64,000 nucleotides of DNA from an uncultured Roseburia sp. (GTDB lineage Bacteria > Bacillota > Clostridia > Lachnospirales > Lachnospiraceae), in the NCBI GenBank assembly GCA_964613325.1, contig CAZTGP010000004.1, positions 23,768 through 87,767 of the forward strand, read 5' to 3'. This document shows positions 1 through 64,000 of this stretch, piece by piece. How positions within the stretch are numbered: position 1 is the first letter of the stretch; the number at the start of each line of letters is the position of its first letter. The notes under the pieces are model-generated. The model did not search any database, was not told where the DNA came from, and worked only from the letters and a program-made list of their open reading frames with translations. Both the position numbers and the translations under genes were made by a program.

Positions 1-1824
1 ACCTTGAACTACAAGGGAGAAGATTCGGTGGATGTGACTGGGTACCAGCTTGGTGCCAGTACACTTTCTGATTTTGGATTATTTCCAGAGCCAGCAGTGT
101 TATCCGGAACATTGGACAAAGCTCATCCAATTACAAAAGAACTGACCTGCAAGATGCCAGATTCCTGGGCAGGAAAGAACGCAAGCGTAGGATTTGAACC
201 ATATTTGCAGAAGCCGAATCCAGATGCACCATTTGGAATGGAAACCGTATATGATTCAGCAAAGCTGGGACTCGCGTATTATCTGAATACCCAATACAAG
301 GTACAGGATGGTCAGGGCTGGAATGGTAAGAAACAGTTTTCAGTAGATGGAGACTTTCTTACCTATTATGGAGACGTAGTAAATGGGAAAGTAGAGACAG
401 AGAAGTACTACAAGCTCAACTTCGATTTAGGAGAGGGTGTGGTATTACCAGAATATCCAATAGTATACGGAGGAAATGGACATTCCATGACTACGGAGCT
501 GAGGGATAAGGATAATCATCCATCTTTCTGGACCAGTGGACATATCTGCGATCTGGGATGTATGACCAGCCTAAGCTTTGATGTGAAGGATATGTCGAAG
601 TATCCACATTGTGAGGTAATCCCCGCTTCCGCAGGGAAAATCGTTGTTCATCCAATTGGAGATACAAACGCTACGTATTTTATCACTTCTCTGAAATTAA
701 CAGCACCGGCAACAATTAAAATCACATTGGAAGATAAGGCAACATTGACGGATCAAAAGTCCAACGTATGCATGACGGTTGCAAATGCGAAGGACTGGGG
801 CAATTACATCGGTGTGGACTTCGTGGCAGAGAAGCTTGAAGGAACTGCAGCAGACAATGCAGCTTCCAAAGTACTATCTACATTGGGCAATGGAAGCCAG
901 GCAATTGCATACAATACGCACTTGGCAATTGGTGATCTTACACCAGAAATGGGAGAGAGCGATACAGCGACCATTACGATGCCAATCCCAGATAGCTGGT
1001 ATCCAGAGGATACCGTTGTATATTCGGTATCGGACGATGGAACAATTGCTGATATGTCGGCTATTGCAGATAAAGCAACAAGGACGATTTCATTCAACAC
1101 AAACAAATTGACCACATTTGTTCTGGCAGCAAAACCACATGTGCACACATGGGATAATGGTGTAGTAACGAAGGAACCAACAGCAGATGGAAAAGGAATT
1201 ATAAGCAAGACTACATATACTTGCAGTGTATGTGGAAAGACGAACGTTGAATTGAAAATAACGAATAATAATTCGGTAAAAACGGATGGACCATCCACCA
1301 CAGCAGATGACCTAACTGTAAAAGTGGAGAGCAGTGATGATAAAAGTATATCAGTTGCAGCTGCAAATTCAATTCTACCTGCTAATACAACCATGAAAAC
1401 ACAGAAGGTGGAAAGTGGTGAAACTTATGAGACTGCCAAAAAGCTGGTTACAGAAAAGATAAAAAATCATGGGAATTATGCAGTATTTGATCTTAATTTA
1501 ATGGATGGTAATAATGTAGAACTCCATCAGTTAAAAGGAAAAGTTCAGGTTACTATGGATGCACCAATTCAGGTAGCAGCAGGAAATACCATTAAAGTAT
1601 ATCGTGTAAATGGAGACGAATTGGTAGAATGCAGTTCTTCCGTTTCCGATGGCAGATTAACATTCGAGACAGACCACTTTAGTACCTATGTTTTCGTAGA
1701 ACAACCAATTGCGAAAACTTCGCCAGAGATGGGAGATGTAGACATCACACTTTATTTGTCATTACTTGCGATTGCATTCGTGATGATGGCGGGTGTGATC
1801 TTACATAAAAAAATAGTGAAATAG
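1..1824 (+). CDS. Cell-wall-anchored surface protein, probably 5'-truncated by the window; C-terminal sorting signal
   Basis: Frame is open from base 1. Contains HVHTWDNGVVTKEPT...CSVCG repeat-like motif. Ends with TSPEMGD, a hydrophobic TM segment and a basic tail (HKKIVK). Confidence 0.75.
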   Translation, partial: TLNYKGEDSVDVTGYQLGASTLSDFGLFPEPAVLSGTLDKAHPITKELTCKMPDSWAGKNASVGFEPYLQKPNPDAPFGMETVYDSAKLGLAYYLNTQYKVQDGQGWNGKKQFSVDGDFLTYYGDVVNGKVETEKYYKLNFDLGEGVVLPEYPIVYGGNGHSMTTELRDKDNHPSFWTSGHICDLGCMTSLSFDVKDMSKYPHCEVIPASAGKIVVHPIGDTNATYFITSLKLTAPATIKITLEDKATLTDQKSNVCMTVANAKDWGNYIGVDFVAEKLEGTAADNAASKVLSTLGNGSQAIAYNTHLAIGDLTPEMGESDTATITMPIPDSWYPEDTVVYSVSDDGTIADMSAIADKATRTISFNTNKLTTFVLAAKPHVHTWDNGVVTKEPTADGKGIISKTTYTCSVCGKTNVELKITNNNSVKTDGPSTTADDLTVKVESSDDKSISVAAANSILPANTTMKTQKVESGETYETAKKLVTEKIKNHGNYAVFDLNLMDGNNVELHQLKGKVQVTMDAPIQVAAGNTIKVYRVNGDELVECSSSVSDGRLTFETDHFSTYVFVEQPIAKTSPEMGDVDITLYLSLLAIAFVMMAGVILHKKIVK

Positions 1825-1886
1825 TATTTTGGGTGGCAATCACCGAAAGAACCTGCCACTGGCAGCTTCTTCGGATGCTTGCAACT

Positions 1887-1921
1887 AAAAATGGAGGCTC
1901 TAGTATTTAGAGCCTCCATTT
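1887..1921. terminator. Bidirectional intrinsic terminator between convergent genes
   Basis: Perfect 14-bp inverted repeat aaatggaggctcta/tagagcctccattt with A/T tails. A second hairpin lies at 1843-1874. Confidence 0.75.
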
Positions 1922-1962
1922 CATGTCCTATGACAATCATAAGTAAACGTGTGATGTCTGTG

Positions 1963-2217
1963 TTAATCAATGAACTCGAAGTTGTCTCCAGCTCTTTCCT
2001 GGAATAAATTAAACACTGCATTTACAGTGTCTTCATCATCCACAGCATCAAAGCTTCCATCCTCACAGGACTGGAAGATCAGTGGAAGGTTGTCTCCCTG
2101 TTCTACAAGAACAATAAAAGTTTTCCCATCATATTCTAATTCATCTAATTTCTCAAAAGTAAGTTTGTTTCCATTCTCATCTTTAAAATATACTAAGTTT
2201 TCTTCTTCTGGATTCAT
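1963..2217 (-). CDS. DUF1292-family small acidic protein
   Basis: MNPEEENLVYFKDENGNKLTFEKLDELEYDGKTFIVL pattern. Start moved to ATG 2217 behind an AAGGGGG RBS. Confidence 0.75.
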   Translation of the reverse strand: MNPEEENLVYFKDENGNKLTFEKLDELEYDGKTFIVLVEQGDNLPLIFQSCEDGSFDAVDDEDTVNAVFNLFQERAGDNFEFID

Positions 2218-2308
2218 AAGCGAGCCCCCTTTATCAATCAAATTAATTGGTTACGAACAATATAGCATTATTCTGGTATCAATTGCAATGTTATTCACAA
2301 AAATAGTA

Positions 2309-2358
2309 TTGCAAAACATATGTTTGGGTATTATAATGAAAGAAAAGAACAACTGTTC
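2309..2358 (+). promoter_or_regulatory. SigA promoter with two LexA (SOS/Cheo) boxes
   Basis: TTGCAA (2309-14), 17 bp, TATAAT (2332-37). Degenerate AAAC-ATAT-GTTT (2314-25) in the spacer. Perfect GAAC-AACT-GTTC (2347-58) downstream. Confidence 0.8.
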
Positions 2359-2376
2359 GATAGAGCAAGGGGTGAC

Positions 2377-4071
2377 ATGTGGATGGACACAATGATACAA
2401 AGTGATATGGGAGTTATGGAGAAGCTTACAATTCTATCTGATGCTGCGAAGTATGATGTGGCGTGTACCTCCAGCGGTGTCGAGCGTAAAGGCGATGGGA
2501 AGAGTATGGGGAATGCCACAGGCTGTGGCATCTGTCATACCTTTGCGGGAGATGGAAGATGTATTTCTTTGCTTAAGATTCTTTTTACCAATGAATGTAT
2601 ATACGATTGCAAATACTGTGTGAATCGTGTGTCCAATGATGTGAAGCGTGTGTCCTTTACCCCGGAAGAAGTGTGTCAGCTTACGATGGAATTCTATCGA
2701 AGGAATTATATTGAAGGGCTGTTTTTGAGTTCAGGGATTATCCATAGCCCAGATTATACCATGGGATTACTCTATGAGACATTATTTCTGCTCCGCAATA
2801 AATACCAATTTCACGGATACATTCACATCAAAGGCATTCCAGGAGCATCCACCGAAGTTGTTGAGATGGTTGGATACTTGGCAGATCGCATGAGCGTGAA
2901 TCTGGAACTTCCTACGTCAGAAGGCTTGAAAGAACTTGCTCCGAACAAAGTTCGTAAGAATATCTTACGACCTATGCGCCAGATTCAAAGCGGAATCAAG
3001 GAAAGCCGAATGAACCACGGCGTTACCAGCATGAAGAGTCGTGTTAGCATAGATGAGAAGTCTTACTATGAACAGATGGCCGAGATACAGGATAGTTATG
3101 CCCGCTTGCAGGATTATCAGAGAGCAGCAGGAGTGCTTAGAGAGAAGCGAACAGATTCTGGAATTGTATTACCAAATACAACGAAGGCAGATCGAGTGGC
3201 AGAACAGGATTGGAAGTTCGGAGAGATTATTGGGAATACGAATTCGAGTATTCTGAAACAATCTGGTTCGTCAACACCATTTGTAGATGCAGAAGATTAC
3301 GGAAGATGGGATCTACAAAGAGGAACAAGAGAGACGGGAGCCCTTGCACATCAGAGCCGATATTTTGTGCCGGCAGGACAGAGTACGCAGATGATTATTG
3401 GAGCTACAGGAGAATCGGATTATCAGATTATGTCTGTCTCAGAAGCGTTGTATGGGAAGTTTGAGATGAAGAGAGTTTTTTATTCGGCATTTATCAATGT
3501 GAATCAGGATTCGAATCTTCCTGCACTTACCCAGGGACCGCCATTGCTTCGAGAACACAGACTATATCAGGCAGACTTTCTTCTGAGATTCTATGGCTTC
3601 AAGGCGGATGAACTTTTATCAGAACGCCAACCGAATTTCAATGAGCTGATTGATCCAAAGTGTGATTGGGCAGTTCATCACCTGGAACAATTTCCAGTGG
3701 AGATTAATAAAGCAGATTACTATACATTACTTCGTGTTCCAGGGATTGGAACACGGAGCGCCAAGAGAATTCTACAAGCAAGAAAGCATGCCAAGCTTGA
3801 TTTTAAAGATATTAAGAAAATGGGAGTCGTGTTGAAACGGGCACTTTACTTTATTACTTGTCAGGGAAAGATGATGTATCAGACCAAACTGGAGGAGACC
3901 TATATTACACATCACCTGATTTATAATGAGAAGCCGGCACATATGTTGCTGGGAGATGGTACAAGACAAAGCTTCGAACAACTGTCATTATTTGATATGC
4001 CGGGCATGTCAAATACGGTGGACGCAAAGGTGATAGATTTTGGACTACGACGTGCTGCAGGAGGTGCATAG
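2377..4071 (+). CDS. Putative DNA modification/repair radical SAM protein (TIGR03916-like) with C-terminal HhH
   Basis: AAKYDVACTSSG, CIYDCKYC (CxxxCxxC), PAGQSTQMI, REHRLYQADFLLRFY and LLRVPGIG motifs. Start at ATG 2377 (2383/2392 are alternatives). Confidence 0.9.
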   Translation: MWMDTMIQSDMGVMEKLTILSDAAKYDVACTSSGVERKGDGKSMGNATGCGICHTFAGDGRCISLLKILFTNECIYDCKYCVNRVSNDVKRVSFTPEEVCQLTMEFYRRNYIEGLFLSSGIIHSPDYTMGLLYETLFLLRNKYQFHGYIHIKGIPGASTEVVEMVGYLADRMSVNLELPTSEGLKELAPNKVRKNILRPMRQIQSGIKESRMNHGVTSMKSRVSIDEKSYYEQMAEIQDSYARLQDYQRAAGVLREKRTDSGIVLPNTTKADRVAEQDWKFGEIIGNTNSSILKQSGSSTPFVDAEDYGRWDLQRGTRETGALAHQSRYFVPAGQSTQMIIGATGESDYQIMSVSEALYGKFEMKRVFYSAFINVNQDSNLPALTQGPPLLREHRLYQADFLLRFYGFKADELLSERQPNFNELIDPKCDWAVHHLEQFPVEINKADYYTLLRVPGIGTRSAKRILQARKHAKLDFKDIKKMGVVLKRALYFITCQGKMMYQTKLEETYITHHLIYNEKPAHMLLGDGTRQSFEQLSLFDMPGMSNTVDAKVIDFGLRRAAGGA

Positions 4072-4073
4072 CA

Positions 4074-4841
4074 GTGAGTGAACGATTAATACTTCGCTGT
4101 GAAGACTCCTTAGAAGGAATCTTTACTGCGATTTATGACGGATTTGTATATAAGAATCAGGGGACAAAGCCATATACGGATTCCATCACAATTGCAATTG
4201 GGGAGGAAGGCAATCTGGAATTATTTGCAAGAGAGATTGTGATTGCAACAGATCGAGAGAAGGCTGCGAAGACTGTTGATGCTATTCAGAAGAAGCTGGG
4301 ACATTATGTATATCAGAAGTTATTCTATGCACTGTGCCATTTTGATGAGGACAGGGGGAGTGCAGTCTTTGGATATCTTGTGAGAGCATTTCCGATTGGT
4401 ACAAGAATAGAGGAACATCTTGCAGATCCGTATGTGATGCGGGTGTTAGAACTGTCTCGAAAAGCAGGGAATGAATGCCAGAGGCTATATGGATTTCTTC
4501 GATTTCGTGACATGGGCAGATTCCTCTATGCGCAGCTAGAACCAAAATGCAATGCAATTCCAATCATTATGGACCATTTTGAGGACCGTTATCCCAATGA
4601 GAATTTTATTATCTATGATAGACTGCGCCATTATGCTTTTGTACATCAAGCCTTTCAGCCAGGGTTCTTCGTGCAGGGAGATGAGATGAATCTTGACTTG
4701 TCGAAGCATGAAGATTATTTTGAAGAATTATGGAAGCAGTATTTTGCTACTATGGAGATCAAGGAGCGACATAATGAGAAGTGCCAGCGGAATATGCTTC
4801 CAAAGTGGTATCGCACAACAATGCTGGAATTTCAATCGTAG
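4074..4841 (+). CDS. Putative DNA metabolism protein (TIGR03915/DUF4130-like), partner of the radical SAM protein
   Basis: SLEGIFTAIYDGF, GFLRF, HFEDRYPNENFIIYD, LWKQYF and ERHNEKCQRNMLPKWY motifs. GTG start 2 bp after the upstream stop. Confidence 0.85.
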   Translation: MSERLILRCEDSLEGIFTAIYDGFVYKNQGTKPYTDSITIAIGEEGNLELFAREIVIATDREKAAKTVDAIQKKLGHYVYQKLFYALCHFDEDRGSAVFGYLVRAFPIGTRIEEHLADPYVMRVLELSRKAGNECQRLYGFLRFRDMGRFLYAQLEPKCNAIPIIMDHFEDRYPNENFIIYDRLRHYAFVHQAFQPGFFVQGDEMNLDLSKHEDYFEELWKQYFATMEIKERHNEKCQRNMLPKWYRTTMLEFQS

Positions 4842-4931
4842 ATAAGATAAAATAGATTTATAAAGAAAGCAATTGTAGGAATATGGAGCAAGTGGAGTTG
4901 TAATAAGTAATTTAACGATTGTGGGAAGCGA

Positions 4932-5465
4932 GTGGACATGGCATTTATACTTGTAATAGCAATGATATTTGGATTAGACTATGGTGTGAAAGAATATGTG
5001 GATCGAAAGTATACAGTGGGAGAACAGCACCCAATTTGGGGCGGTCATGTAGTGATTGAGAAGTTTTATAATCGGGGAGCAACTTTAGGATTCCTGAAAG
5101 AGAAACCGAAGGTGATGAGATGGCTGCACCGTGGAATTATGATAGCTGTTACTGGTATCTTTGGAGCATTACTCATAAGACATCGAGCGGATGAGAAAAT
5201 GACAGTTCTTGGACTGGCGATGCTTCTGGGTGGAGGATGCAGCAATTTATTTGATAGAGAGAAGAAAGGGCATGTGGTGGACTATTTCTGGTTCGCACAT
5301 CGAAAGCCAAGGAAGCGCAGGGTGATATTTAATCTTTCGGATTTTTTTATATTTATTGGTGCAATCTTATCAGTACTTGGGAGAAGATGTGTGAAAGACG
5401 AGCTAGGGGAAGACTGGAATAGTTTATTCATAGCAAAAAAGAGACAATCAATTACCAATTGGTAA
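4932..5465 (+). CDS. lspA: Signal peptidase II (prolipoprotein signal peptidase) family
   Basis: NRGATLG, GGGCSNLFDR, GHVVDYF and FNLSD motifs, with both catalytic Asp residues; hydrophobic segments. Confidence 0.8.
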   Translation: MDMAFILVIAMIFGLDYGVKEYVDRKYTVGEQHPIWGGHVVIEKFYNRGATLGFLKEKPKVMRWLHRGIMIAVTGIFGALLIRHRADEKMTVLGLAMLLGGGCSNLFDREKKGHVVDYFWFAHRKPRKRRVIFNLSDFFIFIGAILSVLGRRCVKDELGEDWNSLFIAKKRQSITNW

Positions 5466-5482
5466 CCGATTGTCTCTTTTTT
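5435..5482. terminator. Bidirectional terminator between lspA and csp
   Basis: aaaaaagagacaatc ... gattgtctctttttt inverted repeat. Confidence 0.8.
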
Positions 5483-5577
5483 AATCATTATGAATCCATT
5501 ATCTTATTTCAATATCTAATAAAACTATTATGAAAAGAAAAAGGTACATAGATCTTGGTGATTAGATCAGGCAGTAA

Positions 5578-5781
5578 TTATCTAACTACTTTAACGCCTG
5601 TTGCCTGAGGGCCTTTAGCACCATCAGAGATTTCAAATTCTACTTCAGCGCCTTCTTCAAGGGATTTGAATCCATCCATGTCAAGTCCTGAGTAGTGTAC
5701 GAATACATCATGGCCATCTTCAGCTGTGATAAATCCGTAACCTTTTTGGTTGTTAAACCATTTTACTGTACCTTTGTTCAT
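5578..5781 (-). CDS. cspA: Cold-shock protein
   Basis: [18 protein letters not shown]...DVFVHYS (RNP1/RNP2 motifs). GGAGG RBS before ATG 5781. Confidence 0.95.
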
Positions 5782-5996
5782 CGAAAGTACCTCCAAAAAA
5801 TATAAATATGTTGCATATGCAACTGTGTTTAGCATAGCATAGTGAAAATAAAAAGTAAAGCCAAAAAAACGCATTTATAGGGTTAATTTGACGATAATTT
5901 ATCAATTTATAAACAAAGATTCTGAATCTATACAAAAACTCGGAAAAACAGATGAAATAGTATGAATTATCAGAAATGAATATTTATACATATGAA

Positions 5997-6500
5997 TTAT
6001 AACTCTTCAAAGTCTATTTCATGCTGTGCCAGAAAGCGGCGAACAAGCTGATCCCATTCATTTTCCAATGATTTATCAGGTGAAAAGATATTGTAGGAGA
6101 TTCCAGTGGTAAGGGTCAATAATTGATTCTGAAACTTTAGATTCAGAAATACACCAGTGATATCATTGATCGTGAAACTGCTTTGCAAAGAGGAAAGTGT
6201 ACGTTCGAGATTCTCCGGTGACAGAAGAAATACAAATTTAAAAGAAGTAGGTGTTTTCTTGCCTTTAATCAGGTCAAAACACTGTTGACGCAGCATGGAA
6301 AAAGGCATAATGCGATAGCCTGTGATCCCAAGCTCCTCTATTTCAGATTCAGTATAGAAGGACTGGTTTACGTGTCCATCAATTACAAAAGATGCCCCAT
6401 TTATAATGGCTGCTTCCTGTAAAAGAAAGTGATCAAAGGTATCACTTCGAAGTAATTTGTTCATAAAATCCTTTACATCTGTCAATTCTAATGCGATCAT
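5997..6500 (-). CDS. DUF5721-like conserved hypothetical protein
   Basis: MIALELTDVKDFMNKLL...LIKGKKTPTSFKFVF pattern typical of Lachnospiraceae; AGGAGG RBS. Confidence 0.65.
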   Translation of the reverse strand: MIALELTDVKDFMNKLLRSDTFDHFLLQEAAIINGASFVIDGHVNQSFYTESEIEELGITGYRIMPFSMLRQQCFDLIKGKKTPTSFKFVFLLSPENLERTLSSLQSSFTINDITGVFLNLKFQNQLLTLTTGISYNIFSPDKSLENEWDQLVRRFLAQHEIDFEEL

Positions 6501-6607
6501 ATGCCCTCCTGATATCCTGCGTGATTAAGTAAAATTATTATATCATAAAGCAATCTTTTGTAGTAGAATGAAAGAAGTGTTTTTCTTATATTTATGGAGG
6601 TGTTTAT

Positions 6608-7894
6608 ATGACAGAACAGGAAAAACTGTTTGAAATGTTAAATTGGGGAGTGACCCCTTTCGGATGTGTGCAGGAAAGTGAGCGCAGATTAGTAGATGCA
6701 GGATTCAAAAAGATTCAGTATGAAGATGCCTGGGATCTGCAGGCTGGTGGAAAATACGTGATGAATCACCATGATACAGCATTGTTTGCATTTTCTATTG
6801 GAGAGAACTATCAGACGGGTGATATGCTTCGCATGGCGGCAGCACATACAGATTATCCATGCTTTCGTATCAAACCAAATGCAGATTTCAAGGCAGATGC
6901 CTATGCACAGGTGAATGTGGAGGTGTACGGTGGTCCAATCTTAAATACATGGCTTGACCGTCCACTGGGAATAGCTGGAAGAGTTGCAGTTCGTGGAGAG
7001 AATCCATTTGAGCCAAGAATGATGTTTTATCGTTCTAAGAAGCCACTTCTCACCATTCCAAACCTTGCAATACATATGAATCGTGAAGTGAATACTGGAA
7101 TTGAATTAAATAAACAGATTGATTTAATGCCAGTACTTGACATGATTCCAAAGGAGCAGAAAGAGACCGATTATTTCCTGAGTTTCCTGGCGGAGGAATT
7201 AGAAGTAAAGAAAGAGGATATTCTTGACTTCGAACTTAGCCTATTCTGCACGGAAGAACCAGCATATATTGGAATTAAAGATACATTGATCTCTAGCCCA
7301 AGATTAGACAATCAGACTTCCGTCTCTGCTTTAGTTTCCGCAATCGCAGATGCAAGACGCACAGATGGAATTAATTTGATTGCGTTATTTGATCATGAAG
7401 AAATTGGAAATACAAGTAAGCAGGGAGCAGCTTCAATTTTGTTACATGATATGGCAGACCGCATCTTAAAGAAAATGGGAGCTGATGACGAAGAGGTTAC
7501 ACGTGCAATGTATGGAGCAATGCTGCTATCCGTGGACGTGGCTCACGGACTTCACCCAAACAAGCAAGGGAAAATGGATATTACCAATCATCCGGTACTT
7601 GGAAAAGGCTTCTGCATCAAGGAAGCTTCTTCACAGTCTTATGCAACGGATTCTCAGGCAATTGCAATTCTTTGCCAGATATGTGATAAAGAGAACATCC
7701 CTTATCAGCGATTTGTAAACCGTTCTGATATTCGCGGTGGTGGAACACTAGGATCGGTAGCATCTACCCTGTTCCCTGTGAAAACAGTAGATATCGGAAT
7801 TCCTTTACTTGCAATGCATTCGGCAAGAGAGCTTATGGGGGCGGCAGACATGGATTCGCTGAAAGATGGAGTGACCGCATTCTTCTCTTTATAG
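6608..7894 (+). CDS. apeB: M18 family (aspartyl) aminopeptidase
   Basis: AAHTDYP, VEVYGG, IPNLAIH, RLDN, FDHEEIG, SVDVAHGLHPN and AMHSARE motifs. Confidence 0.9.
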   Translation: MTEQEKLFEMLNWGVTPFGCVQESERRLVDAGFKKIQYEDAWDLQAGGKYVMNHHDTALFAFSIGENYQTGDMLRMAAAHTDYPCFRIKPNADFKADAYAQVNVEVYGGPILNTWLDRPLGIAGRVAVRGENPFEPRMMFYRSKKPLLTIPNLAIHMNREVNTGIELNKQIDLMPVLDMIPKEQKETDYFLSFLAEELEVKKEDILDFELSLFCTEEPAYIGIKDTLISSPRLDNQTSVSALVSAIADARRTDGINLIALFDHEEIGNTSKQGAASILLHDMADRILKKMGADDEEVTRAMYGAMLLSVDVAHGLHPNKQGKMDITNHPVLGKGFCIKEASSQSYATDSQAIAILCQICDKENIPYQRFVNRSDIRGGGTLGSVASTLFPVKTVDIGIPLLAMHSARELMGAADMDSLKDGVTAFFSL

Positions 7895-7974
7895 AGGAAG
7901 CCCTCGAAGTGTAAGAACTTCTGGTTTAGAGGAATATATGGTTTGTTAAATTTAAAAATATGAAAATGTATTAC

Positions 7975-8016
7975 GAAAAGACGCTATGATTGAATGATTA
8001 TAGCGTCTTTTCTTTC
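7975..8016 (+). terminator. Intrinsic terminator
   Basis: gaaaagacgctat/atagcgtcttttc inverted repeat plus T-rich tail. Confidence 0.75.
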
Positions 8017-8275
8017 ACCATAGCGTAGGTTTCATAACTGAAACATACCTGAATTCAGCGGCTTTATAGACAATTTCTATAATAAGAAAATGAAAATCAG
8101 GTATGAAAATGGCGAAAATATTAAAAATATATAAAGAGGAAGAAATTATCTATACAAAAATTAGTTTTCGTGTTAATATTAAGTAGTAATTGATACTACA
8201 TGTAAAAGTAAAAGATAACCAATAATGGGTTAATGAATACCTATTGCGTTTTTATAGAGAAAGGAAGCCATAGAG

Positions 8276-9115
8276 ATGTATAAAATTATTCTTGACAGCT
8301 GTGGAGAATTGCCAGAGGAGTTAAAAGCAGATGGACACTTTATGAATGTTCCATTAGAGCTTGAAGTAGATGGATATCGAATTCGTGATGATGAATCATT
8401 TGACCAAAAAGACTTCTTAAGAAGAGTGAAAGAAAGCCTGAAAGGACCGAAATCAGCATGTCCATCTCCAGAGAGCTATATGAAAGCCATGGAGGGAGAA
8501 GCAGAGAATGTCTATATCGTGACATTATCAGCAAAATTGAGTGGTTCTTATAATAGCGCTGTGTTAGCAAAGAATCTATATGAGGATGAGCACAGCGAGA
8601 AGAAAAATATTCATGTGTTCAATTCACGTTCGGCATCAATTGGAGAGACCATTATTGGCTTAAAAGTACAGGAATACGAAGAAGCAGGATTCACATTTGA
8701 AGAGATAGTTCAGAAGGTAGAAGCACATATTGCTTCCATGAATACCTTTTTTGTTCTTGAAACACTAGAGACATTGAGAAAAGCGGGCAGACTTAGTAAT
8801 CTGAAGGCTGCAATTGCCAATACTTTGAATATTAAACCAGTTATGGCTTCTACAAAAGAAGGGCTGGTCCAGCAGCTTGGCCAGGCCAGAGGCATGAAGA
8901 AGGCCCTAACTCAGATGGTACAGGATGTTGTGAAGAATACAAAGAACAGTGAACATCGAATTCTTGCAATCGCCCATTGCAACTGCCCAGAGCGAGCACA
9001 GTATGTGAAAGAGAAAATTGAAGAGCTTGCAAAGTTCAAGAAGATTGTGATTGTAAATACTGCAGGCGTTTCCAGCATGTATGCAAATGACGGCGGTATT
9101 ATATTGGCTGTATAA
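8276..9115 (+). CDS. DegV family fatty-acid-binding protein
   Basis: IILDSC, PKSACPSP, LSAKLSGSYNSA, TLETLRKAGRL and NIKP motifs. Confidence 0.9.
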   Translation: MYKIILDSCGELPEELKADGHFMNVPLELEVDGYRIRDDESFDQKDFLRRVKESLKGPKSACPSPESYMKAMEGEAENVYIVTLSAKLSGSYNSAVLAKNLYEDEHSEKKNIHVFNSRSASIGETIIGLKVQEYEEAGFTFEEIVQKVEAHIASMNTFFVLETLETLRKAGRLSNLKAAIANTLNIKPVMASTKEGLVQQLGQARGMKKALTQMVQDVVKNTKNSEHRILAIAHCNCPERAQYVKEKIEELAKFKKIVIVNTAGVSSMYANDGGIILAV

Positions 9116-9150
9116 AGCACTTGAAACAAAGTGAATAGAGAAGTAGAATA

Positions 9151-9186
9151 GCGGAGAAGGAACGGAAGGTTCTATCTCCGTTTTTT
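9151..9186 (+). terminator. Intrinsic terminator after the DegV gene
   Basis: gcggaga...tctccg hairpin followed by a T tract. Confidence 0.65.
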
Positions 9187-9212
9187 CATCATTAAAATAG
9201 AGGTTTACTGAT

Positions 9213-10442
9213 ATGCGTGAATATACATATGAAGAAATACTAGAAAAAATAGAAAATGCCAGACGCTTTGGCAATTTGCCAGGGGTAGAGGTAAGCAGGA
9301 AAATGCTTGAAATTCTGGGGGAACCCCAGAAAGGCATTCCTTATGTGCACATTGCAGGAACCAATGGAAAAGGATCTACGTCTGCATTTCTGACCAGCAT
9401 ACTTCAGAGGGCAGGAAAGAAAGTGGGAACTTTTACTTCACCTCATCTTGTGGATTTTCGTGAGCGAATTACCGTGAATGGAACAATGATTCCAAAAGAA
9501 GATGTGAAAAGAATTGGAAACCAGTTATTGAACATAGATTTTGGTGTGTCTGCAACGATGTTTGATTATTGCATGGTGATGGCTGTGCTCTACTTCAAAG
9601 AGCAGAATTGTGACATTACAATTATGGAGACTGGACTTGGAGGTAAGCTGGATTCCACCAATGCTCTTGGGATACCAGAAGTGGCAATCATTACCAAAAT
9701 TGGATTTGATCATATGGCGATTCTTGGAAACACCTTGGCAGAGATAGCAGCGGAGAAGGCTGGAATCATAAAGAAAGGCTCTTATGTTGTAATTGAAACT
9801 CAAGAACCGGAAGCAGACCAGGTGTTAGTACAGGCAGCTCAACAGGCAGATGGATTTTATGAAATCACAAAGGAAGATATCGAGCAGGCTTCAAAATTAG
9901 AAATGAGACTACTGGGAGTTCATCAGTGGGAGAATGCAGCAGCAGCAATCCGGGCAGCAGAATATCTGTTAAGTGATACCGGGATGCAGTCTGAATATAT
10001 CTGCGAAGGGGTAAAAGAAGCCCGCTGGCCAGGAAGAATGGAAATTCTTTCCAGAGAGCCATTCCTTATGGTAGATGGCGCGCATAATGGACACGGCGTC
10101 CTTGCACTTCGGGACAGCCTGCGTTTTTTGTATCCGGAGGAAAGATTCCATTTTATTATGGGGGTCATGGCGGATAAGGACTATGAGATTATGGTGACAG
10201 AGCTTTTGCCATTGGCTATAGATTTTGTGACAGTAACACCGGAAAGCAGCCGCGCGTTACAGGGGGAAGAGCTTGCACGCGTCATTGAGAAGAAAGGTAT
10301 CCACGCGAAAAACTGTATAAGTGTACAGGAAGCACTTCGTCCGTGGATAGAGCCAAAGCAGAATGCCAGCCCTGTGGATAAAACCATATGCTTTGGGTCG
10401 CTCTATTTCATTGGTGAAATTGAAGGGTTCCAAATTACTTAA
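9213..10442 (+). CDS. folC: Folylpolyglutamate synthase/dihydrofolate synthase
   Basis: HIAGTNGKGS, FTSPHL, METGLGGKLDSTN, DHMAILG, WPGRME, DGAHN and GSLY motifs. Confidence 0.92.
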   Translation: MREYTYEEILEKIENARRFGNLPGVEVSRKMLEILGEPQKGIPYVHIAGTNGKGSTSAFLTSILQRAGKKVGTFTSPHLVDFRERITVNGTMIPKEDVKRIGNQLLNIDFGVSATMFDYCMVMAVLYFKEQNCDITIMETGLGGKLDSTNALGIPEVAIITKIGFDHMAILGNTLAEIAAEKAGIIKKGSYVVIETQEPEADQVLVQAAQQADGFYEITKEDIEQASKLEMRLLGVHQWENAAAAIRAAEYLLSDTGMQSEYICEGVKEARWPGRMEILSREPFLMVDGAHNGHGVLALRDSLRFLYPEERFHFIMGVMADKDYEIMVTELLPLAIDFVTVTPESSRALQGEELARVIEKKGIHAKNCISVQEALRPWIEPKQNASPVDKTICFGSLYFIGEIEGFQIT

Positions 10443-11622
10443 GAAAGCTTGCGCGTATAACGGCGTCCTCGCCATATTTGGAACGTATTTTATCGATAGA
10501 GCTGTCCAGTTTGGACAGCTTTTCGTATTTTTGCTGATTAAACAGGTCGTATTGTATAGCTACATCCTTACTGGCTTTGCTCGTGTGAACACCGAGAAGG
10601 CGAATTGGCGTATGATCCCAGAGCTCGTCAAAGAGGCGACAGACATGTTCATAAATAACATCAGTTAGATTGGTTGGAATATCCAGACTGATTTGCCGGC
10701 TGGTATTGTGGAATTCATTATCACGAATCTGCACAGCAATAACGGAGATGTAGGCTTGATCTACCCGAAGCCTGGCACCAACTGTTTCACAGAGGGAGAG
10801 CAGAATCAGCTTGGCGGTATCTGCATCGGTGACATCATAGGAGATGGTAGTGGAGTTACCGTAGCCTTTATTCTCTTGATTCTTGGATATCTTATGGAGC
10901 TGGGAGTCATTGCCATTGGCAAATTCCCAAAGCAATTGTCCCTGACCTTTTAAGTGATAAGTTAACAGTTTGGGGTCGGTGTTTGCCAGATCGCCAATGG
11001 TGCAGATCCCAAGACTGCGAAGCTTGGCGGCTGCAGAGTGACCGGTGAAGAATAAATCTTCAACTGGAAGAGGCCACATCTTAGCAGGAACCTCTTCTGG
11101 GAAAAGCGTATGTACACGGTCTGGCTTTTGAAAATCGGAAGCCATTTTGGCAAGAAGACGGTTGCAGGAGATGCCGATGTTTACGGTAAAACCAAGCTCG
11201 TCTCGTATCATGTCTTTTAACTTGTGCGCAAATTCCACAGGATCACCATAGAGGGAGCGCGTTCCGGACATATCGCAGAAGCATTCATCGATACTGTACT
11301 GGTCGACTTCTGGGGCATAGCGCTTCAAAAGCTCCACAAATTGCGTAGAGTATTTGACGAAAAGGGAGAAATCCGGTGCTACAACTGTGAGATTTGGGCA
11401 TTTTCTACGGGCATTTACAAGTGGCTCCCCTGTGCGGATGCCATATTTCTTGGCAGGGGTAGACTTAGCCAGAACAATCCCATGCCGGCTGGCTTCAGAG
11501 CCACCAACTGCAGAAGGTATGTTTCGGATATCGATTTCACTATGAAGTTCATTTACTTGATAGGTTGCAATCCAGGACAAAAATGCACTGTTTACATCTA
11601 TATGATAAATTATCGTTTCCAT
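10435..11622 (-). CDS. dinB: DNA polymerase IV (Y-family)
   Basis: HIDVNSAF, AKKYGIRTG, YSIDECFCD, LLAKMASDFQKPD motifs. True start at METIIYHID (11622). Confidence 0.92.
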   Translation of the reverse strand: METIIYHIDVNSAFLSWIATYQVNELHSEIDIRNIPSAVGGSEASRHGIVLAKSTPAKKYGIRTGEPLVNARRKCPNLTVVAPDFSLFVKYSTQFVELLKRYAPEVDQYSIDECFCDMSGTRSLYGDPVEFAHKLKDMIRDELGFTVNIGISCNRLLAKMASDFQKPDRVHTLFPEEVPAKMWPLPVEDLFFTGHSAAAKLRSLGICTIGDLANTDPKLLTYHLKGQGQLLWEFANGNDSQLHKISKNQENKGYGNSTTISYDVTDADTAKLILLSLCETVGARLRVDQAYISVIAVQIRDNEFHNTSRQISLDIPTNLTDVIYEHVCRLFDELWDHTPIRLLGVHTSKASKDVAIQYDLFNQQKYEKLSKLDSSIDKIRSKYGEDAVIRASFLK

Positions 11623-11628
11623 ATAAAT

Positions 11629-11657
11629 AAAGTACCAAAAAAACGTATGTTTGTAAA
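11629..11657 (-). promoter_or_regulatory. Predicted dinB promoter with LexA box in the spacer
   Basis: On the minus strand: TTTACA, 17 bp, extended -10 TG-G-TACTTT, 6 nt, ATG. AAAC-ATAC-GTTT (11641-52) overlaps the spacer. Confidence 0.6.
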
Positions 11658-11831
11658 TGGAAAAGAAGTAACGACATATCAGATAAGACGTGGAAAAAGA
11701 TATACAGATTCGAAAATCTGTACATGGCACTCGTGTGTACTTTTGGCAGAGTCAATGGTATAATGGGGGCAATAGAAATTATACGCGCGAATGCGCATAG
11801 AGCATTGAAAATGGCACTAGGAGTATTACAT

Positions 11832-14015
11832 ATGAAGAATATATTTCGAATTTTCACAGCAGATCTGAAAGGATTACTGAAGAACTTTTTCGCCCTTGTA
11901 ATCGCACTTGGACTATGTGTTCTTCCTGCTTTATATGCATGGTTCAACATCTATGCCAACTGGGATCCATATTCCAATACAGGAAATATCCGAATTGCAG
12001 TAGCTAGCCTGGATAAAGGCTGGACCAATAAGGATGGGGATAAACTGAATATGGGCGATGAGATCATGGACGAGCTGAAAGAAAAAGACAGCATCGGCTG
12101 GGTATTTGTCGACACAGAGAATGAAGCCCTGGACGGTGTGTATTCAGGAGATTATTATGCTGCGGTTGTCATTGATTCCGATTTTACCTACAGCATGTAT
12201 AATGCGCTGGCAGACAATCTTGCAAATCCTAAGATTACCTATTATGAGAATCAGAAAAAGAATGCGGTTGCAACAAAGATTACCGATACGGCCGTATCTA
12301 CATTGAAAAGCAGTATTAACGAGCAATATATCAAAGCAGTTACAGAGACTGTGTTTCAAGCAACAAACGGAATCTCTGAGGAGATGACGGACAGCAATGC
12401 CGTTGATAATTTTGTTGAAAAGCTAAAGGCAGTGAACAGTAATCTGCAGAGCTATAGCGCAATGCTGGATACCTTCATGAAGGGAAACAGTATGGTTACA
12501 GAGGCTACCAATGATGCAGGGGATGCATTGGATAAAAGCCAGGAGATGGTGGGCAATGGAATCGGACAGCTTCAAAAAGGACAGAGCGGTCTGGCATCGA
12601 CGAAAGCATCTTTTAACAGCTATAGCGCAGAAGTGAATGCGAGTCTGACACAGATTGATGCTTCCATTCAAACAATCTCAAAAGATATTGCGGATGCTCA
12701 GCTTGGGACAAAGGCGGGGCAATTGGCAACCGACATGGAGCAAGTCACCAAGGATGCCATTGAGCTTCAGGAACAGATTAAGAAAGCACAGGAGAACACC
12801 AATACACTTGCTGGAGATGGTTCAGATGGCAGCACCTCTGAAACAGACAAGCTAAAGGATGTACTCGATAAAATGCATGATCGGGCAGACAGCATTATAG
12901 CAGGAAATGCGGGAGTTGATGCTGGAAGTGCGGCAGGTGCAATTGGAAATGCAGCCCAGGAGGCAGCGGATAAACAGGTAAGCTCCATGCAAAAGTCCTT
13001 GGAGAATTATTCGAAAACGGTAAATGAAATCAATAATCTCTATCAGAACGAACTGGTTCCACAGATGAATCATTTGATGGATAACATGGGCGAAACATTG
13101 GAAAATGTAGAGAATATGTTAACCAATTTGAGCAGCACGATGAATAGCATGAATGATATTTTCGGTGGGGTGGATACCACACTTGGGGCTCTAAATACAA
13201 GTCTCTCTCAGCTAAAGACGGTATTGGATAACACCACTGCCAAGCTCTCCGATACGTTAGAGCGCTTGGAAGGTGCGTCAGAGAGTGAGCAGATGGACAT
13301 TATTATGGAGCTTCTGGCAGGAGATCCGGAGACCTATAGCGAATTCTTCTCAGAGCCAGTTGCTGTAGAGGCTAATTACATCTATGAAATAAAAAACTAT
13401 GGTTCCGGTGTCACACCATTCTATAGTGTCCTTGCAATCTGGGTAGGAATGACAATTCTGGTATCCATATTAAAAGTACATGCAGAGACAGAAGATCTGG
13501 GCTTGACCAACGTGCGTCCATATCAGATGTTCTTTGGACGTTATTTACTGTTTCTGCTGCTTTCACAAATACAGGCGCTGATTATCGTACTTGGAGACAT
13601 ATATCTTTTAGATGTACAGTGTTTACATCCATTTGAATTCTGGCTGACTGCAGCAGTGTCATCCCTGGCATTTTCTATGTTGATATATGCCCTTACCATT
13701 GCTTTTGGGGATATTGGAAAAGCATTTGCGGTAGTGGTCATGGTTATTCAGATTGCAGGATCTGGTGGAACATACCCAATTGAAGCTCTCCCTGGATTTT
13801 TCCGGGCAGTATACATTTTCTTCCCATTCCCATATGCAATCAATGCGATGCGTGAATGCATTGGAGGAATGTATCAGAACACTTATGCCATTTGCTTGGC
13901 AGAATTGATGATTTTTGCAGTTGCAGGTCTTTTGATAGGACTTGTGATACGTATTCCATTTATGGGAATCAACCATTACATTGAAAAACGGATGGAAGAT
14001 ACCAAGATGCTGTAA
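11832..14015 (+). CDS. YhgE/Pip family membrane protein (paralog 1)
   Basis: LPALYAWFNIYANWDPY N-terminal motif, GDYYAAVVI, long coiled coil, NYGSGVTPFYSVLAIWVG and QIAGSGGTYPIE, five to six C-terminal TMs. GGAG RBS at 11820. Confidence 0.9.
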   Translation: MKNIFRIFTADLKGLLKNFFALVIALGLCVLPALYAWFNIYANWDPYSNTGNIRIAVASLDKGWTNKDGDKLNMGDEIMDELKEKDSIGWVFVDTENEALDGVYSGDYYAAVVIDSDFTYSMYNALADNLANPKITYYENQKKNAVATKITDTAVSTLKSSINEQYIKAVTETVFQATNGISEEMTDSNAVDNFVEKLKAVNSNLQSYSAMLDTFMKGNSMVTEATNDAGDALDKSQEMVGNGIGQLQKGQSGLASTKASFNSYSAEVNASLTQIDASIQTISKDIADAQLGTKAGQLATDMEQVTKDAIELQEQIKKAQENTNTLAGDGSDGSTSETDKLKDVLDKMHDRADSIIAGNAGVDAGSAAGAIGNAAQEAADKQVSSMQKSLENYSKTVNEINNLYQNELVPQMNHLMDNMGETLENVENMLTNLSSTMNSMNDIFGGVDTTLGALNTSLSQLKTVLDNTTAKLSDTLERLEGASESEQMDIIMELLAGDPETYSEFFSEPVAVEANYIYEIKNYGSGVTPFYSVLAIWVGMTILVSILKVHAETEDLGLTNVRPYQMFFGRYLLFLLLSQIQALIIVLGDIYLLDVQCLHPFEFWLTAAVSSLAFSMLIYALTIAFGDIGKAFAVVVMVIQIAGSGGTYPIEALPGFFRAVYIFFPFPYAINAMRECIGGMYQNTYAICLAELMIFAVAGLLIGLVIRIPFMGINHYIEKRMEDTKML

Positions 14016-14034
14016 ATATTGTTTGGAGAATGCT

Positions 14035-14550
14035 ATGAACAAAGAGAAAACCATGGAAGAACTGCAGAGCGAGATGGCAGAAGCAGTACAAAATGAGTTA
14101 AAAAAAGAAGAAGCAAAAAAGAAGATAAAAGAAAAGAAGAAGCAGAAGGCAGAGAAAAAGAAGAAAGAAAATGCGGAGAATGAAAAGCTTCAGAAAATGT
14201 ATGATATGGTCATGGACTATGAGAATATGCTTCATGAACGCAATCAGAAACGTATTAAGATAGGCCTGCGCTGTATTTATATCATACCAGCTATTTTCCT
14301 GTTTCTGATGTTTACAACAGGAAGCTCCAAAATAATCTTTTTGGTATTCTGGATTCTCAGTCTCTTTATCATTGCAGTATATCTCATCTGTGTAGAATAT
14401 GTGGATTATAACCTTCAGCAAAAAATGCATGAGATCAATGGAGAAGAGAATGGTGAGGTGGAAGCGTTGATTGACCTCCCAGAGCCAGTGGAGGAAAAGG
14501 TAGCACTGGTGGTAGAGAAGCTCGAAGGATTAGGAGGAGAGGACGAATGA
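14035..14550 (+). CDS. Small two-TM protein with lysine-rich coiled N-terminus, between the two Pip paralogs
   Basis: GGAG RBS before ATG 14035; two hydrophobic helices; ATGA overlap with the next gene. Confidence 0.7.
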   Translation: MNKEKTMEELQSEMAEAVQNELKKEEAKKKIKEKKKQKAEKKKKENAENEKLQKMYDMVMDYENMLHERNQKRIKIGLRCIYIIPAIFLFLMFTTGSSKIIFLVFWILSLFIIAVYLICVEYVDYNLQQKMHEINGEENGEVEALIDLPEPVEEKVALVVEKLEGLGGEDE

Positions 14551-16655
14551 AGAATATAGGAAAAGTATTTCTCTCCGATGCAAAGCGATTAAGTACCAAT
14601 GTGGTTGCGATTGTAATCATCATGGGACTAAGCATTCTGCCAGCACTTTACGCCTGGTTCAATATCCTGTCCAACTGGAATCCCTATGGAGAGTCTGCAA
14701 CTTCCCAGATGAATATAGCTGTATTCTCCGAGGATAAGGGATTTGAATATGAGAAAGTATCTGTAAATGTAGGCGAGAAGGTAGTGACAGGACTAAAAGA
14801 GAACACCACCATAGGCTGGGTATTTTCTGATACAAGGGAAGAGGCACTGGAAGGTGTATACAGTGGTGAATATTACGCGGCATTGATTGTACCGAAAGAT
14901 TTTACAGAGGATATGATCAGCTTTATCAATGGCAACTTACAGAACCCAAGTATTCAGTACTATGAGAACAGCAAGAAGAATGCCATTGCGACAAAGATAA
15001 CTTCCAAGGCAAAGACAGCGGTGCAGGAACAGGTGAACAGTTCTTTTATCAGTACACTTGCGGAGGTCATGGCGAAGACCAGTGAGACATTAACAGGGTC
15101 TGACACAGAGGGAACATCTCTTATGGATACCACACTTGCCCGCTTACAAGAGATGGATACCACATTGGAAACCTATGAGAATATCCTAAGCACCTTTGCA
15201 CTTGTCACAAGTTCAGCGTCGGATCTGGTGGGCTCTACACAGTCGATTATCCCCAACCTGGACGCCATGGTGAATTCGGGTCAGGACACGGTAAGCAATA
15301 TGCAGGGGTCAGTTCTGTCAGGCGCACAGACCGCAAACACGGTTGGGCAGATGGTAAAGATTAGCATGGACACCCTAAATGGGGGCTTGGAATCCCTGAG
15401 TGAACAGGTTACGAATTTGAAGGGCTCGGAGGATGCAACCAAGATTATTGAACAATTGAACGGATATGTGGGACGTATTGATGAGTTGTCAGGAATTCTT
15501 GGAAAACTAGAAGGCGCAACAACTGGCAGCACAGATGTGGATACGGATAAGCTGAAGGAGGATATGCAGACGCTTGCAGACAATCAGGCTAAGACACAGG
15601 AAGAACTTGCTGCTCTTCAAAAAAGCATTTCCAGTGAGATTGCAAAGTGTCAGAAAGCAGTAGATTCTTTGCACATCAGCTTCGATGGAAGTATAAGTCC
15701 CAACCTGAACCAGAGTGTCTATGATGTGGAAAAGGCCTTGATTCAGACCAATTCTTTATTAAATCATATTGATGGAAGCTTTTCCGATGTAAATAGTGCA
15801 TTAGAATCCTATGAACAGACATTGAACTCTGGAACAGATAGCATTACTGCAACTAGAGATTATGTATCGGATATCCGGGAAGGACTTGGAAATGTCGTTA
15901 CTGGATTAGAAAATTTATCAAATGATGAGCAGTATAAAGAGATTGTGGAGATGCTTAAGACAGATCCAGAGCTAATCTCTGAATTCATTTCCTCACCAGT
16001 TGCATTGGATACGGAAGCAGTCTATGAGATTGAGACCTATGGCTCAGCCATGGCACCTTTCTATACGGTACTTGCACTATGGGTAGGTGGACTGATTCTT
16101 GTGGCCATTATGCATGTAAAGGTGGAGAAAGAGAAGGAGCTTTCGGATGTAAAGCCGCATGAAGCTTATTTTGGAAGATTTATTACATTTTTCTTTGTAT
16201 CGCAGATACAGGCATTGATTGCAGTGCTCGGAGATCTGTTCTTCGTTCAGATTCAGTGTGTGCACCCAATTCTATTCTGGCTGGCTGCCGCATGTACCAG
16301 CTTTGTGTTTACAATCTTTATGTATTCACTTACCGTTGCATTTGGCAATGTAGGTGAAGCAATCGCAGTTGTGGTACTGGTTATCCAGGTGGCAGGGGCC
16401 GGAGGAACCTTCCCAATCGAGGTACTTCCAAAGGTATATCAGGCGATTTACAAATTCCTGCCATTCACCTATTGCATGAATGCATTAAGAGAGTGTGTCG
16501 GTGGAATGTATCAGCTGGATTATGTGAAGGATCTTGGAATATTAGGAATTTTCGTTCTAGTGTCCCTGTTCATTGGACTTGTGGTTGCGATTCCATTCCG
16601 CGGTATGAATGAGAAGATTGAGAAGAGTAAAGAGCGTTCCCGTGTTATGATGTAA
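14547..16655 (+). CDS. YhgE/Pip family membrane protein (paralog 2)
   Basis: LPALYAWFNILSNWNPY, YGSAMAPFYTVLALWVG and QVAGAGGTFPIE motifs; same architecture as paralog 1. Confidence 0.9.
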   Translation: MKNIGKVFLSDAKRLSTNVVAIVIIMGLSILPALYAWFNILSNWNPYGESATSQMNIAVFSEDKGFEYEKVSVNVGEKVVTGLKENTTIGWVFSDTREEALEGVYSGEYYAALIVPKDFTEDMISFINGNLQNPSIQYYENSKKNAIATKITSKAKTAVQEQVNSSFISTLAEVMAKTSETLTGSDTEGTSLMDTTLARLQEMDTTLETYENILSTFALVTSSASDLVGSTQSIIPNLDAMVNSGQDTVSNMQGSVLSGAQTANTVGQMVKISMDTLNGGLESLSEQVTNLKGSEDATKIIEQLNGYVGRIDELSGILGKLEGATTGSTDVDTDKLKEDMQTLADNQAKTQEELAALQKSISSEIAKCQKAVDSLHISFDGSISPNLNQSVYDVEKALIQTNSLLNHIDGSFSDVNSALESYEQTLNSGTDSITATRDYVSDIREGLGNVVTGLENLSNDEQYKEIVEMLKTDPELISEFISSPVALDTEAVYEIETYGSAMAPFYTVLALWVGGLILVAIMHVKVEKEKELSDVKPHEAYFGRFITFFFVSQIQALIAVLGDLFFVQIQCVHPILFWLAAACTSFVFTIFMYSLTVAFGNVGEAIAVVVLVIQVAGAGGTFPIEVLPKVYQAIYKFLPFTYCMNALRECVGGMYQLDYVKDLGILGIFVLVSLFIGLVVAIPFRGMNEKIEKSKERSRVMM

Positions 16656-16674
16656 GAAAATGAATCGCATGCTT

Positions 16675-16717
16675 ATAGAATCCCCGTTGGGCAAAGAAGC
16701 CCATACGGGGATTCTAT
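16675..16717 (+). terminator. Terminator-like hairpin after the Pip operon
   Basis: atagaatccccgt/acggggattctat inverted repeat with an inner gggc/gccc stem. Confidence 0.7.
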
Positions 16718-16870
16718 ATTATTTAGTTATTGTACAATGAGATAACCAAAACTATAGGTTATGAAATGCATAAATTATTGAGATGGGAAAAATCAGGATG
16801 AAACCTAGACAAATGCATATGATTGTACTAGAATGAGTTCAATTAATAGTAAGAAACGGAGGAATAAATA

Positions 16871-17896
16871 ATGGAGAAAAAGGATCTTGACTGGGCCAAC
16901 CTAGGATTTGGCTACATGGTTACAGATTATCGTTATGTATCAAACTATAAGGATGGCAAGTGGGACGATGGAGAGATTACCACAGATGCCAACATTACAT
17001 TAAATGAATGTGCAGGTGTATTCCAGTATTCCCAGTCATGCTTTGAAGGATTAAAGGCATATACAACAGAGGACGGACATATCGTATGTTTTCGCCCTGA
17101 TTTAAATGCACAGAGAATGAAAGATTCGGCAGAGAGACTTGAGATGCCAGTATTCCCAGAAGACCGTTTCGTAGATGCAGTAGAGCAGGTTGTGAAAGCA
17201 AATGCAGCATGGGTACCTCCTTTCGGATCAGGAGCTTCCCTATACATTCGCCCATATATGATTGCTACCAACGCAGTAATCGGTGTAAAACCAGCGGATG
17301 AATATCAGTTCCGTATTTTGGTTACACCTGTAGGACCATACTTTAAGGGTGGTGCAAAGCCATTAACTATCAAGGTGTCTGATTTTGACCGTGCCGCACC
17401 AAACGGCACTGGACATATTAAAGCTGGATTGAACTATGCGATGAGCTTACATGCAATCGTAACTGCTCATAAAGAAGGCTATGATGAGAATATGTACTTA
17501 GATCCAGCAACCAGAACAAAGGTTGAGGAGACAGGTGGAGCTAACTTCATTTTCATTACAAAAGATGGCAAGCTGGTTACTCCTAAGTCAGATAGTATTC
17601 TTCCTTCTATCACACGCCGTTCTATTATGACTGTGGCAGAGAAATATCTTGGACTGACTGTTGAACACAGAGAAGTATACTTTGATGAGCTGAAAGACTT
17701 CGCAGAATGTGGTCTTTGTGGAACAGCTGCAGTTATTTCACCAGTTGGTAAGATTGTAGATCATGGCAAAGAGCTTGTATTCCCAGCAGGAATGGAAGAG
17801 ATGGGACCAATCACAAAGAAAATCTATGATACATTAACAGGAATCCAGAAGGCTGAGATCGAAGGACCAGAAGGCTGGGTTAAAGTAATTATGTAA
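16871..17896 (+). CDS. ilvE: Branched-chain amino acid aminotransferase
   Basis: QSCFEGLKAY, LYIRP, KAGLNYA, EETGGAN, ILPSITR and CGTAAVISPV motifs. Confidence 0.95.
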   Translation: MEKKDLDWANLGFGYMVTDYRYVSNYKDGKWDDGEITTDANITLNECAGVFQYSQSCFEGLKAYTTEDGHIVCFRPDLNAQRMKDSAERLEMPVFPEDRFVDAVEQVVKANAAWVPPFGSGASLYIRPYMIATNAVIGVKPADEYQFRILVTPVGPYFKGGAKPLTIKVSDFDRAAPNGTGHIKAGLNYAMSLHAIVTAHKEGYDENMYLDPATRTKVEETGGANFIFITKDGKLVTPKSDSILPSITRRSIMTVAEKYLGLTVEHREVYFDELKDFAECGLCGTAAVISPVGKIVDHGKELVFPAGMEEMGPITKKIYDTLTGIQKAEIEGPEGWVKVIM

Positions 17897-17926
17897 TTCA
17901 TTTTCTGTTAAAACAGAATAGCATAT

Positions 17927-18132
17927 AGTTAATTGTGAAACGCTTTAAGTTTCTAATGACTATGTACTGCGGAATACAAGGAAACATAGGCACGCTTTCG
18001 CTACGTTGGCTCATGCAACGGTACTAAGCGACCAAAGTACGGTCGCTAAGGACCGGCTTCGCCAGAGTACCTATGTTTCCTTGTATTCGTAGTATATAGT
18101 CAATTAAGGGATTATGAGTTTCACAATTAACT
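17927..18132. repeat. Structured interspersed repeat, full copy 1 (MITE/REP-like or ncRNA)
   Basis: 15-bp terminal IR agttaattgtgaaac/gtttcacaattaact; ~35-bp inner IR; core hairpins. The 93-nt core differs at 4 positions from the copy at 36492-36584. Confidence 0.85.
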
Positions 18133-18148
18133 AGAATAGCGTATAGTA

Positions 18149-18203
18149 AAAGGTGCATGAATTCAGCTGCGGGAAACGGTAGTTGGTCTCATGCACTTTT
18201 TTT
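18149..18203 (+). terminator. Intrinsic terminator downstream of ilvE and the repeat
   Basis: aaaggtgcatga/tcatgcactttt inverted repeat plus T7 tract. Confidence 0.7.
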
Positions 18204-18354
18204 GTGCCCCCCGAATGTGGGGAGAAGCGTATGATTTTTCGAATAATCTTAAGAAAAAATATTGGTTTTGCTAAGAAAGGTTTATAGAATAAATGCGCAT
18301 ACTGTGATAAGATAAACCTTGAAAAACGAATGAAAATGGTCGAAAAGAGGTACT

Positions 18355-19023
18355 ATGAATTTATTTGATATAATTGGTCCAGTTATGGTAGGACCATCCA
18401 GTTCACATACAGCAGGAGCAGTGAAAATCGGGAATATATCCAGAAAGCTTTTGGCAGAAAATGTAAAGCGCGCGATTATATCCTTTCATGGTTCTTTCCT
18501 TGCTACAGGAAAGGGGCATGGAACAGATAAAGCGCTGCTTGCGGGGCTCTTGGGACTAGCGGTAGATGATGAGCAAATCCCTCATAGCTTTGAAATTGCA
18601 AGGGAGCGGGGGGTGGAATTCCAGTTTGAGGGAATCGATCTCGGAGATGTACATCCCAATTCTGTAAAGCTGAATATTACGGGAGAGAGTGGAAAGACTT
18701 TGGAGATTATTGCGGCATCCATCGGTGGTGGACGTGTACAGATCTGCGAAATCGATGGACTGAAGGTAAGCTTCTGTGGAGATTACTCTACGCTTATTGT
18801 GCACAATCAGGATCAACCGGGACTTGTAACTGAGGTAACCGCGCTTCTGGCTGATCAGTCAGTGAACATTGCAACCATGCAGCTGCACCGTGCGAGCAGG
18901 GGGTGCACCGCGGTAATGGTCATTGAGTGTGACCAGGAGGTGCCGGAAGAAGCAATCCATGCCTTGGAACAATTAGAAGGAGTTGTAAAGCTTACTTATC
19001 TTGGATTAGAACAAGAAGCGTAG
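18355..19023 (+). CDS. sdaAB: L-serine dehydratase, beta subunit (with ACT domain)
   Basis: FDIIGPVMVGPSSSHTAGA, GHGTDKAL, HPNSV and SIGGG motifs; C-terminal ACT domain. Confidence 0.95.
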   Translation: MNLFDIIGPVMVGPSSSHTAGAVKIGNISRKLLAENVKRAIISFHGSFLATGKGHGTDKALLAGLLGLAVDDEQIPHSFEIARERGVEFQFEGIDLGDVHPNSVKLNITGESGKTLEIIAASIGGGRVQICEIDGLKVSFCGDYSTLIVHNQDQPGLVTEVTALLADQSVNIATMQLHRASRGCTAVMVIECDQEVPEEAIHALEQLEGVVKLTYLGLEQEA

Positions 19024-19063
19024 AAGCAGCCTAAGAAATAGAAGCAGCCTAAGTATAGAAGCA
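19021..19063 (+). repeat. Short tandem duplication including the sdaAB stop codon
   Basis: tagaagcagcctaagaaa / tagaagcagcctaagta / tagaagca. Confidence 0.8.
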
Positions 19064-19095
19064 TTTGTGATAGTAAAAGGAGATTAGGAATCCCT

Positions 19096-19965
19096 ATGTA
19101 TACATCGTTAGCAGAAATTATTGAAATAGAAAAAAGTAAGCAGATACCATTCTGGAAATGCGTACAGCAGAATGATTGTGTGGAGCTTGGTATATCGGAA
19201 GAAGAGTCCTTCACACGAATGAAGGCAATGTATGAGGCAATGAGAGCGGCAGATGAATCTTATGATGAGAATTTACACTCTGCAAGTGGATTAGTTGGCA
19301 CAGATGGAAAGAAAATTCGTGACGCCAGGGAAGCAGGCACACTTATGTGTGGCGACTTTATTGGAAGGGTCATGGAACGGGCTGTGAAAATGGGAGAATC
19401 CAATGCCTGTATGAAACGTATTGTGGCGGCACCGACTGCCGGCTCTTGTGGAGTGATTCCAGCGGTATTCCTTACGGTTCAGGAGGAAAAAGGGTATACA
19501 GATGTTCAGATGACAGAGGCGCTGTATGTCGCAGCAGGAATCGGTGGTGTCATTGCAAATCGTGCATTTTTATCCGGAGCAGCAGGCGGATGTCAGGCAG
19601 AGATTGGGTCAGCATCCTCCATGGCAGCAGGTGGAGTGGCATATCTTATGGGAGCGGATGGAGAAGTAATCGCACATGCGTCAGCACTGGCAATGAAGAA
19701 TCTGTTGGGATTAGCATGTGATCCGGTAGGAGGCTTGGTGGAAGTACCTTGTGTAAAACGTAATGTGATGGGTGCGGTGAATGCCATGACATCTGCGGAT
19801 TTGGCTCTTGCTGGTATCGTAAGCAGAATTACACCAGATGAAGTGTTCGATGCAATGCGGGCAATTGGGCGTGCAATGCCAGAGAATATTCGAGAGACAG
19901 GTCTGGGTGGACTTGCAGCAACACCAACCGGAGTAGAGATACGGGATAAGCTAAGCACAATGTAA
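19096..19965 (+). CDS. sdaAA: L-serine dehydratase, Fe-S alpha subunit
   Basis: IVAAPTAGSCGVIP, GGCQAEIGSA, LGLACDPVGGLVEVPCVKRN and RETGLGGLA motifs. Confidence 0.95.
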   Translation: MYTSLAEIIEIEKSKQIPFWKCVQQNDCVELGISEEESFTRMKAMYEAMRAADESYDENLHSASGLVGTDGKKIRDAREAGTLMCGDFIGRVMERAVKMGESNACMKRIVAAPTAGSCGVIPAVFLTVQEEKGYTDVQMTEALYVAAGIGGVIANRAFLSGAAGGCQAEIGSASSMAAGGVAYLMGADGEVIAHASALAMKNLLGLACDPVGGLVEVPCVKRNVMGAVNAMTSADLALAGIVSRITPDEVFDAMRAIGRAMPENIRETGLGGLAATPTGVEIRDKLSTM

Positions 19966-20005
19966 TTTGATGAACAGGAAGCATACAAAGCAAAAGAGAT
20001 AAGGG

Positions 20006-20749
20006 ATGAATGGAATGCGAAGGGCAAATGAGAAAAAGCATAAGACGGTGAGAAAAGCGAAAAGCTTTTGGAATAAATTGAATAAGCGGGGAAAGCGATT
20101 CTTTGGGGGAATGGCTATCATCGCAGTTCTAGTCATTGTATTTCTTGTAGTGAGGATAATCGGGCTGTTTCAGGGAACCACAAGGACAGCATTAGAGAAA
20201 CGAGAGTCAGACATTTTGTCAGAGAAATACATAGAAGAAAGGCCAGAGCTTGATGTTCAGCTTTTGGATGTGAATCCATTTTCCAGACCTGGAGATTCCC
20301 TGGATAAGATAAATGGAATTGTTATACATTATACTGCCAATCCCGGAACCACAGCTCAGAATAACCGTGATTACTTCAATGGCTTGGCGGAGTCTAAGGA
20401 GACCTCAGCCAGCAGCCACTTCGTAATCGGTATGGAAGGTGAGATTATTCAGTGCATTCCCTGTGACGAAATTGCTTATGCATCGAATAATCGAAATGAA
20501 GATACCATAGCAATTGAATGCTGTATTCCAGATGATACAGGCAAATTTAGTCAGGAAACCTATGATTCATTATTACATTTGACCACATGGCTGATGGGAA
20601 GATATGACTTGAAGCTAGAGCAGGTGATACGTCATTATGATATAACAGGAAAGAATTGCCCGAAGTATTATGTGGAGCATGAAGATGCCTGGGAACAATT
20701 TAAGTCAGATCTTTTGACATATATTGACAAAAATGGTGTTACGAAATAA
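20006..20749 (+). CDS. Membrane-anchored N-acetylmuramoyl-L-alanine amidase (Amidase_2)
   Basis: Basic N-terminus plus TM; IVIHYTANPG, ASSHFVIG, IAIECC, IRHYD and GKNCP motifs. Confidence 0.85.
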   Translation: MNGMRRANEKKHKTVRKAKSFWNKLNKRGKRFFGGMAIIAVLVIVFLVVRIIGLFQGTTRTALEKRESDILSEKYIEERPELDVQLLDVNPFSRPGDSLDKINGIVIHYTANPGTTAQNNRDYFNGLAESKETSASSHFVIGMEGEIIQCIPCDEIAYASNNRNEDTIAIECCIPDDTGKFSQETYDSLLHLTTWLMGRYDLKLEQVIRHYDITGKNCPKYYVEHEDAWEQFKSDLLTYIDKNGVTK

Positions 20750-20845
20750 ACTTAACAACCTTGTAAAAGCCTAGTAAATTAGGTATGATAGATAGTAGCA
20801 TTATAATAAGTATTCGGCAGCAAGGCCGACGAGAAGGAGAATTAT

Positions 20846-22324
20846 TTGGATACAATTTTAAAAGAATTGCAGCAGAACACAAATGTAAGAGGTAATTTAA
20901 GCAAGCTTCGACAAATAATTAAAGAAGAAGAGAAGTGTCAGAGACTGAAGAAAGATACCGAGGATGGTAAGTTCTTTATCCAATACCTGGATTCTTTGGA
21001 TGCAAAAACGAGAAAAAATGCAGCACTCTTACTTGGAGAGCTGGCATGCCAGGAGGCAGTGGAACAATTGCTTTTGGGTTATCAGAAGGAAGAGACCTTA
21101 TTTGTGAAGGCGTCCTATCTGAATGCGTTATCGCATCTGGACGTGCAGGAGCATTTGTCCGAGCTAAAAGAGCAGTTGGCGAACCTGATTTCAGATGAGC
21201 CATTGCCAGAGAATAAGAAGCATGTGGACGAGCAGGTAAGGGAGCTCAGGAAGATCGTAATTCGATATGAAGGAATCACACACCATACATTTTCTCCAAA
21301 TGGGAAGCATTGTGAAGCTTTGTTACTGTGTAATCGGGAACAAAGAGAGGCAGTAAGCCGTTCCATCCTTGAAGGGAGAGCAAAGGTTCATCCACTTGGA
21401 GTATTGGTTGAAACAGATGAATTGCAGTTATTGATGAACAATCGTTTGTATCGAGATATGCTGTTCCCAGTTCATACAAAAGGATTACTGCCAGCAGAGC
21501 CTGTTCAGATTGCAAAGGAGCTTTGGGAATCCGATTTATATCAGATTCTTACGCAGCTTCACAAAGAAGGCGGAGAATTCTATTTTCGAATTGAGTGCAA
21601 GAGCCAGATGACTTTGGAGGAAAGAAGCATGTTTTCCAAGAAGCTTTCGGCAGAATTGGAACGTGTCTCTGGAGGAAAGCTTGTGAATTCTACAACGGAT
21701 TACGAGGTGGAGATTCGTCTGATTGCGAATCGCGACGGCGCGTTTTTCCCGGGGGTGAAGCTATACACCATGAATAACAAGCGCTTCGCCTATCGCAAGA
21801 ATTACATTGCAGCATCCATCAATCCATCTACAGCAGCGCTGATTATGGAACTTGCAGAGCCATATTTGGAGGAAGATGCACAGATTATGGATCCATTCTG
21901 TGGAGTGGGAACCATGTTGATTGAACGTAATATCAAGGTTCCAGCAAGAGAAATCTATGCCACAGATACATTTGGAGAAGCTATCGAGAAGGGGCGCGAG
22001 AATGCCCGTCTTGCAGGGGTGAGAATTAACTTCATCCACCGTGATTTCTTTGATTTTAAGCATGAATATTTGTTTGATGAAATCATTACGAACATGCCAG
22101 TACGAGGCAGAAAAACAAAAGATGAAATGGATCAGTTCTATGCTGACTTCTTTCAGAAAGTACCAGAACTGCTTACAGACGAGGCAGTTATCATTATGTA
22201 CACCAATGAAATTGGCTTTGTGAAAAAACAACTGCGTATCCATAAAGAATTCCGACTGATGCAGGAATACTGCATGCAGAAGAAAAATGATTTTTATTTA
22301 CTGATTATAGGGGCAAAGAGGTAG
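20846..22324 (+). CDS. HEAT-repeat-fused SAM-dependent (probably RNA amino-) methyltransferase, UPF0020/THUMP-like
   Basis: N-terminal DAKTRKNAALLLGEL HEAT-like helices; ASINPSTAAL, MDPFCGVGT and ITNMP motifs. TTG start with AAGGAG RBS. Confidence 0.7.
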   Translation: MDTILKELQQNTNVRGNLSKLRQIIKEEEKCQRLKKDTEDGKFFIQYLDSLDAKTRKNAALLLGELACQEAVEQLLLGYQKEETLFVKASYLNALSHLDVQEHLSELKEQLANLISDEPLPENKKHVDEQVRELRKIVIRYEGITHHTFSPNGKHCEALLLCNREQREAVSRSILEGRAKVHPLGVLVETDELQLLMNNRLYRDMLFPVHTKGLLPAEPVQIAKELWESDLYQILTQLHKEGGEFYFRIECKSQMTLEERSMFSKKLSAELERVSGGKLVNSTTDYEVEIRLIANRDGAFFPGVKLYTMNNKRFAYRKNYIAASINPSTAALIMELAEPYLEEDAQIMDPFCGVGTMLIERNIKVPAREIYATDTFGEAIEKGRENARLAGVRINFIHRDFFDFKHEYLFDEIITNMPVRGRKTKDEMDQFYADFFQKVPELLTDEAVIIMYTNEIGFVKKQLRIHKEFRLMQEYCMQKKNDFYLLIIGAKR

Positions 22325-22328
22325 GATA

Positions 22329-24980
22329 ATGGTTTTTTCTAAGGACAATGAGCAAAGTGGCGCAGCCAATGGACTCGTTGATAGGGCGTTATTGCAGAGA
22401 CTACAGAATCATTTCTGTATTGCCAATAATATATATCTTGTCTGCATTGGACGTGACCGGACGAAGATTACGCAGGAACATGGGGATGAAACAGAGATTA
22501 CATTTTTGAAAAGCAAGGCAGACCTGCTGGCGAGAGGCAGTTTGATCAATCGTCTGATTGATAATGGAATCGAAAATGTGATTGAAGATCATTTGGATGT
22601 GGGGTATTTAAAAGCATGCGGAGTTGCTGTAAAGATAGAAAATACGACGCAGCTTGTATGGCTTGCAATTGCGGTAATCGAAGATAAAATCCAACCGGAG
22701 GATGAGATTCCGGATAAAATAATGAGAACAACTGAGGATAGATTCTATAAATCCATTGAATTTTTAGAAGTTCTTTCCAAACAGTTATTTGCAGTTAAGG
22801 TTGAGGAATTGATTGCCCAGGAGGCTGTGCAGGAGAGCGCGAAAGCGCAAAGACAGATGCAGATTCAACTGAATCGAAGTGAAGCGATGACTTCGGTTGT
22901 GAAAATGTTAGAATCAGATAATGGGTTCGTGAAAATTGTGGATGATATTCTGGCGGAAGTCTGTGAACACATGGAGATATCTGGGGGATGTCTGTTACAG
23001 ACCGACAATGACGACCAGACAGTGGATATGATATGCGAATATGTGCAGAACGAAAGTCAAAGACAGATTGAACATATTCAGAATATACCCAAAGCCCAAA
23101 TTCCTTTCTTTAACGGGAAACCATATATGATATCTTCCGATTCCATGATGCCAGAGGCGTTTCATTCATTGTTTCAGAAATTTCATGTGGATGCCGCTGT
23201 GTTCCTTCCAATTGAGATGAATGATAAAGCACCAATGTACCTGTGTTTTTATGAATTCGAACAGAAGCGAATCTGGGAGATGAGCGATATCAAATTCATG
23301 AATGATGTGAAACGCATTATTCAGGGAATCCTGTCAAAACGTATTGCAAAGAATTCTCTTGCAAGCTCTTATGCGTCATTGGAAGCGATTCTTGAGAATA
23401 TCGGATGTGGTATATATGTTCTGGATGCAGAACATAAGAAAATGCTTTATTCTAACCAGAAATTCCGTAAGCTGTTTGAGAATAGTATTGCAAATGGTAA
23501 AATTCAGGAAATTATTTTTAGCGAAAAAGAATTAAAGCGTGAGAGATTCATAGAAGAGACGTATTGCCCAGATGAGGACCGCTGGCTGGATATACATAAG
23601 ACACAGATTGAATGGGTGGACGGACGAAAGGTATCTCTTTGTACAGTCTATGATGTCACAGATAAGAAGCTCTATCAGCAGAAGATCGAGAGACAGGCGA
23701 ACAATGATTTCCTTACGGGCCTTTATAATCGTATGCGGTGCGAGAAGGATTTGGAAAGCTATATTACCCATACAGAGAAGTGTGGTGGCGAAGGCGCATT
23801 GCTGTATATTGATTTGGATGATTTCAAACATATCAATGATGGACTGGGACATCAGTATGGGGATGTATTATTAAAAGCAATCTCTCATAGCCTTCAGAGA
23901 GTAAAAGGAATAGAGACAGCCTGCTATCGTATGGGTGGAGATGAATTCATAATCATTGTTTCAGATTCCAATTTTGCAAGGCTGAAGCAAATCTGCGATG
24001 AGATCCTTGAAATATTTGAGAAGCCATGGTTCCTAAAAGGAAGCGATTATTACTGCACCATGAGTATGGGAATCGCCAAATTCCCAACGGATGCCAACAC
24101 CGTGGAAGAGTTGATAAAAAAGGCAGACATGGCTTTGTTTGAAGCAAAGCGAACAGGAAAGAACCGTATTATGCAATACAATGATAATACAAATGAGACT
24201 TCCTATCACAGACTAGATCTGGAGAAGAACATGCGAAAGGCCACCATGAATTCCTGTGAGGAATTCGAGGTATATTACCAGCCAATCGTAGATGTGAGCC
24301 GTGATGGGTCCCCGTGCTGTGGAGCAGAGGCGTTGATACGGTGGAATTCGGAGAAGATGGGATTCATATCTCCAATGGACTTCATTCCACTGGCAGAGTA
24401 TCTTGGACTGATTAATCCAATTGGAGAATTTGTATTAGAGCAGGCTGCAAAACGTTGTAAGTACTGGAACGATATGGGACATCCAGATTATAAAGTCAAT
24501 GTGAATCTGTCAGTAGTTCAGCTGCTTCAGAACGATATCGTGGATAAGGTAAGAAAGGTGATTGATGAGACACGCATCAATCCGGCAAACCTTACCCTGG
24601 AAGTGACTGAGAGTCTGGCAATCAACGATATGGAGCGCATGAAATTCATCTTAGGCCAGATCAAGGAATTAGGTGTCCGGGTGGCATTGGATGATTTCGG
24701 AACGGGATATTCTTCCTTGAACCATATTCGTGAGATGCCGATTGATGTTATCAAAATTGATCGATGCTTTATCGAGCACGTGGCAGAGGATGATTTCTCA
24801 GATGCATTTGTGAAGATGGTGTCCGAGCTGGCAACAACAATTGGTGTGGTTGTCTGCGTGGAGGGTGTTGAGACTCCGGGGCAGTATGAAGCATTGAAGA
24901 ATCGGAAGGTTCAACTGATTCAAGGCTATCTCTTTGGAAAACCTATGAAGATTGAAGATTTCGAGAAGAAATTCTTATAG
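22329..24980 (+). CDS. Cytoplasmic sensor (PocR-like, GAF, PAS) GGDEF-EAL protein
   Basis: DFLTGLYNR, DLDDFKHINDGLGH, YRMGGDEF, GAEALIRW, EVTES, ALDDFGTGYSSL and VEGVET motifs. Confidence 0.9.
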   Translation: MVFSKDNEQSGAANGLVDRALLQRLQNHFCIANNIYLVCIGRDRTKITQEHGDETEITFLKSKADLLARGSLINRLIDNGIENVIEDHLDVGYLKACGVAVKIENTTQLVWLAIAVIEDKIQPEDEIPDKIMRTTEDRFYKSIEFLEVLSKQLFAVKVEELIAQEAVQESAKAQRQMQIQLNRSEAMTSVVKMLESDNGFVKIVDDILAEVCEHMEISGGCLLQTDNDDQTVDMICEYVQNESQRQIEHIQNIPKAQIPFFNGKPYMISSDSMMPEAFHSLFQKFHVDAAVFLPIEMNDKAPMYLCFYEFEQKRIWEMSDIKFMNDVKRIIQGILSKRIAKNSLASSYASLEAILENIGCGIYVLDAEHKKMLYSNQKFRKLFENSIANGKIQEIIFSEKELKRERFIEETYCPDEDRWLDIHKTQIEWVDGRKVSLCTVYDVTDKKLYQQKIERQANNDFLTGLYNRMRCEKDLESYITHTEKCGGEGALLYIDLDDFKHINDGLGHQYGDVLLKAISHSLQRVKGIETACYRMGGDEFIIIVSDSNFARLKQICDEILEIFEKPWFLKGSDYYCTMSMGIAKFPTDANTVEELIKKADMALFEAKRTGKNRIMQYNDNTNETSYHRLDLEKNMRKATMNSCEEFEVYYQPIVDVSRDGSPCCGAEALIRWNSEKMGFISPMDFIPLAEYLGLINPIGEFVLEQAAKRCKYWNDMGHPDYKVNVNLSVVQLLQNDIVDKVRKVIDETRINPANLTLEVTESLAINDMERMKFILGQIKELGVRVALDDFGTGYSSLNHIREMPIDVIKIDRCFIEHVAEDDFSDAFVKMVSELATTIGVVVCVEGVETPGQYEALKNRKVQLIQGYLFGKPMKIEDFEKKFL

Positions 24981-24997
24981 AAAATATGATAAATATC

Positions 24998-25046
24998 AAA
25001 AAAATAGCGTAATTGTGCATATCATATCACAATTACGCTATTTTTT
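24998..25046. terminator. Bidirectional terminator
   Basis: aaaaaaatagcgtaattgtg / cacaattacgctatttttt long inverted repeat between convergent genes. Confidence 0.85.
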
Positions 25047-25047
25047 A

Positions 25048-25596
25048 TTAATTCTGTTTTAGGAGAAAACGAAGGGCACCCATGCGAACCACTGCGCCCT
25101 GGGTATCAGCGGCATATTCGATGCGCTGTAAGAGCGTCTGCTTCTCAGTGCTGAGAGCTTTTACAAGATAGAATTCCTTTTGGGCAGCAGAAGGAGCCTG
25201 GTGCATAAAGTTAATAACGTCTGGTGTGCTGGAAGAGCCACTGTAGCTTTCACCAAGGACAGGAAGCACATCGGAAGGCTGGAAAATACTTGGAACGATG
25301 GTGTCAATGGCCTTATCATAATCAGCATCCGCCACATCGATTCGGAAGCGAATGTAACAGCTTCCATCTGCCGGCATCTCAGCTGCCAGGTCGCTTATTC
25401 TTACATATCCCCACTTCTTTGCAGCTTCTTCCTCAAGCTTTGGAAGAAGCTGTGCTATTTGAGAATTCAATACATTCACTAACATAGAGAATTTCTGGTC
25501 ATTGGGAAGCCGCATAATCATGCCAATTCCAGGTATCTTTGGAAGCGTAACGTGATCTATATTTATTTCATTGATGTCTACAATTAATCGAAACAT
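25048..25596 (-). CDS. Hypothetical protein
   Basis: 182-aa ORF with AAGGAG RBS, ending at a terminator; no motif recognised. Confidence 0.6.
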   Translation of the reverse strand: MFRLIVDINEINIDHVTLPKIPGIGMIMRLPNDQKFSMLVNVLNSQIAQLLPKLEEEAAKKWGYVRISDLAAEMPADGSCYIRFRIDVADADYDKAIDTIVPSIFQPSDVLPVLGESYSGSSSTPDVINFMHQAPSAAQKEFYLVKALSTEKQTLLQRIEYAADTQGAVVRMGALRFLLKQN

Positions 25597-25715
25597 GTGT
25601 ATTACTCCTTTATCTTTAGGTATTGCAAATCCATTTGAGATAGCGATAACCTATATACCGCAAATACAAAGAACGTGGATTTGCAACTCATTATAGCATA
25701 GAAAATGAGGAAGTT

Positions 25716-26708
25716 TCAATTCCACAAAGCATTTACTTCACAGCATTCATGGTAATACTGTTTGGCGAAGTCCTTCTTTAATTGTACGAATTCCTGTAAG
25801 TCTTCTAAGATGTGATACAAAAGTGCGCGGTTTTCAAATTCTTCCCGGGTAACAGGAAGCGGCTCAGCGTCGAAAGACTGATCAAGGGCATCGAGTCTTG
25901 CAAGAAGACCAATCGCATTGTTGGTTTCGTGGAATTCTGCTGCAATGGCAGTTAGATAATCTGCTATTTTTGCTGCCTGTTCTGGCACCATTACGATTCT
26001 CGTGATATCGGTATAGATTCGTTTCAGCAATCCACACTGCATTTTCCGAAGCCGCATATATTCATAGAAATAATCATGATTTCCGAGAAAATGATTATTG
26101 ATATAATTGCGTGACTGCGTCTCAAGCTCTTGCAGGAGCTGGTCTAATTCTATAAAGCAATTTCCATTATATTCTGATTTATTCTCAATCTGAATGAAGT
26201 GGGCCATACGGGAGAGAATACCTTTCATACGTTCTTCAATCTGGTATTGCTGCTTATGAATGAGCCTGGTGTTATCCGATAGAAAGAGATTAAAGATAAT
26301 GCCAATGCCAGCACCAATGAGAAGAATAAGAAGTTCATTTCCTATCATAGGAAGGGAACAGCTTCCAGAGGAAGCGTAATGCGTACAGAGTACGGCGATA
26401 GGAGCGATGGCTTCCTTCATATCAAGAGCCAGGCAGAGGAAGAGATAAGGAACCATAACAAGCGCAAAGCCTAGAAGATTGTATCCGGTAAGAGGGAAAA
26501 TGAGTAGAGAGAATGCTGTCATTGCAAGGAATATCACAATTCGTTTTACCGTAATCAGTACAGTCTCACGTTTCGTGTCCTGTATGGTTAATAGTGTGAT
26601 GATTCCTGTGGCATATGCATATTCTAAGGAAAGTGCATTCGCTGCGATAATTGCCAGTATGGTTCCAATAAGGAGCTTTGCATATTTGATCCAATATAAT
26701 TTCTTCAT
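25716..26708 (-). CDS. Aromatic acid exporter family (YqjA/YgaE-like) membrane protein
   Basis: N-terminal TM bundle with GIITLLTIQDTKRET; C-terminal LPVTREEFENRALLY. Start at MKKLY behind a GGAG RBS. Confidence 0.8.
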   Translation of the reverse strand: MKKLYWIKYAKLLIGTILAIIAANALSLEYAYATGIITLLTIQDTKRETVLITVKRIVIFLAMTAFSLLIFPLTGYNLLGFALVMVPYLFLCLALDMKEAIAPIAVLCTHYASSGSCSLPMIGNELLILLIGAGIGIIFNLFLSDNTRLIHKQQYQIEERMKGILSRMAHFIQIENKSEYNGNCFIELDQLLQELETQSRNYINNHFLGNHDYFYEYMRLRKMQCGLLKRIYTDITRIVMVPEQAAKIADYLTAIAAEFHETNNAIGLLARLDALDQSFDAEPLPVTREEFENRALLYHILEDLQEFVQLKKDFAKQYYHECCEVNALWN

Positions 26709-26957
26709 AGTTATCTCCATAGTTACGATATAGTTTGCGTGAAAACACATAGAATATGTGCATCTTATAAATTACCTATAGTCTACCATGAAAATAACAA
26801 AATCTATAAAAAATCAGAAGAGAAATCTGCCGGGTTAGAATTTACCATGAATTTACAGAAAATGGGTAGTGGATTTTACACATGGGAAATATGATACATA
26901 TGTGATGAGATGAAAATGAAAAGAAGTTTGCTTAAAAGTGTTATGAGGTGAAGCAAA

Positions 26958-27185
26958 ATGAGAAGAGAAAAAAATATCTGTTTGAAAAATATCAAAGAAA
27001 TTGAAGAGTTCGTAAATGAAGCAGAGCGATGTAGATATCCAATCCATGTAACCTATAAGGATGAAAACATTAATGCGAAATCGTTTCTGGCGATGGTATC
27101 TATGACAATCGGAAAGGAAGTTACTGTTCAATATGAGGCAGCAGATGCGGCTTTGTATGAGACTTTGAATAAGTACTGTATATAA
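26958..27185 (+). CDS. HPr-like protein lacking the His15 equivalent
   Basis: 75 aa; FVNEAERCRYPIHV..INAKSFLAMVSM carries the regulatory Ser motif; no His near the N-terminus; GAGGTG RBS. Confidence 0.65.
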   Translation: MRREKNICLKNIKEIEEFVNEAERCRYPIHVTYKDENINAKSFLAMVSMTIGKEVTVQYEAADAALYETLNKYCI

Positions 27186-27224
27186 AAGGCGCAAGGTGCT
27201 GGTGGATTCATATGGAGGAGTGCT

Positions 27225-27836
27225 ATGAAAAAGCAGGGACATTTACTGGTGACAGGTTATATTGATCACAGAGTAATCTGGTGTCATTTGGGACTTTTGG
27301 CAGGATGCGTGCTGCCGGATTTCCTTTTACCATCGATGATGAAGGGTCATAAGATTGAGGTGTACGGAGAACGCATTTTTGAGCGTATGAGAAAGCTTGA
27401 GCAAGAGGGAACCTGGAATATTAGAAACAGCATCAGGCTTGGATATATCCTTCATTATGTGGAAGATTTCTTTACCCTCGCACATAATGCAAAGTATAAA
27501 GGAAATACATGGGATCACATTCGGTATGAAAATCGACAATATATGAAGTTCGCCCGACATCTCGCACCGGAAGAGCTGGGCATGGAGGTGCCAGAGGAGA
27601 ATGCATATCATTTAGATACCGATAAAATATATGTAGAGGACTTGAGAGAATGGATTATAAAGCAGCATGAGTCCTATTGCAATGAAATATCTGGAACAGA
27701 CACCGATTTTGATTATTTGATGCGGGCAGCGAACATGGTACTGTGGCATTATGAACGTGCATTTGCAACAAACTATATGAATAGAAAATTAAATAAACAG
27801 AGCTTCGCAATGAATCATAAAAAGGCCTTTTACTAA
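27225..27836 (+). CDS. Zinc-dependent phospholipase C-like family protein
   Basis: GHLLVT, GCVLPD, RLGYILHYVEDFFTLAHN and HIRYE metal-ligand pattern. Confidence 0.65.
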   Translation: MKKQGHLLVTGYIDHRVIWCHLGLLAGCVLPDFLLPSMMKGHKIEVYGERIFERMRKLEQEGTWNIRNSIRLGYILHYVEDFFTLAHNAKYKGNTWDHIRYENRQYMKFARHLAPEELGMEVPEENAYHLDTDKIYVEDLREWIIKQHESYCNEISGTDTDFDYLMRAANMVLWHYERAFATNYMNRKLNKQSFAMNHKKAFY

Positions 27837-27849
27837 AGGGTCTTTTTTT
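27819..27849 (+). terminator. Intrinsic terminator
   Basis: Hairpin aaggccttt-tact-aaagggtct followed by a T tract. Confidence 0.55.
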
Positions 27850-27945
27850 GAATCTTAAGGTTTTATGAAGTATCTATCTTTTGAAACAGGCTCTATGGTA
27901 AAATAGCAGCATAGACTTGGTGTCTAGAGAAGGAGGTTCTACAAC

Positions 27946-28614
27946 ATGAAAAAGTATATGAAGCATGCGAACCGAGGACTGCTCTTAACAGCGGTCGTTC
28001 TTGTGATTATGATCATTTATATTATTGTTGATTATATTCAATTCGCAACACAAAAGAGCGCAATTCAGGATGTGGCTAACCGGTATATCGAAGCTGTATT
28101 CGACGCGAATCTGGAGAATAAGGTTCCGGAGACTGCAAAAGACAATTATGCAGGGATTGTAGATCAGTATTTTACAGAGAATTATAATAAGACCTATTAC
28201 CTGAACCATTCATCACTTCAAAGCCAGATCGAACAGGTGATTCAGCCGAAGAGCCCAGTGGCAATTACAGAGGCAGAATGTCAGATAAAGAGTATATCTG
28301 TGAAGAAGAGTGGAACGGGAAGTTCAAATGTGCACATCGAGTATTCTGGAACATTTGTTGGTCGCGGGGATTCCATTGTATTTTCCCCAGGAGGAATCGG
28401 CGTAATGTCTGATTATGACGATATGTTTGGTGGTATGTACTACGAAGATGCGGACGCAGAGAATACCGTGGAAAAGGATTATACGAAAAATTATAACTTT
28501 TCTTATCAGGGAGAAGCGAACATGTCTCTAAAGAAAGAGAATGGTACATGGAAGATTGCCAGTCTAGAGACATCTTATTATAATGCAACATTTGAAGAAA
28601 CAGACGGACAGTAG
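27946..28614 (+). CDS. Membrane-anchored extracytoplasmic hypothetical protein heading an ABC operon
   Basis: One N-terminal TM; AAGGAGG RBS; co-oriented with the ABC genes; ends GTWKIAS, a pattern seen in NTF2-like folds. Confidence 0.65.
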   Translation: MKKYMKHANRGLLLTAVVLVIMIIYIIVDYIQFATQKSAIQDVANRYIEAVFDANLENKVPETAKDNYAGIVDQYFTENYNKTYYLNHSSLQSQIEQVIQPKSPVAITEAECQIKSISVKKSGTGSSNVHIEYSGTFVGRGDSIVFSPGGIGVMSDYDDMFGGMYYEDADAENTVEKDYTKNYNFSYQGEANMSLKKENGTWKIASLETSYYNATFEETDGQ

Positions 28615-28628
28615 GAGGGAGGAATCAT

Positions 28629-29579
28629 ATGAGTACAGCAGTTAAGATTAATGATATATCCAAGAAATATGGTTCTCGAACAGTCCTGAATCATGTGACA
28701 TTTGAGACAAATACAGGTGAAGTGTTTGGGCTTCTTGGACCAAATGGTGCAGGAAAAACAACACTGATTAAGCTGATTACAGGTCTTCTTTATATTGAAG
28801 AGGGCAGTATTGAAATCTGTGGTATGGATTTGGAAACACACTTTGAACAGGCGATGGGCAACCTTGGCGCAATCGTTGAGAACCCAGAGATGTATAAATA
28901 CATGAGTGGATGGCAGAACCTGTTGCAGTATGCGCGTATGCGTGATGGCATCACGGAAGAGCGTATGCATGAGGTGGTTGAGCTTGTGGGTCTTTCAAAC
29001 CGTATCAATGAGAAGGTAGGAAAGTATTCCCTTGGTATGAGACAGAGACTTGGTCTTGCACTTTCTCTATTACATCAGCCAAAGGTTCTTGTGCTGGATG
29101 AGCCTACCAATGGACTTGATCCAGCGGGAATCAAGCAGCTTCGAGACATTATCACTGGAATCGCACACAATGAAGATATCTGCGTTATCGTATCCAGTCA
29201 TCTGATGAGTGAGATGGAGCTGATGTGTGACCGCGTTGGAATTATTGTAAATGGTAATATCATTCGCGTGGATACCATGTCAGGACTGACACATTCTATG
29301 TCAGATAACCAGGTTATGTATGAATATCAGGTATCGGATTCTGCACTGGCCCAGAAGATTGCCAAAGAGAAGACTCCGGATGCCAGAATAGAGTGCACGG
29401 ATCCTATGAATTTTGCAATACATTTTCCAGCAGAAGGGGCAAAGGAGAAGGCATCGGCATTGACCAAATCCCTTGTGGAAGCAGGCGTTGACATCTATGC
29501 CATGACGCCAAAGGAAACACAGAAGCTTGAGGATGCATTTATTGAAATTACAAGTGAAGGAGGAAATCAAATTGCTTAG
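28629..29579 (+). CDS. ABC transporter ATP-binding protein (BcrA/YhcH-like)
   Basis: GPNGAGKTT, YSLGMRQR, VLDEPTNGLD and VSSH motifs. Confidence 0.92.
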   Translation: MSTAVKINDISKKYGSRTVLNHVTFETNTGEVFGLLGPNGAGKTTLIKLITGLLYIEEGSIEICGMDLETHFEQAMGNLGAIVENPEMYKYMSGWQNLLQYARMRDGITEERMHEVVELVGLSNRINEKVGKYSLGMRQRLGLALSLLHQPKVLVLDEPTNGLDPAGIKQLRDIITGIAHNEDICVIVSSHLMSEMELMCDRVGIIVNGNIIRVDTMSGLTHSMSDNQVMYEYQVSDSALAQKIAKEKTPDARIECTDPMNFAIHFPAEGAKEKASALTKSLVEAGVDIYAMTPKETQKLEDAFIEITSEGGNQIA

Positions 29580-30996
29580 ATTAATTCAAAACGAGTACTC
29601 CAAAATCTTTCATAAAGTCAGCAGTTATGTAATGCTTGGAATCTGGATGTTCATCCTTTTGGCAATTCCAGTGGGAGGGAAGATACTCTCATCCTTATCC
29701 AGCTCACAAATATATTATGGAAGTATTGAAAACGAGTTGGCATTTGCAAAGGAAAATGAGGCCCAGGACCCAATTTATGTGGAGAGATTAGAAAAGGCCC
29801 AGGAACTTGGACTTACCCTGGAAGACTTATGGGGAGACGCTAGCTGGAAGGGAATGGCATTAAATGATGCTTTTGGCTATACAGAGCAGATCTATTCAGA
29901 TGAGCAGGGTGCAAATGAACTCACAGAGAAGCAGAAAGAGCAGATGAACGAATGGTCCAAAGAGATTCTTGCTTCCATTGAGCAGAATGATTGGAAGGTA
30001 TATTACCAGAAGCTGCAGAATATTGTAGTGGAAAATACAAAGCTTTCAGAAGAAGCAAAGACAATTCTGAAAGATTACTATGGATATTTAGTTGAGGAGA
30101 ATATGTCTCCGGAAGAGGATAAGAATTCGCTCCGCATTGCCAAAGATTATGAGTCATCGAAGCCATACTATGACGAGATGGTAACGGCAAAGGAGAAAGG
30201 GGAATCTTATGATGAGGAGAGCTTCAAGTCCACACAGAAATCAGTGCTGACCAATGAATATGCAATGGTTCATCATACAACGGATATGATTTATGAGAAT
30301 GGCTATGACACAGAAAGTATATCAGGCAAGTATGTATACAATGGTGAGACAATGAATGCCATGGAGAATGGAATCAATGCATTTATGGTAATCTTTATCT
30401 TACTTATGGTTGTGTCAGGAACTATGATATCCAATGAGTATTCACAGGGAACCATCAAGTTCTTGTTGATTAATCCAGTAAAACGCCAGAAGATATTCTG
30501 GAGCAAATTCATTACCGTAATTACCTTAGCACTGGCGGCAACGTTGATCTCATTTGTGCTTGAGATGTTCTGGTCAGGCATTGTGTATGGATTTGATGGA
30601 CTTGGTGCACCACTGTTAGTGGTACAGGACAATGCAGCGGTTAGTAAATCGGGAATTCTCTTTATGTTCGGTTTATATATGGCACAGTTTCTGCAGGCGG
30701 TCATTGCAGTAACCATTTCCTTTGCACTATCTGCGCTGTTCCGTAATTCTGGAATTGCCATCGCACTTGGAATTATTATCTATGCAGCAGGTGGAACCAT
30801 TTCATCGCTTGCTTCTATGCTGTCCCTTGATTTTGTGCGATATACCATCTTTGCAAATATGGATGTACCAAGCATCCTTGCGGGAATCTTCCCGTTTGAA
30901 GGCATGACTTTGGGATTCTCTGCGGCAGTGATTGCGGTACACATTTTCTTACTGCTCTTTATGGCAAGGGATGCGTTTGTGCGCAAGAATGTGTAA
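29572..30996 (+). CDS. ABC-2 type permease with a large extracellular loop
   Basis: TTG start after GGAGG; ISNEYSQGTIKFLLINPVKRQKIFWSK motif; multiple TMs. Confidence 0.88.
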   Translation: MLRLIQNEYSKIFHKVSSYVMLGIWMFILLAIPVGGKILSSLSSSQIYYGSIENELAFAKENEAQDPIYVERLEKAQELGLTLEDLWGDASWKGMALNDAFGYTEQIYSDEQGANELTEKQKEQMNEWSKEILASIEQNDWKVYYQKLQNIVVENTKLSEEAKTILKDYYGYLVEENMSPEEDKNSLRIAKDYESSKPYYDEMVTAKEKGESYDEESFKSTQKSVLTNEYAMVHHTTDMIYENGYDTESISGKYVYNGETMNAMENGINAFMVIFILLMVVSGTMISNEYSQGTIKFLLINPVKRQKIFWSKFITVITLALAATLISFVLEMFWSGIVYGFDGLGAPLLVVQDNAAVSKSGILFMFGLYMAQFLQAVIAVTISFALSALFRNSGIAIALGIIIYAAGGTISSLASMLSLDFVRYTIFANMDVPSILAGIFPFEGMTLGFSAAVIAVHIFLLLFMARDAFVRKNV

Positions 30997-31070
30997 ATGG
31001 AATTCATAGCTTTTGATAGTACAATTAGAAATAATATGTTTTCAGTCAGTGGATGAGAAATGATAAGCGC

Positions 31071-31652
31071 ATGTGCTGCATAGTGCAATTTATTTTGTAC
31101 AATTTTGAAAAAGCGAACGGATTCATCACTATTAGGATTATAGTCTACGCTTGTTGCATATAAATCTAAGACCTGACGGTATAACATCTTTTCAGAAGAA
31201 CGAATATCTCTGATTCGATCTAAAAGTTCTTTCCAGTAATTACCACCACCAGATTGTTTTAATCGCTCATCATCCATTGTAAATCCTTTAATCATATATT
31301 CTTTCAAACGTTCAGTTGCCCAGCGTCTGAAATTTGTTGCAATAGATGATTTGATGCGATAACCTAAGGAGATAATCATATCAAGATTGTAATATGGAAT
31401 ATTACGATTCACATTACGAGAACCTTCTCGGCGAACCTGTCGGAAATTCCGACAGGTTGAAATTTCGTTCAATTCATTTTCTTCATAAATATGTTTTATA
31501 TGTTCGACAACATTGGTTCTAGAAGTTTGAAACAATTCAGCCATTTGTTGTTGTGTAAGCCAAACTGTTTCATCCTCCATTTTTACATCTATATGTGTTA
31601 ATCCATCTTCGGATTGATAGATGAGAACTTCTCCCTTGTTTTCATTCCCCAT
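31071..31652 (-). pseudogene. rhuM: Truncated RhuM-family (virulence RhuM/Fic-associated DNA-binding) gene
   Basis: ETVWLTQQQMAELF, YYNLDMIISLGYRIKS, FRRWATERLKEYMIKGF and VQNKLHYAAH motifs. Similarity stops at residue ~194; the frame then runs on antisense into the permease to 30780. Confidence 0.8.
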
Positions 31653-32109
31653 AATGTGCCCTCCAACTTAATTCGGAAATCCCATACAATTGTTGGTCGA
31701 TCTAATAACTCTACGTGATAATCCTATTACTATCTTAGCGACATATCTATTTATCGTCAACGAGAAAATGCCAGCAAAAGAACTTCTATATGTTATGAGC
31801 AATGAAATAACATAGATTCAATCAATATATCAGTTATGATTGCCATATTCAGACAGGTACTAGAGACAGAGTATCAGTAATGGAGAGTCTTGCGGGGTTA
31901 TTTCTAGTATGTTTAATCTGGCTTCTTTTTATTTAGTGTTAGTGCGAAAAAGAGTTGGTGAGGAAAATATATTTTGTGATAAGCATATGTATTTTATGCA
32001 TTTCATTACTGATGATACAGCATTAATTGTATGCAGCGTCTGCAAATTATAGTAATGAACAATTAGAAAAATCATTATTTAAATGTTTACAGGAAATTAA
32101 GTTTTAATT

Positions 32110-32829
32110 CTAGAGTTCTTCTTCATAACGACAACATTTGTAGAAGAGAAATCCACACGCGATTAGTGTTATGAAGATAAAAAACAGATGAATCAATGGC
32201 ACTGGCCAATTTATAAAAGTTTCAAGCATGGAATCTTTTATTTGAATCCAGAGAGTTCCTGCAAGAATAGATATTATAAAAGGGAAAAAATAGTATTTAT
32301 TTTGATCTATTACGTAGCGACGCAGAAATAAGGTTAAAAACACAATTGGAACCAATATAAAATAAATAAGGTAAGTGTAAAAAATGCCATTGTTATATTC
32401 AATTTGTAAGTAACTGTGATTGCCATCAGCAAATTTTTCCATCGCAAATGTTGCTCCCATTCCATAAACAAATATGAGAGTACATGATATAACATTAACA
32501 AGAATACGTATCCCAAGACGAATTGATACAGGGATATCACTTAGGCGCTCTTTTTGGTATTCAATAGAACCATAAGGAGTTGTAAGCTTGCGAAAAATAA
32601 GGTTAAAAGAAGCAATAAGGAATAAAAATGCAAAAATAAGATTGATAATATTAACAAACACTCTGGCATGTACGTCCAAGTATTGACATACATTTTGTGG
32701 TAGAACTAATGTAATTAGCAGAAGACTAAGGCAAGCGATTATTGGATACCTTAAATTGAAATATTGTTTTTTTATCTCCCATAAAAAAACTTGATTTAGC
32801 TGTTTGAAATTAAAATTTGGCTTTGCCAT
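32110..32829 (-). CDS. Multi-TM putative ABC permease
   Basis: About six hydrophobic segments; overlaps the ABC ATPase gene; AT-rich. Confidence 0.7.
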   Translation of the reverse strand: MAKPNFNFKQLNQVFLWEIKKQYFNLRYPIIACLSLLLITLVLPQNVCQYLDVHARVFVNIINLIFAFLFLIASFNLIFRKLTTPYGSIEYQKERLSDIPVSIRLGIRILVNVISCTLIFVYGMGATFAMEKFADGNHSYLQIEYNNGIFYTYLIYFILVPIVFLTLFLRRYVIDQNKYYFFPFIISILAGTLWIQIKDSMLETFINWPVPLIHLFFIFITLIACGFLFYKCCRYEEEL

Positions 32830-33499
32830 ATCGAACTACCTCCAAATAGAATTCTTCTATTGATTTGTTATATTTCTGACGAATTTCATCAGCAATCATT
32901 ACTTTTACACCGGACGAAGTGAAGAAAATGACTTCATCAAATAGCTGTTCCATTTCTCGCAAAAGATGCGTTGCCATAAGAATGGTAGCATTGCTTGGAA
33001 TGTTGGATAAAAGAAACTGACGAATATCTTTTTTGAAATAAGGGTCTAATCCACTAAATGGTTCGTCCATTAGAAAGAGATCTGCTTTTTGACTAATTGC
33101 AAGAATCAGACAAAGCCGCTTCTGCTGCCCCATGGATAAGCTTTCAATTTTATCGGATAGTAAGATGTCACTCTCGGCAATTAAACGCAATGCTTTCTGT
33201 TCTTCAAAGTTACAATAGTAGTTTTTGTAGAATGTTATAGCATCGCGAACCCTCATCCAGGATTCAAATTCATGACTGGCTGGAATGTAGGAGATACGCG
33301 TATCAAATCGCTGAATTTCTCCGGAAGTTGGTTTTATAAGATTCCCTACAAGATTAAGTAGTGTACTTTTGCCAAGACCATTATCACCAACGATACCAAT
33401 GATCTTGTGGGAGGAGATAGAAAGGGTTACATCACGTAGTACGTATTTGTTATCATATCGTTTTGAAACATTTTTAATCTCTAATATTGGCTCGTGCAT
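32810..33499 (-). CDS. ABC transporter ATP-binding protein (YtrB-like)
   Basis: GDNGLGKST, LSMGQQKR, LMDEPFSGLD and MATH motifs. Confidence 0.9.
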   Translation of the reverse strand: MHEPILEIKNVSKRYDNKYVLRDVTLSISSHKIIGIVGDNGLGKSTLLNLVGNLIKPTSGEIQRFDTRISYIPASHEFESWMRVRDAITFYKNYYCNFEEQKALRLIAESDILLSDKIESLSMGQQKRLCLILAISQKADLFLMDEPFSGLDPYFKKDIRQFLLSNIPSNATILMATHLLREMEQLFDEVIFFTSSGVKVMIADEIRQKYNKSIEEFYLEVVRYGKAKF

Positions 33500-33852
33500 G
33501 TAGTGTCCTCCTTTAACATCAGTTCAATTACCTCTTGAATTTCTTCAGAAGATAATCCACAACTTCTCATATTTTGAATATAATCCCGTGTTTGAGTTGA
33601 TACCAATTCATCTTGAAGATGAGAGATATTATCGTTGATAAAATTTCCAATTCCTTTTCGAGAAATAATCAGCTGTTCATTTACCAAGTGTTCCATGGTG
33701 CGTTGTATAGTGAGTGCTGATACTTCAAAGAAAACGGAATATTCGCGTACAGAAGGAAGCTTATCTCCAGCATGAAGCTGCCCACTGGCAATTTGTTCTT
33801 TGATATAACTCGCAATCTGAATGTAGATCGGTTGGTTGTTTTGAAATTCCAA
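33481..33852 (-). CDS. GntR family regulator, YtrA subfamily
   Basis: PIYIQI...GDKLPSVRE...TIQR...RKGIGNF; short ~123 aa; TTG start with GGAGG RBS. Confidence 0.88.
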   Translation of the reverse strand: MEFQNNQPIYIQIASYIKEQIASGQLHAGDKLPSVREYSVFFEVSALTIQRTMEHLVNEQLIISRKGIGNFINDNISHLQDELVSTQTRDYIQNMRSCGLSSEEIQEVIELMLKEDTTCTSQY

Positions 33853-33883
33853 TAGATTTTCCTCCTACTGGTATGATAAATAG

Positions 33884-33920
33884 TGTGTTACTGTTTAACA
33901 TATGTATAACAGTAATATAT
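33884..33920. promoter_or_regulatory. Candidate YtrA operator
   Basis: GTGTTA-N5-TAACA dyad plus a ttactgtt-N12-aacagtaa inverted repeat just upstream of the gntR gene. Confidence 0.5.
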
Positions 33921-34146
33921 CATTAGAATACATTTGGGTCAAGTAATGAATGAAAATATTGAAATTCGCATATTTATGGTGCAGGGAAGATGACAGCTTA
34001 CATGGAAATTGATAACAGATTATTGGATATCAAAGTAATCTGTAAATATGTGAGAATGGTTGATTACGCAAAAAGAGGGATGTATAATCTGATTAGCATT
34101 TCTTTTTTTCGGATAATAAGCCGAAGGAAGAGAGAAAATCACTTGC

Positions 34147-35349
34147 ATGAAAGGCATAGTACAAAACGAAATGAAACATAGGATTAGGAGTAAGCATAGT
34201 GTTATCATTACATGCGCAGTGATGCTTGCATTTTCAAGCATTACAGTCACGGGCTGCGCATCTTCGCAGGATACTGAGGAGTCTGAGACAGATGCATATA
34301 TTCATGAGAGCAGTGAGGAACAGGTCTATGAAGAGTGTGAGGAGCTGGCGGAGGGATATCGTGATATTTATGAGAAGGCGGGAACACAGTTAAATACATA
34401 TTCAGTACAAGAGAAAATTATAGATTATTTAGGGACGGCAGGCTATGCAGCCGTGGATGCGCAGAATCAGATTGATATGGTAAATGCCGATCAGATAGAA
34501 GAATTCTGTGAAAATGCACAAGCGAATAAGAAGGGACGGGCAACGATTCTTCTTGTGACAGCAGAAGGTGGCTTTGTGCGTTATGATCTTACAACAAAAG
34601 ATGGAAATATTTCGGTGGTTGAGAGTTATTTGAATTGGACAGATGGCGAACCTCGTGGAGATGGACTTCGTAGCTTTGATGCTTATACGTGGAAATATAC
34701 AGATAACGGCTATTTATTTTTAGAGGAATACCAGCCAGTGGGATATGATGGAGCACCTGGACAGGTGGGATTTCGTGTAAAACCATTGGATGCAAAATGC
34801 AGAGAACTGAATCGTAAATATGTGATGCCAGTGGGATTTGGGTATAATAATTTGTTGATTACAGACTGGGATGAAGCAAATTATGGTGCACTTGATTTCT
34901 ATGATCTCTATGAAAGACTGTATCGAGCAGAGTCAGGAGGTTCCTACCCATACGAATCTGGATATGAACCCATGGAGTATGAGATTCCAAAGAATGATTT
35001 CGAATCATTGATGGAGAAGTATTTCGCCATCAATCACGATACACTTGTACAGTATACAGCATATAATGAGGCGGAGCAGACCTACCATTATATAACCAGA
35101 GGATTTGCCGATAGTGAATTCCCATATGGACCATATCCAGAAGTGGTAGCGTATAAGAAAATGGATGACCAAACCATCTTATTAACCATTCAAGCAGTTT
35201 GGATCTGGAAAGAGCGAGATCAGGCATTGACCACGGAGCTTGTGGTTCGACAATTGGAGGATGGAAGCTTTCAGTATGTCTCCAATCACGTGATCGCAGA
35301 TGATAGACAGAAAAGAGCAGAATGGTACACTTCACGTGGGGCAGAATAA
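34147..35349 (+). CDS. Putative lipoprotein, DUF6070-like
   Basis: Signal peptide with ITVTGC lipobox; acidic body. Family assignment is from memory of the pattern. Confidence 0.65.
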   Translation: MKGIVQNEMKHRIRSKHSVIITCAVMLAFSSITVTGCASSQDTEESETDAYIHESSEEQVYEECEELAEGYRDIYEKAGTQLNTYSVQEKIIDYLGTAGYAAVDAQNQIDMVNADQIEEFCENAQANKKGRATILLVTAEGGFVRYDLTTKDGNISVVESYLNWTDGEPRGDGLRSFDAYTWKYTDNGYLFLEEYQPVGYDGAPGQVGFRVKPLDAKCRELNRKYVMPVGFGYNNLLITDWDEANYGALDFYDLYERLYRAESGGSYPYESGYEPMEYEIPKNDFESLMEKYFAINHDTLVQYTAYNEAEQTYHYITRGFADSEFPYGPYPEVVAYKKMDDQTILLTIQAVWIWKERDQALTTELVVRQLEDGSFQYVSNHVIADDRQKRAEWYTSRGAE

Positions 35350-35415
35350 GAGAATCAGATTCTGCGCGCCCTGTGGAGAAGAATGCTGGGATAAAGTTCC
35401 AGGTTATGCTGAACA

Positions 35416-36297
35416 TTATAGAGATTTACGATATCGGCTTGGAGAGCACCCTTTCCTTTTGTGGAAGACCTTCGTGTAATAGTTCGAGTCATGGAATCCC
35501 ACAAGTTCTGCAATCTCGATGATGGACAAGTCTGTATTTGTTAGATAATCAACGCTTTTTTCAATACGGTATTGTGCAATAAAATCAAACAATGAAATAT
35601 TCATATGCTTTTTAAATATTCTAGAGCACTCGCTCCGGCAGACACCTATGGAATCTGCAATCATCTCAAGAGTCAGATCCGAGGCGTAGTGCTCTTCGAT
35701 ATAGTGGACAATTTTACGGATGCGATCATAAGAAGTTTTGTCATAGGATGTATCGGCAATGGCTATTTCATTGTTCTGATAGAGTTCCTTCCAGAATTGT
35801 GACAATAAGGAAAGAAGATCAAATTCATAAGCCAAATATTTCTGTTGGTCGATCTCAATCATTTGCTTTAACAGGTCAATCATGTGAAAATGCCAATTCT
35901 TTGATAAGTCAAAGCATATTGAGGAAAGCGCATAATTTTTAAGAATCGGGCGAATGTAGCTGTGATAGATCAGACTGTTTTCGTATCCATATATGAGCTT
36001 CGCATCAAAGGTGATGGCGGTATATTCGCAGTCCAACTGGTTCACCATATGGCCGGAATGGAGTGTACTACTGTTTCCGAAAATTGCCTGACCAGCTTTT
36101 AAGTGATAAGATTCATTGTTGATCTGATAGATCATTTCGCCCTTGGTGACAAGTGTTATCTCTATTTCAGGATGCCAATGCCAGAGAAAAGACCCAGATT
36201 CATAGGAGGATAATTTCTCTTTGCTCACAAGTAGAGGAAAAGAGTAGTCACCATGTTCCTTTAATTCTTTTTGAAATTCATTGGTTGCTATCTGCAT
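35416..36297 (-). CDS. AraC family regulator with N-terminal cupin
   Basis: WHWHPEIE cupin; C-terminal LTLEMIA..ECSRIFKK..GFHDSNYYTKVFHKRKGCSPSRYR. Start at MQIAT behind GGAGG. Confidence 0.92.
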   Translation of the reverse strand: MQIATNEFQKELKEHGDYSFPLLVSKEKLSSYESGSFLWHWHPEIEITLVTKGEMIYQINNESYHLKAGQAIFGNSSTLHSGHMVNQLDCEYTAITFDAKLIYGYENSLIYHSYIRPILKNYALSSICFDLSKNWHFHMIDLLKQMIEIDQQKYLAYEFDLLSLLSQFWKELYQNNEIAIADTSYDKTSYDRIRKIVHYIEEHYASDLTLEMIADSIGVCRSECSRIFKKHMNISLFDFIAQYRIEKSVDYLTNTDLSIIEIAELVGFHDSNYYTKVFHKRKGCSPSRYRKSL

Positions 36298-36432
36298 ATG
36301 AGAAACCTCCACAATTAATTACCTATATTGTACCATGACAAACGGTTGCAGCGCAATATATTACCTGTTTTGCTCATTTTTGTTAAGGCATTTCTATGGG
36401 AGGCGTGTATAATAACTATTAGAAACAAGTTT

Positions 36433-36637
36433 AGTTAATTGCAAAACACATTGAATTCACAATGACTATGTACTACAAATACAAACAAACCTAGGCACGC
36501 TTGCGCTACATTGGCTCATGCAACGGTACTAAGCGACCAAAGTACGGTCGCAAAGGACCGGCTTCGCCAGAGTGCCTATGTTTCTTTGCATTTGTAGTAC
36601 ATAGCCAATCGAAGGATTGTGAGTTTTGCAATTAACG
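36433..36637. repeat. Structured interspersed repeat, full copy 2
   Basis: 14-bp terminal IR gttaattgcaaaac/gttttgcaattaac; near-identical core to 17987-18079. Confidence 0.85.
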
Positions 36638-36672
36638 AAGAGATTTCAGATGTGAATTATGGAGGTAGAAGC

Positions 36673-37917
36673 ATGCAGATGCCAAGTAAAGCGACAATAG
36701 AGAATGTATATGGAGATAAGGCAGGCACAGAAGCCCGCTTTGAGAATTTGAGCACACAGTTTACTAAGAATTTTGGGATGACAGATATGGAGTTCTTTAC
36801 CGCACCAGGTAGAACAGAAATCGTTGGAAACCATACAGATCATAATGGTGGCAAAGTATTAGCAGCAAGTATCGATATGGATACAATCGGAGCAGCTTAC
36901 CCAAATAATTCCAATGTGATTGAGATCATTAGTGAAGGATACCCAGGTAAGATCGTTGTGGATCTTGACAAAATTGATGAAGTACCAATCAACCAGGGAA
37001 CAGTGTCTTTAGTTGCAGGTATGGTAAAAGGTGCAGAAAAATTCGGATACAAGGTATCTGGTTTTAGTGCATATGTTTCAACAGAAGTAATCAGCTCAGC
37101 AGGTGTAAGCTCTTCCGCTTCCTTTGAGATGTTATTTTGTACAATAATGAATTATTTCTTTAATGATAATAAAATCCCATATATGGATTATGCAAGAATC
37201 GGTCAGTTTTCTGAGAATCAGTACTGGAGCAAGGCTTCTGGGCTTATGGATCAGATGGCTTGTGCAGTTGGTGGTACGATTCTTTTAGATTTCCAGGATG
37301 GCGTAAAATACGAGAAGGTTGATTTCGGATACGATAAATTTGGTTATGAGATGGTTATCATCAACACTGGAAAAGGCCATGCTGATTTAAGTGACGAGTA
37401 CAGTGCAGTACCAAACGAGATGAAGGCAGTTGCCAAATGCCTTGGATGCACACAGCTTGCAGATACGAGCATGGAAGCATTGCTGGAGAATCTCTCTAAG
37501 GTAGAAGCAGAAGTAAAGAATGACCGCGCAATCTTACGTGCATTCCATTTCTTAAATGAGAATGCAAGAGTAGAGGATTTAATCACAGCAATGAATGCAA
37601 AAGACAGTGATAAAATTCTTCACATCATTTCTGAGTCGGGAAGATCCTCATGGGAACTTTTACAGAATTGTTATTCTTTGATTGATTACAAAGAGCAGAA
37701 GATATCTCTTGCCCTTGCACTTACAGAGCAGTTCTTAAATAAGATCGGTGATGGATGCTGCCGTGTACATGGTGGTGGTTTCGCTGGTGTTATCATGTGT
37801 GCAGTTCCAAAGCAGTATACAGAGGAGTATGTTGCATTCATCTCTAAATATTTTGGAATAGAGAATGTATATCCAATGAACATTCGTCAGGTTGGAGCTA
37901 CTCATCTGGCAAAATAA
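36673..37917 (+). CDS. galK: Galactokinase-family GHMP kinase
   Basis: APGRTEIVGNHTDHNGG, SSAGVSSSASFE, SGLMDQMA and RVHGGGFAG motifs. GGAGGT RBS before ATG 36673. Confidence 0.8.
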   Translation: MQMPSKATIENVYGDKAGTEARFENLSTQFTKNFGMTDMEFFTAPGRTEIVGNHTDHNGGKVLAASIDMDTIGAAYPNNSNVIEIISEGYPGKIVVDLDKIDEVPINQGTVSLVAGMVKGAEKFGYKVSGFSAYVSTEVISSAGVSSSASFEMLFCTIMNYFFNDNKIPYMDYARIGQFSENQYWSKASGLMDQMACAVGGTILLDFQDGVKYEKVDFGYDKFGYEMVIINTGKGHADLSDEYSAVPNEMKAVAKCLGCTQLADTSMEALLENLSKVEAEVKNDRAILRAFHFLNENARVEDLITAMNAKDSDKILHIISESGRSSWELLQNCYSLIDYKEQKISLALALTEQFLNKIGDGCCRVHGGGFAGVIMCAVPKQYTEEYVAFISKYFGIENVYPMNIRQVGATHLAK

Positions 37918-37962
37918 GAGCGTGGAATAAACGAGAAGGATGAATAAAGCAATCACAAAATG

Positions 37963-38096
37963 ACATAGCTAATTGAAGGATTATGAGTTATAAAATTAGC
38001 TATGTAATGAACAAATAGGGAGGGATATGTCACCAAATTGGAAGGATATATCCTTTCTTTGTATTCGTAGTACATAGTCAATTGAAGGATTGTAGT
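37963..38096. repeat. Two right-arm fragments of the structured repeat
   Basis: acatagctaattgaaggattatgagttataaaattagctatgt (37963-38005, perfect 12-bp IR) and ttgtattcgtagtacatagtcaattgaaggattgt (~38059-38093) match the 3' arm of copy 1. Confidence 0.7.
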
Positions 38097-38130
38097 ACAA
38101 TAAGAAAAACGATTTTGGGAGGATTAAGGA

Positions 38131-38760
38131 ATGGTAAATAAGAACAATATGGACAGCGGTAAATTGTATGATCCAGGTGACGACGAGATTATGACAGAAC
38201 AGTTAAAATGTATGGAGCTTCTTTATGATTTTAATCTTACAAGACCATCTGAAATGGGAAAAAGAGAACAGCTTATGAAGGAGATGTTTGCAGAAATTGG
38301 AGATAATTGTTATATTGAACCTCCTTTTCACGCAAACTGGGCAGGAAAACATGTACATTTCGGGGAAGGTGTGTATGCGAATTTCGGACTGACTTGTGTG
38401 GATGATACTCATATCTATGTGGGAAGCCATACGATGTTTGGACCAAATGTAGTATTGGCTACAGCTGGACATCCAGTTCTCCCAGCACTTCGCACCCATG
38501 GAATTCAATATAATATGCCAATTCATATCGGAGAGAACTGCTGGCTTGGAGCGGGTGTAGTAGTGCTTCCAGGAATTACCATTGGAGCGAATTCTGTAAT
38601 TGGAGCGGGCAGCATTGTCACAAAGGATATTCCTGAAAATGTAATTGCAGTGGGAAATCCATGTAAAGTACTTCGAGAGATAAATGAACATGATAGAGAA
38701 TTTTATTACAAAGATAAGAAAATTGATTGGGCGGAAATGCAGAAATATGTAGAGCTATAA
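38131..38760 (+). CDS. Sugar O-acetyltransferase (Maa/LacA-like hexapeptide-repeat family)
   Basis: YIEPPFHANW, GPNVVLATAGHP, IGENCWLGAGV, IGAGSIVTKDIP and GNPC motifs. Confidence 0.9.
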   Translation: MVNKNNMDSGKLYDPGDDEIMTEQLKCMELLYDFNLTRPSEMGKREQLMKEMFAEIGDNCYIEPPFHANWAGKHVHFGEGVYANFGLTCVDDTHIYVGSHTMFGPNVVLATAGHPVLPALRTHGIQYNMPIHIGENCWLGAGVVVLPGITIGANSVIGAGSIVTKDIPENVIAVGNPCKVLREINEHDREFYYKDKKIDWAEMQKYVEL

Positions 38761-38777
38761 GAAACGGGATTTGGGAT

Positions 38778-39377
38778 ATGACAGTGAAAGAGACAGAAGA
38801 AAAGTGGGATAAACTATTACGAATAAAGACATCGGGGCGTGATGATACGAACGCAGATCAGTATCATTATCCCTATGAGCCAACACCATATACCGTATTA
38901 GAGCGCCTTGCAAATAGTGGATATATTAGAAAAAACAATGTACTTCTAGATTATGGGTGTGGAAAAGGAAGGGGCGATTTCTTCTTATCATATCAGACCA
39001 GATGCAAGTCCATTGGAATCGAATATGATGATCGAATCTATGCTGCAGCAATGAACAATGCAAGTAAAGCGGCTTCTTCTGGACGAGTACAGTTTGTGCA
39101 TCAGGATGCAACACAGTATACGGTGGGAATGGAAGTTGACAGGTGCTATTTCTTCAATCCATTTTCCGTTGAAATCCTGCAGAAAGTCATTGCCAGAATT
39201 ATGGAATCATACTATGAGAAGCCACGGGGAATACAACTCTTTTTCTATTATCCATCGGATGAGTATATCTCATATTTGATGGCAGTGGATGAACTGATTT
39301 TTTTAGATGAAATTAATTGCGCAGATTTATTCCAGGGCGAGAATAAACGGGAGAGAATTATGATATTTGAAGTATAA
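38778..39377 (+). CDS. Class I SAM-dependent methyltransferase
   Basis: YEPTPY, LDYGCGKGR, GIEYD and YFFNPF motifs. Confidence 0.8.
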   Translation: MTVKETEEKWDKLLRIKTSGRDDTNADQYHYPYEPTPYTVLERLANSGYIRKNNVLLDYGCGKGRGDFFLSYQTRCKSIGIEYDDRIYAAAMNNASKAASSGRVQFVHQDATQYTVGMEVDRCYFFNPFSVEILQKVIARIMESYYEKPRGIQLFFYYPSDEYISYLMAVDELIFLDEINCADLFQGENKRERIMIFEV

Positions 39378-39533
39378 GGAAAAGATAATATCGCAAGAAT
39401 CAATGTAGAGGAGATAGGTGATTCTCAGACAGAAAAATAATTGAAATAATTGAAATATTCATTGCAATATAACTCGGATATGGTAGAATATTACAAGTAT
39501 AGCAAATATAGGTATTTTATAGGGACTAATTGT

Positions 39534-41114
39534 ATGAATTGGAAAGAAAATAGAAGTAGAATCGTTTTGTTGATGATTCTGTCCGTTGCAAGTGTTGTCA
39601 TGTTAATAGGAACAATTGCAAATCCAGGTCATATTTCCAAAAGCAGTTTAAACGTGGTTGAGCCCGTGAGCGTGGAAAAGACCGAGACAGGTGGATCAAT
39701 TCTTCGATTTGAAGTGGATAAAAATATAGGAATGCAGTCAACACTGGCATTTCTGTCAAGCCATCAATTTGTTCATGCATATGGCGGCGATGAAGAATTA
39801 TATAGTTTGACACAAACCGGTGGTGCCTGGGGACATACCACAGGAAATGTGTGGAATTTTGTTGTGATTCCAGAGGATGTCACATCCATAGAGGTTCGAC
39901 TGGAACCATGCTACCCAGAGGTGAAGGATTACCAGTGTACCTATTACTGGGGAATGGGCAGACAAATCTATACAGGATTGATGATCCGCTCTGTTTTACC
40001 GCTGGCTATCAGCTTATTGATTGCAGTGATTGGATGTTACATACTTATATATTGGTTGATTGTAAAACGAAATAGTGACGTAGATGAAACCTTGTTTTAT
40101 CTAGGAATTTTTTCTATTATTCTTGGATTCTGGTCTGCCAATGAGACGGATGCAGTTACGTTATTATTTGAGAATCGGATAGTAGCGTCCTTTAATTCTT
40201 TTGCATTTTTAATGATAATGGGAATCCCATTTGCATTATTTGTAAGAGATTTCTTACAGATGGGTGATAAGAAAATATGGAGAACATTTTGCAATTTGAG
40301 CTTAATCGAGATGCTTATCTGCAGCGTTCTTCATTTTACAGGAATTTTTGAATTAAGAAGAAGTGTAATATTTACGCACATAATTTTGGTGTTTGCCCTG
40401 TTCTGTTTGATTGGCTGTATGATATATAAAGTCATCAAGAAACAGGCAGATAAACGGCTGAAGATAAGTATGCTGGGTTTAGTATTTATTATTTTGGCAA
40501 CTGTAGTTGATCTGATTAGCTATTACTTTGTAAAAAATGATTCAGACGTGTTTGGACGTGTTTCATTCTTACTATTTATCATAGTTCTTGGAGTTGAATC
40601 TGCAAAGCAAACTATTATAACTTTGCAAAGAGGACGAAGAGCGAAGGAACTGGAACAGTTTGCATTGAACGATACTATGACTGGTTTCTACAATCGAAAC
40701 GCATATGATCATTATGTCCAAACGGAAAAAGCACCGTATCATAGCATGCTGATCACATTTGATTTAAACGATCTGAAGAAATGTAATGATGTCCATGGTC
40801 ATGCAGCAGGAGATAAGTATATTATAAGCGCAGCGAATGTGATTGAAGAGGTCTTTGGAAAATACGGAAAATGTTATCGAATTGGTGGAGATGAATTCTG
40901 CTGTGTGATAAAAAATGGAACAGATTGCCCGATTCAGCGCCTAATTCAAAAGGTAGATCAGGGAATGACTTTCTTGAATAATCAAAATATTCTTCCAGTT
41001 GAAGCGGGAATCGCATGCGGGTACTCTACATTTTCATTAGGGGATGAGAATATGGAACAGGTAAGAGCCCGTGCAGATGAGATGATGTACCAGGATAAGA
41101 AGAATAAAAAATAA
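39534..41114 (+). CDS. Membrane-bound diguanylate cyclase (periplasmic loop, ~7 TM, GGDEF)
   Basis: DTMTGFYNR, FDLNDLKKCNDVHGHAAGD and YRIGGDEF motifs. Confidence 0.88.
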   Translation: MNWKENRSRIVLLMILSVASVVMLIGTIANPGHISKSSLNVVEPVSVEKTETGGSILRFEVDKNIGMQSTLAFLSSHQFVHAYGGDEELYSLTQTGGAWGHTTGNVWNFVVIPEDVTSIEVRLEPCYPEVKDYQCTYYWGMGRQIYTGLMIRSVLPLAISLLIAVIGCYILIYWLIVKRNSDVDETLFYLGIFSIILGFWSANETDAVTLLFENRIVASFNSFAFLMIMGIPFALFVRDFLQMGDKKIWRTFCNLSLIEMLICSVLHFTGIFELRRSVIFTHIILVFALFCLIGCMIYKVIKKQADKRLKISMLGLVFIILATVVDLISYYFVKNDSDVFGRVSFLLFIIVLGVESAKQTIITLQRGRRAKELEQFALNDTMTGFYNRNAYDHYVQTEKAPYHSMLITFDLNDLKKCNDVHGHAAGDKYIISAANVIEEVFGKYGKCYRIGGDEFCCVIKNGTDCPIQRLIQKVDQGMTFLNNQNILPVEAGIACGYSTFSLGDENMEQVRARADEMMYQDKKNKK

Positions 41115-41137
41115 TGGTGGATTGAGGAGATAAGGTA

Positions 41138-41773
41138 ATGGGTGAGACAACAAAATTAATTGCATTGACATTTGATGATGGACCAAATACAAGTACTTCC
41201 ATGGAAGTACTAGATTTGTTGGAAAAATATCAGGTAAGAGCATCCTTTTTTCTGATTGGGGAATTAATAAAAGAGGAGACAATCCCAGTAATTCAAAGAG
41301 AGATGAGTCTTGGATGTGAGATTAACAATCACTCCTGGACACATTCTTTCATGAATAAGATGCCAAAGGAAGAGATTGCGGAAGAAATTCGTAAGACCTC
41401 AGAGAAGATTACGGAAATAACAGGAAAAGAACCACGTTTTTTCCGACCACCATATATTGAAGTAAATGATCTCATGTATGAAGTGATTGATATGCCATTT
41501 ATCTGTGGGCAGGGAGCTGAGGACTGGGTGCCTGAGGTGTCAGCAGATGAGAGAGCAAGACGTGTGTTAAAACAGGCACAGGATGGTTCCATTGTATTAT
41601 TGCATGATTTACTTGGCAATGTGAATACAGTAGAAGCTTTAAAAACAATTATTCCAGAACTAAAGCAAAGAGGCTTTGAATTTGTGACAGTCAGCGAACT
41701 TTTCGAAAGAAAGAACGAGCCGATTAGAAAGCATGTTGGAACAATCTATTCTCTTGTTCCAGAAGATAAATAA
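41138..41773 (+). CDS. Polysaccharide deacetylase (NodB/CE4)
   Basis: ALTFDDGP, NNHSWTH, FFRPPY and IVLLHD motifs. Confidence 0.92.
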   Translation: MGETTKLIALTFDDGPNTSTSMEVLDLLEKYQVRASFFLIGELIKEETIPVIQREMSLGCEINNHSWTHSFMNKMPKEEIAEEIRKTSEKITEITGKEPRFFRPPYIEVNDLMYEVIDMPFICGQGAEDWVPEVSADERARRVLKQAQDGSIVLLHDLLGNVNTVEALKTIIPELKQRGFEFVTVSELFERKNEPIRKHVGTIYSLVPEDK

Positions 41774-41786
41774 TTAAATTTGGTTA

Positions 41787-41815
41787 TTGACATACATTTT
41801 CTCTTGTGCTAAACT
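41787..41815 (+). promoter_or_regulatory. SigA promoter of the trp leader
   Basis: TTGACA, 17 bp, TG-C-TAAACT (extended -10). Confidence 0.75.
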
Positions 41816-41844
41816 TCATTTTAAGTTAATAACAATTTAATATG

Positions 41845-42143
41845 CTAAACCGTTGAAGTGGAGATAACGGCATTTATGAACTCACAGAGAGCTTGGAGTG
41901 ATGAGAACCAGGTAGGAAACAGATTGTCAAATGGACCACTGAGGGCACAGTCAAAGGTGCATGTGATGCGCTAAGTATTCTGTGACGTGGAGACTTACGT
42001 CAGTAGTCGGAAATATGATGGTATTTCGCAGAGAGTGTAGCATTTGCTATAAAGCAAGGTGGCAACGCGGGAATAATGAATAATTATATCTCGTCCTTAC
42101 TGATAGAATGAATTTTCTATTGGTATGGACGGGATTTTTTTTA
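41845..42143 (+). promoter_or_regulatory. Trp T-box riboswitch (transcriptional attenuator)
   Basis: Stem I with AGTGG/CCACT pairing and TGG (Trp) specifier at 41932-34; AGTA box; T-box AAGGTGGCAACGCGG at 42056-70; terminator hairpin with T tract ending ~42143. Confidence 0.9.
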
Positions 42144-42192
42144 TTTCCATACCGGTATGCGGAGACCCAACAATTTGAAGGAGGATCAAAAA

Positions 42193-43203
42193 ATGATCAA
42201 AGAAGCAATCAAAATGTTAGCAAAAAAAGAGAATCTTTCTTACGAGGAAGCAAATCAGGTAATGGATGAAATTATGTCAGGAGAGACATCCGATATTCAG
42301 ACATCGGCATTCTTAACAGCAATGGCAATGAAGGGCGAGACTATTGATGAGATTACAGGCTGTGCAGCAGGTATGAGAGCACACTGCGTGAAGGTGTTCA
42401 ATGATATGGATGTAGTAGAAATTGTTGGAACAGGTGGAGACGGATCGAATTCATTCAATATTTCAACAACAGCTGCAATCGTGACAGCAGCTGGTGGTGT
42501 TCCAGTTGCAAAACATGGAAACAGAGCTGCTTCCTCGAAATCAGGAACAGCGGATTGCTTTGAAGCGTTAGGGGTAAACATTTCAGTCAGCCCAGAGAAG
42601 AGTGCCCAGCTTCTGAAAGATATCAACCTATGCTTCTTATTTGCACAGAACTACCACATTTCAATGAAATATGTTGCTCCAGTAAGGAAGGAGCTTGGAA
42701 TTCGAACGGTATTCAATATCTTAGGACCTCTTGCCAATCCGGCAGGTGCTAATATGGAACTGATGGGGGTATATGATGAAGCATTGGTTCAGCCTCTGGC
42801 AGAGGTACTTGAGAAGCTCGGAGTAAAGCGAGGTATGGTGGTGTATGGTCAGGATTGCCTGGATGAAATCTCAATGAGCGCACCTACTACCGTATGTGAA
42901 TTTCATGATGGGAAGAGACAAAGCTATGTGATTCAGCCGGAGGATTTCGGATTTGAACGCTGCAGCAAGGAAGACCTGGTTGGGGGAACACCACAGGAAA
43001 ATGCCGAGATTACAAGAAGTATCTTAAACGGAGAACAGGGACCAAGAAGAAACGCAGTTCTCTTAAATGCAGGAGCAGCACTTTATATGGCAGGAAAATA
43101 TGATTCCATGGCTGATGGCGTAAAGGCTGCAGGAGAATTAATCGACAGCGGAAAAGCAATGGCGAAGTTAGAAGAATTTATTAAGAGAAGCAATGAAGAA
43201 TAA
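42193..43203 (+). CDS. trpD: Anthranilate phosphoribosyltransferase
   Basis: [40 protein letters not shown] and DEIS motifs. Confidence 0.95.
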
Positions 43204-43257
43204 AGAGATCATGAAGCAAACTGAGTGAGATAGAAAATGAGAAAGGAACCAGAAATT

Positions 43258-44049
43258 ATGATTCTAGATGAACTGGCAGCGTATGCAAAAGAGCGTGTGG
43301 CACTGGCAAAGAGCGCAGTGCCATTGGAGCAAATCAGAGACAAAGCGTGCGCACTACCCAAAGGAGACTTCCGATTTGAAAAAGCTCTACGAAAGAGTCA
43401 GATGGGATTTATCTGTGAAGTAAAGAAGGCATCTCCGTCAAAAGGAATTATCTCAGAAGAGTTCCCATATGTAGAGATTGCAAAGTCTTATGAGGCGGCA
43501 GGTGCTACTTGCATTTCCTGTCTGACAGAACCAAAATGGTTCCTTGGATCAGATGAAATCTTTCGTGAAATCAGAGAGAATGTAACAATTCCAATGCTTC
43601 GGAAGGATTTTACAGTGGATGCATACCAGATCTACGAAGCAAAGGTGATGGGAGCGGATGCGGTGCTTCTTATTTGTGCACTGTTGGATACCAAAACACT
43701 GCGAGCTTATCTGGATATCTGTAACAAGCTTGGAATCAGCGCATTAGTGGAGACACATGATGAGCGGGAGATTGATTCTGCAGTTGCAGCGGGAGCCAAA
43801 CTCATTGGTGTCAACAATCGTAATCTGAAAGATTTCACAGTGGATTTCTCTAATGCAGTGAATTTGAGAAAACGAATTCCAGAGGATGCACTTTATGTGG
43901 CAGAGAGTGGCGTAGCGAACAGGGAACAGGTAAAGGCACTTGCCAGGATCGGAGCTGATGCGGTTCTGATGGGAGAAGCCTTGATGAAGGCTGAGAATCG
44001 TATGCATTTTCTAACAGAGTTACAGGAGGCAGCCAGTGAGTCAAATTAA
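43258..44049 (+). CDS. trpC: Indole-3-glycerol-phosphate synthase
   Basis: ICEVKKASPSKG, SCLTE, LRKDF, GADAVLLI, GVNNRNL and AESG motifs. Confidence 0.95.
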   Translation: MILDELAAYAKERVALAKSAVPLEQIRDKACALPKGDFRFEKALRKSQMGFICEVKKASPSKGIISEEFPYVEIAKSYEAAGATCISCLTEPKWFLGSDEIFREIRENVTIPMLRKDFTVDAYQIYEAKVMGADAVLLICALLDTKTLRAYLDICNKLGISALVETHDEREIDSAVAAGAKLIGVNNRNLKDFTVDFSNAVNLRKRIPEDALYVAESGVANREQVKALARIGADAVLMGEALMKAENRMHFLTELQEAASESN

Positions 44050-44644
44050 AATATGCGGATTGTCGAGAACACAGGATATCGTATATGTGAATGAAGCAAG
44101 ACCAGATTATGTGGGATTCATTATGAATTTCCCAAGAAGCCACCGCAATGTGACACCAGAGCAGGTTAGAGTGTTACGCCAGAAATTGGCGGAGGATATT
44201 CAAGCGGTTGGAGTATTTGTAGATCAACCAATCGAGAGCATCTCTGCGATTGCACAGCATACAGGGATTGATTTCATTCAGCTTCATGGAAGTGAATCAG
44301 AGCAGGATATCGAGTTATTACAGAAACAGACAAAATTGCCTGTAATTAAGGCGTTTCAAATAAGAAGCAGCGAAGATTTGCAAAAAGCACAGAATAGCTG
44401 CGCAGATTATATTCTGCTAGACAGTGGGCAGGGGACTGGAACACAATTTGATTGGTCACTGTTAGGCTCAGTGCACAGACCGTATTTTCTAGCAGGAGGA
44501 CTGACACCGGAGAATATGGCAGAGGCAATTCATAAGCTGCATCCCTTTGCACTTGATGTATCAAGTGGTGTGGAAACAGAGAAGCAGAAGGATTTTAAGA
44601 AGATAAAACGTGTAGTGACAAGCGCACATAACATATTAGAATAA
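44036..44644 (+). CDS. trpF: Phosphoribosylanthranilate isomerase
   Basis: IKICGL, VGVF, IQLHGSE, LLDS, LAGGLTPEN and LDVSSGVE motifs; GTG start. Confidence 0.95.
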   Translation: MSQIKICGLSRTQDIVYVNEARPDYVGFIMNFPRSHRNVTPEQVRVLRQKLAEDIQAVGVFVDQPIESISAIAQHTGIDFIQLHGSESEQDIELLQKQTKLPVIKAFQIRSSEDLQKAQNSCADYILLDSGQGTGTQFDWSLLGSVHRPYFLAGGLTPENMAEAIHKLHPFALDVSSGVETEKQKDFKKIKRVVTSAHNILE

Positions 44645-44672
44645 TTTGGTGTAAAAGTAAGGAGAAAGAAAG

Positions 44673-45857
44673 ATGAGTAAAGGACGTTTTGGAATTCATG
44701 GAGGACAATATATGCCAGAGACACTGATGAATGCAGTGATTGAGCTGGAAGAGGCATATAATCATTATAAAGATGATCCTGAATTTAACCGAGAGTTAAC
44801 GGACTTATTGAATAATTATGCAGGCCGTCCATCAGGGTTATATTTTGCAAAACGCATGACAGAGGATCTCGGTGGAGCAAAAATCTATCTGAAGCGTGAG
44901 GATCTCAATCACACAGGTTCACACAAGATCAACAATGTGTTAGGGCAGGTGCTTCTGGCGAAGAAGATGGGAAAGACCAGGGTAATTGCAGAGACTGGTG
45001 CTGGTCAGCACGGAGTGGCAACTGCGACAGCAGCTGCACTTATGGATATGGAATGTGAAGTATTCATGGGAAAAGAGGATACAATTCGTCAAGCCTTAAA
45101 CGTGTATCGAATGAAGTTACTTGGAGCAAAGGTTCATACGGTTACCGCGGGAACTGCTACGTTAAAGGATGCAGTATCAGCAGCACTTATGGAGTGGACC
45201 ACAAGAATGGATGACACACATTATGTGATTGGATCTGTTATGGGACCTCATCCGTTTCCAACAATTGTCCGTGACTTCCAGGCGGTAATTTCAAAGGAAG
45301 TAAAAGAACAGTGTATGAAAGCAGAAGGCAAACTTCCTGATGCTGTATTAGCTTGCGTAGGCGGTGGATCTAATGCAATGGGATCTTTCTACAATTTCAT
45401 TGAGGATAAAGAAGTAAAGTTGATTGGATGTGAGGCAGCAGGACGTGGAGTTCATACAGCAGAGACAGCAGCCACCATTGCTACCGGAAGAGAAGGCATT
45501 TTCCATGGAATGAAGAGCTACTTCTGTCAGGATGAATTCGGACAGATTGCTCCAGTGTATTCCATTTCTGCTGGACTGGATTATCCGGGAATTGGACCAG
45601 AGCATGCCATGCTATATGACCAGGGAAGAGCACAATATGTGCCAATTACAGATGATGAAGCGGTAGATGCCTTTGAATATTTATCTAGAATTGAAGGAAT
45701 TATTCCAGCAATTGAGAGTGCACATGCGGTTGCATATGCCAGAAAGCTAGCGCCAACTATGAAAAAAGACCAAGTGATTGTAGTAACAATTTCAGGCCGT
45801 GGGGATAAAGACTGCGCAGCCATTGCACGTTACAGAGGGGAGAACATTTATGAATAA
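44673..45857 (+). CDS. trpB: Tryptophan synthase beta chain
   Basis: [46 protein letters not shown] and SGRGDKD motifs. Confidence 0.97.
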
Positions 45858-46620
45858 GATTAGTAAAGCATTTGAAAATGGGAAGGCATTTATTCCTTTT
45901 ATAACATGTGGATATCCAGATCTTGAGACAACTGAGAAGCTCGTGTATGCCATGGAGGAAGCAGGTGCGGATTTGATTGAGCTTGGAATTCCTTTCTCAG
46001 ATCCAACAGCGGAAGGACCTGTGATTCAAAATGCAAGCCTTCAGGCATTAGAAGGTGGAGTGACAACAACGAAGATCTTTGATATGGTTGCAAAGATTCG
46101 GAAGAAAACACAGCTTCCAATGGTGTTTATGACTTATGCTAACGTAATTTTCTCCTATGGCTCAGAGAGATTTCTTTCGAAAGCAGCAGAGCTTGGAATC
46201 GATGGAATTATTCTTCCAGACATTCCCTTTGAGGAAAAGGAAGAGTTTGAGCCGCTTTGTAAGAAATATGATTTGGCACTGATTTCTATGATTGCACCAA
46301 CCTCGGAAGACAGAATATCTATGATTGCAAAGGAAAGCTCGGGATTTGTATACTGTGTTTCCTCTCTTGGAGTAACTGGAGTAAGAGACGGTATTGTAAC
46401 AAATATTAAATCCATGGTAGAAAAGGTGAAGGCCGAGCAGAATATTCCTTGTGCTGTGGGCTTTGGTATTTCCACACCAGAACAGGCCAAGAAGATGGCA
46501 CAGGATGCAGATGGCGTCATCGTTGGTTCCGCCATTGTGAAAATCTGTGCAGAGCATGGAAGAGATGCAGTCCCTTATGTCAAGGAATATGTGAAGTCTA
46601 TGAAGGATGCAATACGGTAA
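45850..46620 (+). CDS. trpA: Tryptophan synthase alpha chain
   Basis: [32 protein letters not shown] and VGFGIS motifs; overlaps the trpB stop. Confidence 0.97.
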
Positions 46621-46656
46621 CTACGTTAAATGATAAGATAGAGGAGAAATGATATC

Positions 46657-47331
46657 ATGGCTTTTCAATTGAATGAAGTAGTACCTTGGGGGAGAAATAT
46701 CAAGGAATATCAAAAGATGTTTTGTTTAGAGGAACAGGATATGACAAAGAAGTTAGCTGGATTTGGAGATGGTCCAGCTAGTTTTAATTATGAAGCAACT
46801 TGCCAGGGGTGTTCTGTTACGTCCTTTGATCCAATCTATCAGTTTTCAAAAGAAGATTTGCAGAAGAGAATTGAGACTGTTCGTAATACGGTTATGGATC
46901 AGATGAGAAAAAACAAAGACAATTATGTCTGGACAAATATAAAAAGTATTGATGAGCTTGAAAAGATACGGATGTCTGCAATGGGGGTGTTTTTAGAGGA
47001 TTATGAGAAAGGCAGAGAAGAGGGACGTTACGTTTATCATGAATTGCCAGAGACGTTGCCTTACGGGAATCAAACGTTTGATATTGGATTAAGTTCACAT
47101 TTTCTATTAATGTATACAGCACTTGGCTATGAGTTCCATATTCAGGCAATGGAGGAAATGCTTCGGGTTTGCAAAGAAATTCGCATTTTCCCGATTGTGG
47201 ATTTGGATGCACACAATACGAAATTGGCAAATGATGTGATTCATTACTTTGAAAAGGAACATGAAGTGGAAATTGTTCATACGCAGTATGAATTCCAAAA
47301 AGGAGATAATAAACTGTTGATTATTCGATAA
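46657..47331 (+). CDS. SAM-dependent methyltransferase-like protein
   Basis: FGDGPASFN, SFDPIY, LPYGNQTFDIGLSSHFLLMY motifs. Confidence 0.7.
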   Translation: MAFQLNEVVPWGRNIKEYQKMFCLEEQDMTKKLAGFGDGPASFNYEATCQGCSVTSFDPIYQFSKEDLQKRIETVRNTVMDQMRKNKDNYVWTNIKSIDELEKIRMSAMGVFLEDYEKGREEGRYVYHELPETLPYGNQTFDIGLSSHFLLMYTALGYEFHIQAMEEMLRVCKEIRIFPIVDLDAHNTKLANDVIHYFEKEHEVEIVHTQYEFQKGDNKLLIIR

Positions 47332-47481
47332 AATGACGTTAAGATTTATATATTAAAATGTGTTCTGGAACCTTGATTTTAATGGGATGCAACAGAAAGT
47401 TTACATATAGAAATTCAGTTGGGATGGTGTATTTGACCAAGGAAAACTATAATGAGGAAAACTTGAAAGGAGCCCATTCAT

Positions 47482-47943
47482 ATGACGACAGGTGAAAAAA
47501 TAGCAAAGTTAAGAAAAGAGAATAATTATACGCAGGAACAGTTAGCAGAGGTTCTTGGAGTGTCAAGGCAGGCAGTATCTCGCTGGGAGACGGATCAGAT
47601 GTACCCAGATACCGAGAAGATGATTGTAATCAGCAAAGTATTCGAGTGTACCATGGACTTTCTTTTGAAAGAAGAAATCGAGGATAAGAATGTGAATACT
47701 GTGCAGGTGAAGCAGGAGCAGGTAACGAATACCTCTCAGAGTCAAGAATATCCATTTAGTAAAGGCGCATTTATGACTTATATGTCATTTCCACCTTTAT
47801 TTGGTTGGATTGTGGCTTTCTATTCCATTCGTTATCAGAAAGAACAGGAGGATACACTTAAACTGATTCTTTCCGTAGTCGGAATGCTGTTCTCACTAAC
47901 GATGACATTCCTTATGATTGCTGGATTTGTGTTTGATTTGTAG
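47482..47943 (+). CDS. XRE HTH regulator with C-terminal TM helices
   Basis: LRKENNYTQEQLAEVLGVSRQAVSRWE...YPD; two C-terminal hydrophobic segments. Confidence 0.88.
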   Translation: MTTGEKIAKLRKENNYTQEQLAEVLGVSRQAVSRWETDQMYPDTEKMIVISKVFECTMDFLLKEEIEDKNVNTVQVKQEQVTNTSQSQEYPFSKGAFMTYMSFPPLFGWIVAFYSIRYQKEQEDTLKLILSVVGMLFSLTMTFLMIAGFVFDL

Positions 47944-47954
47944 GAGGAAAATGT

Positions 47955-48278
47955 ATGGAAATCGGTCGATTGATTGTTGGAATAGTATGTTGCGTGATTG
48001 CAGTTGCACTGGGAATCTATGTTTCTTTTACATTACGACAAAAGGGACCGATTTTCTCAAATACATATCTGTGGTTGAGCAAAGAGGAGCGTGAGAAGGC
48101 GGATAAAAAAGCGGAATATAGGCTGGTTTCTGTTGTCTTTGGATTATTGGCTCTTGCAGCTTTGAGCGAGGGGATGTTTGCTCTGACGGATATGAAATTA
48201 TTTTCCTATATAGGAGTAGTGTTTATTGCTATAGATCTGTTTTATGCAATAAGAAAATCCTATATAGGAATAAAATAA
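47955..48278 (+). CDS. Small three-TM membrane protein (DUF3784-like)
   Basis: AGGAGG RBS; TM - KGPIFSNTYLWLSKEEREKADKK - TM - TM layout. Confidence 0.6.
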   Translation: MEIGRLIVGIVCCVIAVALGIYVSFTLRQKGPIFSNTYLWLSKEEREKADKKAEYRLVSVVFGLLALAALSEGMFALTDMKLFSYIGVVFIAIDLFYAIRKSYIGIK

Positions 48279-48292
48279 ATTGATAATAAAAA

Positions 48293-50011
48293 TTACTGGG
48301 ATACGGTAAACAAGGAGTAGAAGTATCCCTTTTTCTCCATCAATGAGTGGAAGTCTCCGGCTTCTACAATCTCACCAGCTTTCATAGTAAGAATGCAATC
48401 ATAATTCTTTAAGATGGATTCATCTAGGTCATGAGTGATAACGATGCGAGTCATACTCTTAAGTCCAAGAATGACAGAGGATATCTGATAAGAGGTCTCG
48501 GCATCAAGTGCGGAGGTGGCTTCATCTACCAGAAGAACGGAGGAGTTGCGAAGTAGACTTCTTGCAATGGAGATCCGTTGCTTCTCACCGCCAGATAGGC
48601 CAACACCATCTTCACCACAGAGATAATCTGCGCCATGCTTTTCAATGATGGAGGTCAGACCAGATAGTTCGATCACGCGGTTTACCATTTCATCTGGGAA
48701 GCTTTGAAACATGGTGATATTATCACGAATGGTTGCATGGAAAAGGAACACATTCTGTTGAATGATAGAGGTGAGCTCATAGATAGACGCAGGATTGATC
48801 TCTTTTAATTCATGTCCGTCAAAACAAATATGACCAGAATAATTCGTGTGTGAAGCCATAAGTAGATTCAAAAGAGTAGATTTACCACAGCCGGAACCAC
48901 CTACGAGACAATAGCTTTTGCCAGACTCAAATGTGGTAGAGATGTTGTGGAGAATCTCCTGATTTTCCTCATATCCAAAGGAAAGGTTCTGAAGTTCAAT
49001 TCCAGATTCCAAGTTATTAGAGATGGCATATCCTTCTTCACTTCGATTCTGATCTAAGGCTTCTGCCATTTTATCAATTAATCCAAGAGCAGCTTTTCGG
49101 CTGGCAAAGATCCCAGGAAGTTCAGCAATTGGTGTAATGATGAAATTCATAAGATTCACAAATGCAATAATTACACCGGCAGTGATTGGATAACCGGAGA
49201 GTGTCAGGTAGGCACCTGCAATAAACACACCGAGCTGAGCAATAATTCCAGTCACCATACCAATAAGCTGAATGATGGTGGCAACTTTTCTTTTCTTATA
49301 TTTGCTCCCTTCTACCTGCTCATTGCTCTGTGAAAAAATATCATAGATGGAGGATTCCGCCTTAAAGCTCTTTACAACGGAGAAACCACTTAGAATATCC
49401 TTAAGTGTGATAGTAAACGCTGCATTTTGGTCAGAGACCTGTCGCTCTAATTGGCCTAGACGACTTCCGGTAAGAATTGATGCGGCAAATGGGAGCGCAG
49501 ATAATGCAATTGCGATAAAAGTGAGCAATGGAGAATACCAAAGCATCATAAGAAGCGCTCCGAAAAAGAGAATGAGATTGGTAATCATGTCAAATTGTTT
49601 GGAAAGATAATTCTCTTCGATACTGTTGACATCATTGGTAAACCCTGACAAATAAGAGGAACTGCTCTCATTCTGGAAGGTTGCTATGTTTTTTCTAGTA
49701 AGATTGCGAAATGCAAATTCCTTATATTGTAGGATCGCATTTCGAATAAAACGTGGACAGGAATAATAATTGACAAGTTTCATTACAATTACAAATAAGA
49801 TCATTCCAATAGAAAATAAAGTGATTTGCGACAAAGATAAGGTATGATCTACTCCTGAGATGTTGTCGATAATCTGTTGCATAACCCATGATAAAATAAG
49901 GTTACATGCGATTAGTAAGATGGCTGAAAGTGCGGCAAAAAAATATGCCAGCTTATTCTTTCGATAGAACTGCGCCAGATAAATCTGACGTTTGCTATTC
50001 GATTGGTTCAT
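48293..50011 (-). CDS. ABC exporter, fused permease/ATPase
   Basis: Six-TM N-terminal domain; GGSGCGKS, LSGGEKQR and VDEATSALD motifs. Start at MNQS behind GGAGG. Confidence 0.92.
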   Translation of the reverse strand: MNQSNSKRQIYLAQFYRKNKLAYFFAALSAILLIACNLILSWVMQQIIDNISGVDHTLSLSQITLFSIGMILFVIVMKLVNYYSCPRFIRNAILQYKEFAFRNLTRKNIATFQNESSSSYLSGFTNDVNSIEENYLSKQFDMITNLILFFGALLMMLWYSPLLTFIAIALSALPFAASILTGSRLGQLERQVSDQNAAFTITLKDILSGFSVVKSFKAESSIYDIFSQSNEQVEGSKYKKRKVATIIQLIGMVTGIIAQLGVFIAGAYLTLSGYPITAGVIIAFVNLMNFIITPIAELPGIFASRKAALGLIDKMAEALDQNRSEEGYAISNNLESGIELQNLSFGYEENQEILHNISTTFESGKSYCLVGGSGCGKSTLLNLLMASHTNYSGHICFDGHELKEINPASIYELTSIIQQNVFLFHATIRDNITMFQSFPDEMVNRVIELSGLTSIIEKHGADYLCGEDGVGLSGGEKQRISIARSLLRNSSVLLVDEATSALDAETSYQISSVILGLKSMTRIVITHDLDESILKNYDCILTMKAGEIVEAGDFHSLMEKKGYFYSLFTVSQ

Positions 50012-51077
50012 GTTTGATTTCCTCCCATAATTTTTGGATTGTAGTATTGTCTTCTTCATCTACAACTTTTTGAATCCCCTGTATAGCAGTGTCTCCAATA
50101 TCATCAATGGCACTTGTGGGCTTACAAATTTGTACGTAACGGATGGTGTTAGCATCGTAGGTTGGAGCAGCGTCAAATGCCAATGCTACTTCTTTGGCTT
50201 TGCGAAAAGCGTATTTGGCCTGGGTGCTGTCTTCATTATAGAAATGCATCATAGCTAGAACTCCCCAGAGCGTTGCTTCTGTTTTCTCTAAAAAATTCGT
50301 TTCATTTTCTCTCTTTAATCCCTTCATGATCGGAAGAAACCACAGAAGCACGTCAATAGCTGTTGCATAATCCTTCTGTTTATAGTATACGTTTACAAAA
50401 CCAATAGCAGTCTGAAGCAGAGTGCTAATAGAGTTGACAAGAGCAGAGGAAAGATAAGGAACTGCCTCATTTGGCTTATTACAGGAGCTTGCCAGGAAAA
50501 AGCCAATTGCAGAGTTATTTATATGGCAAGGATTGTTCCCTTTGAGAAGATCAACTGCTTTATCATCAGCATCTAATCCCACATGAATGTATGCCATATC
50601 AATCTGAATTTCCAGGTCGCTGATATCTTCATCCGTATTTTGGTCAATTAGAAGTCTGGCATGCTCTAGAAGTTCTAATGCCCGTGTCAGAAGTTCTTTG
50701 TCATGATGTTCAATTCCACGAATGCGATACAATTCTCCACAGTAATATACAATGTCAAAATTGTTTGGATATTTCTGTAGGGCTTTATCTGCTTCTAATT
50801 TCCAATTCTCATTATCGCGGTGGTGGATAAAGGCATGCAATCGATCCACAAGTTCTTTTCTACTATTATCCCGAAGTTCATATCCCAATAATACATCTAC
50901 AGATAGATCAAAAAAATCTGCCATCTCCACAATTAACTGAAGATCTGGTGTGGATAGCTTTGCTTCCCATTTATAGACAGCACCCGCTGTTACATGGAGA
51001 GCTTCTGCTAATTGTTCCTGAGTTAATTTATTTTTTTTACGCAACACTTTTATGTTTTCAGCAAGCTTTAGATTCAT
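49995..51077 (-). CDS. XRE HTH regulator with long helical (TPR-like) C-terminal domain
   Basis: LRKKNKLTQEQLAEALHVTAGAVYKWE..PD; ~290 aa helical tail; overlaps the ABC start. Confidence 0.85.
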   Translation of the reverse strand: MNLKLAENIKVLRKKNKLTQEQLAEALHVTAGAVYKWEAKLSTPDLQLIVEMADFFDLSVDVLLGYELRDNSRKELVDRLHAFIHHRDNENWKLEADKALQKYPNNFDIVYYCGELYRIRGIEHHDKELLTRALELLEHARLLIDQNTDEDISDLEIQIDMAYIHVGLDADDKAVDLLKGNNPCHINNSAIGFFLASSCNKPNEAVPYLSSALVNSISTLLQTAIGFVNVYYKQKDYATAIDVLLWFLPIMKGLKRENETNFLEKTEATLWGVLAMMHFYNEDSTQAKYAFRKAKEVALAFDAAPTYDANTIRYVQICKPTSAIDDIGDTAIQGIQKVVDEEDNTTIQKLWEEIKHEPIE

Positions 51078-51355
51078 TAGTGGCTCCTTCTCGAGTTAGG
51101 GCTCGTGTGATGATCTATTGTATCTTAGATTGATCAATTCTTTGATAGACTCATTATAGCAGTGTTGTAGAGGAAAATGAACACACAATTCGTATGATTT
51201 GGAGGACTATAAATATACCATTAGTATGAATAACGCGAAAAATAAACTTGAGAGAGAATGAGCGTGATTTCGAAATTCTTTCGGATTGATGTAATTATAA
51301 GAGGTGTGCTAGTATAGATACAGAAGTTTATTTCGAAAGATATAAGGGGGATAAG

Positions 51356-52258
51356 ATGAATCAAGAATTAGCAAAAGAATATATAAAGAAAAATGCAAGG
51401 CCATTGGAAAAAGCAACGTATCGTTACTATTTTGAAAATGGATCTAAGGCAGAAGCATTAGAGGAACTTCGCAAATATCAAAATGAAGATGGTGGATTTG
51501 GACATGCATTAGAATTAGATAATTGGAATCCACTTTCTAATCCTATTGCAACAAATGATGCAATCATCATTTTACATCGATTAGATGCAATGAACGAAGC
51601 AAAGAATATGGTAGAGGGAATTATTCGTTATATTAAGAGTCATGATTCTTTTGATGAGAATAGAAGACAGTGGCAATTCTGTATTGAATCAACCAAAGAT
51701 TATCCACATGCAATCTGGTGGGAGAAGGATGGAGATGGAGTGAATCCTTATAATCCTACGGTATCCATGGCAACATTCATGGTATGCTATGGAGAGAACA
51801 ATGCATTTTATCAGGATATTGTCCGTGATGCTTTCGAATTCCTACAAGATGAGAGTAATGAAATCAGTGGTGATGGAATGAAATGCTATATTCTTTGTTA
51901 TCAACTATTAAAAGAACATGGAATCACTGAAATCGTGGATTTAAGCAAGCTTAAAGATTTGGTTCATCATCGAATCAGCAATATCATATGTAAGGAAATC
52001 GATAAGTACGGAGTGGAGTATGTGCCGGTTCCATCGGATTTCTTTATTGAAAAAGATAGTGACTTCCTAGATGGGGAAATTACAAAACTGATTCAAGCGG
52101 AAATGGAAGTACTCGGAAAGCTCCAGAAGGATGATGGTGGCTTTGATATTTCATGGGAATGGTACACACCATATACAGAATTTGCACAGGCAAGAGACTG
52201 GTGGAGACCGAGACTTACAATTGATAAATTGTTGTTTGTCAGAAACTTTGGTAAATAA
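51356..52258 (+). CDS. Prenyltransferase/squalene-oxidase-repeat-like hypothetical protein
   Basis: YQNEDGGFG and LQKDDGGF QW-like repeats; HAIWW motif. Confidence 0.6.
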   Translation: MNQELAKEYIKKNARPLEKATYRYYFENGSKAEALEELRKYQNEDGGFGHALELDNWNPLSNPIATNDAIIILHRLDAMNEAKNMVEGIIRYIKSHDSFDENRRQWQFCIESTKDYPHAIWWEKDGDGVNPYNPTVSMATFMVCYGENNAFYQDIVRDAFEFLQDESNEISGDGMKCYILCYQLLKEHGITEIVDLSKLKDLVHHRISNIICKEIDKYGVEYVPVPSDFFIEKDSDFLDGEITKLIQAEMEVLGKLQKDDGGFDISWEWYTPYTEFAQARDWWRPRLTIDKLLFVRNFGK

Positions 52259-52406
52259 ATTGTTTGAATTTACATGTGGAAAATGAAAATAAGAAAATGT
52301 GGAATGGAAGATATGCAAATTGCGTTTCACTAGAAGAAGCAATGAATATGCTGGCAGAATAAGATAAGTGTGGCATAGATTGGTATATAGTAACAAGGAG
52401 TAATAC

Positions 52407-53234
52407 ATGGCAAATATTATTGAAATCATGGACTTTATGGCGCAGGAACTAGATGCGTATGCAAGATTAAATGAGGCTCAGCTTCTACATATCAACGAGC
52501 CAAAAGAGGGGATTTTCATTGCGGAAAGTCCAATCGTAGTGGAACGAGCATTGAACGCTGGTTATGTTCCAATTTCTATATTGGTGGATAAGAAGGATAT
52601 TGAGGGATCGGCGAAAAGTATGATCGCACGTTGCGGAGATATTCCAATTTATACTGCTGAGACAAATATCCTGACACAGCTAACAGGTTTTCAATTGACA
52701 CGAGGAATGCTGTGTGCAATGAAGCGCACAAAGCTTCCGTCGGTTGCAGATGTGTGTAAAAATGCAAAGCGTATTGCAATCTTAGAAGATGTAGTGAATC
52801 CTACCAATGTAGGAGCGATATTCCGTTCTGCAGCAGCATTAAATATGGATGCAGTTCTTTTAACCAGCGCGTGTAGTAATCCTTTGTATCGCCGTGCAAT
52901 CCGTGTGAGCATGGGAACAGTTTTTCAGATTCCATGGACAATCTGGAATTCAGACATTGATTGGCCAGATGCAGGGATGAAGGAACTTCATGAACTTGGA
53001 TTCAAGACAGCAGCAATGGCATTAACTGATCAATCGGTATCCATAGATGATCCGCAGGTTATGAAAGAAGAGAAACTTGCTATTATTCTTGGAACAGAAG
53101 GAGAAGGATTAAAGAAAGATACAATCGCGGCATGTGATTATACCATTCGAATTCCAATGACACATGGGGTGGACTCCTTGAATGTGGCAGCAGCAAGTGC
53201 AGTGGCGTTCTGGCAGTTGGGACATCGAAAATAA
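52407..53234 (+). CDS. TrmH/SpoU family RNA 2'-O-methyltransferase
   Basis: DVVNPTNVGAIFRSAAA, RRAIRVSMG, LGTEGEGL and IPM..VDSLNVAAA motifs. Confidence 0.92.
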   Translation: MANIIEIMDFMAQELDAYARLNEAQLLHINEPKEGIFIAESPIVVERALNAGYVPISILVDKKDIEGSAKSMIARCGDIPIYTAETNILTQLTGFQLTRGMLCAMKRTKLPSVADVCKNAKRIAILEDVVNPTNVGAIFRSAAALNMDAVLLTSACSNPLYRRAIRVSMGTVFQIPWTIWNSDIDWPDAGMKELHELGFKTAAMALTDQSVSIDDPQVMKEEKLAIILGTEGEGLKKDTIAACDYTIRIPMTHGVDSLNVAAASAVAFWQLGHRK

Positions 53235-53342
53235 ATTGCAAGGAAGAAATCGTGATTATGGGGAAACAATTGACAAGTGGATAATACCAAGTAGATAAAA
53301 ATGGAAATGTAACTGGAGTAAAATAGAATAAATGGGAGTTAT

Positions 53343-53837
53343 ATGGAAGTAAGAAAAAGTACAATAAATGATATGGATGAAATCCTAGCCATTTTTGATG
53401 TGGCAAAAGAATATATGGTTGCACATGGAAATACAACACAATGGGGAGATGGTTATCCTGGAGTAGATGTACTTACAAAGGATATTACAAATGAGGACAG
53501 TTATGTAATTACAGAAAACCGGGCTGTTGTGGGAACTTTCTCTTTTATTGTAGGGGATGAACCAACCTATCAGTTAATTGACAATGGCGCGTGGAATTAC
53601 AACAAATCATATGGAACAATTCACAGGCTGGCTTCAAGTGGAACCACCAAAGGAGTGGCAAAAGTCTGTTTTGATTTCTGTTCTAATCAGATTGATTATA
53701 TGAGAATTGATACACACGAAGATAATCACACAATGCAGGCAGCAATTGAAAGCTATGGATTTCAGAAATGTGGAACAATCTATGTAAGAGATGGTGCTAA
53801 GAGGATTGCTTATGACTATTTTTTAGATTTGTACTGA
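53343..53837 (+). CDS. GNAT family N-acetyltransferase
   Basis: QWGDGYP, TIHRLAS, RIDTHEDN and GFQKCG motifs. Confidence 0.85.
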   Translation: MEVRKSTINDMDEILAIFDVAKEYMVAHGNTTQWGDGYPGVDVLTKDITNEDSYVITENRAVVGTFSFIVGDEPTYQLIDNGAWNYNKSYGTIHRLASSGTTKGVAKVCFDFCSNQIDYMRIDTHEDNHTMQAAIESYGFQKCGTIYVRDGAKRIAYDYFLDLY

Positions 53838-53900
53838 TTTGCTCTACTATTTATTGCCATTGTCCCCGAAACACAAATCCCCTGTCCCCATTTATTGTGT

Positions 53901-54166
53901 TTTGTGAGGTATTTGAAAAAACTTACTATTACATCACATTTTATTGCAAAAATGGCTAAAATTCCATCTTAGGAAGCGTTTTTTTCACTTTGGTGTGATG
54001 TATACGAAATAATTCATTCTCCACATCACCGAATTCTTTGATTTCTGTGATGTGGTTTCCCTGTTTTTTCATATACCTCACAGATTAGTTGACATAATGG
54101 AAAATAAAGCATTAAATTTCCAGAAAATGTGATGTAAATAGTTGCTTTTTTCAAATACATCACAAA
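53901..54166. repeat. ORF-less element of four GTGA(T/G)GT(A/G)-N18/19-(T/C)AC(A/C)TCAC dyads with ~39-bp terminal inverted repeats
   Basis: Dyads at 53904-37, 53995-54029, 54047-81 and 54129-63. Unit 4 is the reverse complement of unit 1; unit 3 resembles the reverse complement of unit 2. Confidence 0.85.
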
Positions 54167-54215
54167 TCCTAACCTGTAGTGAAATATTATAAAGAAAATT
54201 TTAAGGAGAATACAA

Positions 54216-54845
54216 ATGATTGAAAAAGCCATTGAATATATAAAGAATTTTTTCTGTGAGGAATATAGTGGACATGATTATTGGCATTCCATGCGAGTGT
54301 ACCATACTGCCACTGAGCTTGCTAAAAAAGAAGGAGCAAATATAATGGTTGTGCAGCTAGCGGCATTGTTACATGACGTGGATGATATGAAGCTGTCTCC
54401 GGATACATATGAGAATAAGGAACACGCGGTATCGTTTCTGTCGGATGCGGGCGTTGATAACGAAACAATTCAATTTGTGTGTAACATAATCGACGATGTA
54501 TCCTATAAGGGGAATGAATCTGTTTGCCCAGCAACCATCGAAGGAAAATGCGTACAGGATGCAGATAGACTAGATGCAATCGGAGCCATTGGAATTGCAA
54601 GAGCATTTGCATATGGTGGGAATCATGACAGAATCATGTATGACCCAGATATCAAACCTCGAACAAATATGAGCGCAGAACAATATCGAAAGAATAAAGG
54701 TACAACCATAAACCATTTCTATGAGAAATTGTTCAAATTGAAGGAGCTTATGAATACAGAGACTGCAAAGCAAATTGCAGAGAATAGAGAGAAGTATATG
54801 CATGAGTTTATTGACGAATTCTTATTAGAATGGAATGGAAAATGA
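54216..54845 (+). CDS. HD-domain metal-dependent phosphohydrolase (YedJ-like)
   Basis: GHDYWHSMRV, ALLHDVDD, VQDADRLDAIGAIGIAR and HFYEKL motifs. Confidence 0.9.
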   Translation: MIEKAIEYIKNFFCEEYSGHDYWHSMRVYHTATELAKKEGANIMVVQLAALLHDVDDMKLSPDTYENKEHAVSFLSDAGVDNETIQFVCNIIDDVSYKGNESVCPATIEGKCVQDADRLDAIGAIGIARAFAYGGNHDRIMYDPDIKPRTNMSAEQYRKNKGTTINHFYEKLFKLKELMNTETAKQIAENREKYMHEFIDEFLLEWNGK

Positions 54846-54972
54846 AAAATGAACTTTTTAAGACCAATCCAATCAAAAAATAAACTTTTTGACTGAATAA
54901 TAAAGAAAATACAACGAAAGTTTAACTTTAACTTGAACTTACACCTATATAATGATATGCTCTTCTTGATAA

Positions 54973-55140
54973 AAATAAACTTTTAATAGAAATAATTTCT
55001 TTGAGTAGAAATAAACTGCTGAACAGAGAAACGATTTCTTTAAATAGAAATAAACTATTGAACAGAAAAATGAATTTTTTGAATAAAAAATAAACTATTG
55101 AATAGAAGAATATATTTTCAAATAGAGAAAATGAACTTCC
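54973..55140 (+). repeat. AT-rich tandem array, nine ~20-bp units, upstream of the HTH-AlaA gene
   Basis: Units start at 54973, 54990, 55009, 55029, 55048, 55068, 55088, 55108 and 55129; AAAT(A/G)AACT recurs about every 40 bp. Confidence 0.75.
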
Positions 55141-55183
55141 GAGAGCAAATATATGGATTTAGAAGGAAAAAGGAGCGCAGGTT

Positions 55184-56698
55184 ATGGCTGAAGCAATATT
55201 TACAGAACGATTTAATCAAGCGATGAACAGACAAGGCGTGAAACAGGTTGATCTGCTTCGAGCGGCGAATGCTGCAGGAGTAAAGCTTAGTAAGAGCCAG
55301 ATTAGTCAATACGTAAGCGGGAAAGCTGTTCCAAGAGAGAATATTGGGCATTTTCTTGCGAAGGAACTGAAGGTTGATGTTTCGTGGCTGTATGGAAAAG
55401 ACACGAAATCGTTTGTAGCTGATATTGCAAGCCTTGACACCTTGTCGAAGGATAGCGATACGGCAGTGGAGAGGAATAAGAGTATGCGTGAATTTAAGAA
55501 GTCATCGAAGTTAGATAATGTGTTATATGATGTTAGAGGACCCGTTGTAGAAGAAGCGAATCGTATGGAGGAAAATGGAACCCATGTGCTGAAATTGAAC
55601 ATTGGGAATCCAGCACCATTTGGCTTCCGCACACCAGACGAAGTGGTATATGATATGCAGAGACAGATTACGGAATGTGAAGGTTACTCTGCATCCAAGG
55701 GACTTTTTTCAGCAAGAAAAGCCATCATGCAGTATGCACAGCTGAAGAAGCTCCCAAATGTAACAATCAATGATATCTATACTGGAAATGGAGTTAGCGA
55801 ATTAATTAACTTAAGTATGTCAGCTCTTTTAGATAATGGGGATGAAGTACTTGTTCCATCACCGGATTATCCCCTTTGGACAGCGTGTGTAACACTTGCA
55901 GGTGGCAACGCAGTTCACTATATTTGTGACGAACAGTCTGAATGGTATCCGGATATGGAGGATATGAAAAAGAAGATTACGGATAAGACAAAGGCAATAG
56001 TTATCATTAATCCAAACAATCCAACTGGAGCCCTTTATCCAAGAGAAGTCCTTCAGCAGATTGTTGAGATTGCAAGAGAACACCAGCTTATCATTTTCTC
56101 AGATGAGATCTATGATCGCCTTGTTATGGATGGAGAGGAACATGTGTCTATCGCGTCTTTGGCTCCGGACCTGTTCTGTGTCACCTATAGCGGATTGTCC
56201 AAATCACATATGATTGCAGGATTTCGTATTGGCTGGATGGTATTAAGTGGCAACAAGAGCATGGCAAAAGATTACATTGAAGGCTTGAATATGTTGTCTA
56301 ACATGAGAATCTGTTCCAATGTTCCGGCGCAGTCAATTGTGCAGACAGCACTTGGTGGATATCAAAGTGTTCAGGAATATATTGTTCCAGGGGGACGTGT
56401 GTATGAACAGCGCGAGTATATCTACAAGGCATTGAATGATATCCCAGGAATCACAGCAGTGAAGCCAAAAGCAGCGTTCTACATTTTCCCAAAGATTGAT
56501 GTGAAGCGTTTCAATATCGTGGATGATGAGAAATTCGCGTTGGATTTATTGCGTGAAAAGAAGATCCTAATTGTTCATGGAGGCGGATTCAATTGGAAGG
56601 ACCCAGATCATTTCCGTGTGGTTTATTTGCCTCGTATGGAAGTACTGGAAGAGGCAGTTGGAAAATTAGGAGACTTCCTCAGCTATTATAAACAGTAG
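55184..56698 (+). CDS. alaA: N-terminal XRE HTH fused to class I/II PLP aminotransferase (AlaA-type glutamate-pyruvate transaminase)
   Basis: KQVDLL..KLSKSQISQYVSGKAVP HTH; LYDVRGPV, LKLNIGNPA, INPNNPTGA, SDEIYD and SGLSKSHMIAGFRIGW (PLP Lys) motifs. Confidence 0.88.
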   Translation: MAEAIFTERFNQAMNRQGVKQVDLLRAANAAGVKLSKSQISQYVSGKAVPRENIGHFLAKELKVDVSWLYGKDTKSFVADIASLDTLSKDSDTAVERNKSMREFKKSSKLDNVLYDVRGPVVEEANRMEENGTHVLKLNIGNPAPFGFRTPDEVVYDMQRQITECEGYSASKGLFSARKAIMQYAQLKKLPNVTINDIYTGNGVSELINLSMSALLDNGDEVLVPSPDYPLWTACVTLAGGNAVHYICDEQSEWYPDMEDMKKKITDKTKAIVIINPNNPTGALYPREVLQQIVEIAREHQLIIFSDEIYDRLVMDGEEHVSIASLAPDLFCVTYSGLSKSHMIAGFRIGWMVLSGNKSMAKDYIEGLNMLSNMRICSNVPAQSIVQTALGGYQSVQEYIVPGGRVYEQREYIYKALNDIPGITAVKPKAAFYIFPKIDVKRFNIVDDEKFALDLLREKKILIVHGGGFNWKDPDHFRVVYLPRMEVLEEAVGKLGDFLSYYKQ

Positions 56699-56709
56699 AA
56701 GAATTATGT

Positions 56710-56794
56710 TAGTAAAACAGTGGATGAAACTATAGCTAGTAAAACAGTGAAGGAAACTTTTGCTGGTAAATTAGTAACGGGTATCCTTAGTAAA
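56710..56794 (+). repeat. 27-bp degenerate tandem repeat after alaA
   Basis: tagtaaaacagtggatgaaactatagc / tagtaaaacagtgaaggaaacttttgc / a degenerate third unit. Confidence 0.7.
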
Positions 56795-56798
56795 TGAT

Positions 56799-56837
56799 AA
56801 GCAGGAGTTTAAGTTTTTCTTAAATTCCTGCTTTTTT
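56799..56837 (+). terminator. Intrinsic terminator
   Basis: aagcaggagtttaag/cttaaattcctgctt inverted repeat plus T tract. Confidence 0.85.
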
Positions 56838-56941
56838 GCTGGAAAAAATTGATATTCCCAAATTCCTTCACTATAATAAAATGATGTGAGATAAGGAAAC
56901 GATAGATTTGTGGAATAAGAAGCACATCAAGTAAGGAATGA

Positions 56942-57667
56942 TTGGAAATGAATATGGAGCGAATCGGAATTGGAAATACAGCAGAAGTATTTGCCTTCGA
57001 GAGAAATAAAGTATGTAAACTATTTCATGAAGGATATCCTCGCGAATGTGCAGAGATGGATTATCAGAATTCAAAGTTGGTAAATGAGTTAAACATTCCA
57101 TCTCCAAAGGCATATGAGCTGGTGAAGCTGAATGGAAGAAATGGAATTATATATGATCGTTTGTATGGCACAAGTCTGCTTGAATTGTTAATGGCTGGGT
57201 CCCAAAATGCTAAGCTAGTTCCACAGATGGTAAATCTTCAGAAAAGAATGTTAGAAAAGCACACAGAAGCGTGTACCAATTATAAGGATTTCCTACGGGG
57301 ATTGTTGTATGAAGATAATGAAGAGACTTTGATAATTCGTAAGAAGATAGATGCGTTGCCAGACGGAGATTGTCTATGCCACGGAGATTACCACCCAGGA
57401 AATGTATGGATCAATGAGAATGGTGAAGTTCAAGCCATTGACTTTATGAATATCTGCTTTGGACCACGAGAATATGATATCGCAAGGACGCATTTTCTTA
57501 TAACACAGGGCGGCATGCCAGAGGGATTAGCAGAAGAGCAGGAGAATTACATCAGACAGATGCAGCAGATTCTTGGCAAGGAATATCTGAAATTGATGCG
57601 TGTAGAAAAGGATGACTTAGAGAAATATCTTGATGTAATTGCAATTTGTAGAAAATATGAAGCGTAG
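56942..57667 (+). CDS. Aminoglycoside phosphotransferase/choline-kinase-like family protein
   Basis: IGIGNTAEVF, CHGDYHPGN (Brenner motif), IDFMN and YDIART motifs. Confidence 0.85.
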   Translation: MEMNMERIGIGNTAEVFAFERNKVCKLFHEGYPRECAEMDYQNSKLVNELNIPSPKAYELVKLNGRNGIIYDRLYGTSLLELLMAGSQNAKLVPQMVNLQKRMLEKHTEACTNYKDFLRGLLYEDNEETLIIRKKIDALPDGDCLCHGDYHPGNVWINENGEVQAIDFMNICFGPREYDIARTHFLITQGGMPEGLAEEQENYIRQMQQILGKEYLKLMRVEKDDLEKYLDVIAICRKYEA

Positions 57668-57753
57668 CATTGAACTATACGGATGCATCTGCCGAGAGGT
57701 ATTGGAAGAGACAGGAATTGTATTGTGTTATAGCACAGAAGGAGAGATAAATT

Positions 57754-58023
57754 ATGTATTATGTACCAGATGGAACAACAAAATGTGGATATTATGAATG
57801 TACAGAGTGTGGAAATCGATTCCTTTCACTTCTGATAGGACCTTCAATTGTGTGCCCAGCATGCGGTGAAGAAGTGGATATGGAAGTAGGACCGGATGAA
57901 GAAATGCCAACTGTAAAAGAAACAGCAAAATTATTGCAGGTAGTGGAAGGGGAAGAAGAAGTCGAAAAAATGGATGCTCTTCTAAGCCTTGCAGTTACCG
58001 GAGGAAATTTCGAGTGGATTTAA
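57754..58023 (+). CDS. Small zinc-ribbon-like hypothetical protein
   Basis: CTECG and CPACG pairs; AAGGAG RBS. Confidence 0.65.
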   Translation: MYYVPDGTTKCGYYECTECGNRFLSLLIGPSIVCPACGEEVDMEVGPDEEMPTVKETAKLLQVVEGEEEVEKMDALLSLAVTGGNFEWI

Positions 58024-58047
58024 GATGTAAATCTTAGGAGCAAAAAA

Positions 58048-58725
58048 GTGGAAAAGGGAAAGATAAAGCTAAAAACAAAGCGACTTATTATTGAACCTAT
58101 GGCAGATGATGAGATGGAACAACTGATTGCAGAAACCAAAGATTCGGCAATTAAGGCGGCATTTCAGAAAATGTATGATGATACCATGGATAATCCAGAA
58201 GACTGGCTATGGTATGTGCTATGGAAGATTTCTTTGAAAGATACAAAGAAGAAAATTGGAGAAGCTTGCTTCAAAGGACCAGCCCAGGATTATAGTGTGG
58301 AAATTGGCTATGGAATTGATGATACCATGCAGGGAAAAGGCTATATGACAGAGGCTGCAAGAGCATTGATCGATTGGGCGTTGAGCCAGCCGGATGTGTA
58401 TTTTGTGGAAGCAGAGACAACTGAGGATAATGTGCCTTCTAAGCGTGTATTAGAAAAGTTAAAATTCAAGGAAGACGGCAAGGGAGAAGAAGGACCGCGA
58501 TTTGTGCTAGAGCAAGCATTAACTGAGTGGATGCCTATCTTTATGCTGTTTGGAATATCCATTGGATCGGGAATTGGAAATCTTTCGGATTCAGTTGGGA
58601 TTGGAATGTGTATGGGGATGTCTGTCGGTTTACTTGTTGGGGTACTCATGGATAATCTTGAAAAGAAGCGCAGACAGAAAATACGAGAGGAACGCATGGC
58701 AAACAGAGTTGAAGCGAACCAGTAG
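58048..58725 (+). CDS. RimJ/RimL-type GNAT with C-terminal glycine-rich TM hairpin
   Basis: KTKRLII, VEIGYGI, QGKGYMTEA and SKRVLEKLKF motifs, then GISIGSGIG..GIGMCMGMSVGLLVG. Confidence 0.8.
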   Translation: MEKGKIKLKTKRLIIEPMADDEMEQLIAETKDSAIKAAFQKMYDDTMDNPEDWLWYVLWKISLKDTKKKIGEACFKGPAQDYSVEIGYGIDDTMQGKGYMTEAARALIDWALSQPDVYFVEAETTEDNVPSKRVLEKLKFKEDGKGEEGPRFVLEQALTEWMPIFMLFGISIGSGIGNLSDSVGIGMCMGMSVGLLVGVLMDNLEKKRRQKIREERMANRVEANQ

Positions 58726-58789
58726 AAATTGGTTTCATACCAAATTTATTTGGAAAGAACGCATATGATTGCATGCTGGGAGAAAAAGG

Positions 58790-59677
58790 ATGAGATATGA
58801 ATTATGTAAACAAGTAATGAAAGAAGATAGAAAACGCACAGGCTTTGATGCGCTTGCACAGCAGACGTTTGGACTGTCCTTTGAGGAGTGGTATCAAAGT
58901 GGCGATTGGGGAGATTGGAATCGGCCTTATACATTATTTGATGGTGACAAGGCAGTCTCCAATATTACCGTAAATCAGATGAAGGCATTCTATCAGGGGA
59001 AAATGCGTAACTACATCCAATTGGGTGGTGTTATGACAGATCCAGACTATCGAGGCCAGGGGCTATCTAGAATACTGATGGAAGAAGTTCAGAAGGATTG
59101 GAGGGACAAATGTGATGGAATGTTTCTTCTCGCCAACCGCAGTGTGACAGAGTTCTATCCGAAATTTGGATTTGTAGAAGAGAAACAATATCAATGTGCA
59201 ATCCAAGGCAATGGAATTCAGGCATTCCAACCAGATGGTGCAAGCGTAAGAAAATTGGATTTGGCTAAGAAAGAGGATATGGAAATCATGCTTCGCTGCT
59301 ATGAGAAGCACAATCCATTTTCCCAGTTCCAGATTGTTGACAATAGCAGTCTGCTGCGCTTCTATTGCTACGAAATGCTTCATGAGGCAGTGTACTATAT
59401 GCCAGAGGAAGATGCTGTGGTGATAGCCGAATGGGAAGCAGGTAATATGGAATGTTACGATATCTATTATGATGGCAATAGGAGCCTGATTCAGCTTCTT
59501 CATAGCTTTTGTGGAGAGCGACTTCCAAGAATCACATTCCTATTTACACCAAATGAAAGAGATGACATTATCCAGCAGGAATACATAGATGAAGACACAC
59601 ATCTGTTTGTGCTAGAAGGAAAAGAGAATATCTTTCAGAAGGCAAAGCTTTACGTGCCAGATGTATCGCATACATAA
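58790..59677 (+). CDS. GNAT family N-acetyltransferase (tandem-domain type)
   Basis: QLGGVMTDPDYRGQGLS, FLLAN and FYPKFGF motifs. Confidence 0.85.
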   Translation: MRYELCKQVMKEDRKRTGFDALAQQTFGLSFEEWYQSGDWGDWNRPYTLFDGDKAVSNITVNQMKAFYQGKMRNYIQLGGVMTDPDYRGQGLSRILMEEVQKDWRDKCDGMFLLANRSVTEFYPKFGFVEEKQYQCAIQGNGIQAFQPDGASVRKLDLAKKEDMEIMLRCYEKHNPFSQFQIVDNSSLLRFYCYEMLHEAVYYMPEEDAVVIAEWEAGNMECYDIYYDGNRSLIQLLHSFCGERLPRITFLFTPNERDDIIQQEYIDEDTHLFVLEGKENIFQKAKLYVPDVSHT

Positions 59678-59741
59678 TGGATGCGGTGTAGGGAGCGCGT
59701 TAATCGAGTAACTCTTATAGAGAGATGAATGAAACATATGA

Positions 59742-59779
59742 TAGTTAATTGCGTAACACTTTGATTTGGCAATTAGCGA
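59742..59779. repeat. Left-arm fragment of the structured repeat
   Basis: tagttaattgcgtaacactttgatttggcaattagc aligns with copy 2 tagttaattgcaaaacacattgaattcacaatgact and forms a local hairpin. Confidence 0.55.
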
Positions 59780-59810
59780 ACAGCAAATCAGATAACTTGA
59801 GGATAAATGC

Positions 59811-60380
59811 ATGGAATTATTAGAACAATTACAGAGATTTGAACCACAGAACGAACAGGAAGCAAGAGACACTGCCAAGATGATATCTTTGTTGGAAAAT
59901 GAACGGGATCTGTATACACGTGAGAATCCCTATTACCACCTGACAGCATCTGCATGGGTTGTAAATGCCAATCGAACCAAAGTACTTATGGCATATCATA
60001 ATCTGTATGATTCATGGGCATGGCTTGGTGGACATGCAGATGGGGATAGGAATCTTCTATATACAGCTATGCGGGAGGTGCAGGAAGAGAGTGGACTGAC
60101 TAAGGTGAAGGCAGTGTCCGAAGACATTTATTCAGTTGAGATTCTCACAGTATCCGGTCATGAGAAAAGGGGAAAGTATGTTTCTTCCCACTTACACTTG
60201 AATGTCACCTATTTATTAGAAGCAGATGAAGCGGAATCGTTACAGAATAAACCAGATGAGAATAGCGATGTGGCATGGTTCCTATTGGATGATGCCATAA
60301 AAGCATCCAATGAGGAGTGGTTTCAACAGCGAATTTATCCAAAATTGAATCATAAATTGCAAAATTATATGAATAATTAA
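59811..60380 (+). CDS. NUDIX hydrolase
   Basis: HLTASAWVVN, WLGGHADG..TAMREVQEESG (Nudix box) and HLHLNVTYL motifs. Confidence 0.9.
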   Translation: MELLEQLQRFEPQNEQEARDTAKMISLLENERDLYTRENPYYHLTASAWVVNANRTKVLMAYHNLYDSWAWLGGHADGDRNLLYTAMREVQEESGLTKVKAVSEDIYSVEILTVSGHEKRGKYVSSHLHLNVTYLLEADEAESLQNKPDENSDVAWFLLDDAIKASNEEWFQQRIYPKLNHKLQNYMNN

Positions 60381-60552
60381 GTGAATTCTTGCTGGAAAGA
60401 CAAGCTCCTTTTGTGCGTTGTGCCATTTTTTCTTTATCATATTGGAACAGATGAGGGAACGTGCTATAATAATGAATCCTAGCGAAACGGGATAACACCA
60501 TCAGTAGTTCCTAAGATTCATTGATGGTTCATTTATTTTAGAAAGGGAATAC

Positions 60553-61635
60553 ATGATATACAGTAGTATTCAAAATGACTTTATGTGCTTGGTGCTGTGC
60601 GTACTATTCCTCATATATGTCATTTGCGATCGAAGCTTTGAAAATAGAATAAAGATGTATTTTGTCAGCGCAATCATGGTGATTCTCTGTCTTATAGTTG
60701 TGGACAATTTAGAGCTTTTTGAAGCGGAGAGAAATTACCCAACTTTTGCAAGAAGGTTCTATATTGCAATGGGATATACGCTGCGTCCCTGTATTGGTAT
60801 GGCAATGACAGGCGCACTTGTTCGAAGTAACAGGGAAAGTGAGACAGCAAAGGCTGTGGCATTATATTTGTCATTTGGAATTGTCAATGCATTGATATGT
60901 ATCTTTAGTATTGGAACCGGATGGGTGTTCTATTTGGAGGCAGATAATACATTTTCCAGGGGACCATTGTGGTTGGTGCCATTTGTGACAGGCTTATGGT
61001 ATCTGGTTGTAATTGGCTGGATCTCTTTGAAGCATTTCCGTATGAAGAGAAAAGGCGAGGCAGCAGTTATTGCTATGCTTGCAATCTTAAGTATTTTGGG
61101 AACATTGATGGAATCAATCTGGGGATTTGTGGGAATTTTGACAGATGTGACATCCATTGGAGTGGTTCTATATTATTTATTCCTTCATGTAAATATGTTT
61201 TCCCGTGATGAACTCACGAATGCATACACGCGACGCATTTTCTTTATGGATGTAAAAAATCCGAAACGTAAAGATGTGGTAATTGTTGCTATGGATTTGA
61301 ATAATCTGAAAGAAATTAACGATAACAAAGGCCATAAGTATGGGGATAATGCCCTTATTGAATATGCCAAAACAGTTCGCAAATATAAGAAAAAGAATTG
61401 TGTGCTCTATCGCATGGGTGGAGACGAATTCTCAATGATCTGTATGGATATGACAGAAGAACAGGTCGTTGAGACAATGAAGAAAATCGAGAAAGAATTG
61501 AATGAAAAATCATATTCCTTCGCATATGGAGTGGTGACGTACCATGGTGGAGATGACATCACTGAAGTGAACCATTTGGTGGATCAGAGGATGTATCGAA
61601 TGAAGCGAACCATGAAGGAAGAAAATTGTAGATAA
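60553..61635 (+). CDS. Membrane-bound diguanylate cyclase (multi-TM, GGDEF)
   Basis: RDELTNAYTR, MDLNNLKEINDNKGH and YRMGGDEF motifs. Confidence 0.88.
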   Translation: MIYSSIQNDFMCLVLCVLFLIYVICDRSFENRIKMYFVSAIMVILCLIVVDNLELFEAERNYPTFARRFYIAMGYTLRPCIGMAMTGALVRSNRESETAKAVALYLSFGIVNALICIFSIGTGWVFYLEADNTFSRGPLWLVPFVTGLWYLVVIGWISLKHFRMKRKGEAAVIAMLAILSILGTLMESIWGFVGILTDVTSIGVVLYYLFLHVNMFSRDELTNAYTRRIFFMDVKNPKRKDVVIVAMDLNNLKEINDNKGHKYGDNALIEYAKTVRKYKKKNCVLYRMGGDEFSMICMDMTEEQVVETMKKIEKELNEKSYSFAYGVVTYHGGDDITEVNHLVDQRMYRMKRTMKEENCR

Positions 61636-61845
61636 AGCAGTACTTTGGTATGAAAAAAGTTGAATTTTAAGACACGAAAGTGTAAAATGAAAGAAAAAAA
61701 AGACCAGACGAAAAGGTCTTATCAGCGGCTTGAAATGCGAGATATATTCTGATTAGACGAGTTAGGATAGCTCTCGCTTTTTTATTTGATTTTATTAAAT
61801 AAAAATATAGGAATAGATACATAAGAAAGAACTGGAGGAGCGCAA

Positions 61846-64000
61846 ATGGGATATACAACGGAAGAAGCGTTGGCTGGCGCCATGATTCAATCTTACTATC
61901 AGGAACGAAACATTGATAAAATTTTAGAGCTTGTTACAGATGATGTTCAGTGGATTGGGACAGAGAAGGATGACAGTGCATTCGGGAAAGAAGAACTGCG
62001 GGCATTATTGCAAAAGGATGCAGCATTCTTTCCTCAGGCAATGGAAGCAAAGCTGGAAAAGATAGAGATTCGCAAACAATCTGATACAATATCCAGTGTT
62101 ATCATTATAGGGAGCCAGGAGCTGCCAACTGATGTTGGTGGTGAATTTCAGATTCGCATTACGGGACTATGCATTTTACAAGAAGATGGAACTTATTTGA
62201 TGGATAATTTGCATGCATCGGTTCCGAACTCTGAGATAGAAAAGCATAGCTTGGAATATGAATTGAACGAAACAAGGCAGAAGGAACAGATTCTAATGTC
62301 TGGTATTCCAGGTGGTATTGCAATATACAGATTGAAAAAAGATGGCCGGGTAGCGACAGAATATGTGTCTGAAAGTCTGGCTAAAATGTGCGGCTATGGA
62401 ACAGAGGAATATCTAGAATATCTAAGGAATGACTGCATGGTTAATCTTGTGCCAGAGGATGTTCCTGGGGTTCTAGAGTCAGTAAAGAAAAGCTTGCAGA
62501 GGCACGAGCCAATTAGTGCGTTATATCATATTTATACCAAGAAGAGAAAGCCAATCCTTGTGCGCCTGGATGCCAATGTGATTCAGACAAAGCAGGTGAA
62601 GGAGGATGAAATAGCAATTCTATATGCGGTGCATACGCTTGTGTATGGAGATGCTATGGTGAGAATTCAGGAACAGAAGCATTACAGAGATCTTATGAAT
62701 ATTCTTCAGATTGCTTATTGGGAATGGAGTGTGGATTCAGGATACTATACTTCAGAGAAATACTCCGAATATGCAATCAGTGATGAACCAAATGAGAATA
62801 TCTGGGATACGCCGAAATGTCTTAAGTACATTCACCCAGATGACACAGCCCTCTATGAAGAATATGTGAAGAAGGATGACAACGATTCAGAGCGGGTATC
62901 AGCAGTACTACGTGTAAGAATGAAGGATGGAAGCTATCAGTGGACAGAGATGTTTGCCTTTGCAGAATTGGATGACAATGGACGATTAAACCGCATTATC
63001 AGTGTAATGAGAGGCGTGGATAAAGAATGGCTAGAGCAAAAGAAACAATTGGAATTTGCTTTAGAAGATGCGAAGAAGGCGAATCGGGCGAAAACGGACT
63101 TCCTATCCAGAGTGAGCCATGATATGCGAACCCCATTGAATGGAATTCTTGGTATTACAACCTTATTGCAGGAGTATGTAAGAGATCATAAAGTGCTGGA
63201 TGATTTGGCACAGCTAGAGCAATCAGGAAAATACCTGCTCAATCTGATTGAGGATACCTTGGATGTGAGCAAAATTGAGAGTGGAAAATTGGAACTGAAT
63301 CCAATTGTCTGTGATGGACGAGTTATATTCAATAATGTGATTAGTCTCGTTTCTCCAAATCTGAGAGAACGGAATATTAAACTGGAGGTTCATACAGAAA
63401 ATATCCCATTTACGATTCTTTATATGGATGTTGGAAGAGTTCAGCAGATCGTGATGAATATTATCGGTAATGCCATCAAATTCACACCGGATGGCGGAAC
63501 GATCCATTTTACCATGACCAATTTGGGGGTGGAGAATGGGATCATTACAGATCAAATTGTAATCGAAGATAACGGCATGGGAATCAGTGAAGAATTCCTG
63601 CCACATTTATTTGAACCATTTACCCAGGAGAGGAATACGATTACTTCCAGCTCCAAGGGAACCGGACTTGGAATGGCAATCACGAAGCAGATCATTGATA
63701 TGATGGGTGGAACAGTTAACGTGGAAAGCGAAGTGGGGAAAGGAACCCGATTCACAATCGTTCTTCCAATGCAGATTGCAACAGATGAACAGGTTGCCAA
63801 CTGGAAGAAGGAACAGGGAAATGGCGGAACAACAGCAGTGCTGAAGGGCTGTCATATACTGCTTTGTGAGGATCATCCACTAAATGCAAAAATTGCAATT
63901 CGCTTGTTAGAGAACAAGGGCGTGAAGGTTGATCATGTGGTTGATGGCAAGCTGGGCGTAGAGCAATTCAAGAATTCGCGGCCAGGATACTATGATGCGA
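61846..64000 (+). CDS. Hybrid sensor histidine kinase (NTF2/SnoaL-like, PAS, HisKA, HATPase, REC), 3'-truncated by the window; absent from the ORF track
   Basis: GGAGG RBS before ATG 61846. In frame: FLSRVSHDMRTPLNG (H box, ~63079 onward), NIIGNAIKFT, EDNGMGI, GTGLG and ILLCEDHPLN (63856). Confidence 0.9.
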   Translation, partial: MGYTTEEALAGAMIQSYYQERNIDKILELVTDDVQWIGTEKDDSAFGKEELRALLQKDAAFFPQAMEAKLEKIEIRKQSDTISSVIIIGSQELPTDVGGEFQIRITGLCILQEDGTYLMDNLHASVPNSEIEKHSLEYELNETRQKEQILMSGIPGGIAIYRLKKDGRVATEYVSESLAKMCGYGTEEYLEYLRNDCMVNLVPEDVPGVLESVKKSLQRHEPISALYHIYTKKRKPILVRLDANVIQTKQVKEDEIAILYAVHTLVYGDAMVRIQEQKHYRDLMNILQIAYWEWSVDSGYYTSEKYSEYAISDEPNENIWDTPKCLKYIHPDDTALYEEYVKKDDNDSERVSAVLRVRMKDGSYQWTEMFAFAELDDNGRLNRIISVMRGVDKEWLEQKKQLEFALEDAKKANRAKTDFLSRVSHDMRTPLNGILGITTLLQEYVRDHKVLDDLAQLEQSGKYLLNLIEDTLDVSKIESGKLELNPIVCDGRVIFNNVISLVSPNLRERNIKLEVHTENIPFTILYMDVGRVQQIVMNIIGNAIKFTPDGGTIHFTMTNLGVENGIITDQIVIEDNGMGISEEFLPHLFEPFTQERNTITSSSKGTGLGMAITKQIIDMMGGTVNVESEVGKGTRFTIVLPMQIATDEQVANWKKEQGNGGTTAVLKGCHILLCEDHPLNAKIAIRLLENKGVKVDHVVDGKLGVEQFKNSRPGYYDA

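Follow-up and report, generated by a model that had tools for sequence, protein, structure and literature searches.

The element described here is a real mobile insertion, 205-208 bp long and without an ORF inside, of which the window (the whole 64-kb stretch of DNA analysed) holds two copies. It is probably a hairpin-forming, non-autonomous transposon of the MITE type, confined to Lachnospiraceae and moved in trans, whose core is selected as a folded single strand. The family is undescribed and works like the hairpin MITEs Correia, ERIC, RUP and bcr1; its distinguishing features are a branched core that covaries across the whole bacterial family, conserved unpaired bases and a target duplication of about one helical turn. 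The interior of ordinary MITEs decays neutrally, and an interior that is conserved and covarying family-wide is unexpected for such an element.

Copies in the window and in the source genome

Copy 1 is a 208-bp near-palindrome with tips TAG...CTA at positions 17926-18133, where the first-pass annotation had flagged a multi-stem element; its termini were set by comparing the occupied and unoccupied alleles of a sister copy. As that annotation also stated, it lies between the stop codon (17896) of ilvE, a branched-chain aminotransferase ORF (16871-17896, + strand; Pfam Aminotran_4), and the intrinsic terminator of this gene, a hairpin followed by a U-run (18148-18203, + strand; -28.5 kcal/mol, z = -6.8). 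The insertion begins 29 nt past the stop codon and, since the terminator comes after it, is part of the ilvE 3' UTR. The element has three layers, namely 16-nt terminal inverted repeats, arms of ~42 nt and a 93-nt branched core. In copy 1 these are the left terminal repeat TAGTTAATTGTGAAAC (17926-17941; TAG tip, three variable bases and a conserved 10-mer), the left arm (17942-17983), which is variable in sequence and pairs with the right arm, the conserved folded core (17984-18076), which scores 111.5 bits with the covariance model R1 described below, the right arm (18077-18117) and the right terminal repeat GTTTCACAATTAACTA (18118-18133). The core comprises a long-stem junction, a bulged mini-hairpin, a helix with an A.A mismatch (CGGUACUAAG/CUAAGGACCG) and a variable apical hairpin. 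The predicted fold of copy 1 reaches -100.6 kcal/mol on the + strand (z = -12.8 versus shuffles) and -92.8 kcal/mol on the - strand.

The 12-bp direct repeat reported around copy 1 is present (agaatagcatat at 17915-26 and agaatagcgtat at 18133-44). Its left copy (agaatagcata, 17915-17925) is identical at 10/11 positions to 18133-18143, and the right copy may be placed at 18134-18144 or at 18133-18143, the register being ambiguous by 1 nt through an A in common. The proposal that this repeat is a target-site duplication agrees with the 10-13-bp duplications around other copies.

Copy 2 (207 bp, 36432-36638; core 36489-36581) sits between a divergent araC-like gene and galK and aligns with copy 1 end to end; no recognisable target duplication was found in its flanks. 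The two 93-nt cores differ by exactly 4 substitutions, and the compensatory arm changes that had been read from copy 1 to copy 2 are likewise there, ATTGTGAAAC/GTTTCACAAT becoming ATTGCAAAAC/GTTTTGCAAT. An isolated right-arm fragment of the family (38054-38093 in the window, C4:61821-61860 in the assembly; 90% identity to element positions 149-188) lies downstream, so that galK, with copy 2 before it, is bracketed by family members.

The window's own assembly (G000, a 3.36 Mb draft of 213 contigs) holds many more than these two: blastn gives 29 full-length copies at 85-95% identity and ~28 partial ones, and the covariance model finds 34 core matches. All copies in this genome are intergenic and dispersed over many contigs, and in nearly every full copy 186 bp separate the starts of the two conserved 11-mers, AATTGCGAAAC and GTTTCGCAATT. 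Many contigs of G000, as well as contigs of other samples, stop inside a copy. Derivatives with internal deletions that keep both termini occur as well (C15, C40, C16_34758, C9, C12 and C3).

One full copy (C64:12785-12989; positions 1501-1705 of locus L005) is found within the nadA-nadB-nadC operon, 18 nt past the nadB stop codon and 17 nt ahead of nadC. It is present, or the contig is broken at that point, in all other samples read, and the persistence of this insertion means that a hairpin of ~200 nt is tolerated between co-transcribed genes.

An empty site and target duplications

Alleles of other strains were found through exact-protein look-ups of the genes flanking each insertion. The region upstream of lepA is empty in SRR27710308, from another strain of the species, where GATTAGGATAAA runs directly into GAATG, that is, GGGTGATTAGGATAAA is followed at once by GAATGTGAGG. 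In G000 and three other samples the same region is filled by an 84-bp derivative, TAGTTAATTGCG...CGCAATCATCTA, and a second ATTAGGATAAA, the filled allele reading ATTAGGATAAA, TAGTTAATTGCGAAAG...GTTTCGCAATCATCTA, ATTAGGATAAA and GAATG in succession. The insert has TAG...CTA tips and an exact 11-bp duplication. This single empty site could also have arisen by precise deletion between the 11-bp repeats.

Duplications of 10-13 bp, most commonly 11, surround 11 of the 34 copies in G000, and flanks agree at 9 or more of 11 positions in 8/34 copies versus 0.3% of mismatched flank pairs. Identities are 13/13 at C80_8994 and C151, 11/11 at C15, C40, C16_34758 and C45_13574, 11/12 at C80_1047, and 10/11 at C6 as at copy 1. 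Comparable duplications are seen in other genera (L022, 11/11; L026 and L038, 10/11; L025, 9/11). The targets are A/T-rich, intergenic and near gene ends and starts. The first-pass annotation had offered a mobile element (MITE/REP-like) as one reading, which is borne out by the empty and filled lepA alleles and further backed by the recurrence of these duplications and by a patchy copy number of 0-34 in the genus.

No further empty site was seen at the ilvE, sensor kinase/response regulator, argJ, cupin and nadB-nadC loci in any readable sample; as all of these samples are filled there, the five insertions are old or fixed.

A conserved and covarying core

A structure of the core was derived by hand; on 18 sequences 91.5% of its cells are paired and 17 of its 32 pairs have changed on both sides; none of 500 shuffles reached this, and sliding the pairing gives 31-42%. 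Covariance model R1 was built from this structure. Its 36 matches from ~30 genera, in an alignment that was fitted to the model, have 91.9% of cells paired, double changes in 27/32 pairs and a covariation score of 0.61, against 0.185 for shuffled and 0.07-0.11 for slid pairings. Covariation, which had been suspected from two copies, is strong on both the 18 and the 36 sequences.

The three small core hairpins proposed in the first-pass annotation fare differently under this comparison. The agcgacc/ggtcgct pairing is supported by covariation, and the cgttg/caacg and ggc-ttc-gcc hairpins find no support; in the covarying fold TTGGC pairs with GCCAG, GC pairs with GC, and there is a bulged 2-bp mini-hairpin, GC-UUUC-GC. 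The conserved features of the core are the long stem, an 11-nt bulge CACGCU(Y)NCGC with the 2-bp mini-hairpin inside it, a covarying three-base pairing UAC/GUR, a variable P3 helix (longer, and covarying, in the Lachnospiraceae MAG locus L011), a GC/GC pairing with an AR bulge, the helix CGGUAC(A)UAAG / CUAAG(U/G)ACCG with its invariant A.A mismatch, and an apical hairpin with the loop AAANNAC.

Nucleotide diversity (pi) within G000 follows the layers of the element: it is 0.043 in the core, 0.06-0.08 in the 10-nt inner part of the terminal repeats, 0.12-0.15 in the paired arms, 0.24-0.34 in the subterminal 15 nt and 0.38-0.40 in the outer six bases, within which the TAG/CTA tips are mostly retained. 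Per site, the arms carry ~5 times as many singleton (private) changes as the core. The core fold appears, from these sequence comparisons, to be under selection. Because the helix sequences are free while the pairing, the A.A mismatch, the bulges and the tetraloop pattern are kept, the core is probably not a double-stranded binding site; and because a covarying branched fold of 93 nt has been kept together with its unpaired bases over family-scale divergence, something reads it.

Strand, orientation and the form of the folded core

On the strand called + the loop of the mini-hairpin is UYNC, and on the opposite strand it is GNRA in 35/36 sequences. The GNRA strand folds better by 5.5 kcal/mol on average, in 27/34 elements, a difference that comes from the core. 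Arm mismatches on the + strand are 68 of the G.T type versus 40 of the A.C type (p = 0.009). The strand cues conflict, the GNRA loop and the stability favouring one strand and the arm mismatches the other. In the ilvE mRNA, copy 1 would be present with the UYNC loop. The loop pattern alone is no proof of RNA, since d(GCGAAAGC) is an unusually stable mini-hairpin in DNA as well.

Orientation with respect to host genes has no bias (9 same versus 11 opposite in G000, 29 versus 33 elsewhere), and an 8:1 bias in tight gaps of G000 is not reproduced in 62 other co-directional contexts. Insertion orientation also has no intrinsic link to the A/T polarity of the target, the skew merely following the host sense strand, and no conserved internal promoter or terminator is seen in the element. 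Taken together, the orientation, polarity and promoter results speak against any function relying on read-through from host genes and, weakly, against insertion aimed at the lagging strand as single-stranded DNA.

These observations bear on the possibility that the copies are genes for structured non-coding RNAs (protein-binding, regulatory or catalytic), RNA being the selected product and transposition only spreading the gene. We consider it improbable. Strong covariation, conserved unpaired nucleotides, the GNRA-type tetraloop on the more stable strand, a core conserved far beyond the arms over ~30 genera and the rarity of private substitutions in it would all suit such genes. Against this, transcription from the host would produce the wrong strand of half of the copies, as orientation has no bias, the wobble-type mismatches of the arms favour the non-GNRA strand, the arms differ completely between genera, an internal conserved promoter or terminator is absent, and core-less deletion derivatives persist with perfect duplications. 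Rfam offers no relative either. The Rfam comparison suggested at the outset, run on the window with Rfam 15 at the gathering score, gives no matches (Clostridiales-1, skipping-rope, Y RNA-like and ribozyme families included), and at E <= 10 the element itself has chance-level matches only (STnc40 on the terminator, and ceN54).

Element ends and the search for a mobilizing enzyme

The terminal inverted repeat consists of TAG, three variable bases and ATTGCGAAAC. Its two versions, TAGTTAATTGCGAAAC / GTTTCGCAATTAACTA, are retained by 27 copies and also outside the genus, the element end pair being TAGNNNATTGCGAAAC...GTTTCGCAATNNNCTA. Loci L025 and L037 belong to other genera and have unrelated arms, yet TAGGTAATTGCGAAAC and TAGATGATTGCGAAAC are preserved in them; arms in general are unalignable between genera, with their pairing kept. 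The congener G016 has a divergent subfamily in which the termini and the core blocks are kept, the arm sequences are wholly different yet paired, and the apical hairpin varies in length. This genome also has dispersed 'termini-only' hairpins of 22-69 bp. In the mini-hairpins at C6:140438-140470, C8:28072-28110 and C4:27152-27231 (L015-L017), AATTGCGAAAC is joined to GTTTCGCAATT by a short loop; they may be footprints, deletion products or minimal units mobile on their own.

The ends are bipartite, with both the tips and an inner 10-mer conserved, and the duplication spans about one helical turn; both features suggest that a DDE transposase acts in trans. A slightly variable duplication of 10-13 bp is typical of the IS4 and IS231 groups (ISfinder), and among DDE transposases those of these two groups would be the most similar. 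The transposase, which would be encoded elsewhere or lost from many genomes, would bind the conserved 10-mer of the repeats, cut at the TAG tips and cut its target about one helical turn apart. The core would act as a cis-acting module selected as a folded single strand, possibly as an extruded hairpin, as single-stranded DNA during transposition, or as RNA. At ilvE the element would merely be carried along within the 3' UTR, ahead of the terminator.

Four of five features expected of a MITE are found, namely a short (under ~600 bp) non-coding body, terminal inverted repeats, a target duplication and dispersed copies. The fifth, an autonomous IS with the same ends, was not found: in the drafts of G000 and G016 and in ~0.8 Mb of related loci no ORF is bracketed by these termini. 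Terminus pairs 0.7-4 kb apart proved to be solo arms, mini-hairpins or, at L014, separate copies on either side of a germination-protein gene. On inspection of their sequences, the genes that lie between copies look like ordinary metabolic genes. G000 contains no multi-copy transposase ORFs. As a candidate partner DDE_Tnp_1 (PF01609) was rejected, as it does not co-occur with the element (13/23 carriers versus 12/17 non-carriers) and is absent from ten high-copy genomes. The only DDE_Tnp_1 gene of G000 (C71:1-2300) encodes an IS4-like transposase of 564-593 aa and is followed by a small ORF. The IS4-like class of ~590 aa is seen in 8/23 carriers versus 0/17 non-carriers; it is not an obvious mobilizer, its relatives in other genera having unrelated ends, TTTGACAGTTGAATAA. 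PDDEXK_2 (Rpn-like) proteins, in 21/23 carriers versus 10/17 non-carriers, give a weak association that is confounded by mobile-element load.

The high-GC subfamilies seem to be without the GCGAAAC termini, and for this reason the termini may be less fundamental than the core. A bolder proposal, which we hold to be unlikely, is that the folded core rather than the terminal repeats is the primary recognition module of an undescribed, structure-specific mobilization system. On this view a single-stranded intermediate would be recognized by its A.A-mismatch helix, its bulges and its GNRA-type mini-hairpin, either by a protein peculiar to Lachnospiraceae or by the core acting itself as a catalytic or guide-like nucleic acid, and the cut would be placed at the foot of a stem of measured length. 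If true, this would be a bacterial mobile element defined by structure and not by end sequence.

Distribution in Lachnospiraceae

Model R1 matches 128 of 401 Lachnospiraceae genomes (one per genus), mostly with several copies each, and none of ~340 genomes from other families of Clostridia; the element is confined to Lachnospiraceae. The exact core pattern occurs in at least 120 metagenome contigs, including those from human gut and rodent cecum, and in 1 of 2.9 million viral contigs, and plasmid and phage collections gave no blastn match. Within the genus, 9 of the 31 genomes surveyed have 1-34 copies and 22 have none. Insertion sites are unrelated between genomes, and no neighbouring gene recurs beyond housekeeping families at the 29 + 80 loci compared. 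The patchiness and the unrelated sites are both consistent with a mobile element that spreads in bursts and is lost again.

The same data weigh on the idea of a host-domesticated structural DNA or mRNA element, like REP, ERIC or SPRITE, that stabilizes or punctuates transcripts or binds a nucleoid protein and is selected at each site. Copies are all intergenic, often 10-60 nt from gene ends or starts, and lie inside operons (nadB-element-nadC); the ilvE, HK/RR, argJ and nadB insertions are fixed in the samples examined, and core diversity is low in situ. This reading is nevertheless quite unlikely in our view, given that 22 of 31 congeners do without copies, that sites are unrelated between genomes, that one insertion is polymorphic and no orientation rule exists, and that a generic hairpin function leaves the conserved bulges and the mismatch unexplained. 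It is very improbable that the element is a SINE-like retroelement, a rod-shaped RNA that would be reverse-transcribed and integrated at staggered nicks, with the 'inverted repeats' being only the base of the rod: variable duplications (10-13 bp) at A-rich targets, a conserved core with termini that differ between subfamilies and the failure to find a DDE partner would suit it, but the TAG...CTA tips are precise, the 10-mers are conserved at both ends, a 3' tail and a 5' truncation pattern are absent (truncations being internal deletions with both ends kept), and orientation is uncoupled from target polarity beyond the host gene strand.

Comparison with known repeat families

A trans-mobilized hairpin MITE finds its closest parallels in Correia/NEMIS (Neisseria), ERIC/IRU (enterobacteria) and RUP (Streptococcus pneumoniae), which are also gene-less, 100-200 bp long, multi-copy and intergenic, and share with the element terminal inverted repeats, long hairpins, co-transcription with neighbours and the breaking of draft assemblies. 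Those families duplicate TA or a few bases and are limited to a genus or a few species, whereas the present element duplicates 10-13 bp and occurs in about one third of Lachnospiraceae genera; we know of no covarying branched fold in their interiors that spans a whole bacterial family. Likewise bcr1 of the Bacillus cereus group is a Firmicutes repeat of ~150-200 nt, interspersed, with a stable predicted fold and transcribed with its neighbours. It differs in its fixed short target TTTAT and narrow host range, and has no sequence or Rfam relation to the element.

IS231 with its MIC231 cassettes and the IS4 group resemble the element in a long, slightly variable duplication of about one helical turn (10-12 bp for IS231 and 11-13 bp for the IS4 group in ISfinder), and their non-autonomous derivatives are mobilized in trans, as proposed here. 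The termini TAGTTAATTGCGAAAC are unlike the IS231 or IS4 ends known to us. Of the properties that a derivative of these groups should have, the 10-13-bp duplication is present, while co-occurrence with DDE_Tnp_1 and common ends are not.

REP/REPIN sequences (RAYT, Y1) are, like the element, short, palindromic, intergenic, high-copy repeats without a gene of their own, and both are probably moved by a protein encoded elsewhere. REPINs have no target duplication, measure 2 x 20-40 nt and are associated with a RAYT gene flanked by repeats, in contrast to the 10-13-bp duplication and ~205 bp of the element; a REP/REPIN-RAYT identity is ruled out by the duplication, and no flanked RAYT gene was seen among the bracketed genes. 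Derivation from IS200/IS605 was rejected as well, for the element has inverted repeats and a duplication and shows no orientation bias, gene direction serving in this test as a proxy for replication direction. Nor are the copies integron attC sites: the R''/R' consensus (RYYYAAC / GTTRRRY) does not match their termini, they are scattered instead of standing in cassette arrays, and they have a target duplication. In the literature on the terminus and on MITEs of Lachnospiraceae and Clostridia, no description of the element was found.

In the guts of humans and animals the Lachnospiraceae count among the commonest bacteria. Roughly one in three of their genera has the element, at up to dozens of copies, and it occupies operons and UTRs such as the ilvE 3' UTR, the galK leader and the nadB-nadC gap and repeatedly breaks metagenome assemblies. 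Finding what reads the fold would uncover either a novel cis requirement for a DDE transposase or a novel system that binds RNA or single-stranded DNA, and would also explain the one-helical-turn target cuts in these genomes. Model R1 is in addition a practical marker with which to annotate and scaffold Lachnospiraceae MAGs.

Clusters, rearranged copies and other repeats

Copies often lie 0.2-1 kb from another copy, frequently inverted (L027, L047, G363:C28:22444-23146, G221:C3:120758-121060 and G016:C23:14450-14890), which suggests hot spots of insertion or preferential landing beside copies already present. At L034 (G423:C159) the left arm and the first 25 nt of the core are partially duplicated in tandem (ATATGTTATGTATAAGACACGCTCTCGCTCCACTTCGG, twice) ~90 nt upstream of the core; this is a local rearrangement inside an element. 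Tandem repeats of ~37 bp (GTATTTCAATATATTGCAATCTCTAATTTTTGCACTG) without spacers stand beside a solo left end at C10:54290-54420 of G000 and are not CRISPR-like. The window also holds an unrelated short interspersed repeat at 54001-54165 (C4:77768-77932), and several other unrelated families of short interspersed repeats are likewise found at the ends of contigs C13, C10, C63, C161, C130 and C12.

Follow-up and report, generated by a model that had tools for sequence, protein, structure and literature searches.

A dispersed four-site repeat fused to REP-type units in the intergenic DNA of an uncultured Roseburia species

The intergenic region described here lies between two plus-strand genes in a 64,000-nucleotide stretch of DNA from an uncultured Roseburia sp., hereafter the window (positions 23768–87767 of contig C4 in assembly GCA_964613325.1, which comprises 3.36 Mb in 213 contigs at 40% GC). 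The upstream gene (53343–53837) encodes a protein of 164 residues that was assigned to the GNAT family in an initial annotation made from the sequence alone and that has no Pfam match. The downstream gene (54216–54845) encodes an HD-domain protein of 209 residues and is preceded by a ribosome-binding site, AAGGAG, at 54203–54208. The 378-bp spacer that separates the two genes is filled almost entirely by a repeat, the left edge of which takes in the last codons and the stop codon (53835–53837) of the GNAT gene. Here we show that this repeat belongs to a non-coding, previously uncatalogued family, which we name F1 and which has about 25 copies scattered over the genome, and, on the basis of its architecture, conservation, boundaries and distribution, we weigh what kind of element it is.

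The F1 core at this locus (53903–54164, plus strand; 262 bp; TGTGAGGTA...TACATCACA) is a nested imperfect palindrome that carries four related sites. The four dyad units recognized in the initial annotation are all present where it had placed them, starting at 53904, 53995, 54047 and 54129. Unit 1 (53904–53937, plus strand; GTGAGGTATTTGAAAAAAC-TTACTAT-TACATCAC) forms the outer left site and unit 2 (53995–54029, plus strand) the inner left site, both reading forward; unit 3 (54047–54081, minus strand) forms the inner right site and unit 4 (54129–54163, minus strand) the outer right site, both reading in reverse, with unit 4 being the inverted partner of unit 1. The pattern GTGAKGTR-N17-20-YACMTCAC has four matches in the 64-kb window and none in 100 shuffled versions of it (0 expected by chance). 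The proposed orientation of the units is borne out by their asymmetric interiors (GTGAGGTATWYRAAAAAA-N9-YACATCAC), and units 2 and 3 meet tail-to-tail with 17 bp between them, at the centre of which is GAATTC. As had been suggested, unit 4 mirrors unit 1 in a terminal inverted repeat of 30 nt at 87% identity (53901–53930 and 54137–54166) followed by a further 21 nt at 86%; the termini of the element read TGT...ACA, and the inverted repeat of units 1 and 4 is kept across the family. The open reading frames (ORFs) that cross 53901–54166 are short and non-conserved, none being kept across copies, in agreement with the description of the element as ORF-less. Neither an exact nor a fuzzy direct repeat accompanies the element at the locus, as had also been observed for the target-site duplication (TSD).

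The 266-bp extent first given to the element holds for the placement of the units and falls short of the whole. Most copies also include, to the left of the core, a REP-type doublet and a stretch that in the window begins at about 53824. The doublet of the window copy (53861–53888, plus strand) is made of two TGTCCC units that start at 53861 and 53883, 22 bp apart, the second of them exactly 20 nt before the core. The outermost left segment (53824–53860, plus strand; consensus GATTTGTGATGATTTG..CTATTG.ATG.CAT), delimited by alignment of the copies and by repeat coverage of the flanks, is common to about ten copies. On the other side, the right flank (54165–54195, plus strand) is weakly conserved, with a family consensus of AACTTAGRA.., and in some copies runs on into a separate repeat module of about 95 bp or into tandem arrays.

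Across the genome, the unit pattern has 71 exact matches that fall into 25 clusters with the same internal spacing, compared with no match for a reversed control pattern, and BLAST searches combined with alignment yielded 24 anchored F1 copies plus several fragments. The core has a length of 253 or 263 bp, and the 10 bp by which the two sizes differ lie between units 1 and 2. The units start at 0/82/134/216 or 226 in nearly every copy, a near-constant spacing which indicates that indels are almost absent despite a mean pairwise identity of 74.5% (range 63.5–87%). Each site spans 37 bp and is bipartite, about 8 variable bases standing between one block of 19 bp (TGTGAGGTATWYGAAAAAA) and another of 10 bp (TYACATCACA), and the four sites are arranged -> -> <- <- in the core. 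Every unit position has its own consensus within this 'variable' segment, implying that the four-unit layout was ancestral to the family; truncated and internally deleted copies also occur. All copies are intergenic and lie, in both orientations, between gene pairs that are tandem (10), convergent (4) or divergent (2), with no orientation bias towards the flanking genes. An ordinary promoter or operator regulon is excluded by these mixed gene arrangements and by the two orientations of the copies.

Conservation within the core is blockwise. The blocks TGTGAGGTATWYGAAAAAA, TYACATCACA, AGTTNACATAA and GAAAATGTGATGTA are near-invariant, and the segments between them are close to saturated. At 64 arm positions, set beforehand from the motif of the initial annotation, non-consensus bases are 4.5-fold rarer than elsewhere and singleton changes are 2.6-fold rarer; given this depletion of singletons in the conserved blocks, each copy could serve the host. 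A-tracts lie inside each unit. Complementarity between the variable 9-mers of paired units is no higher when both come from one copy than when they come from different ones (permutation p = 0.65 for units 1 and 4 and 0.18 for units 2 and 3), the RNAalifold covariance term is +0.15 and double-sided variants occur in 1 of 37 pairs. Taken singly, the units make poor hairpins, with arms of 8–9 bp, a loop of 18–19 nt and a conserved G.A mismatch; in unit 1, this mismatch between its own arms is kept in nearly all copies. Rigid spacing and blockwise conservation without covariation suggest that a protein most likely recognizes the conserved blocks by their sequence, and that they are not kept for base pairing.

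The initial annotation had also pointed to a promoter-like sequence within the element. Its TTGACA hexamer at 54089, facing the HD gene, is present as described, and the whole is read here as TTGACA-18-TAAATT (54089–54118, plus strand), with 10 of 12 positions matched. This site is among the best in the family, in which the corresponding conserved block is AGTTNACATAA and no position of the block varies more than the third base of the −35 hexamer (G in 9, A in 8 and T in 5 of 23 copies); such variability, together with the unbiased orientation of the copies, implies that any promoter activity would be incidental. The window copy may give the HD gene a promoter and a hairpin-prone leader, an effect that would be a by-product of insertion and not a switch. 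An overlap similar to that with the GNAT gene is seen at the copy on contig C11, where the right module of the repeat supplies the end of a polysaccharide deacetylase gene.

In the assemblies compared, the window copy is fixed in one orientation. Four independent ENA metagenome assemblies have the same GNAT–element–HD order, the same 378-bp spacer and the same orientation, with 0–2 single-nucleotide polymorphisms (SNPs), and both of the SNPs found fall within the variable segment of unit 3. In Logan contigs, breaks recur consistently at 53971 and 54108; we rejected these as inversion junctions because they are explained by 31-mers shared with the copies on C54 and at C5:79825. All three loci checked in other samples (the window locus, C11 and C58:864) carry the element, and no event of F1 movement was observed.

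Pairwise comparisons between copies define the limits of the core. Those at C17:14172 and C11:55966 are identical (253/253 bp) and lie in different contexts, a sign of recent copying: the similarity begins exactly at TGTGAGG, to the left of which C17 has a REP module and C11 unrelated sequence, and it runs for about 95 bp to the right of the core at only ~92% identity. The closest relatives of the window copy, on C130 and at C5:79825 (both 91%), share its left modules and core and diverge from it immediately after CATCACAA. The left and right modules come and go among copies irrespective of the core, and the sharp pairwise boundaries mark the core as a module that assorts independently of its neighbours. 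No TSD was detected in 22–23 copies, either exact (k = 2–9, offsets ±6) or fuzzy (offsets ±4), which argues against a DDE cut-and-paste or replicative route. Sharp boundaries together with truncated copies are what mobile or recombining selfish DNA shows, and we consider it likely that the F1 family is, or was, mobile. To this extent, the initial view of the locus as the footprint or derivative of a mobile element, with arrays resembling transposase-binding sites, is supported by the roughly 25 dispersed copies and their sharp ends; the att/res-like or invertible character attached to that view is not.

The motif search with a listing of neighbouring genes that the initial annotation had proposed returned, in the collections searched, these ~25 copies of the source genome, with neighbours that are not recombinases. 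By reading, the 40 ORFs nearest to F1 copies are ordinary metabolic, transport and regulatory genes, and a Pfam scan of the ten least obvious among them gave one PDDEXK_2 and one Uma2 match and no integrase, resolvase or DDE transposase. The earlier remark that no cognate enzyme is present holds for the genes adjoining the copies.

The left module of F1 leads to a different enzyme. Genome-wide, 185 TGTCCC-type doublets occur in 80 clusters, compared with 11 for a control pattern; among the clusters, 31 form inverted arrays (REPIN-like hairpins) and 18 lie directly beside an F1 core. In 19 of 24 F1 copies, the start of a YGTCCC unit precedes the core (TGTGAGG) by exactly 20 nt, usually as part of a doublet with a 22-bp period, and four or five copies are without a doublet. 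The sole Y1_Tnp gene of the assembly (C85:5483–6229, on a different contig from the window) encodes a RAYT and has inverted CGTCCC/TGTCCC 22-bp arrays on both sides, formed of the same kind of unit as the left module of F1 (53861–53888); these flanks carry such arrays only and none of the F1 core units. The 250-residue protein has HUH (HLH) and YIHNNP motifs, matches Pfam Y1_Tnp and scores 81.5 bits against the NCBIfam REP_Tyr_transpos equivalog (cut-off 80). Its AlphaFold model (pLDDT 88) finds its best structural match in 4er8, a structure of the E. coli RAYT in complex with a REP hairpin (E = 5e-8), and its closest labelled homologue is annotated as coming from a Roseburia sp. MAG. The model predicts an extra helical extension of about 100 residues at the C terminus, ending in an HTH-like unit. 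This extension has no Pfam match, and a whole-chain fold search matched the catalytic domain only; the idea that the TGTGA arms are DnaA-box-like was dropped on these grounds.

Since F1 units are missing from the flanks of the RAYT gene, the link between this enzyme and F1 is made by the fused REP doublet, and, with four or five copies also lacking the doublet, that RAYT moves F1 is something we infer; we regard it as a possible but doubtful mobilizer of the family. A second family, F2, occupies about eight loci (for example, C12:45930–46150, C54:12790–13020 and C103:200–420), each with four units GGGGCGTATAYRAAAAAA-N9-YACATYCC in the order + - + -. F2 has the unit interior and part of a spacer in common with F1, suggesting that the interior is the common recognition part and that the outer 5–6 bp are family-specific. 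Together, F1 and F2 might be taken as a new class of RAYT-dependent composite element, a proposal that we put forward as improbable. In it, the 250-residue RAYT with its extra C-terminal extension would recognize four bipartite sites as double-stranded DNA, held in a fixed synaptic geometry, and the REP doublet would be a cleavage or loading module, giving a REPIN-like replicator in Bacillota with a four-site architecture like that of transposon ends and no target duplication, whereas classical REP systems rely on a compact REP hairpin.

Outside the source genome, the unit pattern is absent from 40 relatives and the shared interior pattern from 100 other species of the genus. Blastn against 300 genera of the family, the size of which (more than 300 genera) fits Lachnospiraceae, gave nothing credible (matches of ~30 nt, E ~1e-3 to 1e-4), exact-pattern scans of GTDB genomes, IMG/VR and JGI metagenomes gave nothing or chance singletons, and a plasmid collection gave no match to the element; a BLAST search with the element against 60 loci fetched from public collections gave one 53-nt match (E = 0.003). 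One genome of the same genus (G014) encodes a RAYT that is 50% identical and contains just five REPs, with F1 absent. In a sister species (83–89% nucleotide identity), the contigs encode a RAYT that is 77% identical and bear the same REP arrays, and no F1 unit is present in the 33 kb examined. Among sister lineages, RAYT identity lies between 77% and 82%. At its htpG locus, the sister species has six extra genes and a REPIN where the source genome has F1 plus tandem repeats, so this locus offers no clean empty site; the best homologue of the HD protein elsewhere is only 69% identical, so the GNAT–HD junction is not comparable across species. Within the collections searched, F1 appears to be lineage-specific and restricted to this species of gut Clostridia.

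We propose, with a probability of roughly 0.6, that F1 is a lineage-specific, non-coding and non-autonomous interspersed mosaic repeat, similar to BIMEs and MITEs. In this mosaic, the 253/263-bp four-site core is joined at a fixed distance to a REP doublet built of 22-bp TGTCCC units, and the four sites would have acted as recognition modules during copying by an enzyme supplied in trans. Copying would have followed a route that leaves no duplication. One candidate is an HUH/RAYT-type single-strand mechanism that acts through the attached REP units and the hairpin-prone arms; another is recombination between REP-rich intergenic mosaics. The window copy separates the GNAT and HD genes by about 350 bp.

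Several other explanations draw on the same features. The main reading of the initial annotation, in which F1 is an invertible or excisable recombination switch of the att/res kind that controls the HD gene, is suggested by the inverted pairs of related sites and by the internal promoter-like sequence directed towards that gene. However, the element exists in ~25 copies in unrelated contexts with no orientation bias to genes, no recombinase adjoins any copy, the promoter hexamers are only semi-conserved across the family and the window copy has one orientation in five assemblies (the four from ENA and the source genome), with neither inversion nor absence observed; a switch is scarcely credible. 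That F1 encodes a structured RNA or a small protein is very unlikely. The window copy does fold as a long hairpin, far better than shuffled sequence (z = −7.9 as DNA and −9.1 as RNA), but the inverted repeats alone explain so strong a fold, covariation is absent and an Rfam scan of 53000–55500 returned only chance snoRNA and miRNA matches (E > 4). The small-protein candidate, a minus-strand ORF of 38 residues (MKKxxxHITEIxEFCDV..) read from unit 3, stays open in roughly one copy out of two, yet it lacks a start codon in 8 of 23, is truncated or frameshifted in several and owes its 'conserved' residues to the conserved DNA blocks that it overlies.

A classical MITE comes closer to what is observed. 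Here F1 would be an internally deleted DDE transposon (Tn552/Mu/Tn7-like or IR-DR-like) with two transposase sites per end, whose parent is missing from the bin. The -> -> <- <- layout, the TGT/ACA termini and the bipartite sites of ~37 bp conserved as sequence are all consistent with such an origin, and the assembly, a fragmented metagenome bin, contains few long repeats and lacks most multi-copy DNA, so that a cognate transposase may simply be missing too. We nevertheless consider this unlikely, because some intact duplications would be expected among 22–23 copies and none of 2–9 bp is present at any offset, mismatches allowed, and because no solitary units flank any gene. In this fragmented bin, a scan of the assembly with a unit HMM for a parent element recovered the known clusters and the weaker F2 only, and the two rve transposases of the assembly lie on short contigs, neither with unit-like ends. 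The first, C159 (3.4 kb), encodes a Mu/Tn552-like pair of rve transposase and AAA ATPase and starts with TGT and ends with ACA, but its ends are unrelated to the units; the second, C212, is a high-GC IS30-like contaminant, also with unrelated ends. Both were rejected as parents. It is also conceivable, if improbable, that F1 is used by the host, as an array presenting four phased sites at ~25 loci to a lineage-specific protein (nucleoid-structuring, gyrase/IHF-like or silencing, as proposed for BIMEs), kept by selection and not spreading now. This would accommodate the indel-free spacing at 75% identity, the blockwise conservation without covariation, the depletion of singleton changes in the arms, the A-tracts of each unit and the fixation in all samples of the loci examined. 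Against it stand the absence of the family from every other species examined, including the 33 kb of the sister species, the truncated and internally deleted copies and the two identical copies in different contexts, and no candidate protein was identified.

The mosaic-repeat reading finds parallels in several known systems. F1 resembles BIMEs and REP/REPIN–RAYT systems (PMC3116915, PMC3733652, PMC5581495) in being extragenic, multi-copy and non-coding with no target duplication, in joining REP units to other conserved motifs in a fixed order and in the presence of a single-copy RAYT flanked by REP arrays. REP/REPIN–RAYT systems have been described in Proteobacteria (Bertels & Rainey 2011, PMC3116915), and longer palindromic tracts regularly accompany some REP families (Di Nocera et al. 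2013, PMC3733652). Descriptions of the REP-rich RAYT groups 2 and 3 come mainly from Gammaproteobacteria (Bertels et al. 2017, PMC5581495), whereas the host of F1 is a Clostridia MAG. F1 also differs from REP/REPIN elements in that its core units do not flank the RAYT gene, its sites are 37-bp and bipartite with arms of 8–9 bp and long asymmetric interiors instead of compact hairpins, covariation is absent and core and REP doublet assort independently of each other. The BOX elements of Streptococcus pneumoniae (PMC3049150) are, like F1, modular non-coding repeats of Firmicutes with optional modules and no known dedicated transposase; they have no sequence relation to F1, and their modules (A-Bn-C) do not repeat a single type of site in a nested inverted arrangement.

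Bacterial MITEs, such as the Correia elements (CREE) of Neisseria, RUP of pneumococcus and Tn3-derived TIMEs, share with F1 a small size, terminal inverted repeats and copies scattered between genes, as well as possible outward promoters and the potential to form long hairpins, but F1 has no TSD, no cognate IS with matching ends was found for it and its four internal sites stand where these elements have simple terminal inverted repeats. The ends of Tn7/Mu/Tn552-type transposons and of IR-DR Tc1/mariner elements carry several oriented sites each (two plus two in F1) at fixed spacing, with TGT...ACA termini. These elements generate target duplications of 2–7 bp and are moved by a DDE transposase, their own or that of a partner; for F1, neither a target duplication nor a DDE partner was found.

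Collectively, F1 is best read as a lineage-restricted variant of the bacterial interspersed mosaic repeats (BIME/REPIN/MITE-like), notable for its four rigidly spaced, sequence-constrained bipartite sites and their fusion to REP units of a RAYT system in a Clostridia genome. Small interspersed repeats are poorly catalogued in gut Clostridia, and here a species-restricted expansion comprises ~25 F1 copies, a second family, ~80 REP clusters and a single RAYT. If the link to RAYT is true, this would be a tractable system for how HUH enzymes mobilize composite DNA. In practical terms, F1 repeats break assemblies of this organism, reshape its intergenic regions and extend or replace the 3′ ends of genes, and they may donate promoters or hairpins to neighbours such as the HD gene.

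The source genome carries a single gene for a REP-associated tyrosine transposase (RAYT), which encodes a 250-aa product and lies outside the window, at locus L160 (C85:5100-6400), with inverted arrays of 22-bp CGTCCC/TGTCCC units on either side of it. These units are dispersed across the genome in about 80 clusters, 31 of which form REPIN-like inverted arrays. Most of the described REP-rich RAYT systems come from Gammaproteobacteria (PMC5581495).

A second repeat family, F2, likewise comprises four units per copy, here in the order + - + - and of the form GGGGCGTATAYRAAAAAA-N9-YACATYCC. These units share their interior with those of the F1 element, and a spacer is partly common to the two families as well. 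Its copies, often enclosed by an outer inverted repeat (GTGTCCACTGTATGGG...CCCATATAGTGGACAC), are located at C12:45930-46150, C13:11040-11400, C27:13480-13700, C54:12790-13020, C103:200-420, C16:~12765 and C48:~9427-9582. The window also holds two copies (17915-18144 and 36408-36673) of a third interspersed hairpin repeat of about 205 bp, which has no motif in common with the F1 or F2 units and is unrelated to them.

Two short contigs of the assembly encode rve-family transposases. The first, C159 (3,447 bp), encodes a 429-aa rve-family transposase together with an AAA ATPase and also has two small ORFs. Because its first bases are TGT and its last are ACA, the entire contig may represent a Mu/Tn552-like transposon that was assembled on its own; its ends show no resemblance to the F1 units. 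The second, C212 (1,615 bp), contains an IS30-like rve transposase, has a GC content of about 65% in a 40% GC genome and is probably contamination of the bin.

Several F1 copies adjoin short tandem arrays (C6:27200-27560, C10:37600-37700, C32:25528-25600 and C112:~1020-1090). The abutting arrays include about eight repeats of a 43-bp unit containing GGGACAG, a 9-bp AGCATAGAA run and a 15-bp run; on C32, the terminus of the F1 copy itself is reiterated with a 22-bp period (TACATCACAAGCTAAAGAATTT), a period that is also found in REP arrays. Within the window, the spacer between the HD and HTH-aminotransferase genes (54846-55183) is 338 bp long, and it varies among metagenome samples (263, 338 and 418 bp), consistent with copy-number variation in an array of phased ~39-40-bp repeats.

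Comparison with a sister species was made over the interval from the thioesterase gene to htpG. In the sister species (contig L226:6118-9647), this interval contains one REPIN and six genes, encoding Yip1, a sigma-70 factor, ABC transporter components and two small ORFs without a Pfam match, whereas 1.2 kb of repeats, including one F1 copy, stand in their place in the source genome (C10:36952-38192). Repeat modules also extend into coding sequence: the final codons and stop codon of the GNAT gene come from such a module (window 53824-53837), as do those of a polysaccharide deacetylase gene at the F1 copy on C11 (~56300-56320). Insertions have therefore remodelled protein C termini.

Follow-up and report, generated by a model that had tools for sequence, protein, structure and literature searches.

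What a central metabolic enzyme would do with the DNA-binding head of a phage repressor is the question raised by a 504-aa open reading frame on the + strand (55184..56698) of the window, the whole stretch of 64,000 nucleotides from an uncultured Roseburia sp. that was analysed. The frame has three parts. A CI/XRE-type five-helix HTH head (residues 1-72; 55184..55399, +) is followed by a low-complexity flexible linker (residues 73-100; 55400..55483, +) and an AlaA-type class I (fold type I) aminotransferase (residues 101-504 with the stop codon; 55484..56698, +). The Shine-Dalgarno sequence of the long form, AAGGAG (55170..55175, +), is read from the sequence 8 nt upstream of ATG 55184. An intrinsic terminator-like hairpin with a T run, found by sequence scan at 56799..56843 (+), implies that the gene is monocistronic. 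A second Shine-Dalgarno sequence, GGAGAGGA, lies within linker codons (V-E-R-N) at 55468..55475 (+), and the in-frame ATG that follows (Met101; 55484..55486, +) would start a 404-aa enzyme-only product. The earlier note had placed an AGGA core 8 nt before this ATG, and the element reads exactly so.

To judge by its sequence, the fused protein is apparently an active alanine (glutamate-pyruvate) aminotransferase. Pfam Aminotran_1_2 (PF00155) matches residues 134-494 (E 1.7e-55), and residues 100-504 are collinear end to end with residues 26-430 of E. coli AlaA (PDB 4CVQ; E 7.5e-175, 586 bits), with 61% identity and no gap over 405 aa. The PLP lysine K340 (codon 56201-56203), in S339-K340-S341, stands opposite the SKT of AlaA, which bears out the earlier claim that the aminotransferase is catalytically intact. 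All 53 homologues compared keep N279, D307, Y310, K340, R348 and R478, and we take the roles of these residues to be those of their counterparts in class I aminotransferases generally. The closest NCBIfam model, the alanine aminotransferase equivalog NF006230, scores 378.9 bits, under its curated cut-off of 534, so the substrate assignment rests on the similarity to E. coli AlaA. The fused gene is the sole AlaA orthologue in the genome, and the next-best aminotransferase is 29% identical.

For the head, the closest solved homologue is the TP901-1 CI N-terminal domain (5A7L, 3ZHM, 6TRI; E 7e-9 over residues 7-74), and identity to the CI repressors of Streptococcus, Staphylococcus and Lactococcus phages is 38-57%. 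The AlphaFold2 model of residues 1-70 contains five helices (2-17, 21-31, 37-45, 52-62 and 66-69; pLDDT 84-95), with KSQISQYVSG as the recognition region. Nine head residues (R9, Q21, K37, S41, Q42, Y43, G46, P50 and L69) do not vary across 53 sequences drawn from two phyla. Pfam HTH_3 reaches 16.3 bits on the window protein (E 0.0099), under its gathering cut-off of 23, and precomputed PF01381, PF12844 or PF13560 matches are present on many homologues. No GntR-type domain matched the window protein in Pfam at E<=0.01; together with the TP901-1 CI match, this upholds the assignment of the head to the XRE fold rather than to the GntR/MocR type. Membership in the MocR/GabR family is ruled out by the CI/XRE head, which is not a GntR winged helix, although the protein shares with that family a C-terminal fold-type-I aminotransferase-like domain. 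The linker (residues 74-99) is disordered in the AlphaFold2 model (pLDDT 33-38), and its length and sequence are hypervariable among homologues.

This design is not confined to the window. The best >120 full-length homologues are all ~490-525 aa, and a query with the head only (residues 1-75) returned PF00155 fusions in 120/120 matches listed, of 158 (proteins of 277-882 aa). The fusion is found on contigs of Lachnospiraceae, Oscillospiraceae and Coriobacteriia. All fused genes fall into a single clade in a tree built from 63 enzyme domains, and within this clade the head was lost secondarily twice. The topology indicates a single origin of the fusion, from a stand-alone AlaA gene, with an apparent transfer from Firmicutes to Coriobacteriia. 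The design is widespread among abundant genera of the human gut, including Roseburia-like Lachnospiraceae, Collinsella and Olsenella. Public annotation calls the homologues merely 'aminotransferase class I/II-fold PLP-dependent enzyme', and PRK13355 is presumably named 'bifunctional HTH-domain containing protein/aminotransferase'. No paper on the CI-head/AlaA fusion family was found in the literature on HTH-aminotransferases, trigger enzymes and the TP901-1 operator.

A candidate operator for the head lies directly in front of the gene. Repeats and cross-homologue comparison define an array of AAWT[G/A]AACT boxes at 54848..55137 (+), with box starts at 54848, 54879, 54933, 54974, 55010, 55049, 55069, 55089 and 55130 and degenerate copies interspersed. 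A 39-40-nt unit in 3-4 copies makes up a large part of the array and gives a 20-nt period. The boxes of the window are mostly of the variant AAATAAACT rather than TTGAACT. A putative promoter (54933..54961, +) comprises TTGAAC (54933-38), a 17-nt spacer, TG (54953-54) and TATGCT (54956-61), and its -35 element doubles as the candidate operator box at 54933. The transcript is predicted to start near 54968 and to have a leader of ~215 nt; most of the boxes lie downstream of the predicted promoter and would be carried by this leader. A strict sigma-70 consensus scan listed no promoter upstream, and the promoter given here is a consensus reading based on comparison. The same arrangement, a box TTGAAC-17 nt-TGnTATNNT, is present in the nearest relative (L085) and was also recognised by eye in L001-L003, L006, L007, L009-L011 and L016.

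The boxes are tightly associated with the fusion. In the 3.36-Mb genome, the sole cluster of >=3 boxes is that at the fused gene's own promoter; likewise, in the 26 diverse loci listed (4.8-7.7 kb each), the sole such cluster is at the fusion start, with no second cluster in the flanks. Over the 300 nt preceding 67 fused genes, TTGAACT has a density of 8.0/kb, compared with 0.215/kb in the remainder of these loci (37-fold). In a family sample, 12/13 fused genes have 2-6 boxes, whereas 18/20 unfused genes have zero and the remaining 2/20 have one; the unfused revertant L068, which comes from a contig scan, also has zero. Same-orientation spacings peak at 11, 19-22, 29-31 and 40-42 nt, that is, in helical phase. 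The TGAACT box recurs on the promoters and leaders of fused genes in both Firmicutes and Coriobacteriia. The half-sites of TP901-1 CI are AGTTCACG and AGTTCATG...CGTGAACT (PMC7250872; PMC4941734), and the hexamer TGAACT is common to the window boxes and the TP901-1 CI half-site AGTTCA(T/C)G. A flexibly linked dimer of TP901-1 CI has a much higher affinity for two half-sites than its isolated N-terminal domain (PMC4941734).

Two other readings of the repeats were discarded. Action in RNA is rejected, since the boxes occur in both orientations (Coriobacteriia), are found on the upstream side of the promoter as well, and keep a helical-turn spacing; no RNA element was found by Rfam in 54500-57000 at E<=1. 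A CodY-box reading of the AT-rich array was set aside because the cross-phylum TGAACT box accounts for the repeats.

A different factor might bind the boxes, with the head having another target, for instance a protein partner or a larger regulon, or no longer binding DNA. We regard this as very improbable. AATRAACT has 317 matches across the genome, and single boxes among these leave some room for such a reading. Against this, the boxes come and go with the head, including in two revertants, are conserved together with it across two phyla, match the half-site of its closest solved relative and form no further cluster in the regions named above. The direction of control is a separate matter. 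The head could activate, as lambda CI does at PRM, or substitute for -35 recognition, in which case the enzyme would boost its own production or form a switch; one box does sit at the -35 position, where class II activators sit, and CI-type proteins are capable of both activation and repression. Nevertheless, TTGAAC by itself makes a good -35 hexamer and is followed by an extended -10, and in most loci more boxes lie between the -10 element and the start codon, a layout typical of occlusion or roadblock repression. Positive autoregulation of a housekeeping transaminase also has no obvious logic, and activation is thus quite improbable. The head very probably shuts off the promoter of its own fused gene.

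The second question is whether the internal ATG is a start codon. Conservation was assessed in the 36 nt before it in 46 non-redundant fused homologues. The only information-rich positions are -13 to -8 (RGGAGG), and positions -36 to -14 are without positional information. The earlier note had made its proposal of two products depend on conservation of the internal ribosome-binding site in homologues, and the proposal withstood this check, with RGGAGG conserved at these positions across the 46. ATG is found at the internal start in 43/46 loci, and Met101 is present without exception in two protein alignments (30/30 and 53/53). The GGAG core occurs in all three codon phases, encoded in differing peptides (GE, GG, SG, ER and RS), and the high-GC Coriobacteriia keep the motif through the rare AGG-AGC codon pair. 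The anti-SD duplex energy at the internal start averages -7.88 kcal/mol, which is comparable to the true starts of stand-alone AlaA genes (-8.07 kcal/mol, n=21; p=0.95) and far from other in-frame ATGs (-2.54 kcal/mol, n=588; p=4e-22). The window's own internal Shine-Dalgarno sequence is middling at -6.4 kcal/mol, within the top 7.5% of positions in its CDS. The folding energy of 50 nt of mRNA is -4.2 at the internal start, whereas most other 50-nt segments along the gene lie near -9 to -11, and the local minimum of mRNA structure at the internal start is significant (z=+1.36, p=4e-21). Stand-alone AlaA genes start at the position equivalent to Met101, including the two revertants within the fused clade, L068 and L098, whose sole start is this position. 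By these comparisons, the combination of ATG 55484 and GGAGAGGA is more than chance.

The same features could be the relic of an ancestral start, or an SD-like pause element that lets the head fold first, with the long form alone being made. The single fusion event started from a stand-alone AlaA gene whose Shine-Dalgarno sequence and start sat exactly here, and part of the conservation could for this reason be inheritance; yet the rest of the linker has been wholly replaced. The exact Met101 is missing in 3/46 lineages (L021, L094 and L095), which means that the short form is not indispensable, and the low-structure, A-rich beginning of the enzyme is set in part by conserved Lys, Ser and Asn residues. 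However, the distance from RGGAGG to ATG has stayed fixed while the linker diverged past alignment, the motif persists through different amino acids and codon phases (AGG-AGC in Coriobacteriia among them), its strength matches that of real starts, and a pause element has no need of an ATG. We therefore consider a relic or pause unlikely; the conserved second start probably also yields the plain headless enzyme.

An autorepressing, active transaminase made in a long and a short form is the best explanation of the locus as a whole, and we consider it likely. Sequence and comparison establish the domain identities, the conservation of the internal start with its Shine-Dalgarno sequence, and the boxes as features that accompany the head, keep helical phase and form a single cluster in the genome; we infer that the head binds DNA and represses instead of activating, that the internal start is used, and that mixed dimers form. 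In the proposed mechanism, a CI-type DNA-binding head would be tethered flexibly to the N-terminus of an aminotransferase. AlaA is homodimeric, and the enzyme body would thus fill the role of the CI dimerisation domain and present two heads. The heads would bind helically phased TGAACT boxes at the -35 hexamer, upstream of it and in the transcribed leader, turning off transcription of the gene and placing the enzyme level under negative feedback. On the same mRNA, ribosomes would also initiate at the Shine-Dalgarno sequence 55468-75 and ATG 55484 and produce the 404-aa headless enzyme. With two starts on one mRNA, the enzyme pool would be mixed, and tight binding to paired boxes would be expected only from two-headed dimers.

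A further step is possible but speculative. The headless isoform may act as a built-in anti-repressor, and the alanine/pyruvate/glutamate or PLP status of the cell may be read by the enzyme and relayed to its own promoter. AlaA is dimeric, and two heads are required at a pair of phased boxes. Repression would therefore vary as the square of the fraction of long form, which in this anti-repressor reading would be set by the two ribosome-binding sites. The relay would require that the open/closed state or PLP loading of the enzyme alters dimer stability or the reach of the heads. In the predicted structure, the disordered tether provides no obvious path from the ligand state of the enzyme to the head.

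Four known kinds of system resemble parts of this design. MocR, GabR and PdxR comprise a GntR-type winged HTH, a linker and a dimeric PLP fold-type-I aminotransferase-like domain, and they bind direct or inverted repeats that are spaced at whole turns of the helix. The fusion likewise has a predicted DNA-binding head on a linker to a fold-type-I PLP domain and predicted sites phased by helical turns. Unlike these regulators, it has a CI/XRE five-helix HTH in place of the GntR winged helix, its predicted target is its own gene, and it possesses a conserved internal start for a headless form; its body is a true AlaA orthologue, whereas the MocR-type sensor domain has largely given up transamination. 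Regulation by MocR, GabR and PdxR concerns amino-acid or PLP metabolism. The comparative-genomics paper on MocR (PMC5320631) does not mention the CI-head/AlaA family.

The closest parallel for the head is TP901-1 CI, with phi13 and streptococcal phage CI; the heads are homologous, and the TGAACT/AGTTCA hexamer that TP901-1 CI recognises is the predicted target of the fused head. TP901-1 CI carries its N-terminal domain on a flexible linker and gains affinity by dimerising (PMC4941734). TP901-1 CI oligomerises by a helical hook and a C-terminal domain, whereas the fusion would use a metabolic enzyme. Most boxes of the fusion are repeated in the same orientation at intervals of one to four helical turns, compared with a close inverted pair in TP901-1 CI, and the fusion is without a MOR-type antirepressor, a prophage or a lysogeny switch. 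The trigger enzymes and enzyme-repressors PutA, BirA and NadR combine an enzyme and the transcription factor of its own pathway in one polypeptide. The fusion similarly joins an enzyme and a predicted DNA-binding regulator in one chain, with its predicted operator on its own promoter only. A trigger enzyme in the strict sense has a regulatory head that responds to a metabolite. PutA, BirA and NadR couple DNA binding to the state of a substrate or co-repressor, whereas no coupling is evident in the fusion with its disordered tether. Nor are PutA, BirA and NadR known to come from a single ORF in versions with and without the head.

In-frame dual-start genes, such as B. subtilis lysC (alpha/beta) and E. 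coli infB, clpB and cheA, have both products demonstrated; the short protein, which lacks the N-terminal domain, can associate with the long form. The fused gene has in common with them a conserved in-frame internal start codon with a Shine-Dalgarno sequence at proper spacing. Unlike those of lysC, infB, clpB and cheA, its two products are predicted by comparison, and the domain dropped is a DNA-binding head, so that the short form would dilute a repressor.

AlaA joins pyruvate, glutamate and alanine and is thereby a node of central carbon and nitrogen metabolism. In the reading favoured here, the locus would form a compact feedback circuit in which a housekeeping enzyme carries its own repressor head and is diluted by its headless copy. 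It offers a clean natural case of a phage repressor domain recruited into metabolism, a directly testable predicted operator in the TGAACT boxes phased by helical turns, and a test case for in-frame internal starts that tune regulator stoichiometry. If the anti-repressor and relay reading is true, the fusion would represent a new class of trigger enzyme, a phage CI head on a core transaminase, and such trigger enzymes would be common in human-gut Lachnospiraceae and Coriobacteriia.

The fused gene is a single unbroken ORF on the forward strand (55184..56698) that encodes 504 aa, and a terminator-like hairpin lies 3´ of it at 56799-56833. Pfam places Aminotran_1_2 at residues 134-494 (E 1.7e-55). 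The top NCBIfam model for the protein is the alanine aminotransferase model NF006230, at 379 bits, under its equivalog cut-off of 534. In a search against solved structures, residues 100-504 match E. coli AlaA (4CVQ) end-to-end (E 7.5e-175), with 61% identity and zero gaps. Lys340 of the SKS motif (codon 56201-03) superposes on the PLP lysine of AlaA in this alignment, which agrees with the earlier note that the aminotransferase retains this residue. No second AlaA was found in the host genome, where the next-best aminotransferase is 29% identical. Judged by sequence, the enzyme part is a genuine AlaA orthologue. The earlier description of the gene was accurate in all details, including the internal ATG at 55484 and GGAGAGGA at 55468-75.

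The N-terminal head had been described as XRE rather than GntR, and this assignment is confirmed. The head resembles the N-terminal DNA-binding domain of the CI repressor of lactococcal phage TP901-1 (E 7e-9) and shares 38-57% identity with the CI repressors of phages of Streptococcus, Staphylococcus and Lactococcus. Its match to Pfam HTH_3 is below threshold, and no GntR-type domain was detected in the protein with Pfam. AlphaFold2, supplied with an alignment of 53 sequences, models residues 1-70 as a confident five-helix bundle (pLDDT 84-95) and the linker (residues 74-99) as disordered (pLDDT 33-38). The closest matches to the head in a phage collection (45-57% identity) come from four records of 4-5 kb from human faeces, titled 'Bacteriophage sp.' and lacking annotation (MT839198, MT839381, MT838394 and MT838382); the matching genes may encode phage CI repressors or be fragments of fusion genes that were binned by mistake.

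Literature searches found no published description of this HTH-AlaA fusion family, which may be listed in CDD as 'bifunctional HTH-domain containing protein/aminotransferase'. A phylogenetic survey, which the earlier note had proposed, recovered a conserved family. Every one of the best full-length homologues (>120) carries the head, with lengths of 485-574 aa, mostly about 490-525 aa. The head alone as query gave 158 matches; PF00155 is present in 120/120 of those listed, whose public names omit the head. Scanning a single genome from each species located relatives in at least 592 stretches; the best 80 of these are nearly all fused and belong to Lachnospiraceae, Oscillospiraceae and Coriobacteriia (Collinsella, Olsenella, Atopobium). 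Within the window's own family (150 genomes, one per genus), 45 genomes carry an AlaA orthologue, approximately 14 fused and 31 enzyme-only, and the enzyme-only genes start at query residue 96-101. A maximum-likelihood tree built from 63 enzyme domains groups the fused genes in a single clade that arises from within unfused Lachnospiraceae genes, and a minimum of three changes accounts for the history of fusion and loss. Two enzyme-only genes inside the fused clade (L068 and L098) are best read as secondary losses of the head. The Coriobacteriia fused genes fall within the Firmicutes fused clade, and their loci (among L017-L080) retain AT-rich TTGAACT boxes and an SD encoded by AGG-AGC against a high-GC background, which suggests that gene and operator were acquired together by horizontal transfer.

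The internal start is conserved at both the protein and the nucleotide level. Met101 is unchanged across alignments of 30 and 53 sequences. Among 46 fused loci sharing at most 80% identity over the 60 nt 5´ of this start, 43 have ATG; positions -36 to -14 hold nearly no information (<0.21 bit), and an island of 0.5-1.3 bit at -13 to -8 has the consensus RGGAGG. The island is encoded through varied peptides (GE, GG, SG, ER, EG, KG and RS, the last as AGG-AGC in high-GC Coriobacteriia) and GGAG occurs in every codon phase (19/9/3), which argues for selection on nucleotides, not residues. The mean energy predicted for base-pairing to the 16S tail is -7.88 kcal/mol at the internal start, which does not differ from the value at the genuine starts of 21 stand-alone AlaA genes (-8.07 kcal/mol; p=0.95). 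Pairing is much weaker at the remaining 588 in-frame ATGs in the same genes (-2.54 kcal/mol; p=4e-22) and in other parts of the linkers (-2.90 kcal/mol). Weak local mRNA structure is the usual signature of initiation regions, and folding in 50-nt segments is minimal at the internal site (-4.2 kcal/mol; mean z +1.36, p=4e-21), compared with roughly -9 to -11 kcal/mol for the majority of the remaining segments along the gene. In L068 and L098, this very SD and ATG position is the sole start. The window's own internal SD is of mid-strength (-6.4 kcal/mol). Three loci deviate: L021 has GAG at the internal position; in L094 and L095 the codon is AGA, and a Met lies 3 or 7 codons further 5´, behind a weak SD only; the short isoform is possibly lost or shifted in them. 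The internal RBS, whose lack of conservation the earlier note would have counted against two isoforms, is conserved, and together with the energy statistics this comparative evidence supports that reading. B. subtilis lysC and E. coli infB, clpB and cheA are dual-start genes, and the layout of the fusion parallels theirs.

A candidate operator lies outside the coordinates given in the earlier note. In the window, the AT-rich 20-nt repeats upstream of the fused gene are copies of a box, AAWT[G/A]AACT, which takes the form AAATTGAACTTT in a set of 67 non-redundant fused loci that covers both phyla. Box density in this set is 8.0 per kb over the 300 nt preceding the gene versus 0.215 per kb in the remainder of the loci, and in each of 26 diverse loci listed (4.8-7.7 kb), a cluster of at least three boxes occurs only just 5´ of the fusion start. 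The boxes accompany the head: of the 13 fused genes in the family sample, 12 carry 2-6 boxes and the thirteenth has a TAAACTT variant, as in the window, whereas 18 of 20 unfused genes have none and two have one. No cluster was found upstream of L068 or L098. In the host genome (3.36 Mb), the sole cluster of such boxes lies 5´ of the fused gene. Spacings between same-orientation neighbours peak at 11, 19-22, 29-31 and 40-42 nt, which correspond to whole helical turns. The boxes occur in either orientation, especially in Coriobacteriia, which favours a double-stranded DNA site over an RNA element; Rfam gave no match. TP901-1 CI, the closest solved relative of the head, has the operator half-sites AGTTCACG (OR) and AGTTCATG...CGTGAACT (OL) (PMC7250872; PMC4941734), and they include the TGAACT hexamer of the fused-gene boxes.

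In homologues, a box regularly doubles as the -35 element (TTGAAC, 17 nt, TGnTATNNT), and additional boxes sit between the -10 element and the start codon. The window has a putative promoter of the same layout, TTGAAC (54933-38), 17 nt, TG and TATGCT (54956-61), which was not among the results of a strict consensus scan. About nine good boxes (54848-55137) and further degenerate ones exceed the 2-6 of relatives; most lie within the predicted leader of about 215 nt and fewer upstream of the putative promoter. The leader is enlarged by a 39-40-nt unit in 3-4 tandem copies (54969-55118; 75-82% matches). Degenerate alternate units contain the near-palindromes AGAAAT-A-ATTTCT (54988-55000) and AGAAAC-G-ATTTCT (55027-55039), which do not fit the TGAACT box. 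An HD-domain gene lies upstream (54216-54845), and the first box, AAAATGAACTTTTT (54848), starts 3 nt past its stop codon. The stretch separating this gene from the fused gene yielded no terminator, so transcription may run through from upstream.

AlaA functions as a homodimer, and the 4CVQ entry contains two chains. In TP901-1 CI, the lone N-terminal domain binds weakly and a flexible-linker dimer binds two half-sites cooperatively (PMC4941734). The domain identities, the conservation statistics and the co-occurrence, phasing and uniqueness of the boxes are observed; the probable reading of this comparative evidence is a self-repressing protein made as two isoforms, for which DNA binding, the sign of regulation, use of the internal start and mixed dimers are predicted. 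Dimerization would be supplied by the enzyme body, and the disordered tether of at least 28 aa would allow two heads to span boxes separated by one to four helical turns. By occupying the -35 hexamer and the leader, the heads would hold down the gene's expression, providing feedback on enzyme level. The internal start would contribute headless subunits; since one-headed and headless dimers are expected to bind poorly, the relative use of the two starts would determine the amount of enzyme at which repression sets in. Given the disordered tether, the model does not imply that the fusion is a 'trigger enzyme' in the strict sense.

As proposed, the fused protein would work as an enzyme-repressor, like PutA, BirA and NadR. 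Like the MocR/GabR regulators, it joins a DNA-binding head to a dimeric fold-type-I PLP body. However, their head is GntR and that of the fusion is CI/XRE, its body is a true AlaA, and the family is unmentioned in a MocR comparative-genomics study (PMC5320631); membership was rejected on these grounds. One genome in the family sample (G124) carries both a fused (L092) and an enzyme-only (L102) gene, and offers a natural case in which to ask what the head adds to AlaA.
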